Part shown: positions 1-64,000 of the stretch, piece after piece
Position numbering within the stretch: the first letter of the stretch is position 1
Layout: every line of letters begins with the position of its first letter
NCBI GenBank assembly: GCA_024679065.1
Contig: JAGIQG010000015.1
Location: 41,354,001-41,418,000 of the forward strand
Origin: Sphyrna mokarran
Lineage: Eukaryota
Reading direction: 5' to 3'
Length of the DNA stretch: 64,000 nucleotides
Translations under genes and position numbers: made by a program
Notes under the pieces: model-generated
Databases searched by the model: none
Seen by the model: only the letters and a program-made list of their open reading frames with translations
Told to the model about the DNA's origin: nothing

Positions 1-1590
1 CTCCAATAACCACCACAACCATCTTTCTTTGTGCTGAGTATGATTCCAGCTAGTGAAGTTTCCCTCCAATTCACATTGACTTAAACTTTACCACAAATTA
101 TTGATACTACACTGGGTCAAAGACTATCTTAACACGTTTGGACCAAGGCTGTAATGAGATCTGGGGCTAAATGGTCTTAGTGGAATGCAAACTGAGCATC
201 AAGGTGTAGGTTATTGTTAAGTGCTGCTTGTTAGCACTTTCCATGACACCTTCTATTATTTTGCGAATTGAGTCGACTGATTAGATTGTAAATGGTTTGA
301 TTTGATTTGCCCCTTTTTTGGACAGAATATTCCTAGTTAATTACCCATCTTGTTGCTAGATACCACATGTTGTCACTGTCCTGGAATATTTTGGCTAACC
401 AAGTGGCTAGCTGTGGAGTGCAAGTCTTGAGCGCTGCAGCCAGAATGCTGTAGTGCATTCAGTGCTGTCGGACGTTTCTTGATGTAGAGTGAATCGAATT
501 GGCTGAAGACTGGCATCTGTGATGTTGAGGACTTTGCTCAAATGGCATCCGTTCATTTCATCTGCTCAGCACTTATGTCTGGATACAATGAAATGTTTCA
601 GCCTTTTTTTTTAAACTGAATTGCTGTGCCTCGCCAACACTAAAGATAGGGATGTTTGTAGAGCATCCTTTTCTTAGTTGCTTAATTGTCCACCACACAA
701 CACATTTGATCCATTAATTATGGGATTGCTAAGGTTTGACTATAATATTCCCCTGTTGTTTAGCATGCATGTTGTACTGTATTGTAACTTCACCAGGTTG
801 TCAATTTTTAGGTATGCCCAAAGTTGTTCTGCTTCTTTATACTTCACAAACCTAACTTGATAGCAATGGTAGAGTGTAGGATATTCAAGGTCATGAGTTT
901 CAGATTATGATGGAATGTAATTCTGTTGAATACTTGCAGCTTTTTATCTGTGACCAAGTCCATTATGGATCTCTCCCATTTATCATGGTGGTAATTCGAC
1001 ACATGATGAAGGGTATCCTCAGTATGATGTCAGAACTTTCCTCCACAAGAACTGTGTGGTGGAATATGCAGTTGCAACAAGTAGATTAGTAAGAATGTTT
1101 TTTGTTATTTTCCTAACATCTACCGCCCGGTTTGGAAATTAGCATTTAGGACTTGGTCAATAGTTATGATGCCAAGCCAGTTGGAGAGTTCAATGTCCAT
1201 TATTTAGAGTACATTCTATATTAATACTATTCATTGCTTCTTCCAAGTGATGTTGAATGTCAAGGAGCACTGACTCATCAGCTATTGCAGGGCAGTAGAC
1301 AGTAACAAGTAGAAAATTTCTTGCCCATGTTTAATCAGATGTCTGGAGTCATTGTTAAGGACTCCCAATGCCATTCTCTTCAACTGTATACCACTATACC
1401 ATATTTATGGTGAATCAATCCTGCTATTGGGCCAAGTTATGTCAGGAACCATGAAGGTGGGGTCTGGGACTTCGATGAAAGGTACGTTAGGCTGTTACTT
1501 GAATAGTCTGTGGGACAGCTCAAGCACAACTTATTGAGGAGTATTTTGCAGGATTGTCTTGGATGCATGTATCTTTGGCATGCCTGGTGC
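1..1590 (-). mobile_element. Old CR1/L2-clade LINE ORF2 remnant
   Basis: Reverse complement of 120-230 (cttaacaataaccta...gatgctcagtttg...ctcattacagccttggtccaaac) matches the + strand copy at about 59240-59315. No open frame. Confidence 0.55.
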
Positions 1591-1699
1591 CTAAGTTGAT
1601 GAAGGCTTTATTATTGTATTTTATATTGTTTAATATAACTTGTGTGGCTTGTTAAGTTGATGCAAAGAGTAGTTACAGTCTGAATCACATATAGGGCTG

Positions 1700-1925
1700 T
1701 CCAATTATGGAAGGTAGATTTCAATTACTTAACACGATTGAATAAATTGGATTTTTACTGCAATCTGATAGTTTCATGGTCACTAGTATTGATATTAACT
1801 TTTCATTCTAGATTATTTTAATTAATTGAATTTAAATTCCCCAGTTTCCTCAATAGAATCTGAATTAACTCTGAATCCAGACCCCTGCATCAGTAGTCTA
1901 GTTACATAACTATTATGCTACCATA
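1700..1925 (-). mobile_element. tRNA-derived SINE, same family as 2757-3055, degenerate
   Basis: Reverse complement gives a head with ...actagactactgatgcag... and a body with gaatttaaattcaat. Confidence 0.45.
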
Positions 1926-2756
1926 TCCTTACTTTATATACTGTAGTATTACGATAGTAATTCTTTAAGTATCAAAATAGAACATGCACTGTATGAAATT
2001 ATATTAATAAATACATATTACCAGTTATAAGGAGAACTGAATAGTTTCACAAGCCTGTCAGGGAAACATCTGCATGCAACTGCAGTCAAATAAATTCTCC
2101 TAAATTACAGTTCACTCATTGGTTTAGAATTTGGAGATATTCTTTATTGTCTGCTTTCTGACAGAATTTCATGCATCTTCTTTTAAGAGAAATGGTAATG
2201 TCCCAAGTAATTTAAACATATATTTTCAAAGCTGACCTAAATGCAAGTACTTGGATCAAGGTGGATAGATGAGCAGGAATGTACAATACAAGCTTATTTT
2301 CAAGCCCTCTGTTTGGCTGCAAGGTGGACAAAAACAGATTCTTGGACATCAATTTGGGTCATTGAATACTGCCAGAACAGCATTCTTATTTATTTTGAGT
2401 CAACTTTACAGAGGAATGACAACTCAGACTAGGACATGGCCAAGTAGTGGCGTTTTTTTTTTCAGAATGGAAATATGTGTGCAATTTGGAACGGAGGATG
2501 TAACCATATCAAGTTTCTCAAGGGTATTTCATCCACTTTGTCTGCACTGTCTTTTCAAATAGAGAGAACCTATTTGTTTTCTTTCTATCAAAAGTCTTTC
2601 AATAATGTTCCAATCTTGGTAAATAGGTTTTCATTTTGTGGTTCAAGAATTTTATTGATTAATTGGAAATGCAAAAGAAGGCTAAAACCTGCGGAACATA
2701 AATTAGAATAAATACTTGCCTATTACGTTGCCTTTGTAGACTATTTTATTGCCTAT

Positions 2757-3055
2757 TAGGGAAAGCAATGGCTTAGTGGTATTGTTGCTGGACTAGTAAT
2801 CCAGAGACCTAGGTTCAAATCCCACCACTGCAGGTACTGAAATTTGAATTCAATAAAAATCTGGAATTAACAATCTAACCGTTCAATTGTCATAAAATCC
2901 CATCAGGTTCACTAATTAATGAAAGCAATCAACCATCCATCCTTACCTAGTCTGGCTCGCATGTGATTCCAGATCCACAGCAATGCGACTGACTTTAAAC
3001 TTGCCTCCTCATGGGCAATAATTATAGCCACATCCCATGAACAAACAAAAAAAAA
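2757..3055 (+). mobile_element. tRNA-derived SINE with LINE-shared 3' tail
   Basis: A-box-like tggcttagtgg and B-box ggttcaaatccc. The tail gcccacatcccatgaacaaac(a)n resembles the LINE tail at 54415-54440. Confidence 0.7.
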
Positions 3056-3139
3056 CTTAACATCATACCAGGTATACAATATCACGTACTGGTTGGTATT
3101 TCCTTTTCAGCGTTAATGTGAACAAATCAACGTACAATA

Positions 3140-3500
3140 CAGAGACACTCATTTGTACCTAATTGGTAGGAGCATTTCAGAGAAGGTTCATTCCACTGAT
3201 TGATGAAAAGGTTATTTCATGAGGAAAGATTGGACAGGTTGGGCCTGACAGAGATAGGGATTTTTTTCTCTAAAAGCTGTTAGCCGTTATGTTCCTTGGA
3301 TCAGTGGGGGCAGGGCCATCAAATTTTTTTAAGGCTGAGTTAGATAAACTTTTGATTGACAGTAGATTTAAAAGGGTATTGATGGTAGACAGAAAAGAAG
3401 AATTGAGACCATAATCAGATCTGCCATGATCTTATCAAATGGTGGAGCAGTCTTGAAAGGTTGAATGGCCGCTCCTACTCCTACTTACGTATGTTCATGT
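3140..3500 (+). mobile_element. CR1 LINE 3' end fragment
   Basis: cagagaaggttca (QRRF motif), aaggctgagttagata, and the CR1 tail gaatggccgctcctactcctacttacgtatgttc. Confidence 0.65.
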
Positions 3501-4849
3501 TGCAATCCGCTCTTACTGTACATTACATTTTGTAGCTATAATTCCTTCAGAATTTGAGCATCTGTGAAGTACCAGAACGTTATTTCCAAATTCAGTGCAA
3601 AATTAGTAGCATTATTCTTGTATTCTAAATGAATGACCTCTTGTACATAACATCACAAACTATGAACTCTGTATTAGTCGTTAAAGTTATAAAAAAATGA
3701 CTGTGGTGTAATGCGCTGTTTTGTTGTTTTAGTTAACTGAAGCAGAAAAACTGCCGCATTGTCTTTAAAACATTCATGATTTAGAGATTATGATTTTCTT
3801 TTAGTGAAAACTGAAGGGAAATGGTGGCCTGTCCATAAATTGAGCAATTAAGTGTGGAGTGCCACTAATTATGCAAAGGAAATCTGCACTAGAGGTTAAT
3901 CATTTATCTTTAACATTCTTTGGTATAATGTTTGCACAGGATGTCAACTTGTGTTTTTTGTACCAGGTCCATAGGACACCACTTCATAAAATTGGTGTAC
4001 AGTCAACGTTGAGGTCATCTGAAAATTTCTGTAATGTTTCAAAGCAGGCTCTGTTGAAAAGCAGGCTCTTCCTGAGAACAAAATAAGCAGAGTCAGAATA
4101 AGCACTGCCTGCATTCCTTAAGATAAAAATTCAAACTTGTCTCTTTCAGTTATTAGGTTAACTATTTTAATTGAATTTGGATACAAACGTAGAAGAACTA
4201 TTTTGAAACTTTATATTGCCAGTATTAAATTTTCAAAAATCATTGTTCTTATTAATATTCCCTTTGCTGAAAGCAATGTCTTGCTGAAGTATAGGTAGAT
4301 GGTAGCAAGGTGTCTATCAATGCTTGTGCAAAAATGACTTATTTTAATATTTGTTTTGAAACTCAAGAACTGCGTGAGGAAAGAGCCTTTTGAACTTAGT
4401 ATCACAGCCCAGCTCAGTTCTTCACATGTCCAGTAGGGGTCATTGAATAGCAATTAAGATGTGGAACCCTGTCTAATTTTACCCTTCCACTTGAGGTGTG
4501 TTGAGGTTATTTACATCACTGCTATTTCGTTCAGAGCTAAAATCGATTGAGATCAGACTGGGAACTCTTCCTGTCTTAAGAGCAAAATGTCTGCCAATTG
4601 AGGAAATTGAAGTAAAAGCAGAAAATTCTGGAAGAGTCATGGACCTGAAGCATTGATTCAATTTCTCTCTCCACAGATGCTACCCGTTCTGCTGAGTAAT
4701 TTCAGCGTTTTCTTTTTTAGCACTTCTAGTCTGGAATAACTTGTTGCACTATTGGACTAGCACAAAATACTTCAGCACAATGATGAAGAACAACAGCAGT
4801 TCCCTTCGATAATCCTGCCAATGGAGCAAAGGATTATACAGATAATTAT

Positions 4850-5420
4850 TAAATGTGTATTTTTATAGCACCTATTCTGTCAAAAATCATCCCAATGCAT
4901 TCCCAACATAGCAAAATGTCTTGATGACATTGATGACAATAAACAGGAGCATTATTGAACAAAATTTGACAGAGATACTAATGAAGATGTTAGGAGAGAC
5001 AGTCCAAAAGCTTAGTTAAAAGAGATCGGCTTTAAGCAATGCCTCAAAGAAGGAGACAGAGATGGTGAATTCTTGGGTGGGAATTACCAGTCTTGGGACC
5101 CAGCCAGCAGAAAGGATGGCTGCTAATGGTGGAGACATTAAAACTGGGGATGCATGAGAGAGCAAATTTGGAAGAGTGCAGAGTTCTTAGAGGTCACTGT
5201 GGTAGGAAGGGGTCAGAGTCTATGGCAAAATTGGAAAGCGCTTATCAAAATTTTAACATCAACCCATTGCCATAACACAACACAAACCAGCAAGTAGAGG
5301 GGGTATCTGAACAGAACTTATTTTGAATTAGGACATGAGCAGCAGAGTCTTGGACGGTCTGAAGTTTATGAAGGGTGGAAGATAGAAAAGGCCAACCAAG
5401 AAATAATAGGAAGTGTAATT
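4850..5420 (-). mobile_element. L2-like LINE 3' fragment
   Basis: Reverse-complement tail gtatttttatagcacct; body ccaaaagcttagttaaaagag...ttttaag...ggaattaccagtcttgggacc. Confidence 0.45.
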
Positions 5421-6239
5421 AACCAAAATTGATACCAAGCCAAGAAAGCATTCTTAGGGGAGAGGCGAAAGGCTTTGTTAAAGTTGAAGTTTTGACTTAA
5501 GAGGGAATTTAGGGAGGAAATTCCTGAGTTTTGCTCTCAATAGCTGAAGGGCCCTACAATGCTGCAAGTGAGGGAGTCTCATGAGGTTTGAGATGGGTGA
5601 AAGAGGCAGTTACAGAGCTATGGAGAGACCATTGGACGATTTGAACAGCAGTGATGGGTGAACCAGATTTGGACGTGCACAGTTTTAAAACCCGGGGTAG
5701 GGGAGGGGCCATGTAGAATGGCTTGTCACAGACAGAATTTAGTGTTGCTTTTTATTGTCAGTAACCCGTATGTTTGTGCGTGAAAGTTGTGTTTTTTTCC
5801 TCATGATTGTCCCAATTTAAATATCTCTGTAGTAAGTCTTCGTGAGTTTTAAAAATAAGTAAGGTTATTTTATTAGCACAGACTTGCCCTGAATGTTTAA
5901 AATGTGACACCTCACACACAAAGATTAGATGCAAATGAAGGTAAAACAATGGAATTACATTTTATGATTGTCTCAGGCTCTTTTGTGGCATAGCCTTTGG
6001 CTACTTAGATGAGTTGATGCAAAGGTCTTGTGAAACAGAATTTTCTCAGTAAGCTGCAAGATCTTGTAACCTAATTTCTAGGAGATTGGTTCTCAGGCTG
6101 GGATGGGGAGGGTGTCCTCTCAGTTTCAAGCTAATTGCTGTTTACTACCTTAGTTCCTGAGATGACTAACAGCTGATTTTATTGCTTTCTGATGGAATTC
6201 TTTTGGCCGAATAGCTTCTTAATGTTACTTTAAAATCAA

Positions 6240-6760
6240 AGTGGCTTCCTCACCTTCGAACTTGTACAAGTTCAAAGACCTCTTCCCAAAAAGGAATGAT
6301 ATGTTGATTATATGTCCTGTGTTATTGTTTGAAATTCATCCAGTTCACTTTGGATGAGGGACCATCATAAATACAATGGAAGGTCTCTGGGATCCATTTA
6401 TGTTTATCTAACATACGTTGAATTTCAATGTTTCATTTCTGGAGGCCACACTGATACTTCAGAAGGATTGACTGGCTGGTATATTTGAGTTCTTTTGTTG
6501 ATGTACATCCCTTTTTTAAGGATGGTCTGAATTCTCCAGATGGCTGTGGATGTTCAAATATTTGCTTGAGATTCAACTGCCTTTAAACTGTCAAAAGTCT
6601 CATAATTTGCAGCGGCCATTTTAGTAATCTGTGTTCAAAATTTTAATGTGTCACCTGAAAGTTTATATATGCTGGAACATGACATGCCTCCACCTGCCAG
6701 GGAAGAAATAGAATTGTTTTTTTTTGGCTTGGCTTCCTTGCAAAGAAAAATTACGCATTG
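6240..6760 (-). mobile_element. Possible L1/Tx1 ORF1 remnant
   Basis: Minus strand is weakly similar to the ORF1 motif RRNNLRIVGLPE (aatccttctgaagtatcagtgtggcctccagaa). Very decayed. Confidence 0.25.
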
Positions 6761-6979
6761 ACTTCTTTATATAGCGAGACATTCATACACAGTAATTTTG
6801 TACATCTACAGTTGCGCTCTCTCTCATTCCCTTTTCTTTATGTCCCCAGTTACATGTTATCTGGTGAATGTTCATTCAAATTAGTACATAACGTTTTGGG
6901 AATATAATTCACACGCATTTGTTTCTCAATGCAGTTTACAGCTGGGGAAGTTCAAACTTCATGCTGGCTCAGAGAGAAG

Positions 6980-7051
6980 AGCACAGTAAGAAATCTCTCA
7001 ACCCCGTTCTTACTGTGCTTATCCCAGTCCAATGCCGGCATCTCCACATCA
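6980..7051 (+). mobile_element. Minimal Penelope-like element end: short inverted arm plus tail
   Basis: agcacagtaagaa...ttcttactgtgct is an inverted repeat, followed by the tail atcccagtccaatgccggcatctccacatc, nearly identical to 18213-18240. Confidence 0.7.
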
Positions 7052-7341
7052 GAGGAAGGAGTCAGGCTTTCATAAGATTGGATTCTGTCTTGAAGCTTCT
7101 AGTATGTAAATTACAGAGTTTGTTGTGTTGCCTGTAAGGCTCAATCCTTTCATGGATATTTCCACATTCCAATGATTTGATAATTTGTGTTCTGGCTCAT
7201 TGATTCTAATTTCTATGGTGATAGTGTGTGTATTATTTTTAAACCTATTTGAAGTGTTTGAATTCTACCCTGTCACTTATCATCGGTTGCCCTGGAAATG
7301 GAACTGTTGTGTTCAAATAGATTTAAGTTTTGAGCTTGACC

Positions 7342-8010
7342 CTGTTATGGTTTTATAGTTAATTGTGTGTTAGCTGCCCCATCTTTCCCTTGTGACTTTG
7401 GTGACTATGATTCATCTTAAGAGATACTGACTTCCCCTTTTCTGTGAAGTTGGGGATGGATTGGTCTCCAAAGTGCCTCATGTCCTTTAGGACAATACTG
7501 CCCAAAGGGAGCTGGCTAGCTTCTATGACTTTTAGATGGAGTGAGGTGTCTTCCTCACCTGTGTCTGCTGGTCTTCCTATACTTCTATTTATGAAATACA
7601 TTGCTAACCAGACCTTTGATTTAGCCCCTTCATTTTTTTTAAATTTTTTTATGGGCCTTACCTTGATCTTTTTAAATTCTATTGGCCTATCTTTGACCTC
7701 CTTTAGTTTTGATGGATTCCATCTTGACCTTTTACTATCTCAGTAGATCCTATGGCCTCCAGAGGGACTCATATGGCTTCTCTCCTATTCCCCTATTCTT
7801 TACTGGCTGTGTTGTCTCCTGGAGGAGGTTATGGATTTCTTCAGGGATTTGTCTAACCCCATTCCATTTTGAATCTGGGCTTAGTTCTTTCAAGGTTATG
7901 GATGTGATTCTGACCATACCTCCCCCTGTTGGTTTCTTAGTGAACCAATGGTTTCCTTTTCTGTGCCCAGGCTTGCCACAGAAATCAGACATCGTGTGAT
8001 TACTTTCCAA
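7342..8010 (-). mobile_element. Gypsy/Ty3 gag-protease remnant
   Basis: Minus ORF 7750-8010 has a decayed zinc knuckle FCGKPGHRKGNHW. ORF 7359-7601 has VLKDMRHFGDQSI, resembling the protease motif LRDTGASQSL, and FTEKGKSVSL. Confidence 0.55.
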
Positions 8011-8758
8011 GCTTGTTCTTTCTGAAATTGGGGATTTATCTATTGTTTTAAATTCAACTCAATCAAGTTTGGATGAAAGATTAACTTAGTACAATAGATG
8101 GTCAATGAGATTCATTCACAATTATCCAGCACACATTAAGTTTCAATAATTTGTGTACAGTAAAACAGAAAGACGGGGTGGCAGGAATGCTATAGTTATT
8201 TATTCTTAAACAAAGAGATGAGTGAATTCCCCAAATGACAGTGAATGATCCGGGTTTTAAGTATTTGCTTGAGATTCTGGAGATCCGAATGTCAAAGATC
8301 ACAAGATTAACAACAGTATTTTAATAGTCTGTTTGCATTTAGAAATCACTCGAGTCTTCATTAAGAGTTTGATATACTGGACGATGACATTATTTGAAAC
8401 TTAGAAGAAATAAGAGTGAAAACTTCTGAGTGACACTGACCACAGTTGCAATCAAAAGACCAGAAAGATTGTGATCAGAAAGGAAGGTTGTTAAAGGATT
8501 AGATGTATGAGGAGGATTTCATATCAGATGAAAATCTTTTTCTTGTGCAGTGTACAGGAGTAAAAAAGTGGTTGGACTAGAATCTCCATATATTGAATCA
8601 GTAATCAAATCTTGTGATATAGTGGCACTTCAGAGAGAATTTTAGATTTGTTGTGAGTAAAGCAAGTATTTGGCACCAAATAAGCAGCTTAACATCTTGG
8701 TGATAACTGTAACAATTGAAGACACGTGGATGGGTCCACATATGAAGTGAAACTCTAA

Positions 8759-10242
8759 GGGGGCAATTATCTGCAGCTGCTAGCCCCAGCCAGGAATCCC
8801 GATGGTGAAAGGACCAAACTTAGATTCTCACTGGGTGCCCAACCCATTGCAAGTCTCCCAGCCTCCTGTGCTTGCCCTATCAGGTTCTTGCTCAGAGCAG
8901 GCTGAGACTGCTGATTTTGATGTATTTAAATGCAAATACTGAGCTTGAAACTGGATGCTGCTGCCTCTTAGATACCTGGAAGCCTTAAAAATCACAGCAG
9001 CCCTTCATTCTACAGTAGGGATTGCCCTTGATTGCTTTCAGAAGCCCTGGGCATTGCCATACCTATTTGAAGTACTTTGATTAACAGGAGATGTCAGTTT
9101 CACTAGGCAGATCACCTTGCTTTCTCTCATAAGCCCCAGCTGCTCTGAAAGCTCTTTGAAACACTCTGACAGGACTGTTGGATTTCACTAGGGAGAATCC
9201 TTCTTTCTAGCTTGACTGAGCTCCAGTAGCTTTCAAGACTCTTAGAACTGTTTTGATTGTCAGTTCCAGAGTCGATCAAAAAGGGAATTAGCTGGGATTT
9301 GTTTACACAAGGAATTGTTGACCCACCAGTTGCTTTTTCACAGCTCCAGGGCAAATCAAACAGTTCATTGTTGATACAATCTGTTCACGTTCTATTAAAC
9401 ATGAAGTGCTTCCTCTTTTGAGCTGTTGCTGGTTCTAATTGCAGTTTTTTAAAAATAGATTTTCTTTTTGATCAGAGCTGCCTTCTCATGTGAGCAGCTG
9501 CTGGTTCTAACCACAACTTTTAAAAATGGGCTTTATCTTTCTCAGAAGATCTCTTTCTCAGATCTTTCTAGAAAGACCAGGTGCATAGTCTGACTGCTAT
9601 TTTTCCTCATACTGGGTCTTTTTCAATCTTTTATTCTGGAATAGCATCCATGTACTGGAGATTGCTATTAGCTATAAAAGAAGCCAGCAAATCCAAAAGC
9701 CACTGTTTATTTCTCTGGATATTTCTGCGTCCATGCCAGGGTGCTCAGTTTGGTACATGATACATGGTTAGATCTACTCTACCCATGCCACCCTGGCATT
9801 GACACTCATGTCGGTGACAGGGTACGGTGCTAGGTTTAGCACTGCCAAAGAGGCGACTGAAGGATGTGAGGCATTTTCTGCCCCCAAAAGTGGAATCTGT
9901 CCCTTGTGAGAGAAGAAAGGTGACATCTTGGGAGATGGGGGAGGGGAGGAATCTGGGTCACCCTTATGCTAGTGTGGTGTGGGGTGGAGAGATGATTTCA
10001 GCAGTTAGTGGTGCTGGGGATTGGACGTTGCCCCCGAGTGAAGGGTTCAGGTTGCTTCTCTTGCCTGTGGGTGGTTGTTTGGTTGGGGCAGAGACTGTTC
10101 TGAGATTGGGGCGTCCTGATGTCTCTGAAGCCAAGCTTGCCAGCGTATTTCACGTTGGGGATTTTTTTTTGTGACCAAAGAGTGGTTGAATCCTCCCTGA
10201 ATAATGCTGCAGCACTTTGATTTTATTGAGAGAATTGTGGCC
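8759..10242. mobile_element. Non-autonomous PIF/Harbinger-like element with an internal insertion at about 9090-9600
   Basis: Imperfect termini ggggcaattatc ... gagaattgtggcc, with taa on both flanks. Confidence 0.35.
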
Positions 10243-11449
10243 TAAGGATGCAGCTATTGGAACTGTAAGGTTACAGGTATTAGTCTATAAATGGATGTAA
10301 AAAAACATATGGGGGGAAAATATGAAGATATTCTGATTCAGTCATTGCATTAAAAGGTGAATGGGAATTATGAACAAGGTATACTAATACAAATTTAATT
10401 ACATCCAGTTTCTTTAGCTGCTATTTATATTGTGATTTTAGGTTGGCAACAACTCAAAGTTAATTAACTGATGGGATTCCACTTTTTGACAGACTTAAAA
10501 CCAGTACCAAACTTAAACTGATTTGACATAATGTAAAACAGAAACTAAGTATGTGGCAACTTCAGAAAATCTTTGGATAACAAAGTGGGGAGTGGGAATT
10601 ATTTGCATGATTCTTTCCCTTTCCAAGTGTAATTTTGTTCATTTATTTAAAAGGCAATTAACAAAACATTGAAAAATATCAGTATGTCATTGACATTTAA
10701 ACAGCAAGGTGCCATTATGAAATTTCTGGCAAGTCAAACACTGCAATTCCCAGCACACTTCTCGAGGTGAAAGAGTAGACGTCGTTTCAGGCAGTTCCAG
10801 GAAAGCCAAATACAAGCTTAATTCCTTAGTGACTTTCAAATACAATAAACAAAAGTTAGAATTCTACTGGCATAAGTTCAGATTGGAATTTGTAATTTCA
10901 GTACAGAATGCATTTGAGCATTTAATCAGAAATAACATTGTTAGAATTTTAACTCTCTGTATCCTGAATTTTTGAATCATCTTGAAGGATGTCAACATTT
11001 TTTGTCAGCTGTAAACTCTTGTACTTCATTGAAGGGACTGCTATTGAGAAGTAAAGCACAAAAACATGCTTAGCTCGTGGCATAAACCAAGTAATTGGCA
11101 TTTATTACAACGTGTATGATATAATAAAGCATCCTAAAGGATTTACATCAGTCTGCAAAAAAGCAGACTACCATTGAAGTGATTGAAGACTAGAGGGACA
11201 ATCCTACCATTTTAATCCATGTCTGAAGGGTGGGGCAAGCCAGTAAGATCTTGAGAGTGCCAATAAATTGGGTTCGTACCTGATTTCCCTCCTCTCGAGA
11301 TCTTACTAGCACCAGATATCCAGCGGGATCAGCCTTGTGCTCGAAAAGAGCGCAAGGCTGATTGTAAGATTACTTCAATTTATGAAATGTAATTTTTGAT
11401 GCAATTGGGATGGTCTCACTGGTTGGAACCACACACATTAGTCTCCAGT

Positions 11450-12590
11450 GTGCAGATGACTTCTGTGGGAGTAACAGACAGTGAAGCGGATACAGCAGGA
11501 CATAAATTGGTAGGGGTACTGGGCCAAAAGATGGCAGATGGAATTCTACTTGGACAAATATGAGGCGATGTGATTTGGAAGGTCTGCTGCAGAAGGAAAG
11601 TATGTAGTAAATGGAAACATTAGCATACAGAGGGATTTAAGTGCTCAGTTCCACAGTTCCCTGAAGGTAAAAGTAAAATGCATTTATTAGGCACAGGTAG
11701 GCTTACTTTAACACTGCGATGAAGTTACTGTGAAATTTCCCTAGTCCCCACATGACAGTGCCTCTTTGGGTCAATGCACATCTTTCAAATTGTGGGAGGA
11801 AACTGGAGCACCTGAAAGAAATCCACGCAGACATTGGGAGTATTTGCAGACTCTGCACAGTCAGTGACACAAGTGGGGAATTGAACCCAGATCCCTGATG
11901 CTATGAAGCAGCAGTGCTAACTGTGCTGCCCTCTGGCAATTCAGATAGACAAGGTGGTCAAGAAGGTGTAATGCATGCTGGTCTTCATCAGTCAGGGCTT
12001 TGAGTATAGGAATTTGAAAGTCATGTTGCAGCTGTATAAGACTTTGGTTAGGCTGCATTTGGAGTATTGTGTGCAATTCTGGTTACCACATTACTGGAAG
12101 CAATATTGATGCATTGTAAAGGGTGCAGAAGAGATTTATCAAGATGTTGCCTGGTTTGGAGGACATGGACTATGAAGAAAGGTTGAACAAACTTGGATTG
12201 TTTTCATTGGCGTGTCGGAGGATGAGGGGGGAATCTGATAAAGGTTTACAAGATTATGACACGCTTGGATAGAGTGGATAGTCGAAAGTCTTTTTCAGAG
12301 TCAATTAGTCGGGGGCATAGATTGAAAGTGAGAGGGGGAAAGGTTAAAAGAGATGTAAGGAGCAAGTTTTCCAAACACAGTAGTGAATCCCTGGAACACA
12401 CTGCTGGAGGAAGTGACGGGAGCTGGTTTTATAACAACACTCGAGGCATCTGGATAGATAATGAATAGGCAGGGATTAGAAGGATATGGACCACCTAGAG
12501 GCAAGAAAATATTAGATTAGAGAGATTATTAGAGATCTGTGTCACACAGGTTGGTGGGCCAAAGGGTTTGTTTCTGTGCTATGTTGTACA
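11450..12590 (+). mobile_element. CR1 LINE RT C-terminus and 3' UTR, interrupted by a SINE
   Basis: Decayed ADD, WQMEF, LQLYKTLVRLHLEYCVQFW, RVQKRFIKMLPG and LDRVDS motifs; CR1 tail gggccaaagggtttgtttctgtgctatgttg. Confidence 0.8.
11667..11935 (-). mobile_element. HE1-like V-SINE nested in CR1
   Basis: Reverse complement: ggcagcacagttagcactgctgcttcatagcatcagggatctgggttcaattccc, then the V-domain ctgcgtggatttc...gtgctccagtttcctcccaca. Confidence 0.8.
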
Positions 12591-12870
12591 TTCACTCAAA
12601 AACTGAGCTCCAGGTCATTGCTGACTCCTTCTCCAAAGTGAGAAAATGGATCTTTCTTTAAACACCAAGAAAACTGAGGTCCTCTACCACATAGTTATCA
12701 CTGCAGAATGCCTCCCCCCATCAAGATCAACTGTGAGCTCCTGAAGAATGTGGACCATTTTCCATTTCTTGGGAACCTCCTCTTAATAATAGCAAACACT
12801 GACAACTAAAGCCATCATTGCTTCCAGTTCCGCATATGCCAACTGAGGAAATTAGTCTTTGAGGTGGTAT
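12585..12870 (+). mobile_element. RTE-clade LINE RT fragment
   Basis: Translates as LNTKKTEVLY...PPIKINCELLKNVDHFPFLG, the typical RTE segment after the YADD motif. Confidence 0.65.
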
Positions 12871-13103
12871 AGTTGATACAATAGTTTTGTATTTGTAGCT
12901 AATAATCAAGAAAAGTAACTGTTTCTGAATACAATTTTATTTTTAAAAAATCTAGTTCACTTTTGCTTTTGCCTAAAACTGGAGTTTTCCATTCTTGAGA
13001 AAAATGGAAAATGGCCCACATTCTTCAGGAGCTCGCTGTTGATCTTAATGGAGGGAGGCATTCTGCAGTGATAACTATGTGGTAGAGGACCTTCGTTTTC
13101 TTG
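12666..13103. repeat. Local inverted duplication, 102-bp arms at 12666-12767 and 13002-13103
   Basis: The arms are reverse complements with about 7 mismatches by manual alignment. Confidence 0.9.
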
Positions 13104-15419
13104 CTTTATCTTGGTTCTGCAAGTTTTACAGACCTCCTCAGTTAGTCTCTGGGCTACTTGAAAGATGTACTTCCACTGGCTAAGAAAGGAAATATGCATT
13201 GTTTGGAGTTTTGCCAATTTTTCAATAACAGTATAGAATTGTTTTGTGATACTTTCGGATTTGAATGTAAGTTCAACTGCAACAGATTTTACTCCTTACT
13301 ATGTTTACTTTAAAACCATGGTGATTGATGGAGACTGAATTTGTGTTGCTGTGTAAGCAGCATGAATTCAATATGCTAAGCACCAGGATGTCTGATGTAC
13401 TGAGTAGTATCCACAATCTGCTGATTTATACATTACGACCAGTACAAATGTGAGGAATGACGCATGAACCACAATTAATTCAAAAAAAGAGCAAAAAAGA
13501 AATGAGAAACACTTCATCGACATCGAGACTGGAGAATATTCAAGGGAAGGTCTTAATGAATAAAAGTCAAAGAACTTAAAGTTGAAATTAGTCCTTGGTT
13601 TGTTAAAATGCATTGCTGCTGTCTTAGCTTGTATTTTACAGTTACTGATAATGTTACTTCAAATAGCTAATGTATTAAGGGAAAGTAAAAATAGGGAATT
13701 AGCAGTAGAAAGTCAGAAAGAAATATAAAAAATTATATTCTTGGAGCATTTAAAAAAAGGTTATTAAAATAGACGTACACAGCTACCATCACAGCCTTAT
13801 TTTGCCTGAAAGCTTAGATGCCCGTATCAAAGAAAGCAGTGTTTGCTTCAGCAGCAGTGTTTGCCATATCGGGTATCAGACAGAAATTCCTCACTCGTTA
13901 ATTCTTAAACTTGTTGCAGGGCAATCTTGAGACCAATTCATTTTTGTTTAACGGGAAACTAAGCACGTTACAAAAGGTTGGTTCAGCATTTCAACTTCAG
14001 ATATTTTGAGGCACTACCTTGATATTCCAGCTGAAAGGAATGCAGGCTCTTTCATTATTTTAGGTTTGTTTACATCAAAGGCTGGGAGCCATCTTGGCTT
14101 GAGGCACTGCAAACACAATTAAACCATCAGGGTTACACTAGTTCCTGGTTGCATCACGTAGGCTTGAGTGCTTTATCAGCTTGAAATGGGCATTAATTTC
14201 TCCCTTTATCTTGCAGCATATATAATTAAAGTCAAATCCCTTTACACTGCTGTTTGTCATTCTAGTAGCTTATACCGACCTCTGCTTTTGAATTGCATCA
14301 TGTGACCATCTGTGAGACAGTTCACTTGATTAATCTTTCATGAGAAGCAGGATGTGAAGCCACAGCTTTGACAGAGAAAGAATTAGAATTACTGAAGGCA
14401 AGGTCAGACCTGGGGCATTCATTGTCCACATTCTGGCCCACAGCCATTGCAGAGAAAAATTATTTGCATTACAGCTACTTGACTAGTCAGGGCAGTGTAG
14501 GGGAAAACTGCTGAATCATCATTACTTGACAATTAGGCAATCAGATGAGTGTGACATGGGTTCCTTTTTATTAGTTTTAGAATGTGAAATCTTCAGAGAA
14601 GAAAATCATGTACTCTGACCTTTCCAAACAAGTCACTTGCTTTTCACGTGAACATCGTTTTGTTACTTTATTTTTTAGTTTTTAAGTTAAATTCATCTCT
14701 TTTGGAGATGTACTGTACACCCATTATTATTTGAAAGGAGAGTATTGTTCTTCATTAGAGAGTCTGAACTTAGTTTATGGGAAAGCAAAAAGTAGTTGTA
14801 AGGAGATCTAACCACTTAAAGAAACAAAGCAAAACTGTAGCCCCAGGCAAGGGAGACTCTTTCATGTGAGTCATCTTCTATGACTGACGTTGGAGTCCCT
14901 CCCCGGAAATCAAAGGTGACAAAAGCCTGTGTAAACTCATGCTCTGGCTGAACAAAGCTAAATTAAAGTGGAATTGCAAGATTTGTGCACTAACCTTCTG
15001 TTTGGTGTGGAAGGGCTGCCTTGTAACAGGTAATAAATGAGGCCACCAATACAGCCATATGACCTTAGTTTTGACAAAAACATAAGAAAAACCGATGTCC
15101 ATGAAAATGAAATAGAGACGTTTCCCTTTTCTTCCTTTTGAAAAACCATTTTACAACAATTTGTAAGATGCAATTTCAGAAAGTTTTGGATTGGTTATTG
15201 TTGACCCCTTGCCCAAAGCTCTATCTCGTGACTTGCTTGACATCATCACAAGGTATTACCCAGAATGGAATGCTATTAACACATTTTATTTGTACTGAAC
15301 TATTACCCTTTTAAAAAAGAAAGTTCAGCATTTGAACATTTGCGGTCATCACCGTCCCACTCAATAGCAACTGAACACTTGAGGGAGTACTTTAAGGAAG
15401 AAATTACAATCAATCTTGA

Positions 15420-15740
15420 GATGTCAGCTGTGGCTTAGTAGTAGTATTCTCACCTTTTGAGCCAATAGTTCATAGTTTCAAGCCCCATTTCACCTGTTAT
15501 GCTAGCGTTTCAGAGCTGTATCGAGAGAGTGCTGTGCAACTGCTGGTGCCCTCTTTTAGATTAGGTGTAAAGCTGTAACATTATAGGCTTTCAGGTAAAT
15601 TTAAATTATGTTAAGTCAATATATGTCAAAGAACTTGCAGATTCCTGACTGTTTATCCTCAGCGAACACTGCTAGACACATTATATGGTCATCTGACTTG
15701 TTTGTGGGACCGTTTTGTGCAAATGACAGCTGCACATTTC
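15420..15740 (+). mobile_element. Deu-domain SINE, degenerate
   Basis: Head gtcagctgtggcttagt; Deu-like gagagtgctgtgcaactgctggtgccctcttttagat; ttgtttgtgggacc. Confidence 0.5.
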
Positions 15741-15834
15741 CCTTTAGAAAGAAAAGTAACTCGAAAGATTGAAGGAATATTTACCTTCATTTCAAAGCAG
15801 GGTGAAAATTCTGCTGCAGTTGTATATGGTTCTA

Positions 15835-16560
15835 GTTAGATATCGGGTGTATTGTGTTCAACCCTGGATACTGCCCTTAGGAAAGATATATTGGCCTTGG
15901 AAGATGTTGCAAAGCAGACTTACCAGAATGATATCTTGACTAAAATAACTAAATTATGAGGGCAGATTACATAGATTATGAAATAAAAACAGAGAATGCT
16001 GGAAAAATTCAGCAGGTTTGGCAGCATCTATGGAGAAAGAAACCTTGACTTCAATATGACTCTTCAAATCTAGATCTAGATTTGAAAAAGAGTTCTATGG
16101 GACTCAAAGCATAAAGTTCTTTTCTGTCCTCACAAATGCTGCCAGACTTGTTGAGTTTTTTCAGCATTTCTGTTTTTATTTTAGATTTTCAGCATCCTCA
16201 GTATTTTGCTTTTATTGCTTAAACAAGCTTGAATTCTGTTGAGTATAAAAGATTATGGGGTTATATAATTGAGATGTTTAATAAAGAGAAACTATTTTCC
16301 AGTGTGAAATCCAAAACAAGTAGCATAACCTTAATATTGGAGCTTTATCTGTTAAAGGTAAAATTAGGAAGCATTATTTCATACAAAGAGTATTGGAAAT
16401 CTGAAATCCACTCAAAAAGCATTCAAGACAAGGATAGTTAACACTTCAAAGCTGTGTTTGTTAGATTTATGGCAGGCAGGATTTTGCAACATTGGCAGAA
16501 TAGTTCAACAATGATCTAATTGAATGGCAGCTCAGATTCAAGGGGCTGAAAGGTCTTTTT
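15835..16560 (+). mobile_element. CR1 LINE 3' fragment split by a palindromic element
   Basis: YCVQ..., RKDILALE and QSRLTRMI remnants; tail aggggctgaaaggtc. Confidence 0.6.
15981..16216. mobile_element. Palindromic (fold-back) Penelope-derived or MER6-like element
   Basis: aaataaaaacagagaatgctggaaaaattcagcaggtttggcagcatc pairs with atgctgccagacttgttgagttttttcagcatttctgtttttattt. A perfect 24-bp palindrome lies at the centre (16063-16086). Confidence 0.7.
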
Positions 16561-16727
16561 ATTTATTTCTAATTTACAACAACAATTTCAAAAGAATTTT
16601 ATTTGTCCATTGGAATGTCTTGAAGTTGTGAAAGGAGCAATTTAAATTCAAGTTTTTCATTTTTAATTTATAAAATGTTTAGCAGAAAATGGAATGACAC
16701 TGCAAACTGGAGTACTTCATCTTAAAG

Positions 16728-16900
16728 TTTACTAAGTGTGCAAAAACAGTTGTCAATATCTTTTGCCTGAAAATTTTATTTTATCTTTTTCTGATATCAA
16801 ATGGTAATCGTATTAAGATGAAGATTATGTCAATTCTGAACTGGTAAATTTGAAGTACCCATCAATTTTTTGCTATTTTGATAAAAATATGTCTTGTGAG
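16728..16900 (+). repeat. Unique 173-bp donor segment duplicated at 17931-18103
   Basis: 168/173 identical in direct orientation, no indels (manual alignment). Confidence 0.95.
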
Positions 16901-17089
16901 TACCAGCCTTCAAAAGAAACGGAATGGTTGGCAAATGAGTTGTTAAACCAACAAGAATAGTCATTAATAAAAATAGAATTTCAGAAGTTAAGTCTTTGTT
17001 TCCCTGATATTTTCTACTGAAGTTGCTAATTGATGCCTGGGCACGATTCCACAGGCATTGCTCAGCCTCCAGTACCTTGCTCAAGGAGC

Positions 17090-17135
17090 TAATCGTCACG
17101 TGAGCTGACGTAATGTTAGCCAATCATGAGGTGGA
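17090..17135. promoter_or_regulatory. Compact motif cluster: E-box, CRE/bZIP-like site, CCAAT box
   Basis: gtcacgtgagctgacgtaatgttagccaatca, with intact CpGs in a CpG-poor background. Confidence 0.35.
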
Positions 17136-17892
17136 TTTATAGCTGAGTGTTTTTCTTACATTAACCAAAGGAGTAGCAATTGAAATCCTGACCAACTTTT
17201 CCCTTTCATACCCTGATTTGCAGAGGGCAATTATAGCATCTTATTTCCATTTGTTAATTCAGCATAGGCCAGAAATTTAACTTAGGATCTTGTATTGTTC
17301 AGTCACACCATATCATTATCAGCTAAGGTAATGCTATTATTGGAGAGTTGAAAGTGAGAATGGCATTCAGTTTGTAGGTTACTCTTGTTGAGAATGCTTA
17401 TGGATTTATAGTAGTGAAAAAGTTTTTTAAATTTATTACAAACTTACAAAATAGGAGCAGGGATAGGCCATTTGGCTTCTTGAGCCTGTTCCACCATTTG
17501 AAAAGACTATTGGCTGATCTGATTGTAACCTCTACTTTCTTGTCCATCTCCCTCCTCCATATCCCTCGATTCTTGACTGACAACAGTCAATTTAACTATT
17601 TTATTTATACGTACAAATGGAAGTTGTGAAAAGCATTAAACAAATGCAAATCTTCCTTTATAACAAGGTTATTATTACAGTTTGATGCAACCACATACTT
17701 TATATTACAGACATCTGCATGCTTATTTTTATTTTTGTTTGTTTCTTATGAATAATTACACTAACACTCAGTCATGTATTGCCAGGTGTTTCAAAGCCTC
17801 CAGGCAATGATCTTTCACTGCTTTGAAGTTAAGAACTCAGTAAGAATTTAGCAACAGCAATTTTAAATCCAACCAATTTATTTGATAGTAAA

Positions 17893-17930
17893 TTTGTGAG
17901 CTTTCGACACTCTTATGCCTTCGTCAGGCA
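17893..17930 (-). ncRNA. Minimal hammerhead ribozyme motif, left arm
   Basis: Minus strand: CTGACGA-A-GGCAT-aaga-GTGTC-GAAA-GCTC-acaaa. The 5' strand of stem I is truncated by the captured DNA. Confidence 0.45.
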
Positions 17931-18104
17931 TTTGCTAAGCGTGCAAAAACAGTTGTCAATATCTTTTGCCTGAAAATTTTATTTTATTTTTTTCTGATAT
18001 CAAATGGTAATTGTATTAAGATGAAGATTATGTCAATTCTGAACTGGTAAATTTGAAGTACCCATCAATGTTTTGCTATTTTGATAAAAATATGTCTTGT
18101 GAGC

Positions 18105-18146
18105 ATTTGCCTGACGAAGGCACAAGAGTGTTGAAAGCTCACAAAT
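18105..18146 (+). ncRNA. Minimal type I hammerhead ribozyme motif, right arm
   Basis: ATTTG-c-CTGACGA-A-GGCAC-aaga-GTGTT-GAA-AGCT-C-a-CAAAT. It has the core boxes, stem II, a palindromic AGCT stem III and stem I ATTTG/CAAAT. Confidence 0.55.
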
Positions 18147-20902
18147 TTACTATCAAATAAATCGGTTGGATTTAAAATTGGTGTTGCTAAATTCTTACTG
18201 AGTTCTTACTACTCCAGTCCAATGCCGGCATCTCTACATCTTGAAGTTAAGACTCAGCATAAGAATTCTCAATATACCATTGTTTCCTGTTACAGATGCC
18301 AGTACACCAATGTTGAGTGTGTATACTTGAAAGTAATTTTTTTAAGCCACAGGACCTCATAACGTTATTGATAACATAATAAATAGTTGCTGCATCTAAC
18401 TGTAGACACTATTCTTTGCTGATACTGTTTTTTAAAAGTATTTAACTATTTCGAGATAAACAGATGATGCAGATTGTGAATTCCTTTGTTCAAAGCATCG
18501 TTCATTTTGAAGATTGTTTTTAAGTCACAGAAATCGAGACTGAAAAGTGTGAAATTTATGTAGTTGAAGAGCTCCCCAAGCCAATTCCTGTCAAGTGTTG
18601 AGTTGAAAAGAGAGTATAGGTCAGCAGTATGAGTGTGCAGAGAATATTTTCCTTCTATCTCCTCATCTTCACTATTGAAAACAACAATATTTTAAAAACA
18701 ATTACCCACCTCGTTCAATTTTTAAGAAATGACAGTTTCACTAAAGAGAAATGCTTATGAAATAATGATCAGATTTGTTAGTTTTATGGCAAGTAACCCC
18801 TTGTGTGTTAGTTGATTTTCTTTTGTTTGACACAGATCTTGGATATGGCTATTATTTGCATTGTGACGCTTTATCTGTTAATTTTCTGTTAGGTACACGT
18901 TCTTATCGTGTTAAGTGATTCCCTTCTTTTGTTTCACTCTTAATTTAATAGATGTCATAATTCCATGTATATTGTATATATTTTTAATGTTTTCCTCTTC
19001 CTTTTATAAAAGCTCCAGGAGGAATTCTGTGACTGTTCAAAACACATGACCAGAAAAGAATGTTCTGGATGAGTGTATCACAGGAATTTTAAATATATTT
19101 GACAGCTAGCTGAATTATAATTCGGCTTTTCCACATGTTAAAATCTTGCTTAGTTGCGTCTATTCAAGCTGAGCGTATTATATATGCTCGAGTGGCCATT
19201 TATTGAATGGAGGAGGAGGGTGTTTGTTGGGAGAGGTTTGAATGTCAGTGTGATGGGAGAGCATAAATGAAGGAGGCTGAAATATCAGCTCTCTGATGTT
19301 TCTGTGGCTGGTCATCAGCCTGAAGAATCTCAGCTGTTCCTACTCGTGTAAATCATGGGTATGGTTGCCTAGATACAGATGCATTTGATTAGCTTGTTCT
19401 TCCCTTGAGATTCTGCACCACCCTATTAATGGAAGACAGCAGCATTAGAAAGTGAGAAAAATGGCCTCCCATAAATGTATTTTTGTCTGCACTGAAACTG
19501 CAACAAGAATGAAAAACATTGACGTGCACCCCCAGGCTGTCTTTATTATTCTAGAGCTGACATTGAGCGTAAACAGAGGATGACTCATCAGTCAGACAAC
19601 AAATGTCACTGTCAGGCGTTATCTTTAACTGAGAATTCTAAACACCCACTTGTCATCTGCTGCACGTACAGATCTATGAATTCATTATCCTTCACCCTTG
19701 CATGGGGTGAACTGAGCCCAACAGGAGAATTGTTTAAAAAAATGCAGATTTGTTGTGGAGTAATTGCTGGCTGGTTTGAGGAAGAGGAAAATCTTTTTAG
19801 GTAAATCATGATCATCTGCACTAGGAGAGCACAATTTGCTTTGTAATGGAAAAATGTGCGGGAGTAGTGTGCACCACTGGTGTGCTTGTGAGACTGTATA
19901 AAGATGGAACACATGAATTACTGCAGCAGCTTTCATAATTCACACATTTTCTTCAAATAAAATGATCTTTGGTAACCTTCTGATTCCAGCTGCCTTTATT
20001 AAAAGAAAATGAAAAAACTGTGGAACAAAAGCTATGAGAGTTCAGTCCTTTGGGAGGCGAGATAGCTTTTTAAAACTGATAAAATAGCCAAAAAGAGTCC
20101 TGTTGTTAATTATGCAATGATGGGAATGCATTCAATTGTACGTGATCACGTTAAGCATTGCAGTAAAATATACAAAGGAAATAAATTTTATAAGATGCAA
20201 TAAGAAAATAATACACAGCTATATAATTGGATTCCATTCTGGAAAAAAATGTATGTCTTTAAATTATCAAGCTACTTAAAAGAAAACAGTTATCTTTCAA
20301 TTTTTACTCTTAACACTTCCCTCTTTATTTATGCTTCTCCTCAGTCTGAAGGAGTGAATAGCTCACTTGTTTCCAGGCTTTAGCCTCTCTTGAGATGGAG
20401 CTTGGCAGCACAGAAGAGGTGGCTTGCTCTCACTAGGTAGTTACCCCAAACAGTATATTCCATAGTATAAAGTCACATGTAAATCCATGTCGAACAACAA
20501 CATAATGGCTTTGAAAATCCAAAGGGCTGCTTCCTGGCACAAATATCAGGATGTTCCCACCCATGACTATCATAATTGACCCCAAGGTAATTTAAATTCT
20601 GTCATTTATTTCTCCCTGTGACTGGAAAAGAGAAGTTGGGATATAAATCCATTTTAGGTAGTAGCCTACAGCTGGTGCTAGTAATTGTCAGCATGTTTTA
20701 TTCTATTTTTCTCTCTTCACTTCAGAAAGTAGTTGCTCAAAAATATCCAGCCCATATCAGAGATCATTCGCCTTCAATTTTCAAGTTGTTTAGACTTTGT
20801 TGCTTTTAAAATTTTCTTCCAACTCGTATCCTAATTTCATGTATCCTGAAACAGCAGAAATGTGAAACTTATGCTGTACCACCAGTTGCCCATTCACTCA
20901 CT

Positions 20903-21035
20903 GGGTGGAATTTTCTGACCCCCATCATGGCAGGGTGGCGCCAAGGTCGGAAAATGCAGCAAGCCATTCAAATGTTCATTCAGTCCAGTGAGACATGAAG
21001 ATCCTGCTGGCAGGAAAGACTGGAAAATTCTGGCT
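20903..21035. mobile_element. Short Harbinger-type MITE
   Basis: Imperfect TIRs gggtggaattttc / ggaaaattctggct. Confidence 0.5.
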
Positions 21036-21951
21036 AGTTACATCTTTCAATGGAGATTACTTATTAGTGACTGTTTTAAAAAAAAGGCAAGATGTTATAA
21101 ATGTGTTTGTATCATATCTTTTGGATACTGGAGTTGTGTGCTGAAATCTTTCTCCATGGTCACTACTGTCTTTTTTCTTGAGCTTCAGCCCTGTCTGTTT
21201 ATTCAAGTACCTCACTATGTCAGCCCCCGATGACATTGTTCAGGAAATAACATTTCTTTCATGTCTCCATTGCTGAATGTGAAAGAAACCCAACGTTTTG
21301 CCACATCTCAGGTTCCCTTTTCACAATGCTATAAAATCTTGACAACCCAATGCTGCTGCTGTCAAATCCCAAAATTGTATCTCCTGTGCCACCAAAGCTG
21401 AGGATTCCTGTCCCCAGCGTTGCTGAATACCAGATACCTATTTATAGCCATGACTTTCTTTCATAGCCTCCTTTTTTTTATTTTCAGTTTGAAAATGAAA
21501 TGTATAGGTAAAGAATGATGATATAAAAAATAAAAATCCTTAAATCCCAAATAATAATAATAGAATTTGATTAGTCACTGTAGGTAAATTGTACATTATA
21601 CACATAACATTGTTCTGGTTTCAAGACCATGCACTACATGATTCATTGGGTTAAATTTTAAAATGGCCATGGAGTTGAGACTGGCGGTAGAAAGGCCCAA
21701 GGTTTTTTGTTGCCACTCAGCATGCTGGTTTTTGCCATCATCCTGCCTCTGGGTCATTTTCATTCTGGGAAGACAGAGGGGACAGAGGGCAGTGATAGTA
21801 AGTGATAGCAAGGCCTAAGGAGACTAGTGTTCCATCCATCTAGAAAACCCCCAAAATCTATCAAAGTTGTTGGACGGTAGCTGCTGCTGCTGGCTGGCAA
21901 CTTTGGCCTTTTTTCTAATGTTTAAAATACTTTCATACACTCTTGAGGCAC

Positions 21952-22030
21952 CTTCTCTCTGGCCCTCTCTCTCTCCGGCCCCCTCTCTCTCCCGGCCTCT
22001 CTCTCTCCCGGCCTCTCTCTCTCTCTTTCC
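21952..22030. repeat. About 16-bp tandem repeat (ggcctctctctctccc)n / CT microsatellite
   Basis: Directly visible. Confidence 0.85.
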
Positions 22031-22759
22031 ACTGGATCAGTAGATGAAAGGATTGCTGAGTTGTGAGGTCCAAAGGATCTCCTGTTGGCCTTCCAGCCTC
22101 GGGGAGCCCTCTCTCCAGCCTCATTTGAACAGTGAGAGTACACTCTGGTCACTAATTGACCTTTTGTTAAAAATCATTTTGAATGTTAGGCACTGATGTG
22201 ATGGAAGATCTGGATCCTGGACCTTCACCTAATCTCAGGGTCTCGACTTCAGAGCAAAAAATTCAGCCCACTATGAGTGATCTTGTTGCATTTAAAAATG
22301 GAACTATGAAATAAGGATTGTTGGAGACTGTATTCAATCTCTTTTCTGCTCAGGTTTTATAAACCTTTCAAATTCTGCTCTTGTGGTTTATGACATCACC
22401 ATAACTGCTCAGTTGAATTACCCCCAACCATCTGTTATAACAGTGATTGTCCATTCCAGCCTTGTTTAAACATATTTCCTGTAATGTTGCTCATCAGTAG
22501 TTTGAGGTCACTGTTTTACGTATGTTATCTGCATAGAGCAAATGTTGCCATTTTATTTCTCAACAAATTGCAGTTATCCCTTGAGAGCTTCTTTTATGTC
22601 TGAGCAAGCGTAGAGAATTTAACTTAATTCTTAGGATGTGGTCATTACTGATAGGGCTGGAAATCTTAATTGTCATGGGAAGGTGGTGGCAATCCTGTTG
22701 TTCAAATGCTGTCTCTAGTGGTTTGATACAACTGTGCACCTTGCTAGGTCATGTTTCAG

Positions 22760-23020
22760 AGGCCTTACTGTGGTACCATTGTCACATGGAAAAAATGGCA
22801 ATTTTTATTTTCTCTCCCTAAAGGATATCAATTAACCAGCAGTGTTTTTAAAATCATTCTCATGGCCACTTTTATTGGTACCAGTTTGTATTTCAATTTT
22901 TTTTTAAAATTGAAGTCAAATTATGAAACAACAGTGGTAGGATTTGAACTCCTGTTCGTTGGATTATTGAACCAGGCCTCTAAATAAATAGGTCAGTAAC
23001 GTCTTCATTACACCATCATA
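22760..23020 (-). mobile_element. tRNA-derived SINE, family of 2757-3055
   Basis: Reverse-complement head with gagttcaaatcctacc B-box; body ggccacttttattggtaccag. Confidence 0.45.
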
Positions 23021-26000
23021 TCCAATTTCTGATACTTGAGCATTGACTTTAGGCTGAAATCCAACAGGTTTCTGGGTGGTGATTGTAGAAGACTACTTCA
23101 TTTTATATGTGTCTTTAAAGGAACACACTTTTAGGTACCAGTCAGCAATTTTGGGAGCCATGTTGGAGAGTTGCTTTATCATCTCCCCAAGTCTGTAGCT
23201 TTTTAATGTTTCTCCCTGACTTTCTTAATGCCTCAAATTTTTCTTCTTCTGTTTATATCTTACTGTCTCTCTGTTTCTGTTTTTCTTTCATTTTGTTTTT
23301 TATTTTATCTGTGCCTATTTGACCTTGCTTTCATCTGCTCGATTGTCTTTACCAAATTTTATCTTTTCGTGTTTTTCTCTCCCTTTTTCTGTTACTTTTT
23401 CTCTGTTTATTTTTCTTAATTTCTTGCAGCAGAGTGTTTTCTCTGGAGGTAAAAAATGAGATTGAAGAACAGCATTGTGAAATGGTCTCCTGTATACAGT
23501 GGAACTTGGAATAGGAAAAACAATTGGAGCTGAGGCTGATGGAGGCATTGGAATGGAAAATAATTCCCAAGAGTGTGGCCAGGAAGAAGTAAAACATTTT
23601 AGTGATGTGACATGAGTTGGAAGAGTAAGAGATAAAGTTCACAAAATTAATGAAGCAACAGAGTAGATTCCATAAGAACAGGAGAGGTCACTCTGCCCTT
23701 GAGCCTGCTCCATTGATTCAGATCCACTTGATGATCAAGTAGGTGCAGTTGTGACAGTTCAAGTAGGCATCAGAAAATTGAGTGGTATTTCTTGACATAA
23801 GCATTTCTCATTATAATCTTTTATGTAAGAGTGTGACCAGAAGTCATGACATTTGGAAATAAATGTTTTGAATACAAAATATGTAGCTTACATGAGACAG
23901 TTAATGTATTATACATGGGCTCAGACTTTGTGGTTGCAATGATGGTGAGACTGTCAGTGTTCACTGTCATTACAACTGTAAAGGTGACAGAAACTTCTCG
24001 CATCCACATATGTGAAACCCAGAAGGCATTTCAGTGATTCCATGCGCGTCCATGGATATGCTGTTGAAGTTCCCACAAATAGGGCAGAATTTGAAAGTTC
24101 CAAGCTGGCAGGTTTGCAAGTGCCAGGGGAGGGTTGTAACATTTTTCCTGGAGGCCTTCATGCCACAACCTGTCTACAGGGGGTTTGCCCAGATGAGGCC
24201 CTTAAGAGCTGTTGCTTGTCCAGCCTCAACATTTAGGCTAGTGAGAGCAGTTCAGAAATGGCAGGGAGGGGGCAACCTGGTACATTAACTGGGCTGTGAA
24301 TGGGGGAGTAGAGGTGGAACCTTCCACAAGAGCCTGTTTCTACATTCACCTGGCCCAGAGACCAGGATTGCTTGTAATCTCAATTCTGGCCAGTATTGAT
24401 ACTGGTACTGCTGGGACTACAGATCCGCTGTCCAGTCAGAGTGGCCAAGCAAGCAGTGGCAGCCCCATCTTAAGCCAATTAATGCCTCTGGGAACATGAA
24501 ATGGCTGCAGGATTGCCATGCACCAATGACTCTTTGAGTGATGGAGTAAGAAACCACAGCACCCAAAAAGGCCTGCTCATATAAATCTTCCAAAGTCAGT
24601 TCATGATGTAAGTCTCACTATAACATCATTGATTGTTATGTTATCATGGATGGATGGAATGAGGTGTAACTGAGTTTGCGATAATGTACTAAGTTCATAG
24701 CTGCTGCTAAACAATCATTCTGGCCTTGAGAAACTAATTTTGTATTTCTGGTTTGTCAGTTTTTCCAGTACAATGAAAATGCCATATCTTTTTCACTTGA
24801 TACTTTTGAAGATTACTCATATATCATTCTTTATATAATTATTACAATTGAGCTTAATAAAATTATTGTTTTTTGTGGCTGTAACTTGAAAACTTCATTT
24901 AGGGTAAATGAAGCGGAGGGGAGGGGGATTCATGTGACTGTTCTGAACTCTGCCCAATAGTTGGCCTAGGTGGTTTGATTGTTAGAGATCAAAGGAAGGC
25001 TGATGTTGTTTACTGAGAAGAAAATGCGAGGCATTTAGAGGGGGTTGGGGAAAAGGGTCCAACGATTGGTGGATGGGGGTAGGTGTTATGGGTTTGATGA
25101 TTAAGAGTGGACGGGATCCCCGAGACCTCTGTGGTGGGCTAAATGGAGGTTTATACAGATTATGATCAGCACACCTTGATGATCTGAGTACCAGGGTTTT
25201 GCCAATGTATTTAGACTCCTGCAAGTTAGCGTGAAACGCACCCCCTTGATTTTTTCTTAGCGGAGTGTCTTAAGATCTGGAGAGAAAACCGATCTGTTTC
25301 TTGTTGATTTTCTTGCCAGAAACAACACACTGCCAGTTTTTGTAAGATTTAGCCCCATGTTCTAGTGCCCTGTGAAGTGGATTAAATTACACCTTAAATA
25401 ATGTGATTTGAATAATCAAAGCAGTTTAGCTATTAAAAGCATGGTTACTCCAGATGAGAGAGTCATAGAATTGTTACAATACAGGAGGCCATTTAGCCCA
25501 TCATGTCTTCACCGACTCTCCAAAAATCATCGCACCCAAGGCCTGCGTTCTGGGCTCTGTGAGACAACAGTTAACCATTATGCCACCATGCTGCCCTTGG
25601 GAACTGATCTTTTTCAGTAGACTCAGAACTTAATAAGAGCAATTTTTATTTTACTACAGTTAGCAGTCAACTTGAGCAGCTTCTACAAGCAATGTTGTTG
25701 TTCAATTCAAGTAACTGCAGTAGCATTTTTTACTGTGAAGCTTTAAGGGTAATTGCTAGTAAGTAACCATATGCAAATTATGACCGTAATTCTCAAGTAG
25801 CTACAGTGCTTATTAAATCTAAAAATAACTGAGAATTCATTCTTCTTTTTGAAAATTTTGTGATATGAAATTATTTGTTTATAGTGTGAAATGAAGTGGC
25901 AAATCAATAATGCTGCCTTGAAGGCACTGTGAAATTCACATACATTTTTATTGCGAATTATTGCACTTTGAGCTGTATATTTAAACATTTCTTTCAGTTA

Positions 26001-26689
26001 TATACTGCTTTTTATTTGTTGGATTTCTACAGTTTGACTGGAGTGCCTTTAATGTATTTATGAAGTCAAGCTTCTGTGAATATTTATATGTAAAATTATG
26101 TCTTGGATTAGATTCCAAAAAAAAGGTTCTGTAAGACTGTCCTAGAGTTTATAATTCTTTGATATGTCTTCTTCAGTAAATTAGATAAAGCAAATAAAAG
26201 AAAGGAACATATCTAATAGGTCAAATGTTTTCTTGTTCAAAAATTGTTTTTTTTTAATAGATTTGTTTTTCAAATTGTCTACTTTCCAGGAGAGTAAGCT
26301 ATTGACCAAATGGAAGAGTATTTAAAATTACTTTTTAGCTGCGTCTGTTCTACCTTGCTCTTAAGAATGAGCAATAATCAGCTAGATACTCGTAGAGTAA
26401 CTCGATATTGTAAATGCTCTTTATTATGACTTCTGACCTCCTACTTTCAAGGGGCTAACTTTTCATGGTGCTGACCTGTGCTGATTCAAATGACGCTTTA
26501 TCCATGTCACTAGGTTGTTTTTTATTGGTCTTTGATCCTAATCAGAGGCCTCTAAGACAGGAGAATGCTGCTTGACTATTACTGAATTTTTCAATCTCTC
26601 ATATTCCAGTCTGCATGAAAAATCTGCAGTCATTGCTGCTGAAAATTTTGTTTTCCTGTGGGTATGTTCTTTCACCAGTCTTTGGTCTA

Positions 26690-27640
26690 ACACTTTGGTT
26701 TAGAAGGTCTCTAGTACATGACTAATTAGTTAGACATCCATGTGTCTCAGAAGATGATGGACTGTGCCCAAGGTGTATGTCACTTCTGCGTTGAACATTG
26801 TGAATTGTAGCTGTATAGTGAGTGGCAGTCCCTTCTGCTGCTGGCACAGATAATAGTGTTAGCCGGGGCTTGGCTGATAGTTTCATCCATTGGGTGCTCT
26901 TTTCTGCCATCTGGTCATTTTCATTACCCTGTGCTTTTTCTGTGCCTTTCCTGACTGCTCATTTTCAAGCATTCTGGTCAGCAGTGGGGACTTCAGTTAC
27001 AATCCTGGTCAACCTTGTTGGTGAATCCCCATGTCTGACACTCTGTCTTGACAGGAGATACCTGATATTCATCTGATCAGCTGAGGTGGAAGCTGTTCAG
27101 CCATTTTTCTTGGCTTAGATAAGTTGTTCCTGTCTCACTACTACAGAAAGAGAGCTGAGAACACAAGGCTGGTTAATGTGGAGCTTTATATTTTCATGTA
27201 GGTTGCTGTTGGTCCATGCTTGCCTTTTCAACTGTGACATGACAGCACTGGCCTTGGCAATCCAGTTGCTGATTGTTGTACTGAGGTAAAGGTTACATCA
27301 TGGCCTATAACTTGGTTCCTCTTGACAATTGTTATTTCAAGACTCCTTGCAGGCCCAGAGAACCAATCTATAAATTATTGCAAGTGAACTTCAGTATGGG
27401 ATGCAGCCCAGCATCAGCAGCAAACGGTAACTCACAGAGTAGGACATTACGCATTTTGGACTTGATGTGCAGTCTTGCCATGTTGAACAGCATTTTTAGT
27501 CCTGACATGCAGGTAGACATCCTCATTTGAATCACTGCAAGTGTACAATAGCGCAGCATGGTGAAAGATATGCCAATGACAGGACATGGCCTTGCTTTAC
27601 CTCACTGCTGAACTTGGAAGCATCATGTCCATAAGACACG
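26690..27640 (-). mobile_element. RTE-clade LINE 3' part, decayed
   Basis: Minus-strand remnants of the RTE C-terminus, with a DCHS-like zinc-finger region near 26800-26830 and a post-RT region at 27150-27560. Confidence 0.55.
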
Positions 27641-27879
27641 AAAGAGATCATAAAGTGTATATATTAAATCTTTCTACTTATTAAAGAGATAAAATGACTT
27701 TTCTGGATCAAAAACTTGGCTTGCTATATGTCACATGATTTGTAAGTTGCTGATAGTTCTGGGAACTTCCAATAGTAATTATAGGACAAAGCTCAATGCT
27801 CATCTTTGTGGAATCTCATCCTTATCATTATGTGGGATGAGATGATTTTACAATCAATGACATAAGGGAGTAGAGGATA

Positions 27880-28544
27880 GATGGCAACCATCTATATCAC
27901 TGACCACTGGATTTTGACCAGAGACATAGAAACTATTTGTTAACCTGAAACTGATTCGCCAGTGAATAACACCACACGACCTAAGCTCTTTTGGCCTTTG
28001 GAATGCAGTCTGCTCTTAACATCTAGTCTGTCAACACCAAAACACGACTCTAGGCTGGCAACAAAACCTGTCTCAAGTCTAAATTTGCTTGAAGCCTCAT
28101 TCAATAAAAGATTCCTGCCATCAGATCAAGTCTTTATATGCTAACCTCACCTTTCTACATGATCCTCAACTTTGAAGGAATGACAATTGAACCCACTGAA
28201 CCCTTACTGGATTCTGATATTCTGGACTCCAACATTCATATGAATTAATGTTCTTATCTTTGTTTTTGTTCTAAGGTATACTTGCTTTCCTTTCCAATCT
28301 CTTGTGTGCTTCTGTGTGTATGTGATTGTGATGACCATATTCTGGGTTTGAATATATGAATAAACAATACTTATCACTTAACCCTGAAAGAGAACTTGTT
28401 ACGAGTCAGTTCAAAATTGACTCCTCAAACAGATAGTTTGGGGAAACATGCCACAGTCTATTTCAAAAATTAAATCACCTCTGCTTATGGGCAGGCAGTG
28501 CAAAAATAAAGGACTTCAGTTTGCAATTCATCCCTGTCTGTAAC
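27880..28544 (+). mobile_element. Possible solo LTR
   Basis: tgtgtg tract, AATAAA and a terminal tgtaaca; similar layout to 29320-29985. Confidence 0.3.
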
Positions 28545-28681
28545 AGAAGTCTTTTGAAACTTACACATTCTCACACAAATAAGAAATAACGCCCAAGAGT
28601 CCAGCCTGGAAGTCTATTTTACGCAGCAGTTCAAAGAGTCTGTCTTTGCCGACAAGGTCAAAGGCTTGGTGAGGTACATGA

Positions 28682-29005
28682 GGGCAACACGGTGGCACTA
28701 TGGTTAACGCTGTTTCATAGTGCCAGAAACCTGGGTTCAGTTCTTATGTGGAGTTTGTATATTCTCCCTGTGTCTGCATGAGTTTCCTCCAGGTGCTTGT
28801 TTCCTCTTTCAGTCCAAAGATGCGCAAGTTAGGTCGATTGACGATGATAAATTGCTCCTTAGTGTCCCAAAAGGTGTAGGTTAGGGGATTAACAGCGTAA
28901 ATATGTGGGGTTACGGGAATAGGGTATGGATGACATTCTCTGTTGAGAGTCGGTGCAGACTTGATGGGCTGAATGGCTGCTTTTATTACTGTAGGGATTT
29001 TATGA
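28682..29005 (+). mobile_element. HE1-like V-SINE with CR1-type tail
   Basis: Head gggcaacacggtggcactatggttaac; V-domain gtggagtttgtatattctccctgtgtctgc; tail gatgggctgaatggctgc...ctgtagggattttatg. Confidence 0.85.
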
Positions 29006-29319
29006 ATTAGGAAAAGATTGCCTTATGTGTTAATGAGGTGCTCTTTTTGATTATGGCGATAGTGCCAACTCAGGCCTCACCCCCTTGGCTTTGCCCCAGC
29101 ACTCAGGCAATGTCAAGATGACTGGTCAGCACTGCATACTACCCACCCATCCTCCTGACCATCCAGAGATTTCAATGGCCTCTGAGTCCCCTGGGACTTG
29201 CACCTGTTTTCCACTTGTGGGAGTTGGGAGAATTTTTATGTCGGATTGGCAATGCATATTTACATGCTTCATATTAAATCAGCTCCATGCTCTTTCTGGA
29301 AATGATCATTTTGTGTCAT

Positions 29320-29985
29320 TAGAAAAGGACTAATGTGGACAGTGGAATACATCGATACTGTTGTTGCATGACTGCAACTGACTGGAGAGAGAGCTGATAC
29401 CTTATTCATTCCCAAAGAAAGCCCAGCAAGCAAGCTGAAACAAGCACATCAGAAAGAGAGATCTTGCCCAGAAAAAAGGAAAAGCCCTGCGTTACAAAGA
29501 AAACCATCTCAGGCAATGAAGAGGCATTAATTTGTATAACCTACAAGATTATTATCATTTCTCTACAGTGGTGTAAGTTACAATCTGAAAAATGAGAAAT
29601 CTCCATTCTTGAGGAACCAGGAGAGAATCCTTGAACCACGTAATGTTTTCAATTGTTATATTAAGGACTACAAGGAAATAACCTGTTTCTATTACCCCTT
29701 CTAGTAATCTAAGTTCATGTCACATCTTTAGAAATTATACTTTCTTGTGTGTGTTCCTGTGTATGTATGACTGTGTGTTTGGAGAGTGGGGGTTTGTTGT
29801 GTTTACATTTTGGATATTGTGAAAATAAATGTAATTTTGATTTAAATTCATAAGAAAGCCTGCTTGTGCCTATTCTTTAAATTCACAGCATTCAAGGGGT
29901 TAAAATACTCTGCTGTAAATACGTTTGTTGTCGTCATTGGGAGAGGAATGAAAATTACCCCACATCTATCCCCAACCATCACAAT
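29320..29985 (+). mobile_element. Possible solo LTR
   Basis: tgtgtg tract, aataaa and a ...ccatcaca end; resembles 27880-28544. Confidence 0.25.
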
Positions 29986-31789
29986 GACCAAGACAGTGGA
30001 TAACAGAATCTGGATGAGTTAGATTTTGTTTATGCTAGGTGGGTATTGGAGAAGTTGAGTCTACCAATTAAATGAGATCTCAAACAGTAGGGTTAGAGGG
30101 TAACTGTTATGGAAGTGGATGAAGGCAAGCTCTGTGATTGTGGAATTTTACAATCAGCTTTGGGTCATGGTTGTGAGCCATTGGATCCAACCTAAACAAG
30201 CAGCTGGGAACAGGAATCGAATTGAGATCAATGGGATGGTGTTTCCGCTGGGAGCTGAAAAGGTTCTGTCTTGCCAGTTCAGATGGAGGCAGTTCTGGAT
30301 CCCCCAAAAGCAAATTAATACATTTGTCTTTGTTACATTAGAAGAGAAATATCATGCAGTCATTATTATTCCTTTTAAAAATCCATATGACTGTGTGTTT
30401 TCATAAAACGCATATTTGTAGAAGATCATTCACAAGCAGCTGTTATCCAAAACTGGCCTGAACTAGGGAAAATCAAGTGGAACTTAAATTACTTTCAGAC
30501 TCTTAGCAAGTTCTTCCAGATGTATGACGAGCTTGTGGTCTGCAGTTAGTAATAATCGTTACATAACGTGTGTTTTATTATTTTCTGTGTGCCTTCACAA
30601 ATGAATGCAAAATTCAATAGGAATGAGCATCACAATTGACATTATTTTTAATTTGAGCCCTGCCATAAATCAGATATACTCACATCGTACCTGTGTAGTC
30701 TGCTGTAGAATTGTTTTTTTCTCCATTCAGGTGACATTGAATTTGTACGAGACAATTTAAAGCTTTTTATAATTATCTAAAATCCCAGAGATAATCTTTG
30801 TACAGTCATTGTATGTTGCTGACAGAGGATTACCGATTGGAGTCTCCATCAATCATAATCCTTATTTCCTCACTACCCCTTGACCAAACCTTCCCTTCTC
30901 AGTGCCAAGCTCCCCACCTCTCCCAATGCAGAAGCACTAATAAACCCTTTCTAAACCCAGATTATTGAAATCTGTGGAACACTGTTGGATTCTACTCACA
31001 GCATTTAGAGCACCATTGCACATCCTCCCTAACCCGACCATCACAATCTCTCAGTCTCCCAGTTTTGCTAAAGGGTTCTTCAGGGTTTTCTGTTTTCTGC
31101 CTGTGGACAGGGAACCCACTCAAAGGAGTCCTGCCGTTGTGACAAAACAACAGGGAAAACTTGTTCTTCTGCGTTTCCAATTTCACAATACTAAACCACC
31201 ACCACTACCACCACAATTCTCAATTCACCAGCTAAAATCCACATCTATGTTCTTGAAGAAAATTATCCCACATATTATGAAAACAAGAAGCCACTAGTAC
31301 CAGCCTGTTTTTGAGGAAAACATTTTTGACTCCTTTGTAATTTTGAGGGGAAGAAAAATTTAATATCCAGTATTCCTTATTGTGTGTTTGCTGCAGGGCT
31401 GTAAGTTCTGAACAATATTTCAATGACAAGTTATCATTTCGAATGATATTTAAAATCCACTTGGGATTTTGCAGTTATAATCAGAGAAGTTCTAGGCTAT
31501 CAATAGTTTTTCTCTTCATTGTTTTCATCTTCCTCTTTATCTTACCAGCCATGTGTGCCCACTATTAAACAGGAATCACTGGGTAGCAATCAGGGGCAAG
31601 ATTCCTGTTCACTTGTTCCCCAGCAACAAGAGCATTGGCTAGCGATTGAAACTATTACACCTTTTTTGTCAAATACTTAAGATACGTTGCTATGCTGAAG
31701 ACACTGATTAAGTGCAATTTGATGTGTAGATGTTGATGAGGTGTTTTGCAACTTTGGCATCTTTTTAATCCTGATCTGAGCTTGTGATC

Positions 31790-32060
31790 ACATATTCTGC
31801 CTTTTACAGAGACTGCTTAATTCTACCTTTGTGACGTTGCCCAATTCCTCGCCAACTTGACTCATCTGCTACTGAAACGCTCATTCATACTTTAGTTAGG
31901 CCTTGACTCACATATTACATTGCTCTGTTGACCAGGCTCCTATCTTGCACAATACATCAACTTGAACTCATCCAAATTTCTATTGCCTATACCTTAACTT
32001 GTACCAAGTCCCACGTTACCCACCACCTTTATGCTTACTGATCTATATTTTGCTCCTTGT
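31790..32060 (+). mobile_element. L2 LINE RT C-terminal fragment
   Basis: SSATETLIHTL, LDS and LELIQ remnants, resembling the L2 motif AETLIHAFVTSRLDY. Confidence 0.55.
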
Positions 32061-32336
32061 CTGACAAGATCCTGAGTTTTGAAGGAATCCAGCTTGCAAC
32101 ATTAGACATTAAAATGAAATATAATAACATTTTATGTTGAATCTTTATCCAAGTCACAAAAACACACTTTGTTTTTCTGCTGTTATTGTAGACTTCTCCC
32201 CTTTGGGTACTTTCTAAACATTTCTTTTGTTTTATTGTATCAAATCTGTCTACTTTTGTCTTGCGCTTTGCTGATTTGTGAATGCTTTCCTTAATGCTTT
32301 TTTAATGTTTGCATTAAGCTTTTTCTCCTTTGACAG

Positions 32337-32372
32337 TCATGACAATAGAGAAAAAATGTTGCCTCCACCCCA
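32337..32372 (+). CDS. Candidate 36-nt phase-2/phase-2 microexon of the host gene (xHDNREKMLPPPx)
   Basis: Acceptor ttttctcctttgacag, donor ca|gtgagg. The frame is open and compatible with the phase-2 acceptor at 37992. No homology recognised. Confidence 0.35.
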
Positions 32373-35334
32373 GTGAGGTAATTTTGTTATCTTGTGTCTG
32401 AAATCTTCATAGCAGAGAGAACATACACCCATCAAGACAGAATCAAATTCAGGTCTCAATGAATCCAGTGTTTCCAGTTAACTCCTGAATGGTTTCATTT
32501 TTCATTAGATTTATTTTAAATTGCTTTGATTTTGCAGGTACACGGTGAATGTAGCAGCATATTGTCTAGTTTTGAACATTGCCACTGTCTAAATTTAGCT
32601 TATGTAAGCTAACCCAAGAGAGTGTGTGTGATGAGTGTTGCAGACTAATGGCTTCAACCTAACATCTGTTTGCTGCCTCGGCACACAGCATATATCAACA
32701 AAATATTTTTAGTGACTGAAATAAAGTGTATTATGATATACAGGATCTAAAACCCAGATTCACTGACGGATGAACAGTTTAACATGCAATGACTAAACTG
32801 TGTACAGAGGATGGCGAGGTGCATTCAACACAGTTATTGGAAGCTGCTTCTGACTCTGAGTGGAAATTCCCCTGAGGCAAAAGCTGTTTACCATTTGCAG
32901 GGGAATTGAATTGCGCTGGTTTCATCAGATTTCTCTCGCAGTACAATGATATCTTCTGGGCTCCTGTGAACAAAAATAAATGAATGAGAAAGGGAGGCAA
33001 AACAATTGCAGTTTTGAATATTTTGTTATTTGCAACTGGCTTTGTAAAATCAAGTTATTGACATTTTTCAGCTGTTTAAAACAATTTAATCAGTCTCAAA
33101 ACAGATAATTAAACATAAATGAGAAAGAATGCAGACTAAATGCATTTTTTCTCATTTTTCTTTGTTCCCAAGATCATTGGCTATCTGCCAAATTCCTGTT
33201 CCGTGGGGTCCAGACACCTTTTGGGTTTACCTATAACACCATTGTTAATCAGAGAGCTTCAACAGTGAATGCTAGCAAGCACTGCAGTGAGGACAGGAGG
33301 GGTATGAAGTAGAGTGCAGAGTGAGACGGAGGGGGGAGTTGGGTGTCACTATATTCCATCCTATTCTCATTGAGCATGAGACTTAAACAAAAGTCACTTG
33401 ATACTAGCTAAGTGAGAATCGTGATTTCTTTTCTCCTTTCTAACCTATGACCATGAGGGCCCCCCTCATCATTCTGCTTTGTAGCAGCTAGCTAAACACA
33501 GACTGGGGAATCAAACTTGTATTAACTTCCTGGTCTGAATGGTGTTGCTACAGCTGGATAACCTTCCTGAGTCATTGATGCCCCATAAAATTTCAAGGTT
33601 AAAAAAAAATGCAGAGCAAACAAATTGCACCAGTTAGGAATCTGCCTATTTAATTAAAAAAAGACAAATGCGCTTTCTGGTTGAGTCAGAATTAGAAAAA
33701 AGAAACAGCTGATTATTTCAATAGGTACAGTTCAAAGTTTAGGAAAAATCCAAGTGGCTGTTTTCTTGGTACAAAATGTGACTGTAACTAAATAGCACTG
33801 ATGTAAATGATTCTTTTGCATTAGTGTGATGGATGGATTTGGGTCCTGAGGTCAGTTGTAAACTATTGGCTTGAAAATGAAGGAAAAACATGCATTAGTA
33901 CGTTTTTATTCCGAGCAATCAAGCATTACCAACCTGAGTACATCATAGACTTCAAGGCATTGGTATCGATGGATTGGACTAAGGGGCTTTTGGCAAAAGA
34001 ATTTCCCTTTGAAGATTTTAGCAGGAGATGGCTGCTGACATTTCCATGGCTTAAAAGGTCAACATGTCTTCGAGAAATGCATGTGTAGTTCTGCCAACAA
34101 TTAAAATGAGGAAAAATGCTCTAATCACAAAGTTTTTTTTATCTGTCTGAGAACTTTTGCTTTCATACCTCTGCTTAAAAAAAACCTGAGACAAACCAAT
34201 GTACAATGGTGGTGATTTATACTCTTAGCAGACTTGTCTGCCCATGTCTCGGCTTGATTTAAATTCTGCTGCATTTGTTTCATTTTTTTTGAAGGCAAAT
34301 AATACTTTTGAAGTCTGACCTTTTGAATCCTCCAAACGGCTCAGTGTGAAAATATCCAGGTCACCCTTCTTTGGCACTGTGGGGGCATGCTGACAGAATC
34401 TATGAAATGACAATTTGTTGCTGAAGCTATCAGTCGAAACTGCCAGGAATATTTTCTTTCTGCACACATGAATCCATTTTTTGTCCCCTTTGGAATGCAC
34501 ACACAAAGCATTCAGGATGAAAACTGAAACGTTGTGACAAATAAACACATGCATTAATATGATTTTTTTTGCAGTACTGAGCCTCAGTTATGTTTGCGAA
34601 CCTTCAGTCACATTTGTACGTGTGGCATTAAACAAATATCTGTATCCTTTCGGCTACATAGTAGTATAGGAGAGAAGAAACAATGTTTCTATAAATATGC
34701 AAAGTACAGTTCGGCATTTTGTTGCAAACCTATCTTTAACTTGATTTCACGGTTATAGAAAGAGAAGGAAAGGATAAAGTGAAAGTCAAATGCATTTGCT
34801 GAGGCAATGTGGATGATTTCTTTATACTGCTCATTGGTATTGCAAAGTTCAAATTCCTCAAAATGCCTTGTGTCTCTTCAACCTCCTTACTTCTTCCCTC
34901 ACCCAGACTGACAAGAAGGTATTTGTAGTTCTCTGCAGTCCTGCTTAATTATATACTGCTGGGAAATGTGCAATAGCAGTGTATGTTGTGAGCCATCTGG
35001 TATTTTTACTCTCTTTCCCATCTAGTTCTAATTAGTGCCTTTTGCCAAGATCTTCTGCAGAGGCCGGTAACATAGGAACAGGAGTAGACCATTTAGCCTT
35101 TCGGTCCTGTTTTGTTATTCAGTTAGATCATGGCTAATCTTAATCTAAATCATCATGCCTGCCTTTCCCAATAATCCCTTTGATACCTTTAGTTGACATA
35201 ATTTTAATCTTAAAGATTGATAAAAGTAACAACTGAGATTCATAGCACAGCACAGAAAGAGGCCCTTTGGCTCATCACTGTAATGATGGCTCAACCATCA
35301 GTTCTCCATTATTGTTCTGTGAAACTGACTAATT

Positions 35335-35635
35335 TGATTTGATTTATTGTCATGTGTATTAATATACAGTGAAAAGTATTGTTTTCTTGCATGCTGTACA
35401 AAGCATACCATTCATAGAGTAGGGAAAGAGAGAATGCAGAATGTAGTGTTACAGTCATAGCCAGAGTGTAAAGATGAACTTAATGTGAGAGATAGGTCCA
35501 TTCAGAAGTCTGTCAGAAGCAGGAAAGAAGCTGTTCTTGAGTTGGTTTGCACATGACCACAGACTTTTGTATCCTTTTCTTGACAGAAGAAGGTAGAAGA
35601 GGGAATATCCAGGGTGCGTGGGGTCATTAATTATG
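35335..35635 (-). mobile_element. Rex1/Babar-like LINE 3' end
   Basis: Tail ttgatttgatttattgtcatgtg...atacagtgaaaagtatt and body ggaaagaagctgttcttgag. Confidence 0.55.
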
Positions 35636-35944
35636 CTTAATTTCCAGTATCCTCACCTACACACTTGACACAGAAATCAGAAGTTGCTGTCAGTGATTCT
35701 TTGCTCCCCAGCTGGATGCATTGCTGATGTCCTCACCAATTGAAATCTTGGAAATAACTTGAATCAATGTGAACTTCCCTATTTTTGCTATTGTAGCTAC
35801 TCTTATCAATGTCAAGGTATGCTATGGTTATCTGTCTCACATTATTTTCACAAATCCACTGTGGCTCATCTGCAACTGCTCTGTCATCCAATTATGTCAA
35901 TAATCAAATAATTAGGAATGATTACTCCCTCACCAGGACAATGA

Positions 35945-36100
35945 ATTAATTTAAGGAGGAGTTGGACAGATTCTTAATTGGTAATGGGTTGAAGAATTAT
36001 GGGGAGCAGGCAGGAAAATGGGGATGAGGAGTATATCAGCCGTGTTTGAATGTTGGAGCAGACTCAATGGCCCAAATGACCTACTATCTTATGAACTTAC
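35945..36100 (+). mobile_element. CR1 3' end fragment
   Basis: tttaaggaggagttggacagattctt ... gactcaatggcccaaatgacctact. Confidence 0.65.
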
Positions 36101-36149
36101 GAAACTGAATATTATCAAACCTATGGTTTTATGGAAAATAAATCATGTT

Positions 36150-37240
36150 TGACACGCATCCTCAAAGAATTTGAGCAAATAACAGGAGGAGTAGATAGAG
36201 GAGTTGTGGTGTATTTAGATTTCCAAAAGGCATTGACAAGGTTAGGCATAAGAGGCTGGCGCATAAAGTAAAAACACATGGAATTGGAGGAAGTGTGTTT
36301 GCATGGATTGAAAACTGGCTGTCACCTAGAAAATAGTGTGTTAGAATAAATGGGTCCTTTTCAGAGTGCAAACGTGTAACTACTGGAGTACTGCAAGGAT
36401 CAGTTCATGACCCGCAATAATTCACTATTTACATTAATAACTTGGAGGAAGGAATGGAATATACAGTTTCCACATTTACTGATGATACGAGGATAGGTGG
36501 AAGGGCATGTTGTGATGAGGATATTGTGATTCTGCAATGGGATATAGATAGATTGGGTGACTGGCAAAAATCTGATAATGTGAGGAAGTGTGATGTCATG
36601 CATTTTGAAAGGAGGAATCAAAAGGCAGATTATCTAAATACAGAGTGTGCAGGTGAATGAAGTACAGATGGATATAGGTGTTCTTGTGCATGAATCATAA
36701 AAAGCTAGCAGGCAAGTCCAAGAAGTAGTTAAGATGGCAAATGGCATTTTGGCCTTTATTACAAAGGGGTTGAAGTTTAAAAATAAGGAGGTTTTGCTGC
36801 AATTATACAAGGTGTTGGTGAGGCCTCATCTGAAATAATGCATGCAGTTTTAGTCCCCTTACTTTAAGATGTTGAAACATTGGAGGCAGTCTAAGGGAGA
36901 TTCACCAGGCTAACCCCTGGGATAAGACGGTTGTCCTATCAAGAGAGAAGAAATAGTTTGGATCTGTATTCCTTGTCATTTAGAAGAGTGAGGGGTGACT
37001 GTATTCAAAATCAAGATCTGAGAGGGCTTGACAGGTCAATGGTGAGATGTTTTCACTAGTGGGAGAGTCTCAAACAAGAGGGCATAGCTACAAGATAAAG
37101 GGCCAGTCATTTAAAACTAAGATGCATAGAAATTTCTTTTTGCACAGACTGGTGGATCTCTGGAATTCTTTGCTTCAAAGGATGGTGGAGGCTGGATCAT
37201 TAGAAGATTCAAAGTGGAGGTGGATACATAATTGATAGAA
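36150..37240 (+). mobile_element. CR1 LINE reverse transcriptase, decayed
   Basis: VVYLDFQKA, AWIENWL, STFTDDTRIGG, LQWDIDRLGDW, LQLYKVLVRPHL and GESQTRGHSYKIKG motifs with stops and frameshifts. Confidence 0.9.
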
Positions 37241-37991
37241 GGCTATTGTTTACGATATTTGAGCTTCTGCACCCTTCTGGGTGTATATCCCAATCTTTAT
37301 TTTGATCCTTGTTAAAATGATTAAAAAGTGAAACATAATTGGTGTTTTTTACTCCTTGATTTGCTGTCTGTGAGAATTCTTCTGTGTGACTGGTTGCTTA
37401 CCTGCTTGACTATTGGCACTGATGTCAAAGATTCCTTTAATTGGCTCAAGAGTGAAGTTAACATTGAGAAAGGTGAAATCTATTTCACATAACTTGTATA
37501 AATCTTTGTGGACAGCTTTCTTCAAGGTCAGAGATGAATGTTATCTTTTGCTGATGAAGTCAAAACCGGAACCAAAACATTAGGAGAGTATTTTATCTGC
37601 ATTGTATGTATTAAGACGCTATTGACAAAGATTGAATTTACTAACTAGTCAAGGTGACTATAAAATGGTTTAAATGCTATTGAACAATTCCAGTATTGGC
37701 AGAACGATCTTCTACTGAATGTTTTCAATAAAAAACTACACAGCATGGTAATAACTGAATGTGGGTATCTTCATTCTACAATAACATAATGATTTTTTTC
37801 TCACATTAGAAATATTTGTTAGTCATTCACTAATTAATGTCGGTACGATGTGTTAATTTCTTCTGTCTTTGCAACAGTTATGTATCATAATACCATATAT
37901 TAAAAATGCTGTGATCTGTCAGGGGTTAATATATATCAGTATGCAACCGATGTCAGGTTTCAGATGGTGAATGTCATTTGCTTCTTTTTAG

Positions 37992-38148
37992 CTCTGGCAA
38001 CCCGCTGACTGAATCGTTTACAGCCTTTGTAGCCCCCTCTAGGGGTTCTGGATCAGCGGCTAGCAAAGGTAGTCCAGCTGTACAGAAAGCCACTGATGTG
38101 TTGCATGACCTTGGTAGACTGAAGAGAGAAATGCATGGAATTCTACAG
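37992..38148 (+). CDS. KIAA0586: Internal coding exon of TALPID3 (centrosomal/ciliogenesis protein)
   Basis: Acceptor tttgcttctttttag, donor CAG|gtaatg, 157 nt, phase 2 to phase 0. The peptide ...AVQKATDVLHDLGRLKREMHGILQ resembles human TALPID3 ...[24 protein letters not shown] as recalled from memory. Confidence 0.78.
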
Positions 38149-38327
38149 GTAATGACACATTTGCAAGCAAGTTGTTAGAATTTGCAGACCCTTACTGTAA
38201 ATACAGGATGAGGAATTTGAATTATGAATGCAAACAACGATGTTAAAATTTCATGTAGAATAATGTTGGTCAGTACAACATTGAGTATCAATGATGAAAT
38301 TAAAAACAGATGCTGGAAACACCCCAT

Positions 38328-40386
38328 GGGTGGAAATTTTTGTTATTTTGGCTAAGTGTCAGTTTCAGCAAGAAGACCAGAAAACAGCCCGCCAGTGTTG
38401 TCAGTAAAAAATTGTGCTGTGTCTTCAGGAACTTGGGAAAAATGTTTTGCCTTTGACGAGTCCTGAGCGTCACTATAGATCTCTATGGTAGATGCCTATC
38501 TGCATCACCAAGTTGGGAGAAGGCTTTGTGGGTTCTTGGCCAATGTGGGTGACAGTAAGGGAGTGTAACTTGGTGAGAACGCACTCAGAGCAATGAATGG
38601 CCATCGGTGGAATGTTCCATGAGTTTCACGCTACACCCCTGGCAATCTGACACTGATTCACCTACCTGGCATCACTTAAGCTCATCAACTGGGGGAGGGA
38701 TGGAGGTGGGGCACTTATTCTGAGTCCAATCTTGGGGGTGGCAACCAACAAGTTGCCTCAAGTTTTTCAGAGGGAGCCCTCACCAAGATGTTGGATGGGT
38801 GAAGCAGAGGCGGGACAGCCTCTACCTCATGGGCAGGCCTGCCAGCAAGGTCACCTTGCTGTATGCTCTGTCATCTTTCATGTGACAACCAGACACTCAA
38901 TGCCTCCTTCATCCCCCATCTGTGAAGGTATCAGCTGATTGTTGACCTTCCCTCACACTCATGATGCAGCAATACTGGTGTCATCCTGGTAATGAGGAGG
39001 TCCCTCCTCTGAACTTCCTGCCCACATGATGACAATTCTGCACAACCTGGCAATGGGGGGTGAACTTTCCGTGGGACATCCATGGTCTCCTCTAGCACTG
39101 GTTCTCAGTCATCCACTGCCAGTACAGTCTGCCCCCCTATTGTCCCCTCCAAAAGGCAACTCTGTGTGGGCAGCTGAGCAGACCCTGCCAATCCTTTCTT
39201 GTCGGTATTGTTCCTGCCACTGTGCAGCCACATGTTGACGCTGGCATCGTCACTCTTGCTCCATGACTAGTAGGATAACCACAGGCACCATGATTGTATA
39301 TTTGCTATAATCGGGAGAGAGAAAAATGACATTTTTTACGAGCACTAACGAGTCCTGTCAATGCCATGACCCATTGCACATTTAAACCACGGAACATTTC
39401 ATCGATAGCCATTCACTACTCTGAGCACTAAGCTGCATTCCCGTACACCAACATTGGTCAAGAACCCACAAAGGCGTCTCCCAAATCAGCGCCCCCGCCC
39501 TCCCCCCCCCACACCCCTGCCCTCCCCCCACCACACCCCTGCCCTCTCCCATCATACGCCCGCCCTCCCCCACCACACCCCCCCTTCCCCCCCGACACCC
39601 CTTTCCCCCCCCCACACATCGCCCCCAGCGCCATGCCCTTGCCTCCCTCCCACAGCTCTGCCCTCCCTCCCCCCACCCCTCTACATCTCCCCTCCACCCT
39701 CCTACATCTCCACCCCCCACTACCCCCAACATCACTCCTCACATGCCCCCCACATCTCCCCTACACATAACCCCCTACACATAACCCCCTCCCATACAAC
39801 CCCTCCATACACACACACACACACACACACACCCTCACCAAACATCCTCCCGACACATTCTCCCCTGGTGCCGTGCCCCAGACCGCCCCCCCCAAATACC
39901 CCTCTCCATCACCCTACCCCAGCCCTCCTCCCCTCACTGCTGCGTTCCCACCCTCCCCCAATCAGCTTACTCAAGGTATCTCCCCACCACTCCCAGTTCC
40001 ACTAGGCCCAAGACTGATTTATTCAGGTCCCCCTTTCCATGGAAATCCCAGGTGAATGGTGGTGACATGCACGCTCACCTCCAACATCCTCCTTGGGGAT
40101 GAGGTCTCCAGGTTCACATTTTATAAACCACTCATTAAGCTGGTGAGATTTGAATATCTCATGAGACTGGAAATGATGGTGGGATGACCTGCTAATGAAA
40201 TGTAAGTGTATTGAAATGAGGTTCCCAACTCTCTGGGTGGGTATGTTGTTACCTCAACGACAAGGTGCATGGAAATTCTGTAAGTGAGATCTCATTGGCA
40301 AGAAACGCATTTTCTGACTTTCTGCAAGATTTTGTGCCCACAGTGTCGTTTGCGCTCATAGCTAACATGGGCTCCAGATCATTCCC
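38328..40386. mobile_element. Harbinger-derived element with a C-rich interior, nested in a Penelope/MER6-like fold-back
   Basis: Termini gggtggaaatttt ... agatcattccc. Host halves are aaaaacagatgctggaaacac (38302-38322) and ctccacagatgctgcctgacc...tccagcattc (40468-40530). Confidence 0.45.
39490..39960. repeat. C-rich low-complexity tract including (CA)n at about 39809-39831
   Basis: Directly visible; explains the Pro-rich and Gly-rich ORFs. Confidence 0.9.
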
Positions 40387-42385
40387 AAATTGTGTAAAGA
40401 AGAAAAAGAAGTTAATGTTACAGATGGATTCTCACCAATGGCAATTAGCTTTAATTAAACTTTGCAGTCTCCACAGATGCTGCCTGACCCACTGTGTATT
40501 TCCAGCATTCTCATTTTATTTTCAGATTTCTAACATCTGTGGTCATGAATGTAACTGTAAGACTAAAAATCTGCATAGCACTTGCTCACATATGTTGTTT
40601 ATCTCCTGGCTATTTTTAATTAGGAGAAAAGAATTATTATGTTACATAGTTTGATAAGATTTATTTATAATGCTAGAGAATATTTTAATTTGCATATAAT
40701 TTATCTCCTTGACTTTATTCGTACAAATGTTTTGCATCACAGTTTGAATGTATTGGAAACATCTGGTAGCCCAGACCCTGAATATGTGGCAGGACAAATG
40801 TTACCCTTTGGTGGATGTCTGATATTGAGGTGCAGAATTATAACAAAAGAATTTGCAGTTTATAGGGATAACAGTGACATAGAATTCGGCAGGGCAGAGG
40901 TGCAGGTAGTGAAAATCATCGTATTTAAGCTGTGAGCAGGCTGCTGCATAGGCAGGAGAGAGTTCCAAGGCAGAAATAAAATTAGCAGTCTGATATCATC
41001 CCATACATATTGTAGCACACAAAGACTTCAGGTATTTTAATTGTGTTGTGTGAACTTTGGAATTATACTTCCTGTTATACTACTAAAAAATAGAATCCGT
41101 TATTTGATTTTTATTCCCTTTATGGAAAATTTAATTTTCTAGTGAAAAGGCCATCCTCCCAAACCTATAGTTTGATGTTAATGAATGTACATTATAAACA
41201 TTTTGAGATAATGCTTGGTCTTAATCACATACATCATTCGTGTTTATTTTTGTAGGTGGGCATTTAGTCATTCACAACCCTTATTAAGAACATAATCTGT
41301 TAATTTAGCTTGTGGAATAACGTCATTGCCTTCCTCCGTTAACAGTACTGAGATGCTAGTTTGTTCCCTTTGCAATATTTCTGGTGGTAGACCAGATTGT
41401 GGTGATTTATTCCAATTCTGGTGCAATATGATTCCTGCAATTATGTTGAAAAATATCAGTATGAAAAATGGAATTCAAACGTTTTGGACATTTGCAACAC
41501 AAATCATCCTTATCTTCCATTATACAATATGTTCACAGAACAAAATATGCCAACATCACCTTGTATCGTTAAAGAAAAGATAAAATTCTAAAATGCTTTT
41601 TGGAGTATTTTGAGATTACAGATCCTCTGATGTTGAAATAGACCCAGCAGGAGGATTTGTTATATTGATTAGTTCAATGTTTCTGAAAAAGGAGCACTGT
41701 AAAGTCTTTGAGCTAAGTGAGTTTCTTTAAGATAAAGGAGGAGATTAATGTATTTATTGAAACTCGAAAGAATTTGTGTTTTTTATATCATCAATACACT
41801 TTACTGGATTTGGTTTTGTAATCTGAAATTTGCCTTCAAATCGGATCAATAATGAATGCCTCTAAGCTACCACAATGGAAACTAAAAGTATTGAGTGCCA
41901 TGATTACATCATTAAATTGGCCTGTTATCAAACTCGTGTCTTGAATACATGAAGTAATCTTGGTCGAAATCCATGCAAGATTTCGAAAGTCATCACATTT
42001 CAAGACAGATGGAAATGCTAATTGTGATAGCTGCTCATTGCTACTGAATAGTGAATTGGAAATGGTTTCTGTTTATTTTTGGACATTAAAGGCAGATTAT
42101 ATTTTAAAGACAGAAACCTATTTGATGTAAGAAATTTGAACTGTTTCAGGCTCTTACTTCTTTTCAATGTGAGTACTGTAAGCAGAGATTGAGGCTTATT
42201 GTGAACGTTTGAATGTCATTGACCTGAATTGTAGGAGCCAGGAATTTGAATCGCTGCATCATATTATCATAGTCTAACTGCTCACTGTGCTTTCTTTTGT
42301 AGTAAAGTCAGAAGCTGATGGACGAATGATTCAAAATGGTTCTGTTTTGCAGGAGATTTAACAGTTATCATGCTATCTCTTTCAG

Positions 42386-42424
42386 GAAGCAGAGCACTGG
42401 CAATCTCATGTGCAAGACATTAAG
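42386..42424 (+). CDS. KIAA0586: 39-nt phase-0 coding exon EAEHWQSHVQDIK, continuing the TALPID3 frame
   Basis: Acceptor tgctatctctttcag, donor AAG|gtttgt. In frame with exon 37992-38148, extending the predicted helix (HGILQ|EAEHW). Confidence 0.62.
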
Positions 42425-43563
42425 GTTTGTCTTTTGATTTGACTTAAATATTCACATTATGTTCAACTCTGGCAGCACACTGAGACAGGAATGAAATTCA
42501 TTTAAAAAAAAAACCTGGTCATAAGATATGACATTTTACTTATTTCTACCCTTGATTCCCTTTCTTTCAAATAGAGTGTGAATGCCAGTCAGAGCAACAA
42601 CCACAAGTCTATTGACTCGGCACCTCTGCAACATCATCTGGTGAGTTGCCATGGAGATTACTACCCTGTTCACCTCCACTGTACTCTCAATCCTGAATTC
42701 TTCCCCACCCCCAAGGTTTGTCACATTTCATACTGGTAGTTTTCCAGCACATTTTACCTTCTGTCTGCCACGTGAAGCACGATAAAATTACATCAAAGAA
42801 TTCTCATGATTGCTTTCAACACTTAGACAGTGTGCCACCATCATTTTTAACATTCAGCTGAAAAACAAGATAAAAAAATGGAAGCTGCTTGCTTTGAGGA
42901 GTGTACACATCTCTTCACTAATAACCTGCACTTTACGTTAATGCATATTGCTGATGTAAACAATCCAGTTAGTTTTTCAAGTAAAACAATCTTTTTTTTA
43001 TCACTTTGGCAATTCTGCCACCCACCCCCACCCCCCCACATCCTCAGCTTTCACTCTTTGTTGAGGTACAGTTCCACAAATAGCAACTATTCTCCAGTTT
43101 TTAAATCTTGATGGTGAAGGTTATTTAACTGAGTTGATGTGACCATTGAGTCTGATCATTCACTGTCCACGCATAGAAATTTCCAGCAAGGGTCATTGAC
43201 CTAGTTACAAATTTAATTGCTGATTGGGTTTGAAAGAACCAATGTTATAAATTATAGTTTTGTTTTAGTAGATTTAAATGTTTCTAAATCATGGATTCAT
43301 TTTATGTGAAGATGAGGGCTCTGAAAATTCAGAAGTATGTTGCAACCTGCAACATTTTTAGTTGGATTTGTGTTGGCAATCACAGATTGTAATATTTGAT
43401 TATCACAAGTACATAGTATTCTAGTGTAATTTGCAGGCATAAAATTACAGTTGCATCCAAATTTTAGAAGGGCATGATTTATATGTAGTTTCATAGAATG
43501 TACCACAAGCTTCTTTTCTGCCAAGGGAGTGCCAAAATCTACAGTAAGAATGCCAACCTTTAA

Positions 43564-43850
43564 GGGGTGGCACAGTGCACAGTGGTTCTCATTGCTGCCT
43601 TACAGCGCCAGGGACCGGGTTCAATTCCTGGCTTTGGTCATTCTGTATGGAGTTTGCATGTTCTCCCTGTGTCAGCATGGGTTTGCTGTGGGTGTTCCGG
43701 TTTCCTCCTACAATTCAAAAGACGTGCTGGTTAGGTGCTTTAGCCATGCTAAATTCCCTCTGTGTATCCAAACAGGCACCGGAGTATGGTGACTAGGGGA
43801 TTTAACTTCATTGCAATGTTAATGTAAGCCTATTTATGACACTAATTAAC
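43564..43850 (+). mobile_element. HE1-like V-SINE with alternative tail
   Basis: gctgccttacagcgccagggaccgggttcaattcc, V-domain, and tail gactaggggatttaacttcattgcaatgttaatgtaagcct. Confidence 0.85.
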
Positions 43851-44080
43851 CTCAAGTACCACGTGACTGCAAAATCTGAGATATACTGAGCCTTCATCGG
43901 TTCTTTGCAAGTTGCTAAGGATGACATTGCTTAATTTAGGCTTAATGGCAACTGACCCCTGATTATACAAAATGTAGGTCCTGAATAAAATGTAGATTGA
44001 GAAAAATATATACAATATTTTTTATTCATAACTAACTTCTTCCAAAGAAGTTGACTTTAAGCAATTCAAATAGGCATTAC

Positions 44081-44693
44081 GGGCAGAATTTTCACAATGG
44101 TGGTGGGAAACAGGAGCCAGGACTGTTTGAGTCATGAAGCCATCCCCAGAGGGAGGTAATGTCTGGGATTTTGACCAGGGTGCCTCTTGGCAAGGAGAAA
44201 AGTTACCTGTCAAAGTAAAGGCAGCTGGCAAATTGCTGACGCTGAATGATGAATCAGAGGCTTCCTAGTGTCAGAGAAGCAGGCAACAGCACTAAGGTTA
44301 AATAACTGACAGGATGCTTCGACGTGAAAATGCCCACGCAGCAATTTGAAAAAAAAAAGCAACTTTGCTACCTTTGGCGGCGTTTGGTTACTCCTGCATC
44401 CAGGAAAGGTCTGCAGACCTACGTAGGATGCTGACATCCCGACTATTGCATTGCAAGCTGGAGGCAAACTGGAAAAGTCCAGTCAACCTTCTTTGCTTGC
44501 TGTTAACAAGGCTCTTAATGGGTCTAATTGACTGCTTGCCATTTAGGGGCGTGCAGCTATGCCAAGCCCTGAAACTACCTCACCCGAAATATTTGAGCTG
44601 GGAATGATGCCAAGAAACAGCATGCTGACTGGCACCAGTATTTTTGAACCCATCCATCTCCATTTCCACTCTTGGCAGGGTTACATTCTGCCC
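44081..44693. mobile_element. Harbinger-type MITE
   Basis: Perfect 9-bp TIR gggcagaat / attctgccc, with 3-bp flanks tac/tat. Confidence 0.65.
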
Positions 44694-46433
44694 TATAGTT
44701 TTGCAATGCAGGAATGGATCAGGACCAGTGGTGTGCAGCAGATGCACAGGGTTCTGCTTCTTGATAATAAAAATCTGTGCTTTCTCCTGAGCTCAAAATC
44801 CCAGGGAAAAGATTCATTGCTGCTTTGATTGGTGGAATGAAGGAAACAATGCAATGGGGAGAGATTTCCTCTGTGTGATGGAACTGTGAATCTATTTATG
44901 AAGAGCAGGTAGCAGACTTTGTTGTGATTAGGGCAGAGAGAAAATATTTTCTCTCCTACCAAAGGCCAAATGTGCATATTTGATCAGAGTGGAAAAGTGT
45001 TATAATTATGACCTCGCAGGGGGAAAAAAACCCAAGAAAATAAGAGTAACAATTAAACTGAGGCAATAAAATGAGGGATTGGAACTTGTTTGCAATTACA
45101 AAGGTGAAAAAATCTTTTTGAAGCACAAAATGCTTCATGATTGTATCTCTATTTCCAATAGCAATCATTTCTTCATCTTGAATATGACAAAGTGCACTCA
45201 AGTGTGTCGAAATCTTTATGAGGAAATAAGAAAGATCATGGGATAGAAACCCAAATAAATTGCCTCAGTTTGCAAGGCTGCTGTTTTTCTCAATTTAGAA
45301 AATAGAAAGGAGTAAGAGGGTGTAGATATTCCCAAAAGATTCCAAATCCTTTCAATCTTTCAACCCCTTTAATTGGCTTCCAAAATGGTGGAGGGATTAG
45401 GTGCATCATGAGGACTATAAAATTTGCCAGGTAGCTATCTCAAAATGTGATTTTCTCATCAACCTGATACAGGCTGAGGGTATCAGCTACAGAGGCCTAG
45501 CTTGAACATTCTCCAGACTTTGCTTTGATAGCTGCTTGCAAGACATATCAGTATATGCTTTATTGGGATTTATTTTAATTATATTGTTACATATAATTGT
45601 GTAACAATTATATGCCAAAATTTTATTGCTGCAGTTAACTTTGTTTTTGTCACAGTTGATTGAATTTTATTTGATTTGCATCTGTAAAGTTACCAGTTTG
45701 ATTTCAAATAGTTCCATACATTAAAATATGAGATTAACTGTTCCTTCCTAAGCATCTACTGTGTGCTGAACAGGCACAAAGTGTGAAATGTTATAATTGC
45801 TGGGGGAGAGCTGGCAGGTAGGTGGGATTGTGGTGATGCTTTGCCTGTCACCTACCTGTCTTTTCTGGAATTTTACCTGTGACAGGTGTTGGACACCCCA
45901 TCATCCTTGGGCCAGTTGAGATGGTTAAGGGCCTTAGTCCACTGCTGATAATATTTTATCAGCAATAGGAATGCGTCCATGCTACGTCTCAGCAGTGGCC
46001 ACTGCTCCTGGTACAGGAGAACTGCCAGTCATTTGACTAGTCAATACCTCCCGGAGGGATACAGAAAGCCCATTCTTAGGTAATTAACAGAACAATAACT
46101 AAAATCATTGGCAAGCTGAACCCCAGATTTTAAAGTGGAGGGGATGGAGAGAGGGGGTCTAGGGGCAAGCCGCATCTTAGAGTAAAATTCAACCCAATGT
46201 GCCAGAGCTACGTTGTGCAGGCAGGTGTTTTCAGTTGCCCTAACTCCCAGCATAGGCCATCTCTTTGGAAGAAACTTGTACTTGAATCAAAGGGCAGAGG
46301 GTAGAGTCACAGCCCAAAGATTGATGTTGGGAAAGAGAGAATAACAGTGTTTCCAGATGATCTGACATAAGCCCCACCACCAACTTACTTTGGGAACCCA
46401 CCATTTAGCCAATCTAGGTAGCAGAGCAAGAAA

Positions 46434-46748
46434 AGCACGGTATCACTGTGGTTAGCACTGCTGCTTTACAGCTTCAGGGACCTGGGTTGGATTCCCAGTG
46501 GTGTTTGCACATTCTCCTAGTGTCTGCGTGGGTTTCTTCCAGGTGCTCCGGTTTCCTCCCACAGTCCAAAGATGTGTGGATTAGGTTGATTATCCATGCT
46601 AAAATTGTCCCTTAGGATACTAGGATGCTAAGGTTAGAGGGATTAGCAGGTAAAATACATAGGGATATGGGGGTAGGGTCTGGGAGGTATTGTGGTCAGT
46701 GCAGGCTCGATGGGCCTAAGAGTCTCTTTCTGTACTGTATGGTTCTAT
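46434..46748 (+). mobile_element. HE1-like V-SINE with CR1-type tail
   Basis: Head agcacggtatcactgtggttagcactgctgc; V-domain; tail ctgtactgtatggttctat; gaaaag on both flanks. Confidence 0.85.
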
Positions 46749-46759
46749 GAAAAGAATTC

Positions 46760-47260
46760 CATCACTTCCAAATCAATTCAGATTAATTCAAGGCCCAGAT
46801 CAATCACACAATTAGGGTCTTTGGAGGAAAAGGTTCCTAAGGTGCAGCATTGACGCAGGTTTAAACAAAAAGTCAGAAGCCAAGCAGGTTAACACACTGT
46901 TTTACTATGTAGCCCAATTGTAGATGGTGTTATTCCAATTCAGAAAATCAGTAAGTTATCTATTAAATTTGAAGAAGCATTAAAATCATTTTATTTTAAT
47001 TAATATTTATTTTAATTAAAGAAGCAATAAAATACTCAATAACAAGCGAGTCCCGTAGCCAGGAGAACTTGTTGATTCATTCGTCACTGATCTATACAGG
47101 ATGACAAAAGGTTGAGAATATGGAGCTTTCAAATTTGATCTTACCAGAGAAATAGCAGATGACACATTCTCTTATCCTTTGTAAGCAAAGGAAGATCTAA
47201 CCCTGGAAAAGATAATCCAGGTAATTGGGCAGTCCAAACTCCATGAGCAGCACAGAGCCA
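46760..47260 (+). mobile_element. Gypsy/Ty3 gag remnant
   Basis: Translates as WRKRFLRCSIDAGLNKKSEAKQVNTLFY and NKRVP*PGELVDSFVTDLYRMTKG*EYGAFKFDLTRE...EDLTLEKIIQ, a retrotransposon gag pattern with stops. Confidence 0.75.
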
Positions 47261-48331
47261 TTTTCACAGCCACAAAAAACTCTGATTGAAGGAATTAATT
47301 TGGAAGAATTGTGGGAGAGGTATAAAGTGAGGTGTTTACTAGAGATGTTTGCTTCGGAGGTGGTCTTTTGAATTGAGAGCCTGGTCAATAAATATATTTT
47401 AAGTTAGAAAGTTATAAGTTAAATTTTAAACAAATAATTTTTTCCAATCATTTTGAGTGTTGATAATAGATATCTGTGAGAAGTTTCATTGCTGTACATT
47501 TATAATGAGATGGTAATTCTTTGTGACAGAGAAACGAACATCAGCTGTCAGATTACTCTTCAGAGCAGACAATATACAGCGCAATCTTATGTTGGTGTTT
47601 TATCAGTGCAGTAGGCATTCTGGTGAGATTCTTCAAGATTGGCAGAAATATTGGCCAGAATTCTCCCAAAAAGATTCAAAGCCTATGCATGAAAACTGGA
47701 GTAAATCAAGCTGGTGTTTTCAGCTTGTTTCCTAAATGAGTCTTCCACACTCTGTGCACGCCAAGGCCACTAGCATGATTGTATTTAAAATCCAGGGGTA
47801 GAGCCTGTTCTCACTGAAGAGGCTGAAATTGGTGCATGTGCGGGACCCCATGGATGCGTAGTTCTCTGGGAGATAGCTAAAAAAAAGATCTCCCAGCATT
47901 GGGATAGTTGGCTTCAACTCCCCACAGACATTGCTGCCCCTACATCCCCCCCATTCCTCCATCCCCCCATGAACATTGCTGGCCTCCCCATTCCCCAATG
48001 ACCTGGACATTGCTGGCCTCTCCATCCCTAACCCCTGCCTTCCCACATATGGTTTCACACAGATAGTGCCATGCATGCTCCCCACCTGTGAGCATTCCCC
48101 CTTGTTGAATGAGAGCCTGGAGCATTGTACCCTCTGGACACAGTGCCCTGCCAAATGAGAGCCAATCAGCACCCTGGGAGATCGCTCATCCTCTATTGAA
48201 ACCTGGTTCCCTTTACATTTCTCACAAGGATTTTTTTTTTACTAATGGGCCCATGATTGGCCAAAACTGACTATACCTGAACTCCCCTATTAAGCTGCAA
48301 TAATAGACACACAGCCAGTCACCGTAGGAAG

Positions 48332-48564
48332 ATGGCTGGAAAGAAATCTGCCCTGATGTTCTGCCACGCTGACCAGGCCTGCCTGATGGACACAATGGAG
48401 GAAAAGTGGCAACTGCTGTTCCCCACTCAGAGCTGTTTCCCAATGGATCGCGCCGTAAAGGCAGTTGGGGGGAAATGTCAGCTGCAGTTAATGCCAGTTC
48501 CTTGACACCTAGGTCTAGGGAACAGTGCCAGAAAAAACAGAATGATCTTCTTCGGGCAACGAGG
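48332..48564 (+). pseudogene. Harbinger Myb/SANT-like DNA-binding protein, exon 1, frameshifted
   Basis: MAGKKSALMFCHADQACLMDTMEEKWQLLFP, a frameshift, then WGEMSAAVNASSLTPRSREQCQKKQNDL; donor AGG|gtgagt. Confidence 0.75.
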
Positions 48565-48716
48565 GTGAGTGTGCATCCCATTCCGAAACCTGCACAAGTG
48601 CTGTACCAGCAATGTCAAACCGTGCTCAGATACCTGAAGAACATCCAGTGACAGCACCCACCTACTCCCGCCCCCATCTCTTCGTGTGGCACCCCCCTGC
48701 CCCCAGAACTGCATCC

Positions 48717-48785
48717 AACCTGTTGGATTTAATCTGGTGTTGTGGCTTACTGTGCTTACCTCAGTCGAATGCTGGCACCTCCACC
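48717..48785 (+). mobile_element. Penelope-like tail fragment
   Basis: aacctgttggatttaatctggtgttgtggcttactgtgcttacctcagtcgaatgctggcacctccac resembles 18160-18240 and 7007-7050. Confidence 0.6.
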
Positions 48786-48828
48786 TGGTTCACCTAGCTG
48801 TGCCAGTCCTGGAGGTCCAGATGCATCT

Positions 48829-49468
48829 AGAACATAGAACAATACAGCACAGAACAGGCCCTTCGGCCTTCGATGTTGTGCCGACCAAAATAAAAAGCAA
48901 TGCCCCTCCAAACTAAACCATTCCCTTCTCTTCCATATACTTATCAATTAACCTCTTAAACGCCACCAAACTTGGCGCATCTACAACAGCTGCAGGCAGG
49001 GCATTCCACTCCCTAATCACTCTTTGAGTAAAGAACCTACCTCTGATATCCGTCCTATAACTCATACCCCTTAATTTAAAGCTGTGTCCCCTCGTGCTAG
49101 CTTTCTCCATCCTAGGAAAAAGGCTATCACTGTCCACCCTATCTAAACCTCTAATCATCTTATATGCTTCAATAAGATCCCCTCTTAGCCGCCTCCTTTC
49201 TAACGAAAACAACCTCAAATCCTTCAACCTCTCTTCATAGGACCTGCCCTCCATACCAGGCAACATCCTGGTAAACCTCCTCTGTACCCTCTCCAATGCC
49301 TCCACATCTTTCTTATAATGTGGCGACCAGAACTGCACACAATACTCCAAGTGCGGCCGCACTAGAGTTTTGTACAGTTGCAACATGATGATGCGGCTCC
49401 TAAATTCAATCCCCCTACCAATAAAAGCTAAGACTCCATATGCCTTCTTAACAACTTTATCCACTTGA
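48829..49468 (-). mobile_element. Young 5'-truncated CR1 LINE (ORF2 C-terminus open)
   Basis: ORF 48913-49464 contains LYKTLVRPHLEYCVQFWSP...ERRRLRGDLIE...FFTQRV; (gttctat)n tail; catct near both flanks. Confidence 0.95.
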
Positions 49469-49797
49469 CTGCCTAGTCATCTGTCCCATAGTCAGCTGTG
49501 ATCATGCCCCATTACCTGTGATGCCCTTGAATGGCTGAGACCTGGAAGGCCCCGGCCAACTTACATATCACACTGATGTTTCGGTGCCACCCTATTCATC
49601 CAGCTGGCCCTGAGATGCCCCAGTGGGGGAATTGGAAGGTCTTGGGGTGTCCAGAGTCTCCTGAGTGCAAGGCCCCAGCATGGGTTCTCGCCCTTCCTCC
49701 TCCCTCAGGATGCCCAAAGGCCATGGGGACGCTCCATGGGATGCCAGGCAAGCTAGACTGAGCTCCAGAAGCTCCGGCGTTACCTGGCCCCACCCGA

Positions 49798-49965
49798 GCC
49801 AGTCACTTTCTGTGGGTTAACCTTCAAGAAAGCTGCTGTGACATCTGTAATGATGACCCTAGATACAGGTTCATCCAGGGTGGAAGGCATGGTCTCGCTG
49901 ACCTTCTGTTCAAAACGGGCGTAGAATGCTTTGAGCTCATCAGAAAGGGTTGCGTTGGGACTGAT
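49798..49965 (-). mobile_element. Rex1/Babar LINE internal fragment
   Basis: Minus-strand translation SDELKAFYARFEQKVSETMPSTLDEPVSRVIITDVTAAFLKVNPQKVTG matches the Rex1 pre-RT motif LPDELNxFYARF...VNPRKAxGPD. Confidence 0.7.
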
Positions 49966-50175
49966 GATTTCTCCCCAATCCTGTGCAGCGAAGCACAGGC
50001 TGCGCGATAATCGGCCAAACGTTGCAGGCTACCTGACCTACTTTCCTCACCATCCATGAACCCTTAGTCAAACAGGACCCTCTGTCAGGAGCCAGTTTGG
50101 GGTTGTGAGGGAGTGGTGATTGCAGTAACACGTGGAGTGTGGTGGAAGTGTGTTCAGAGCAGTCTCCACTCTCCA

Positions 50176-50970
50176 CTATGTGAAGTGGGCAGCTGTCAAG
50201 ACCTCCCTTCCTGCTCTGCCTTGCCGGGCACTTGTCACTGCAGCAAACCCTCCATCCTCTAGCTCCTCATATGGTCCACTTCGTTTCTCCTCCTTCTCCA
50301 GCTGGTCTCCCTGTTGCTGTGCGATGTTGTGCAGGACATAACACACAATTATGATGCATGAGGCAAGCACAGGATCGTACTGCAGGGGACCCCCAGAACG
50401 GTCCAGGCATGGGAACCGCATCTTGAACAAATTTATGCATCTTTCTACTATGGACCAGGTGGCAGTGAGGGCCTCATTGTAATGGGTCTCCACCTCAGTC
50501 TCGGGCCTCTGTACTTGCGTAGTCAACAATGATCTCAGCAGGTAGTGTTTGTTCTCCACGAGCCATCTCAGCAGTCTGGGCTGGCCTTCAAAGAGCCAGG
50601 GATGTCTGACTGCGTCAGCACATGGACACTCCGTGGACAACATGCACAGACCTGATGATCATCCAGTGGTCACAGACAATCTGTACCTTCAGGGAGTGGA
50701 AACCCTCATAGTTAATGAATGGTTGCCCCTCATCTTGCAAGGGCCACAGGGCAATGTATGTGCTATCCATTGCCCCCAGATTTGGGGCGTCCCTGCAATT
50801 GCCATGAAGCCTGTAGCCCGGTTATGCTGCTGAGTCAGCCCAATATCAAAATAGATTTATTGACCTGCCCAAGCATACAAGGCATTCACAACCTGGCAAA
50901 CACATCTGTGGACAAAGGCCAGGGATATTCCACAGAAGTGCCTGAAATGACCCTGTTGTATACAGGTTAA
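50176..50970 (-). pseudogene. Harbinger (HARBI1-like, DDE_Tnp_4) transposase, disrupted
   Basis: YNEALTATWSIVERCINLFKMRFPCLDRSGGPLQY...IIVCYVLHNIA. Upstream remnants GFHSLKVQIVCDH and IAGTPQ lie in other frames. Confidence 0.85.
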
Positions 50971-51044
50971 GGGCCGCCCTCACCTTAACTTCTTCTGGGA
51001 ATGGGCGGCTCCTCTGAAGTGCCAGTTGTGTGATACCTCACACA

Positions 51045-51205
51045 GTACAAAAGACGTGCTGGTTAAGTGCATTGACCATGCTGAATTCTTTCTCGATGTA
51101 CCCAAACAGGTGCCAAAATGTGGTGACTAGGAGATTTACACAGTAACTTTATTGCGATCTTAATGTAAGCCTACTTGTAACACCAATAAATAAACTTTAA
51201 ACTTA
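51045..51205 (+). mobile_element. V-SINE 3' half with alternative tail
   Basis: Matches 43715-43850 and ends aataaataaactttaaactt. Confidence 0.75.
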
Positions 51206-51399
51206 AAAGGCTGAAACGTTTTCAAACATCTTTAGCTAGATCCCTTTCAGCTTCCTCCTGAGGTCACCAGTTTCGTAGATGCCAACCTTAAGTCAATTTG
51301 TTCACTCAGCTTGGTATCCAGAAATGACTGAAGGCATGAAATACATGAAAGGATATGGGCTCTGGCAACCGGACTATAGTACTGATAACTTGCTCTCCA

Positions 51400-54300
51400 G
51401 AAGTAACCATATTTATAGCCCACCTGTTTCAATACCGCCACAACATTGGCATATATCTGACAATATGGAAAATTGTCTAGCTGTGTCTTACCCACAATAG
51501 CAGGATAAATCCAAGTCAGCCAATTACCACTCCATCATTGACTGCACATTTGTTGTCAGCAAATTATCTAAGGGGTTAGCGACAGTGTTATCAAGCAGAA
51601 CTTACTTAGCAGCAAATGTTTTACTACATATGAATAGGAGTAGGTCACTTGGTCCTTCAAGCCTCCATTGCTATTCAGTAAAATCATTGCTGGTCGATTG
51701 TAACTTCAACCCCACGTCCCTGAGTTTCACATATGTATTGGTGTTCAATTTGGGTTCTGCCAGGACCTGGCTTTAGTCTTTGTCTATGTTTGGATCAAGG
51801 CTGCAATGAAGCTGAATTCCAGTGAGATGAGTGACTGCCCTTGACAACAAGGCGGAATTTGGCCAAATGTGACATCATGGAGTCTCAGCAAAATCAAAAT
51901 AAATAGGAATCTGAGGGAAAACTTCATCTGTTGGATTCATACCTGGCGCAGAGGAAGATGTTTGCTGTTGTTGAAGGCCAATCATCTCAGCCCCAAAATG
52001 TTGCTGCCAGAATGCCTCAGGGTCGTGTCTTAGGCTCAGCCATCTGCAGCTGCTTCGTTAATGGTCTTCCATTGAAAAATCAGAAATGGGGATGTTCAGT
52101 GATGATTACTACTACTCATAATTCCTCAAACACTGAGCAAGACCTGCATACATGTAGCAAAACCCAGACCACATTCAGGCTGGCACTGGGAAGTGATGTG
52201 CATGTCATACAATGCCAGGTAATAACCATATCCAATAAGAGAGAATCTAACCAACTGATTGGCAGTGCTATTGCTGGATTCCCTGCCGTCAACATGCTGA
52301 GGAATTGAACTGTTCCAGCCATATAAAAATTGTGGCTGGAAGAGCAGTTCAGAGTGGCGAGGAACTCGAAGCCTGACCACCATCTTCAAGGCACAAGTCA
52401 GGAGTAAATTGGAAACTCTTCAGTTGTCTGCATGCATGCAGCTGCAACAACATTTACAAAATTTGACACCATTCAAGGCAATGCAACCCATTTGAATGCC
52501 ATGCCATGCACCACCTTAAACATTTAGAACATAGAACATTACAGCGCAGAACAGGCCCTTCGGCCTTCAATGTTGCGCCGACCAATTAAGAAAAAGCAAT
52601 GCCCCTCTCACCTAAACCATTCCCTTTTCATCCATAAACTTATCTACTAACCTCCTAAACGCCGCCAAACTTGGCACATCTACAACTGCAGCAGGCAGGG
52701 CATTCCATACCCTTACCACCGTCTGGGTAAAGAACCTATCTCTGACATCCGTCCTATAACCACCACCCCTTAATTTAAAGCTATGTCTCCTCGTGCTAGC
52801 TTTCTCCATCCTAGGAAAAAGGCTATCACTATCCACCCTATCTAAACCTCTAATCATCTTATATGTTTTGATCAGGTCCCCTCTTAGCCTCCTCCTTTCT
52901 AACGAAAACAACCTCCAATCCCTCAGCCTCTCCTCATAAGACCTGCCCTCCATACCAGGCAACATCCTGGTAAACCTCCTCTGTACCCTCTCCAATGCCT
53001 CCACATCTTTCTTATAATGTGGGGACCAGAACTGCACACCATACTCCAAGTGCGGCCGCACTAGAGATTTGTACAGTTGCAACATGACGTTGCGGCTCCG
53101 AAATTCAATCCCCCTACAATAAAAGCTAAGACTCCGTATGCCTTCTTAACAACCTTATCGACTTGATTGCCAACTTTCAGGGATCTATGCACATATACAC
53201 CAAGATCCCTCTGTTCATCAACACTATTAAGAGTCCTACCATTAGCCCTATACTCTACACATTTGTTACTCCTGCCAAAGTGAATTACCTCACACTTTTC
53301 CGCATTGAACTCCATTTGCCACCTCTCGGCCCAGCTCTGCAACTTGTCCAAGTCTCTCTGCAAACTATAACACCCCTCTTCACTATCTACCACTCCTCTG
53401 ACTTTGGTGTCATCCGCAAATTTACTAATCCATCCTTCAAAACCCTCATCCAGATCATTTATAAAAATTACAAACAGCAGGGGCCCCAAAACAAATATTT
53501 CTTGCTATCTCAGTGACCCAACCCTTGGGCTGCTTGTGGCCCAAACTGTCTTTCCTGTGACCCTCTCAGTTATCTGCCTCCCACTCATTTGTTGCTTCCC
53601 TCCTGCTCAATTGCCCTCTTGCTTTCGAGTTTCTTCATTGATCCATCTGCTTGCAACTCCCTTTGCTCCCTGTGGCTGCACGCTACACTCCTGAGCCCAT
53701 GCAAAGGTTTGGGAGAGGATAGCAGTGAGCAAAAAAGGACAGAGAACGGGACAGTTGAGAAGAAAGTGGCAAGCAAGAGTAGCAGTGAGCGGGTGGTAAG
53801 TAGAAAGAATTCGTAAGCTATTAAGCATTAGTAAGCTTTTCTAAGTTAGTCAGCCATTAAAGTGAGTAGGCTATTTAGATTTAGTAAGCTATTAAACACA
53901 ATAGAAACTGTAGACATGGAGTACTATATACAGTTACTGATATGTTCATCTTTCATAATTATTTTTTGTGTTTTACCAACCAAGGTACCTTTTTGAAGAA
54001 ATGAATTGTAATGAATCTATAAATATTTTTAAAATTTTGCTTGCAAATCAGTTAAGAATTTCCAATATCCAAATTGGCCATCACTATTTTGCTGGTCAAT
54101 AGCGTGATCTATGAGATGTACTGCAGCAACTCACTAAGGTTCTTTTTCAGCCTTATCAGTTTTCAAACTTGCAACCTGTACTACCTGGATAAGCAAGGGC
54201 AACAGATGCATGAGAACACCATCACTTGCAAGTTCTTCTCAAAATTACATTGCATCCTGACTTGATATTACATCATTATTGCTAGGCCAAACTCCTGTAA

Positions 54301-54440
54301 CTTCCTAAAGCACTGGGTGTAACAACCTAATATGGACTGCAGTGGTTGAAGAATGCAGCTCATCACCACCTGATCTAGGGCAAATTGGATCAGCAATAAA
54401 TGCTGGCTTTGCCAGTGACACTCACATCCCAGGAACAAGT
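51400..54440 (+). mobile_element. Old CR1/L2-clade LINE split by insertions (pieces about 51400-52525 and 54075-54440)
   Basis: DKSKSANYHSI, WLDSYLAQRKMFAVVEGQSS and PQGRVLG motifs; tail caataaatgctggctttgccagtgacactcacatccc. Confidence 0.65.
52526..53487 (-). mobile_element. Young 5'-truncated CR1 LINE with one frameshift
   Basis: GPLLFVIFINDLDEG..ISKFADDTK..WQMEFNAEKC (53061-53489) and LYKSLVRPHLEY (52612-53085). Near-identical to 48829-49468. Confidence 0.95.
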
Positions 54441-55545
54441 AAAGTTGCTGCTGAAGCAAATTATACACAATATCCATGACTGTGCATAATCATAGAATGG
54501 CCAGTGCAGAAGGAGGCCATTTGGTCCGTTGAGTCTGCACCAGCTCTCCGACAGAGCATCCCACCCAGGTTCTATCTTCATAACTCCATATATTTACCTG
54601 CTAATGCCCCTAATCCACACATCGTGAGCCACTAAAAGTAATTTTGTATGCCATTCAACTTAACCTGCACATTTTTGTAACACTTGTACACACTAACTTG
54701 GTAAAACTGTATAATCTCTCATATCTATCCAGGATGCAACTAGCAGAACAAATGACCTTTTTTGTCTAAATGCCTCCATGCTGCTCTCATTCTTGAAACG
54801 TTTCCACACCTCGATAATATCTCATCCATTCCTAACCTGGTTGTTCTTACAATTACTTTATACATGAAGTCCAGGACTCCCTTCAGCGTCCCCTCTCATC
54901 AAAATCCTGACCATCTGAATTCTACTGCTTAGTCAAAGTATTAAAAAATGTTTCCTTCCAATTACATTCCTATTGGCTTCCATCCAACCCAGAGAATTGA
55001 AACTACACTGTCAAAGTCACAAATAATATCCTTTGTAACTGTGCCTAGCTGTCTCGTTGATTCTACTCAATTTCTTCACTACCCTTGACATCGCCTATTA
55101 AAAGAAGAAAGGATGAAAGACTTGCATTTATGTAGCTCCTTTCATGATCTCAGGAAGTTACAAAATGCTTTACAGCCAAAAAAGAATTTTTTTATTTGAG
55201 CTGAGTTACTGTAGGAAACATGCCAGCTAATTTGTACCAGCAAGGCCTCCACAAACAGCAGTGACATAAATGACTTGATATTTTGTTTTCTTTCATGTGT
55301 TGGTTCCAACTTATCTCTAATGCAGTATAGCCCCGAGCAGGTGCTCTTTCTTGGTTCCACTCACGAGTCTAACCAGGACTTATTTAATATTGGGATTCAT
55401 TAGCTCCAGAAACAAGATACTCATATGAGGACTCCACTGTGTCAGTCTTCAGCCTATTTTACTTCTTTACTTCACATTGAATAAATGGCACAGAAACAGT
55501 CCATTTGGCCTAACTATTCTGTGCTGGTGTTTATTAACTCCAGAG

Positions 55546-55915
55546 TCATGGCACAGTGAGTAGCACTTTCACCTCTGAATCAAGAGGCTGTGGTTCAACT
55601 ACCACTTCAGAAATTTGAGCACCAAAATATAGATTGACACTCCATTGCAGTACTGAGTGAGTGCAGCACTGTTGCAAGTGTTGATTTTCAGCTGTCATGT
55701 TAAATTGAGGCCCAAAGGCCTTGTCTACTCTTTCTGGTTGACATAAAAGATCCCATGGCACTATTGAAGAAGAGCAAGGAAGTTATCCTTGGACCACTGG
55801 TCACTGCTCATCTCTGAATGAACATCACCAAAAATACACAGTCTGATCTTTATCAATTGTTGTTTGTGGGATCCTGCTGTAAACTACAGCTGTGACTTCA
55901 GAAAGTACTTTTTTC
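55546..55915 (+). mobile_element. Deu-domain SINE (SacSINE/AmnSINE-like)
   Basis: tRNA-like head; cagtactgagtgagtgcagcactgttg...gttaaattgaggccc...aaaagatcccatggcactattgaagaagagca. Confidence 0.75.
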
Positions 55916-56314
55916 TGCAGGTCTTTCTTTCTTCCATCATAACACAAGTCTCGAACTCAACTGAGTTGAAGAAAGAAAGCATGTCTTTAGCGTGTCTTTC
56001 AAATGCTCTTTTTTTTTAACTTGCCAAATTTCCCCTTGAAGGCATCCCAGCTACTTGCGCAACCATTTCAACCATTCTGATCAAAGAAATTCATCCTTAT
56101 TTTCCTATTAGATTTAACTTCTTGTGTTTATGGTCTCAAGTTTGGAATTGTCCACAATTGAAACCACTAGGGAGAATTTTAACCAAAAAAAAGAGTTTTG
56201 GGGAGTGGGAGGTGGGGGCGGGGGGGGGGACATATTTAATATCATGGACATTTGTTTCCTGACCCAAATTCTCCTCCAACATTTCCATTCCCAGCTGCCA
56301 GGTAACTTGATAAA

Positions 56315-56645
56315 GATGGCTGATTAGCACTGCTGTCTCACGGCACCAGCAACCCGAATTTAATTCCAGCCTTGGGTGACTGTGTGGAGTTTACATATTC
56401 TCTCCTTGCTTGCACATGTTTCCTCTGTGTGCTCTGGTTTCCTCCCACATTCCAAAGATGTAGACATTAGGTGGATTGGCCACAGTAAATTGCCCTATAG
56501 TGTCTCATGATATGTAGGTTAGAGGGATTAACAGGGTAAGTACGTGGGGTTACAGAGATAGGACTTGGGTAAGATACTCGCTGGAGGGACAGTGCAGACT
56601 AGAAGGATCAAATGGATTATTTATGCACTGTAGAGATTCTATGTG
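56315..56645 (+). mobile_element. HE1-like V-SINE
   Basis: ttagcactgctgtctcacggcacc; V-domain; tail gcactgtagagattctatg. Confidence 0.85.
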
Positions 56646-56659
56646 ATGAATTCAGAAAA

Positions 56660-57380
56660 TGAGGGCCTTTTCACCTAATTGCTGGAAATAAGGGAATGCT
56701 TGAGTAGCCTCTGCAATTGGGCACCTCCCCATGCCAGTGACAAGCCTGCCACCCATGCTCCACTTTGTCTCGTGCCTCTTAGTCCTTTTTATATGGATAT
56801 TGGAGGCCAATGATATACACACTACTCTTAAGTGCAACTGATATAGATTTAACATAATTTTGCAAATTTAAAATTCTTTACCCTTAGAAATAAATCCTAG
56901 TGCTTTAACATTAATTGTTTTGTTAACTGACCATCTGCTTTTAGTGATTCATTTGCTTGTATCCATTGATCCCTTTGCTCCTTAATGTAGATGATGTTTC
57001 TATTTTCTCCACCAAAGCCCATCAAGTTGTATTTATGTTCATTTCCCACTTAATTGCCCAATCTGCAAGTTTTCTTGTATTATGTTTTATTCTTCTTCAG
57101 AATAAGCTGCACTGGCCATCTCCTGCACCCAGTTTAGTATTGTTAATGTTACGGAATCCTTAGTCTAAGTCACTGGTGCAAATTATGAATAACAGAGACC
57201 CCAGTACTGATTCTTGGGAAACCCTGCTTTCTCCCTCACTCCAGTCTGAATAACTATCTCTTGTCCCTACTCTATTTCACTTGCTGCCATTTGTCATTGT
57301 TTCAGCTATTTATCACTTGACTGTATGCTGTAACCTTTTCCATGACTGATACTGTTGGATGATACCTTAAAGCACCTTCT
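56660..57380 (-). mobile_element. Old CR1-like RT fragment
   Basis: Reverse complement of cagagaccccagtactgattcttgggaaacc gives a GVPQGSVLG-like motif; weak FADDTKLG-like region. Confidence 0.45.
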
Positions 57381-58139
57381 ATAAAGTAACAGTTTCTTTC
57401 AAGATGTTTGTGTCCTGGTGATCTATTTTCTGCTGGCATTCCTCTCTACTTGTTGGGATGTCTGTTCTGTCTGTAATACTGCTGGGTTCAATTGTCTGAA
57501 TCTTGAACTGTGGCAGGGCTGTTGTCAGTGCTGGTGCTTTCTTGATAGAATGAGAATTATCCAGCAATGACAGCAGCACTGAGAACACATCAACCAAGCT
57601 TACAAATTTCAAACACTTCAACCAAACAAAAGCACAACCTACAGAACTGTCTGTTACCCCCTGAATCAACAGTAGCTGAATCAAGACCACAATGTGGTAT
57701 ATCAAAAAGGTCAGAGAGCGGAATTTTCCCAAAAATGACTAATTTCCCTCTTAATTACTCTGGTGGAAAGTCCTTCAAGTTGATTTATGTTCAGTTGTTT
57801 GATAATAAGAGGTGTTGGCTGGAGCATGGAGCTTCAAAATGGCATAACTGGAATCAAATCATCACTGCACATGAGCTGATGTCATGATTTACATGCTCTG
57901 CTTACGTCCAGTTGTTGTTAATTCATGTGCATTCACCTCATAGATGCCATATTGGAACCTTAAGGTCACTCAGACCTCCCAAAAAATGGATGTGACTCAG
58001 CTCAATTTGTCATCCAGATAATTAGGATAACCCTGATAAAGATAGCATGCGCAGGCGCCATAAATGGTCTTTGGCATGCGTTTTTTTGTCATCCTCAGTG
58101 CTCCCTTGCCATCTTACGTGTTTCCTCCAAGTGGTGTTC

Positions 58140-59705
58140 CATGTTGAACACTGAGGATACCAATGGAGCAGAATGTACTCCTCGTCGAGGACCTTAATGT
58201 GAGTTGTTCCTTAAGGACATAGTTACTAGACTGGATCTGTGTAGATGGTGAGAGAATCAATAAGCGGGAAAGACATATTTGACTTTATTTCACCAATGTG
58301 CCTGCCACAGATATATCTGTCCATGATCACAGCACAATCCCTTGTGGGCATTAAGTCCTGTCATCACTTTGAGCATATCTTTCGTCCTGTGGTATGGCAG
58401 TACTACAGTGCTAAATGGAAGAGATTCCAAACAGATTGAGCAACCTAAGACTGGGCAGCCATGAGGCACTGTGGGCCATCAGCAGTAGCAGAATTGTACT
58501 CAACCACAATCTCTAACCTTATGGCTTGGAATATTCCCCATTTTATCATTACCACCAAGTCAGAAGATCAACTCTGGTTCAATGAAGGATGCAGGAGCAT
58601 ATGCCAGGAGCAAAATCAGGCAAATCTAAAAATGAACTGTCAACCTGCTGAAGCTACAATACAGGACTACTTGTGTTCCAAGCTGCATAATCAGCAAGTG
58701 ACAGATGGAACAAAGCGATTCCACAATCAACCAGTCAGACCTAAGCTCTGCAGTTTTGCCACATTTAGTTGTGAATGGTGGTGGACAATTAACAACTCAT
58801 TGGAGGAAATGGCTCCTCAAATATCTCCATCCTCACTGATAGAGGGGCCCAGTACATCAGTGAAGAAGATGAGACTGAAGCATTTGTAATGATCTTTAGC
58901 CACAAGTTCCAAGTGGATGATCCATCTTGGCCTTCCCCAGAGATTCTCAGTATCTTCAGCAAATTAGATTCATTCTGCGATATCAAGAAATAGCTGAAGA
59001 CGCTTAATATTACAAATTCCTGGCAATACTACTGAAATGTGTCCTAGGACTTGCTGTGCCCCTCGCCAAGCTGTTCTAGTGCAGCCCCAGCACTGTCACC
59101 TACTTTACCCTAACTTCCTAGATATGTCCTGTTCACAAGAAAAAGAACAATTCCAACCTGGTCAGTTACTGACCCATCAATGTACTCTGGATCATCAATA
59201 ATGCGATAGAAGGGGTCATCATCAATTCAATTAAGTAACACTTACTTAGCAATAACTTGCTCACTGACACTCAGTTGAAGGTCACTCAACTCCTAATCTC
59301 ATTACAGTTTTGGTTCAACATCAGATTAAAGTCCAACAGGTTTATTTGGAATCACAAGCTTTGGGACCGCTGCTCCTTCATCAGGTAGTCCAACGCTAAC
59401 ATCACCTCAAGTCTTGGTTTGAACAAGGGACTGGGTAGCATTTGACCAAGTCTGGCAAAAGAAACCTTAGCAAATCTGTTATCAGTCAAATCACGGGAAA
59501 ATTCTGTGCTGGTTTATGTCATACTCAGCATAAAGGAAGATGGTTGTGGTTATTGGAGCTCAATCATCTCAGTTCCAGGAGATCCTCAGGGTAATGGCCA
59601 ACCATCTTCAGCTGCTTCATCAGTGTCCTTCTTTCCATCATAATGTTGCAAGTCAGGATGTTCTGCACCATTTGCAAGTCCTCAGATAGTAAACAGTCCC
59701 TGTCC
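58140..59705 (+). mobile_element. Old CR1/L2-clade LINE ORF2 remnant (endonuclease end to RT)
   Basis: LLVEDLN, DQLWFNEGCR, EWWWTI, LAVPLAKLF and CPVHKK motifs. Confidence 0.7.
59316..59410 (-). mobile_element. Penelope-like arm with decayed hammerhead, plus a short + strand tail
   Basis: Minus strand: cCTGATGAaggagcagcggtcccAAAGCTtgtgattccaaataaacctgttggactttaa. Followed by agtccaacgctaacatc; ttggtt on both flanks. Confidence 0.7.
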
Positions 59706-59786
59706 GAAGAGTCGGCATGGTGGCACAATGGTTAGCATTTTCCCTTCATTGCTATTTAATTTTCCTGAATTCTTCCTTTCCATTGT

Positions 59787-60200
59787 GTCAGCCATAGCTC
59801 AGTTTGCAACATTTTTGCCTGAGTCAGAAGCTTATAGGTTCAATTCCCATACAAGGATAGAGCAAAGATATCAAGGCTGACATTCCAGTATACAGTACTG
59901 AGGGAATGAATGCTACATTGTCGGAGGTGCTATCTTTTAGATGAGCCGTTAAACAGTCTATTCTTTCAAGTGGCTTAAAACTACCCCAAGGCATGATTTT
60001 GAAGGAAGTTACCCATGGCATTCTGATCAATATTTATCTGTGACTCAACATTGTAAAAACAGATTCATGTGATAATCATCACATGACTGTTTGCTGTGTG
60101 AAAATTGTTGCCGCATTTCCTACATTTCAGAAATAGGCTGTGTAGGGCTTTGGAACGTCCTGAGATTTTGAAAGGTGCTATATAAATACAAATCTTTCTT
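59787..60200 (+). mobile_element. Deu-domain SINE, near full length
   Basis: Head gtcagccatagctcag; cagtactgaggg...tgtcggaggtgctatcttttagatgagccgttaaac; tail gaaaggtgctatataaataca. Confidence 0.8.
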
Positions 60201-61099
60201 AGCATGGCAGTCCCATTTAAGACACTCACAGAAGTGTAGGCAGTAAGTGCTATCCTTGAGAGAATTCCTACTTTCAATGTGTATCAACTGGAATTATTTG
60301 CGTGCAGGATATGGAAGGGAACAATTGCTCAATAAAAAAAGACTTGATGGTGCTGATTTTTGTCAGTAAAAGCTGACGCATGAAATGGGCTCTCAAAACA
60401 CAAATAGTCAGTGTGAAATGCTGATAATTAGCATATAACTCATTTGATCCCACTCTGTATGTAAAATGAATTCTTCTGTTATGAATCCTTCCATGAGGAA
60501 CTGCAAAATTATATTCACAATCTCGTCCCAGATGACAAATATGAGAAAATTACTGGATGATCATACCAAGATTAGGTGATCTATTTGGGTCTGGATTATA
60601 TTGTAGTATTAATTGGAGAGTATCCTCTTTGCTGGCAATAGCAAAAATACAATTATTTCCTCTTGTGCCCATGTGGTAAATTTATTCGTCATTTCAGAAT
60701 TGCATACTTCATTGTTCCTCGTCAAGATAGTGCATTTCCCGTAAGTGCTGCTGATCAATGTATTTGATATTCATTACTCTTGGGTCTTTATATTGCCAGT
60801 TTTAAATTGGTGCATGTATAGTGCAATGCTTAAACAGCTGGGCCAAGTTACAATAAGCATATGATGCACAGAACTACCTTTGCCAAAATTGAAATAAGAT
60901 GACTATATGGATCGACTATATTAGAATATTTGGCATCCATCTGCATTCTTTTACATCTGTGCTAAGGTTTTTAGTTATACTGGCATGCTTTTATAGAGTT
61001 ATGTAATAAACTGAACAAAGCCGGGTGACTTAACCTCTTGCATATTCTTGATTAGTAATTTCAGCTAGTTCAGCGCACCACTCTAAATTTATCCAGTGA

Positions 61100-61800
61100 G
61101 GATTAATCTAACATTCGAATCAAGACTGGAATAAAACAGCCATACTCAGGAAATGCTACCTGGGATTTGGATTGTTGCTGAATTCTCTCAAATGTATTAA
61201 ATTCTTCACTAATTTTAAGGACTCTATCAACAGTTATCAGGCTTGTTGCATCCACCACTGAAGGTTGTAGAAGGAATGTTTTTCTCCTGGTTTGTCTGCA
61301 AACAATATCTCTCAAAAAAACTAAAGGATGGGTTTCAACAAATTGGAAGAGCTGTTTTGTTTCGGACAAAGATGAGGATCTGAATCTGGATCCTGGAATT
61401 TTTAAAGGATCTGTAAATATTGGGAGATGGGGCAAGTTAACTTTTTATTAGAATAATGTGGGTTGCTCATTTAGATTGTTGATTGTTTCAGAAGGATGTG
61501 ATGAAATTTGTCACAGTTTTCAAAATGCGGGTTATTGACAGCCGCCAGTATAAAGAAGAGGAGTAGAACCTTGAGGAAGGGAGGAGGCAATATAGATATC
61601 CGCTTTCTGGCCAAGCTTTCCATGAAGAGCTCATCCAAACGTGATACCAGTAACCATAACCTCAGTTCCCCTTTCACCAATAATCTGTCACTACTGCTCT
61701 AGTCATTTTCAGAATATTTCAGGATTCTACTCAATGCACAAGAATCTCTCCCTCCCACAGGCCTTCTTTTTACCTCTTCAAGTTTCCTCTCCCCCCACTG
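61100..61800 (-). mobile_element. Possible L1/Tx1 endonuclease remnant
   Basis: DRLLVKGEL resembles GRxIIVKGEL; highly decayed. Confidence 0.3.
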
Positions 61801-62769
61801 CCCCAGGTACCCATAAGCAAAAAAAATCCCCCTTTTCCTTTACCCTGACCACACAAATAACTCCCCCCCCTCCCCCTTCCACCACTCTGCACAAAGAAAA
61901 ACTAACATGAATAAAAATGAGAAAGCTTCAGGGGACAAGAAGATAACAAGCACTATGTAAGGGCAAGGCATCACAAGAGGCAACAAGGGTTTGACGTGAG
62001 TTGAATGAAAAGTGGCAGAACAAGCAGAAAGGGGGTCATGTCCTCTCTCTGCCCTACCCCAAAAATCTTCCCTCTGTTGGTGACCATCTCAATGTCCAAT
62101 GGACCAAACTGCAAAAATAAAAAGAAACAGAAAATAAATATTCCAAACCAAATTTATCAATTAAATTATTCTATATTGTATACAAAAATTCCCCATATCT
62201 ATTCCTTTAGTGTCTGTCTTCTGTGTATCTTCACAGTCCCTGGCACATCTACACAATGGCTGTAATATGGCTGGTAGAAGGCCATTGACTTTCAATGGAG
62301 AAGATTGCAGATAGGCTAACTCTAATTTAGAAGGCCCAGCTGCAGACTGGGTTGGCTAGCTTATCTGCAACAGCCAGGACATTAGCTGAGTGGCGGGAAT
62401 GGTAGGAAGAATGTTATCACCCTGAAAGAAAACAGAAAGCATTGTTCTCCATGGAGACATTCCCGATCTGGCAGGGCGGTGGCTCAGAAATGTTGTGGGA
62501 GGACAGATTGCTGGTCTGCTGAGATATCTCCAAGCCCCCTTGCATGCTTGTTATGATTTCAGTAGAGACTAGTAACTTTTATTTGAAAAATGGAGAAATC
62601 TAAAATCCTAGCTACCCACTGAAAGAATGAAGCTACAAAGTTTCATGTTTTAAACTTTTTTGTTACTTTAGAAGTCTGACAAAGAAAACACTAAATCATA
62701 TCTTGGCTAAGTAGCTATTAACACTCCAAATCAGTATAAATTAAATGTGAATTGATAGGCGAATTGCGC

Positions 62770-63790
62770 TTGATTATAAACTAATAATTACACACAAAAT
62801 GGCAGATACAACTAAGTCAGATCTTACAAATGACTTGGCAATAGCAGTCACAAAGTTCTTGAAAACTCTGTCCTCATCACAAAGAATTTCAGTTCCTGTT
62901 CCAAGTTTTAGTCTGATCTCCAGCTGGCAGCAGCGGACAAACAACCCAAGTTGCATGGGCACAGCATTCAAGTGGTACATGTCTGAAGAACTTCCACAAC
63001 GGTCTGGATGAAGTAGATATACCAATGGTAGCTTCAAATAACAGAAATAGCTGCCACACCATATATGTTTGCTTCTTCTCAGTTTCTGGATCTAACCTCT
63101 TTTCTTTAGTCTGCCTTTACTGCAATGGAATCAATATTTATTGAGCACAGAGCTCTAGGACTTTTTATTTTATTTCAGCCAGGGGTTTTGGTTTCCAATC
63201 TAAATTTCAGTCTTAGTTTTCTTAGAAACTGAAAATCAGGTTCCTTTCTCACTTTCCCTTTTTAATTAGGGCCCATTTCCAAAATATTACAAGCTTTGAA
63301 ACCACAGGTTCTGTCACACACTGCAATCCATACATTGCAGTTTGAGCTTTTTTGGCAGCAAGCTTGATGATTCATGACTTCAGCCTAAATTTCCTCTGCA
63401 CCATTCATTTCTGGTGGAAATTGCTGGTGCTGCAACAGAAACTGAGACATTGGACATCAGGCACTGTCAAGTGGTTGATTCCAGTTGTGCTGGCGGAATT
63501 GGCCACAGCTTTGTTGCTGCGAAGGATAAGCTCCAAGTTCTGTGCAAAGCCCTGTGCCAAGTTGATGCTTGACTTTTCCATACTCCTTCACATTGGCCAT
63601 AAATTCTGGCAGGTTTGCCAGTGCACCAGTGTATGCTTTTCATTGTGCATACTCATCAGCCTTATGTAGGCTGCCCATCAGAGTCCTCATCTGGTTTTTG
63701 TGTGGCAGAATGCAGTGTGTGACATTGTTATCCAATGAGCCTGGCTTTATCCTTGCAAACCCCTTCCAACCTCAGGGACTCTAAATGAAA
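62770..63790 (-). mobile_element. RTE-clade LINE remnants
   Basis: Decayed similarity to the RTE endonuclease-RT linker on the minus strand; no open frame. Confidence 0.35.
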
Positions 63791-64000
63791 TCCATTTACT
63801 GCTCATGCAAAAACTGTCTGTTTGATATCTTTTTCATTCCGCATATTGTTAGTATCTTAGCCAGTGGTTGAGAGTCTGAAATCAAGTGGGGATCTGGCTG
63901 TGGATTCTTTGTGTTGGTTCTCAGATGTGCCTGTGAAAGAAAGGAGGTTCGTGCATGTCAGGGGCCTTTAGAAATGGGAGACGTGACTCATAGCACTGTT

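Follow-up and report, generated by a model that had tools for sequence, protein, structure and literature searches.

How does a piece of single-copy host intron come to stand between the inverted arms of a retroelement, about 1 kb from its own source? The question is raised by a 64,000-nucleotide stretch of the Sphyrna mokarran genome (hereafter, the window), for which an original prediction placed a local copy of intron DNA between two Penelope-like arms and attributed it to template switching during integration. Endonuclease-bearing Penelope-like elements, in the accounts of their insertion units in PMC8557442, PMC3846280 and PMC11167929, leave an inverted 5'-truncated copy, a one-sided tail of 30–40 bp and a target duplication. 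The completion of their integration and the formation of the inverted structure are stated as unresolved (PMC11167929, PMC8557442).

The insertion appears to lie in a long intron of TALPID3, a gene on the + strand, preceding the exon at 37992–38148; no earlier TALPID3 exon was found in 1–37991 when sought with homologues. The copied segment contains no coding or specially conserved sequence, and the insertion is most likely neutral for TALPID3, as an intronic scar. Splice-like motifs within the insertion do not exceed what chance would produce.

Anatomy of the insertion

The net insertion is 418 bp and is flanked by a 12-bp target duplication that extends on neither side; this net length follows from the last five letters of the left target copy being also the first five of the arm. 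The predicted coordinates and mismatch counts of arm, insert and tail were reproduced, with 4/101 differences between the arm at 17830–17930 and the inverted arm at 18108–18208, 168/173 identical letters between 17931–18103 and 16728–16900, and a tail of 32 bp outside the repeat on one side only. The insert is a direct and ungapped copy (blastn E 1.7e-80 within the window), and donor and insert form the sole direct repeat of at least 100 bp at 95% identity or more among the 17 self-comparison pairs of the window.

Table 1. Features at and around the insertion, in window positions.
Feature	Position	Strand	Evidence
Donor, single-copy AT-rich (27% GC) intron DNA	16728..16900	+	168/173 identity to insert; one-contig depth in X1, X6 and X10
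Target-site duplication, left copy	17823..17834	+	empty site, X10 contig 15
Left arm, tail-less inverted Penelope-like terminal repeat copy	17830..17930	-	97/101 identical to reverse of 18108-18208
Putative minimal-hammerhead motif, left arm	17892..17930	-	core and helix II intact; junction trims helix I to 2 pairs
8-nt junction repeat, left copy	17928..17935	+	3 arm-end letters and 5 like the right-arm start
Templated insert, direct donor copy	17931..18103	+	unambiguous portion 17936-18102
Insert end and next letter, equal to arm letters 17894-17901	18097..18104	+	possible snap-back microhomology spanning predicted ribozyme cut
Right arm, element sense, opening with right 8-nt repeat copy (18103-18110)	18103..18208	+	X1 family contigs continue upstream of 18103
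Putative minimal-hammerhead motif, right arm	18103..18146	+	predicted cut after 18140; architecture as in the motif account of PMC4209133
One-sided tail, 32 bp	18209..18240	+	26/27 letters match older copy 7024-7050
Target-site duplication, right copy	18241..18252	+	X1 contig 8 covers 18215-18700, no difference
Target DNA resembling the element's arm/tail boundary	18248..18267	+	sole non-element site at score among 127,954
TALPID3 (KIAA0586) exon, AG/GT ends	37992..38148	+	genomic context

The hallmarks of a Penelope-like foldback, as predicted, are present: a head-to-head inverted, 5'-truncated terminal-repeat copy, a one-sided tail within 30–40 bp, a target duplication relative to the empty site and minimal-hammerhead anatomy. 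Head-to-head arms, a 32-bp tail, a 12-bp duplication, a hammerhead motif in the repeat and a palindromic junction are thus shared with the known units; unlike them, this one has no ORF and its junction contains a copy of neighbouring host DNA. No Pfam match to an RT + GIY-YIG ORF was obtained in 150 of the 242 long stop-free pieces of the window, and the anatomy supports the family label. A MITE or a DNA transposon with cargo was rejected, since symmetric terminal inverted repeats are absent, a 32-bp tail extending beyond the repeat at one end only.

Family and hammerhead motif

The family is dispersed and high-copy. A total of 23,218 X1 contigs aligned, with depth concentrated on the arms, and the family is also present in X5, X6 and X10 (the four sequencing runs compared, see below); summed depth over the left arm reaches ~1.2 million in X1, which is not a copy number, vs 18 for unique DNA. 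Other copies likewise end at the tail boundary, as judged from contig ends, and the family sequence continues upstream of 18103 in 63 X1 contigs. Pattern scans for family copies returned 0 in metagenomes (two scans), 0 in viral and 0 in prokaryote genomes. At other loci (12 of 76 listed), head-to-head closure involves 1–33 filler letters, in several cases visibly patched from element sequence. The window holds four Penelope-type foldbacks, one of which has a locally copied spacer, and when four spacers of other inverted repeats were compared with the window, 0 matches were found at E 0.01. Two older foldbacks of the window, at 6980–7050 and 15995–16168, retain a short or palindromic centre.

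Both arm hammerheads match the minimal type I anatomy and are putative ribozymes. That of the right arm would have a 5-bp helix I, an unpaired A, a 5-bp helix II with a G-U closing pair and a palindromic loop III; that of the left arm would close helix II with a G-C pair and keep only two pairs of helix I. Rfam gave no hammerhead match at E up to 1 in either arm, and the lowest-energy folds did not favour the hammerhead, its core being buried in another hairpin. Two weak Rfam hairpin matches were observed at 15976–16187, outside the insertion. Monomeric minimal hammerheads of this type are described as weak in the relevant part of PMC4209133, where Schistosoma pairs lie on opposite strands 100–700 bp apart; the motif architecture here is the same, and the two cores again face opposite strands, separated by 184 bp. 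Origin of the junction by ribozyme cutting was considered and is unsupported, both arms extending 33–38 nt beyond the predicted cut. At other loci, 10 of the 15 joints listed (of 59) fall within 10 nt of the predicted cut, to which subfamily divergence and short contigs may contribute.

Empty site and contig support

Four of the 22 listed sequencing runs (X1, X5, X6 and X10) were compared with the window. In X5 there is no coverage of donor or site; in X6 the donor is covered but not the site. The predicted empty site was found in X10, whose contig 15 connects 17834 and 18265 through exactly the expected 12 letters and shows a single 12-letter target. Two contigs of X1, a run that may come from the same source as the window itself, abut at 16738/16767, exactly the fork predicted by the first 31-mer common to donor and copy. 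No listed X1 contig crosses the insert or its right junction, with depths of 4.67 and 0 in the two bins of the insert, and the donor contig continues unbroken through 16900, where a second fork was expected. Both outer junctions lie on exact contigs, and no intermediate allele was seen in the four runs (the site being uncovered in X5 and X6). The reads do not contradict the predicted structure, and we confirmed it as genuine.

Junctions and target site

The insert is bracketed by an 8-mer, GCATTTGC, at 17928–17935 and 18103–18110, which is symmetric (3+2+3) around the palindrome axis; collapsing the two copies yields a perfect arm-TT-arm hairpin. The letters 'catt', predicted to be a separate spacer, are not filler, because the loose ends of family copies continue through them and they make up helix I of the hammerhead; they belong to the right arm, which therefore begins at 18103. 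Given that the 8-mer stands at both junctions, the mismatch at 17934, the first of the five between donor and copy, is probably element-derived, which leaves 4/169. Four of the five right-arm-like letters of the left 8-mer also match the start of the donor (random-site P 0.023). At the other end, the letters closing the insert recur in the arm as predicted, 18097–18104 being equal to 17894–17901 (P 0.027 for at least 7 letters and 0.005 when the following letter is fixed, both calculated across every position of the window). Every junction letter maps to the arm, the donor or the right-arm start, and no untemplated letters are present.

The predicted likeness of the target to the arm end was borne out: 18248–18267 is the only non-element site to reach its score among 127,954, and none of the 152 other sites that share its first five letters reaches its likeness to the arm/tail boundary. 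We also considered, and rejected, descent of the target from an older family copy that has since decayed; against the two older window copies the target is beaten or equalled by 355 and 91 of 3,654 background windows, and its likeness is exceptional only to the young arm.

Origin and age of the insert

The predicted donor distance of 1.2 kb holds from start to start, but the donor ends only 922 bp before the target site. Donor depth is that of a single contig in X1 (18), X6 (14.5) and X10 (9–12), X5 having no coverage of it, which supports single-copy DNA in three of the four runs and speaks against the dispersed repeat that the prediction had named as its own refutation. The donor is intact and is not flanked by element sequence.

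Of the five sites that separate donor and copy, four show no listed departure of X6 from the donor; the remaining one (16809) is a CpG at which the decay letter stands in the copy. The copy is accordingly the derived sequence. It also has the letter of the window organism at 6/6 sites where X6, but not the copy, departs from the donor. Taken together, these results support the copying of local DNA from the donor into the element.

Arm and copy divergences (4/101 and 4/169) are indistinguishable (Fisher p 0.48), in agreement with the predicted similarity, and become 2/101 and 3/169 when CpG changes are excluded; both are below the 5.0–5.5% separating the window organism from X6 or X10. Point estimates of age are lower for the copy (1.2% per copy) than for the arms (2.0%), a difference that is not significant. 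All four clear changes are on the copy side (two-sided p 0.125). The low divergence and the absence from one relative support a young insertion.

A model of the insertion and its alternatives

We give an even chance to a single event in which a short, non-autonomous Penelope-like element integrated and the junction was sealed when microhomology drove a template switch onto genomic DNA nearby. An enzyme of the element would make staggered cuts in the two strands, 12 nt apart, where the target looks like the element's own arm/tail boundary. The bottom-strand end would then prime a 138-nt cDNA including the tail, and the opposite side would receive the 101-nt tail-less inverted arm through second priming or snap-back, as suggested by the anole element, in which both strands are cut and reverse transcription starts at two sites 30–40 nt apart (PMC11167929). 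Judging from the junction letters, a first attempt at joining through three shared letters may have added five letters and failed; had it worked, a plain arm-TT-arm hairpin would have resulted. Next, the long cDNA, perhaps with 6 letters added to its free end by self-folding, would have annealed by that end to the top strand of the upstream flank, 934 nt away from the break, and ~170 nt would have been copied; resection is the simplest way for the flank to have been exposed. Finally, the end would have dissociated and paired with the other end through four of five letters and a G-T wobble, and fill-in and ligation would have left a direct copy between two 8-nt repeats.

A direct copy whose donor lies beyond the break has the arrangement given by one end priming on the resected end across from it, as in the model for templated insertions of PMC12426944. 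Insertions by polymerase theta are mostly under 25 bp (PMC12426944), and the present ~170-bp insert from 0.9–1.1 kb falls outside that class, only the 5- and 6-letter patches fitting it. Because theta inserts are short and L1 templates lie mostly within 15 bp, copying 170 nt from 0.9–1.1 kb would require long resection or strand invasion. The model is drawn from one locus, and the 3+2+3 symmetry has a simpler explanation if a complete hairpin was later broken with a stagger.

Such a break belongs to a possible but rather doubtful two-step history, in which a plain foldback with 101-bp arms and a 2-nt loop came first and a later central break with a symmetric 8-nt stagger was repaired by the host through copying of the donor, stabilising the hairpin; the retroelement would then have provided only the fragile site. 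The junctions accord with this history no less than with a single event, the 8-nt repeat being centred on the axis of the perfect hairpin to which it collapses; the copy divergence is nominally below that of the arms, and palindromes do break centrally and are stabilised by asymmetry, according to the sections of PMC8701086 on this process. The same sections, however, describe stabilisation mostly by deletion, with spacer inclusion uncommon, and here no arm letter was lost. Non-CpG divergences are equal, the 8-mer is the family's own sequence, so that the symmetry can arise in joining, and the older foldbacks at 6980–7050 and 15995–16168 have kept their centres. We consider unlikely a template jump in which the reverse transcriptase of the element left its RNA for nascent, tethered TALPID3 pre-mRNA, copied ~170 nt of intron and joined the second arm. 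The + strand of TALPID3 is the strand on which the first cDNA's continuation would template, RNA transcribed 1 kb upstream would be near the break without resection, and an error-prone enzyme would suit 4/4 changes on the copy side; yet resection also offers the + strand as a DNA template, so that orientation does not discriminate, and the left junction requires DNA-type annealing anyway. A template jump of a reverse transcriptase normally lands at the 3' end of an RNA, and 16900 bears no mark of one. R2 enzymes switch templates, in the part of PMC11371274 on this activity, and L1 makes chimeras with other RNAs, in the corresponding part of PMC13174262.

Two further explanations seem highly improbable. 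Import of the whole arm-insert-arm unit from a different locus within a single chimeric RNA, or a 173-bp dispersed repeat, would resemble the cargo of Adineta vaga, for which PMC3846280, in its passages on such units, describes Penelope repeats that enclose host DNA and are accompanied by target duplications; the single-contig depth of the donor in X1, X6 and X10 and its lack of flanking element sequence argue against both, and import would require a chance landing 1 kb from its own source. An assembly artefact at the inverted repeat is equally hard to credit. Such structures trouble assemblers (PMC8557442) and the insert is crossed by no listed contig, but the five donor/copy differences fall in an ordered, derived pattern, the X1 fork lies exactly where the copy predicts, the outer junctions are on exact contigs and the empty site yields a clean target duplication.

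Relation to known systems and significance

The novelty implied by the prediction does not hold in full, since both L1 and R2 have been described as making templated insertions from local sequence, and Adineta as having host DNA enclosed by Penelope repeats. In the passages of PMC3846280 on the latter, terminal repeats and a target duplication surround unrelated host sequence, as here; the cargo lies between direct or solo repeats, is interpreted as having been moved in trans and has no local source stated there, whereas the present source is 0.9–1.1 kb from the site. Among somatic L1 insertions, 22 templated-insertion cases were reported in 3,598 (10.1101/2024.08.27.596794), with three further L1 cases in PMC11702581 and L1 foldback inversions of 52–220 bp in PMC10191854. 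These resemble our locus in the copying of less than 250 bp of nearby genomic DNA into a retrotransposition junction and in a twin-primed inverted structure, but their templates typically lie no more than 15 bp from the insertion point, and the events are somatic or experimental; here the distance is ~1 kb, the retroelement class is another and the insertion is inherited. At R2 snap-back 5' junctions, as treated in part of PMC11371274, the cDNA end primes on itself or nearby DNA with a 1–7 nt microhomology patchwork, as here; polymerase-theta insertions show a similar 1–7 nt patchwork but are generally under 25 bp (PMC12426944), vs ~170 bp here. Our literature search of main texts found no kilobase-distant local source at a Penelope foldback.

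The locus is an unusually complete record, comprising the empty site, the direction of copying and fully templated junctions. Only tentatively, and with more doubt than confidence, we suggest that Penelope-like foldbacks pass through a long-lived two-ended break at which the end of the cDNA scans flanking DNA or nascent RNA over kilobases, that at least one insertion per 100 duplicates 0.1–2 kb of local germ-line host sequence between inverted ribozyme-bearing arms and, under the same joint reservation, that target choice is aided by pairing of element RNA with self-like sites. If this were true, the spacers would be a genome-wide record of the closing step of Penelope integration. If captures recur, their donor side, distance, orientation and age would separate resection repair, a pre-mRNA jump and later hairpin breakage from genome sequence alone, and genomes with many Penelope-like elements would gain a further way of making short local duplications.

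Anatomy of the insertion and its arms

The arms, insert, tail and duplicated 12-mer lie exactly where they were originally described (Table). The two arms differ at 4 of 101 positions, while the insert is identical to the donor at 168 of 173 positions without gaps. Among the 17 pairs of the window self-comparison, no other direct repeat reaches 100 bp at ≥95% identity. The target site begins 922 bp past the donor end. The letters catt, originally listed apart from the arm, belong to the element, because the arm family continues upstream of 18103 in 63 contigs.

Features of the insertion and other repeats in the window
Feature	Position	Strand	Remarks
Donor	16728-16900
Target-site 12-mer	17823-17834; 18241-18252		no extension to either side
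Left arm	17830-17930	-
Hairpin, 6 bp	17915-17931		left arm ends exactly at its base; also competes with the hammerhead fold; possible polymerase stop
Insert	17931-18103
8-mer GCATTTGC	17928-17935; 18103-18110		on both sides of the insert
Right arm	18108-18208	+	extended leftward to 18103
Tail	18209-18240		32 bp, directly after right arm
TALPID3 exon	37992-38148	+	AG/GT ends
Next TALPID3 exon	near 42554-42736		weak candidate (E 0.07-0.8)
Foldback, arm family	6980-7050		short, older; 13-bp inverted stem, 14-16 letter loop, right-hand tail; flanking repeat matching loosely
Inverted duplication	12666-13103		102 bp, 93%, copies 234 bp apart; fragment resembling a LINE RT remnant; spacer with no other match in window
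Foldback, another hammerhead-like family	15995-16168		older; arms 79%; perfect 24-bp palindrome at centre (16063-16086); weak Rfam matches to microRNA hairpins
Antisense arm	59310-59410		older; decayed hammerhead core; tail-like stub directly after, in opposite orientation
Direct repeats	48824-49473; 52521-53171		~650 bp at 91% identity, separated by 3.7 kb, in a GC-richer stretch; apparently an LTR or LINE-derived pair

Each arm contains a hammerhead core. The right-arm motif combines helices I and II of 5 bp each with an unpaired A and a palindromic loop III and is of the minimal type known for Penelope-like repeats, of which opposite-strand pairs 100-700 bp apart are on record (PMC4209133). 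The motif is incomplete in both arms, predicted folds prefer another hairpin, and an Rfam search returned no hammerhead match in the insertion; by motif, the hammerheads are putative ribozymes. An inverted truncated copy, a one-sided tail and a target duplication make up the standard insertion unit of Penelope-like elements (PMC8557442; PMC3846280), and the present insertion has this form. Since no parent ORF is linked, membership in this group is assigned by anatomy. In an element from an anole, cleavage and extension occur on both strands, and the tail lies between two RT start sites (PMC11167929). Other loci of the arm family are also joined head to head, with fillers of 1-33 letters in the rows listed (12 of 76). 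One filler is a perfect 14-letter palindrome and others are pieced together from element sequence; at 10 of the 15 joints listed, both sides come to within 10 nt of the inferred ribozyme cut.

Empty site, donor and direction of copying

Four of 22 public runs were compared with the window at 85% likeness: X1, which may be the source of the window itself, X5, and the relatives X6 and X10. X5 covered neither donor nor site, and X6 did not cover the site. A single 7-kb contig of X10 aligns first to 17469-17834 and next to 18265-18700; the 12 letters that separate the two matches are as many as an empty site with a single copy of the target should have. This makes the net insertion 418 bp long and more recent than the X10 split (5.0-5.5% divergence).

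The 173-bp segment might itself have been a dispersed repeat, a possibility raised with the original prediction. It is instead unique, and the arms belong to a very abundant family, because donor depth in X1, X6 and X10 is that of one contig, whereas the summed arm depth, which is not a copy number, reaches 1.2-2.7 million in X1. Judged from sequence comparison, copying ran from donor to element in the window's own lineage. X6 differs from the donor at no fewer than seven listed sites within it; the copy agrees with the donor at six, and the seventh is a CpG at which the copy bears the decay letter. At the remaining four donor/copy differences, X6 shows no difference from the donor among the rows listed (40 of 119), which is not proof.

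Origin of the copy

We put at about even the chance that capture took place during the joining of the two ends of the element. The first joining would have failed, the long cDNA end would have primed on the upstream flank, ~170 nt would have been synthesised from it, and rejoining would have used a 5-letter microhomology. At the left junction, the five letters past the arm match the right-arm start at 5/5 and the donor start at 4/5 positions (P 0.023), and the mismatched pair would be a G-T wobble. At the right junction, the recurrence of the insert-end letters in the arm holds: the last seven donor letters, together with the one that follows, recur in the arm at 17894-17901 (P 0.005-0.027), a match that would result if the cDNA end made a short snap-back. 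Neither junction carries untemplated letters. Similar divergences had been read as consistent with a single event; the ages are indeed compatible (arms 4/101 vs copy 4/169, p 0.48; 2/101 vs 3/169 without CpG), but compatibility falls short of proof.

The main rival, to which we give roughly half that weight, is that a plain hairpin was inserted first and later broken symmetrically at its centre. Collapsing the 8-mer yields a perfect arm-TT-arm hairpin, about whose axis the 8-mer lies symmetrically, a position that favours a later break; the rarity of spacer inclusion in stabilised palindromes (PMC8701086) speaks against one. A jump of the RT onto pre-mRNA is somewhat less probable again. The insertion lies in an inferred TALPID3 intron of at least 38 kb, as the window yielded no exon ahead of the one at 37992-38148, and the insert has the gene sense; this orientation does not discriminate between RNA and DNA templates, because the same + strand would be exposed if the left end of the break were resected. 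Transfer from elsewhere is very improbable, and misassembly equally so. The left and the right outer junction are each crossed by an exact X1 contig (16738-17855 and 18215-18700), and the two X1 contigs that cover the donor share 16738-16767, precisely where the first 31-mer common to donor and copy predicts a fork. Counting against the structure, none of the X1 contigs listed runs through the insert or across its right junction, and the donor contig has no break at 16900.

The proposed likeness of the target to the element's own sequence is borne out far beyond chance, the target resembling the arm/tail boundary. Among 127,954 sites, it (18241-18267) is the only non-element one to reach that score, and it outscores all 152 others sharing its first five letters. 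An origin of the target as an old copy of the arm family was not demonstrable. The likeness hints at self-like or RNA-assisted target choice.

Comparison with known templated insertions and implications

Local templated insertions accompany 22 of 3,598 L1 insertions in tumours, being <250 bp and typically copied from ≤15 bp of the site (10.1101/2024.08.27.596794), and three cases are described in cell models (PMC11702581). L1 foldback inversions span 52-220 bp (PMC10191854), R2 cDNA ends snap back on themselves or nearby DNA (PMC11371274), and polymerase-theta inserts are patchworks, generally <25 bp (PMC12426944). In Adineta, host DNA lies between Penelope repeats, with a local source not stated in the available text; the accessible parts of PMC13174262 and 10.64898/2026.07.22.740005 held nothing directly relevant. 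The literature covered, which included few subscription journals, held no description of a local template a kilobase away at the junction of a Penelope foldback.

A locally copied spacer occurs in one of the four Penelope-type foldbacks of the window. The structure is a genuine, well-resolved templated insertion within an ordinary Penelope-like foldback. The insertion is probably neutral for the host, and the locus is of value mainly because it offers a testable clue to how Penelope integration is completed.
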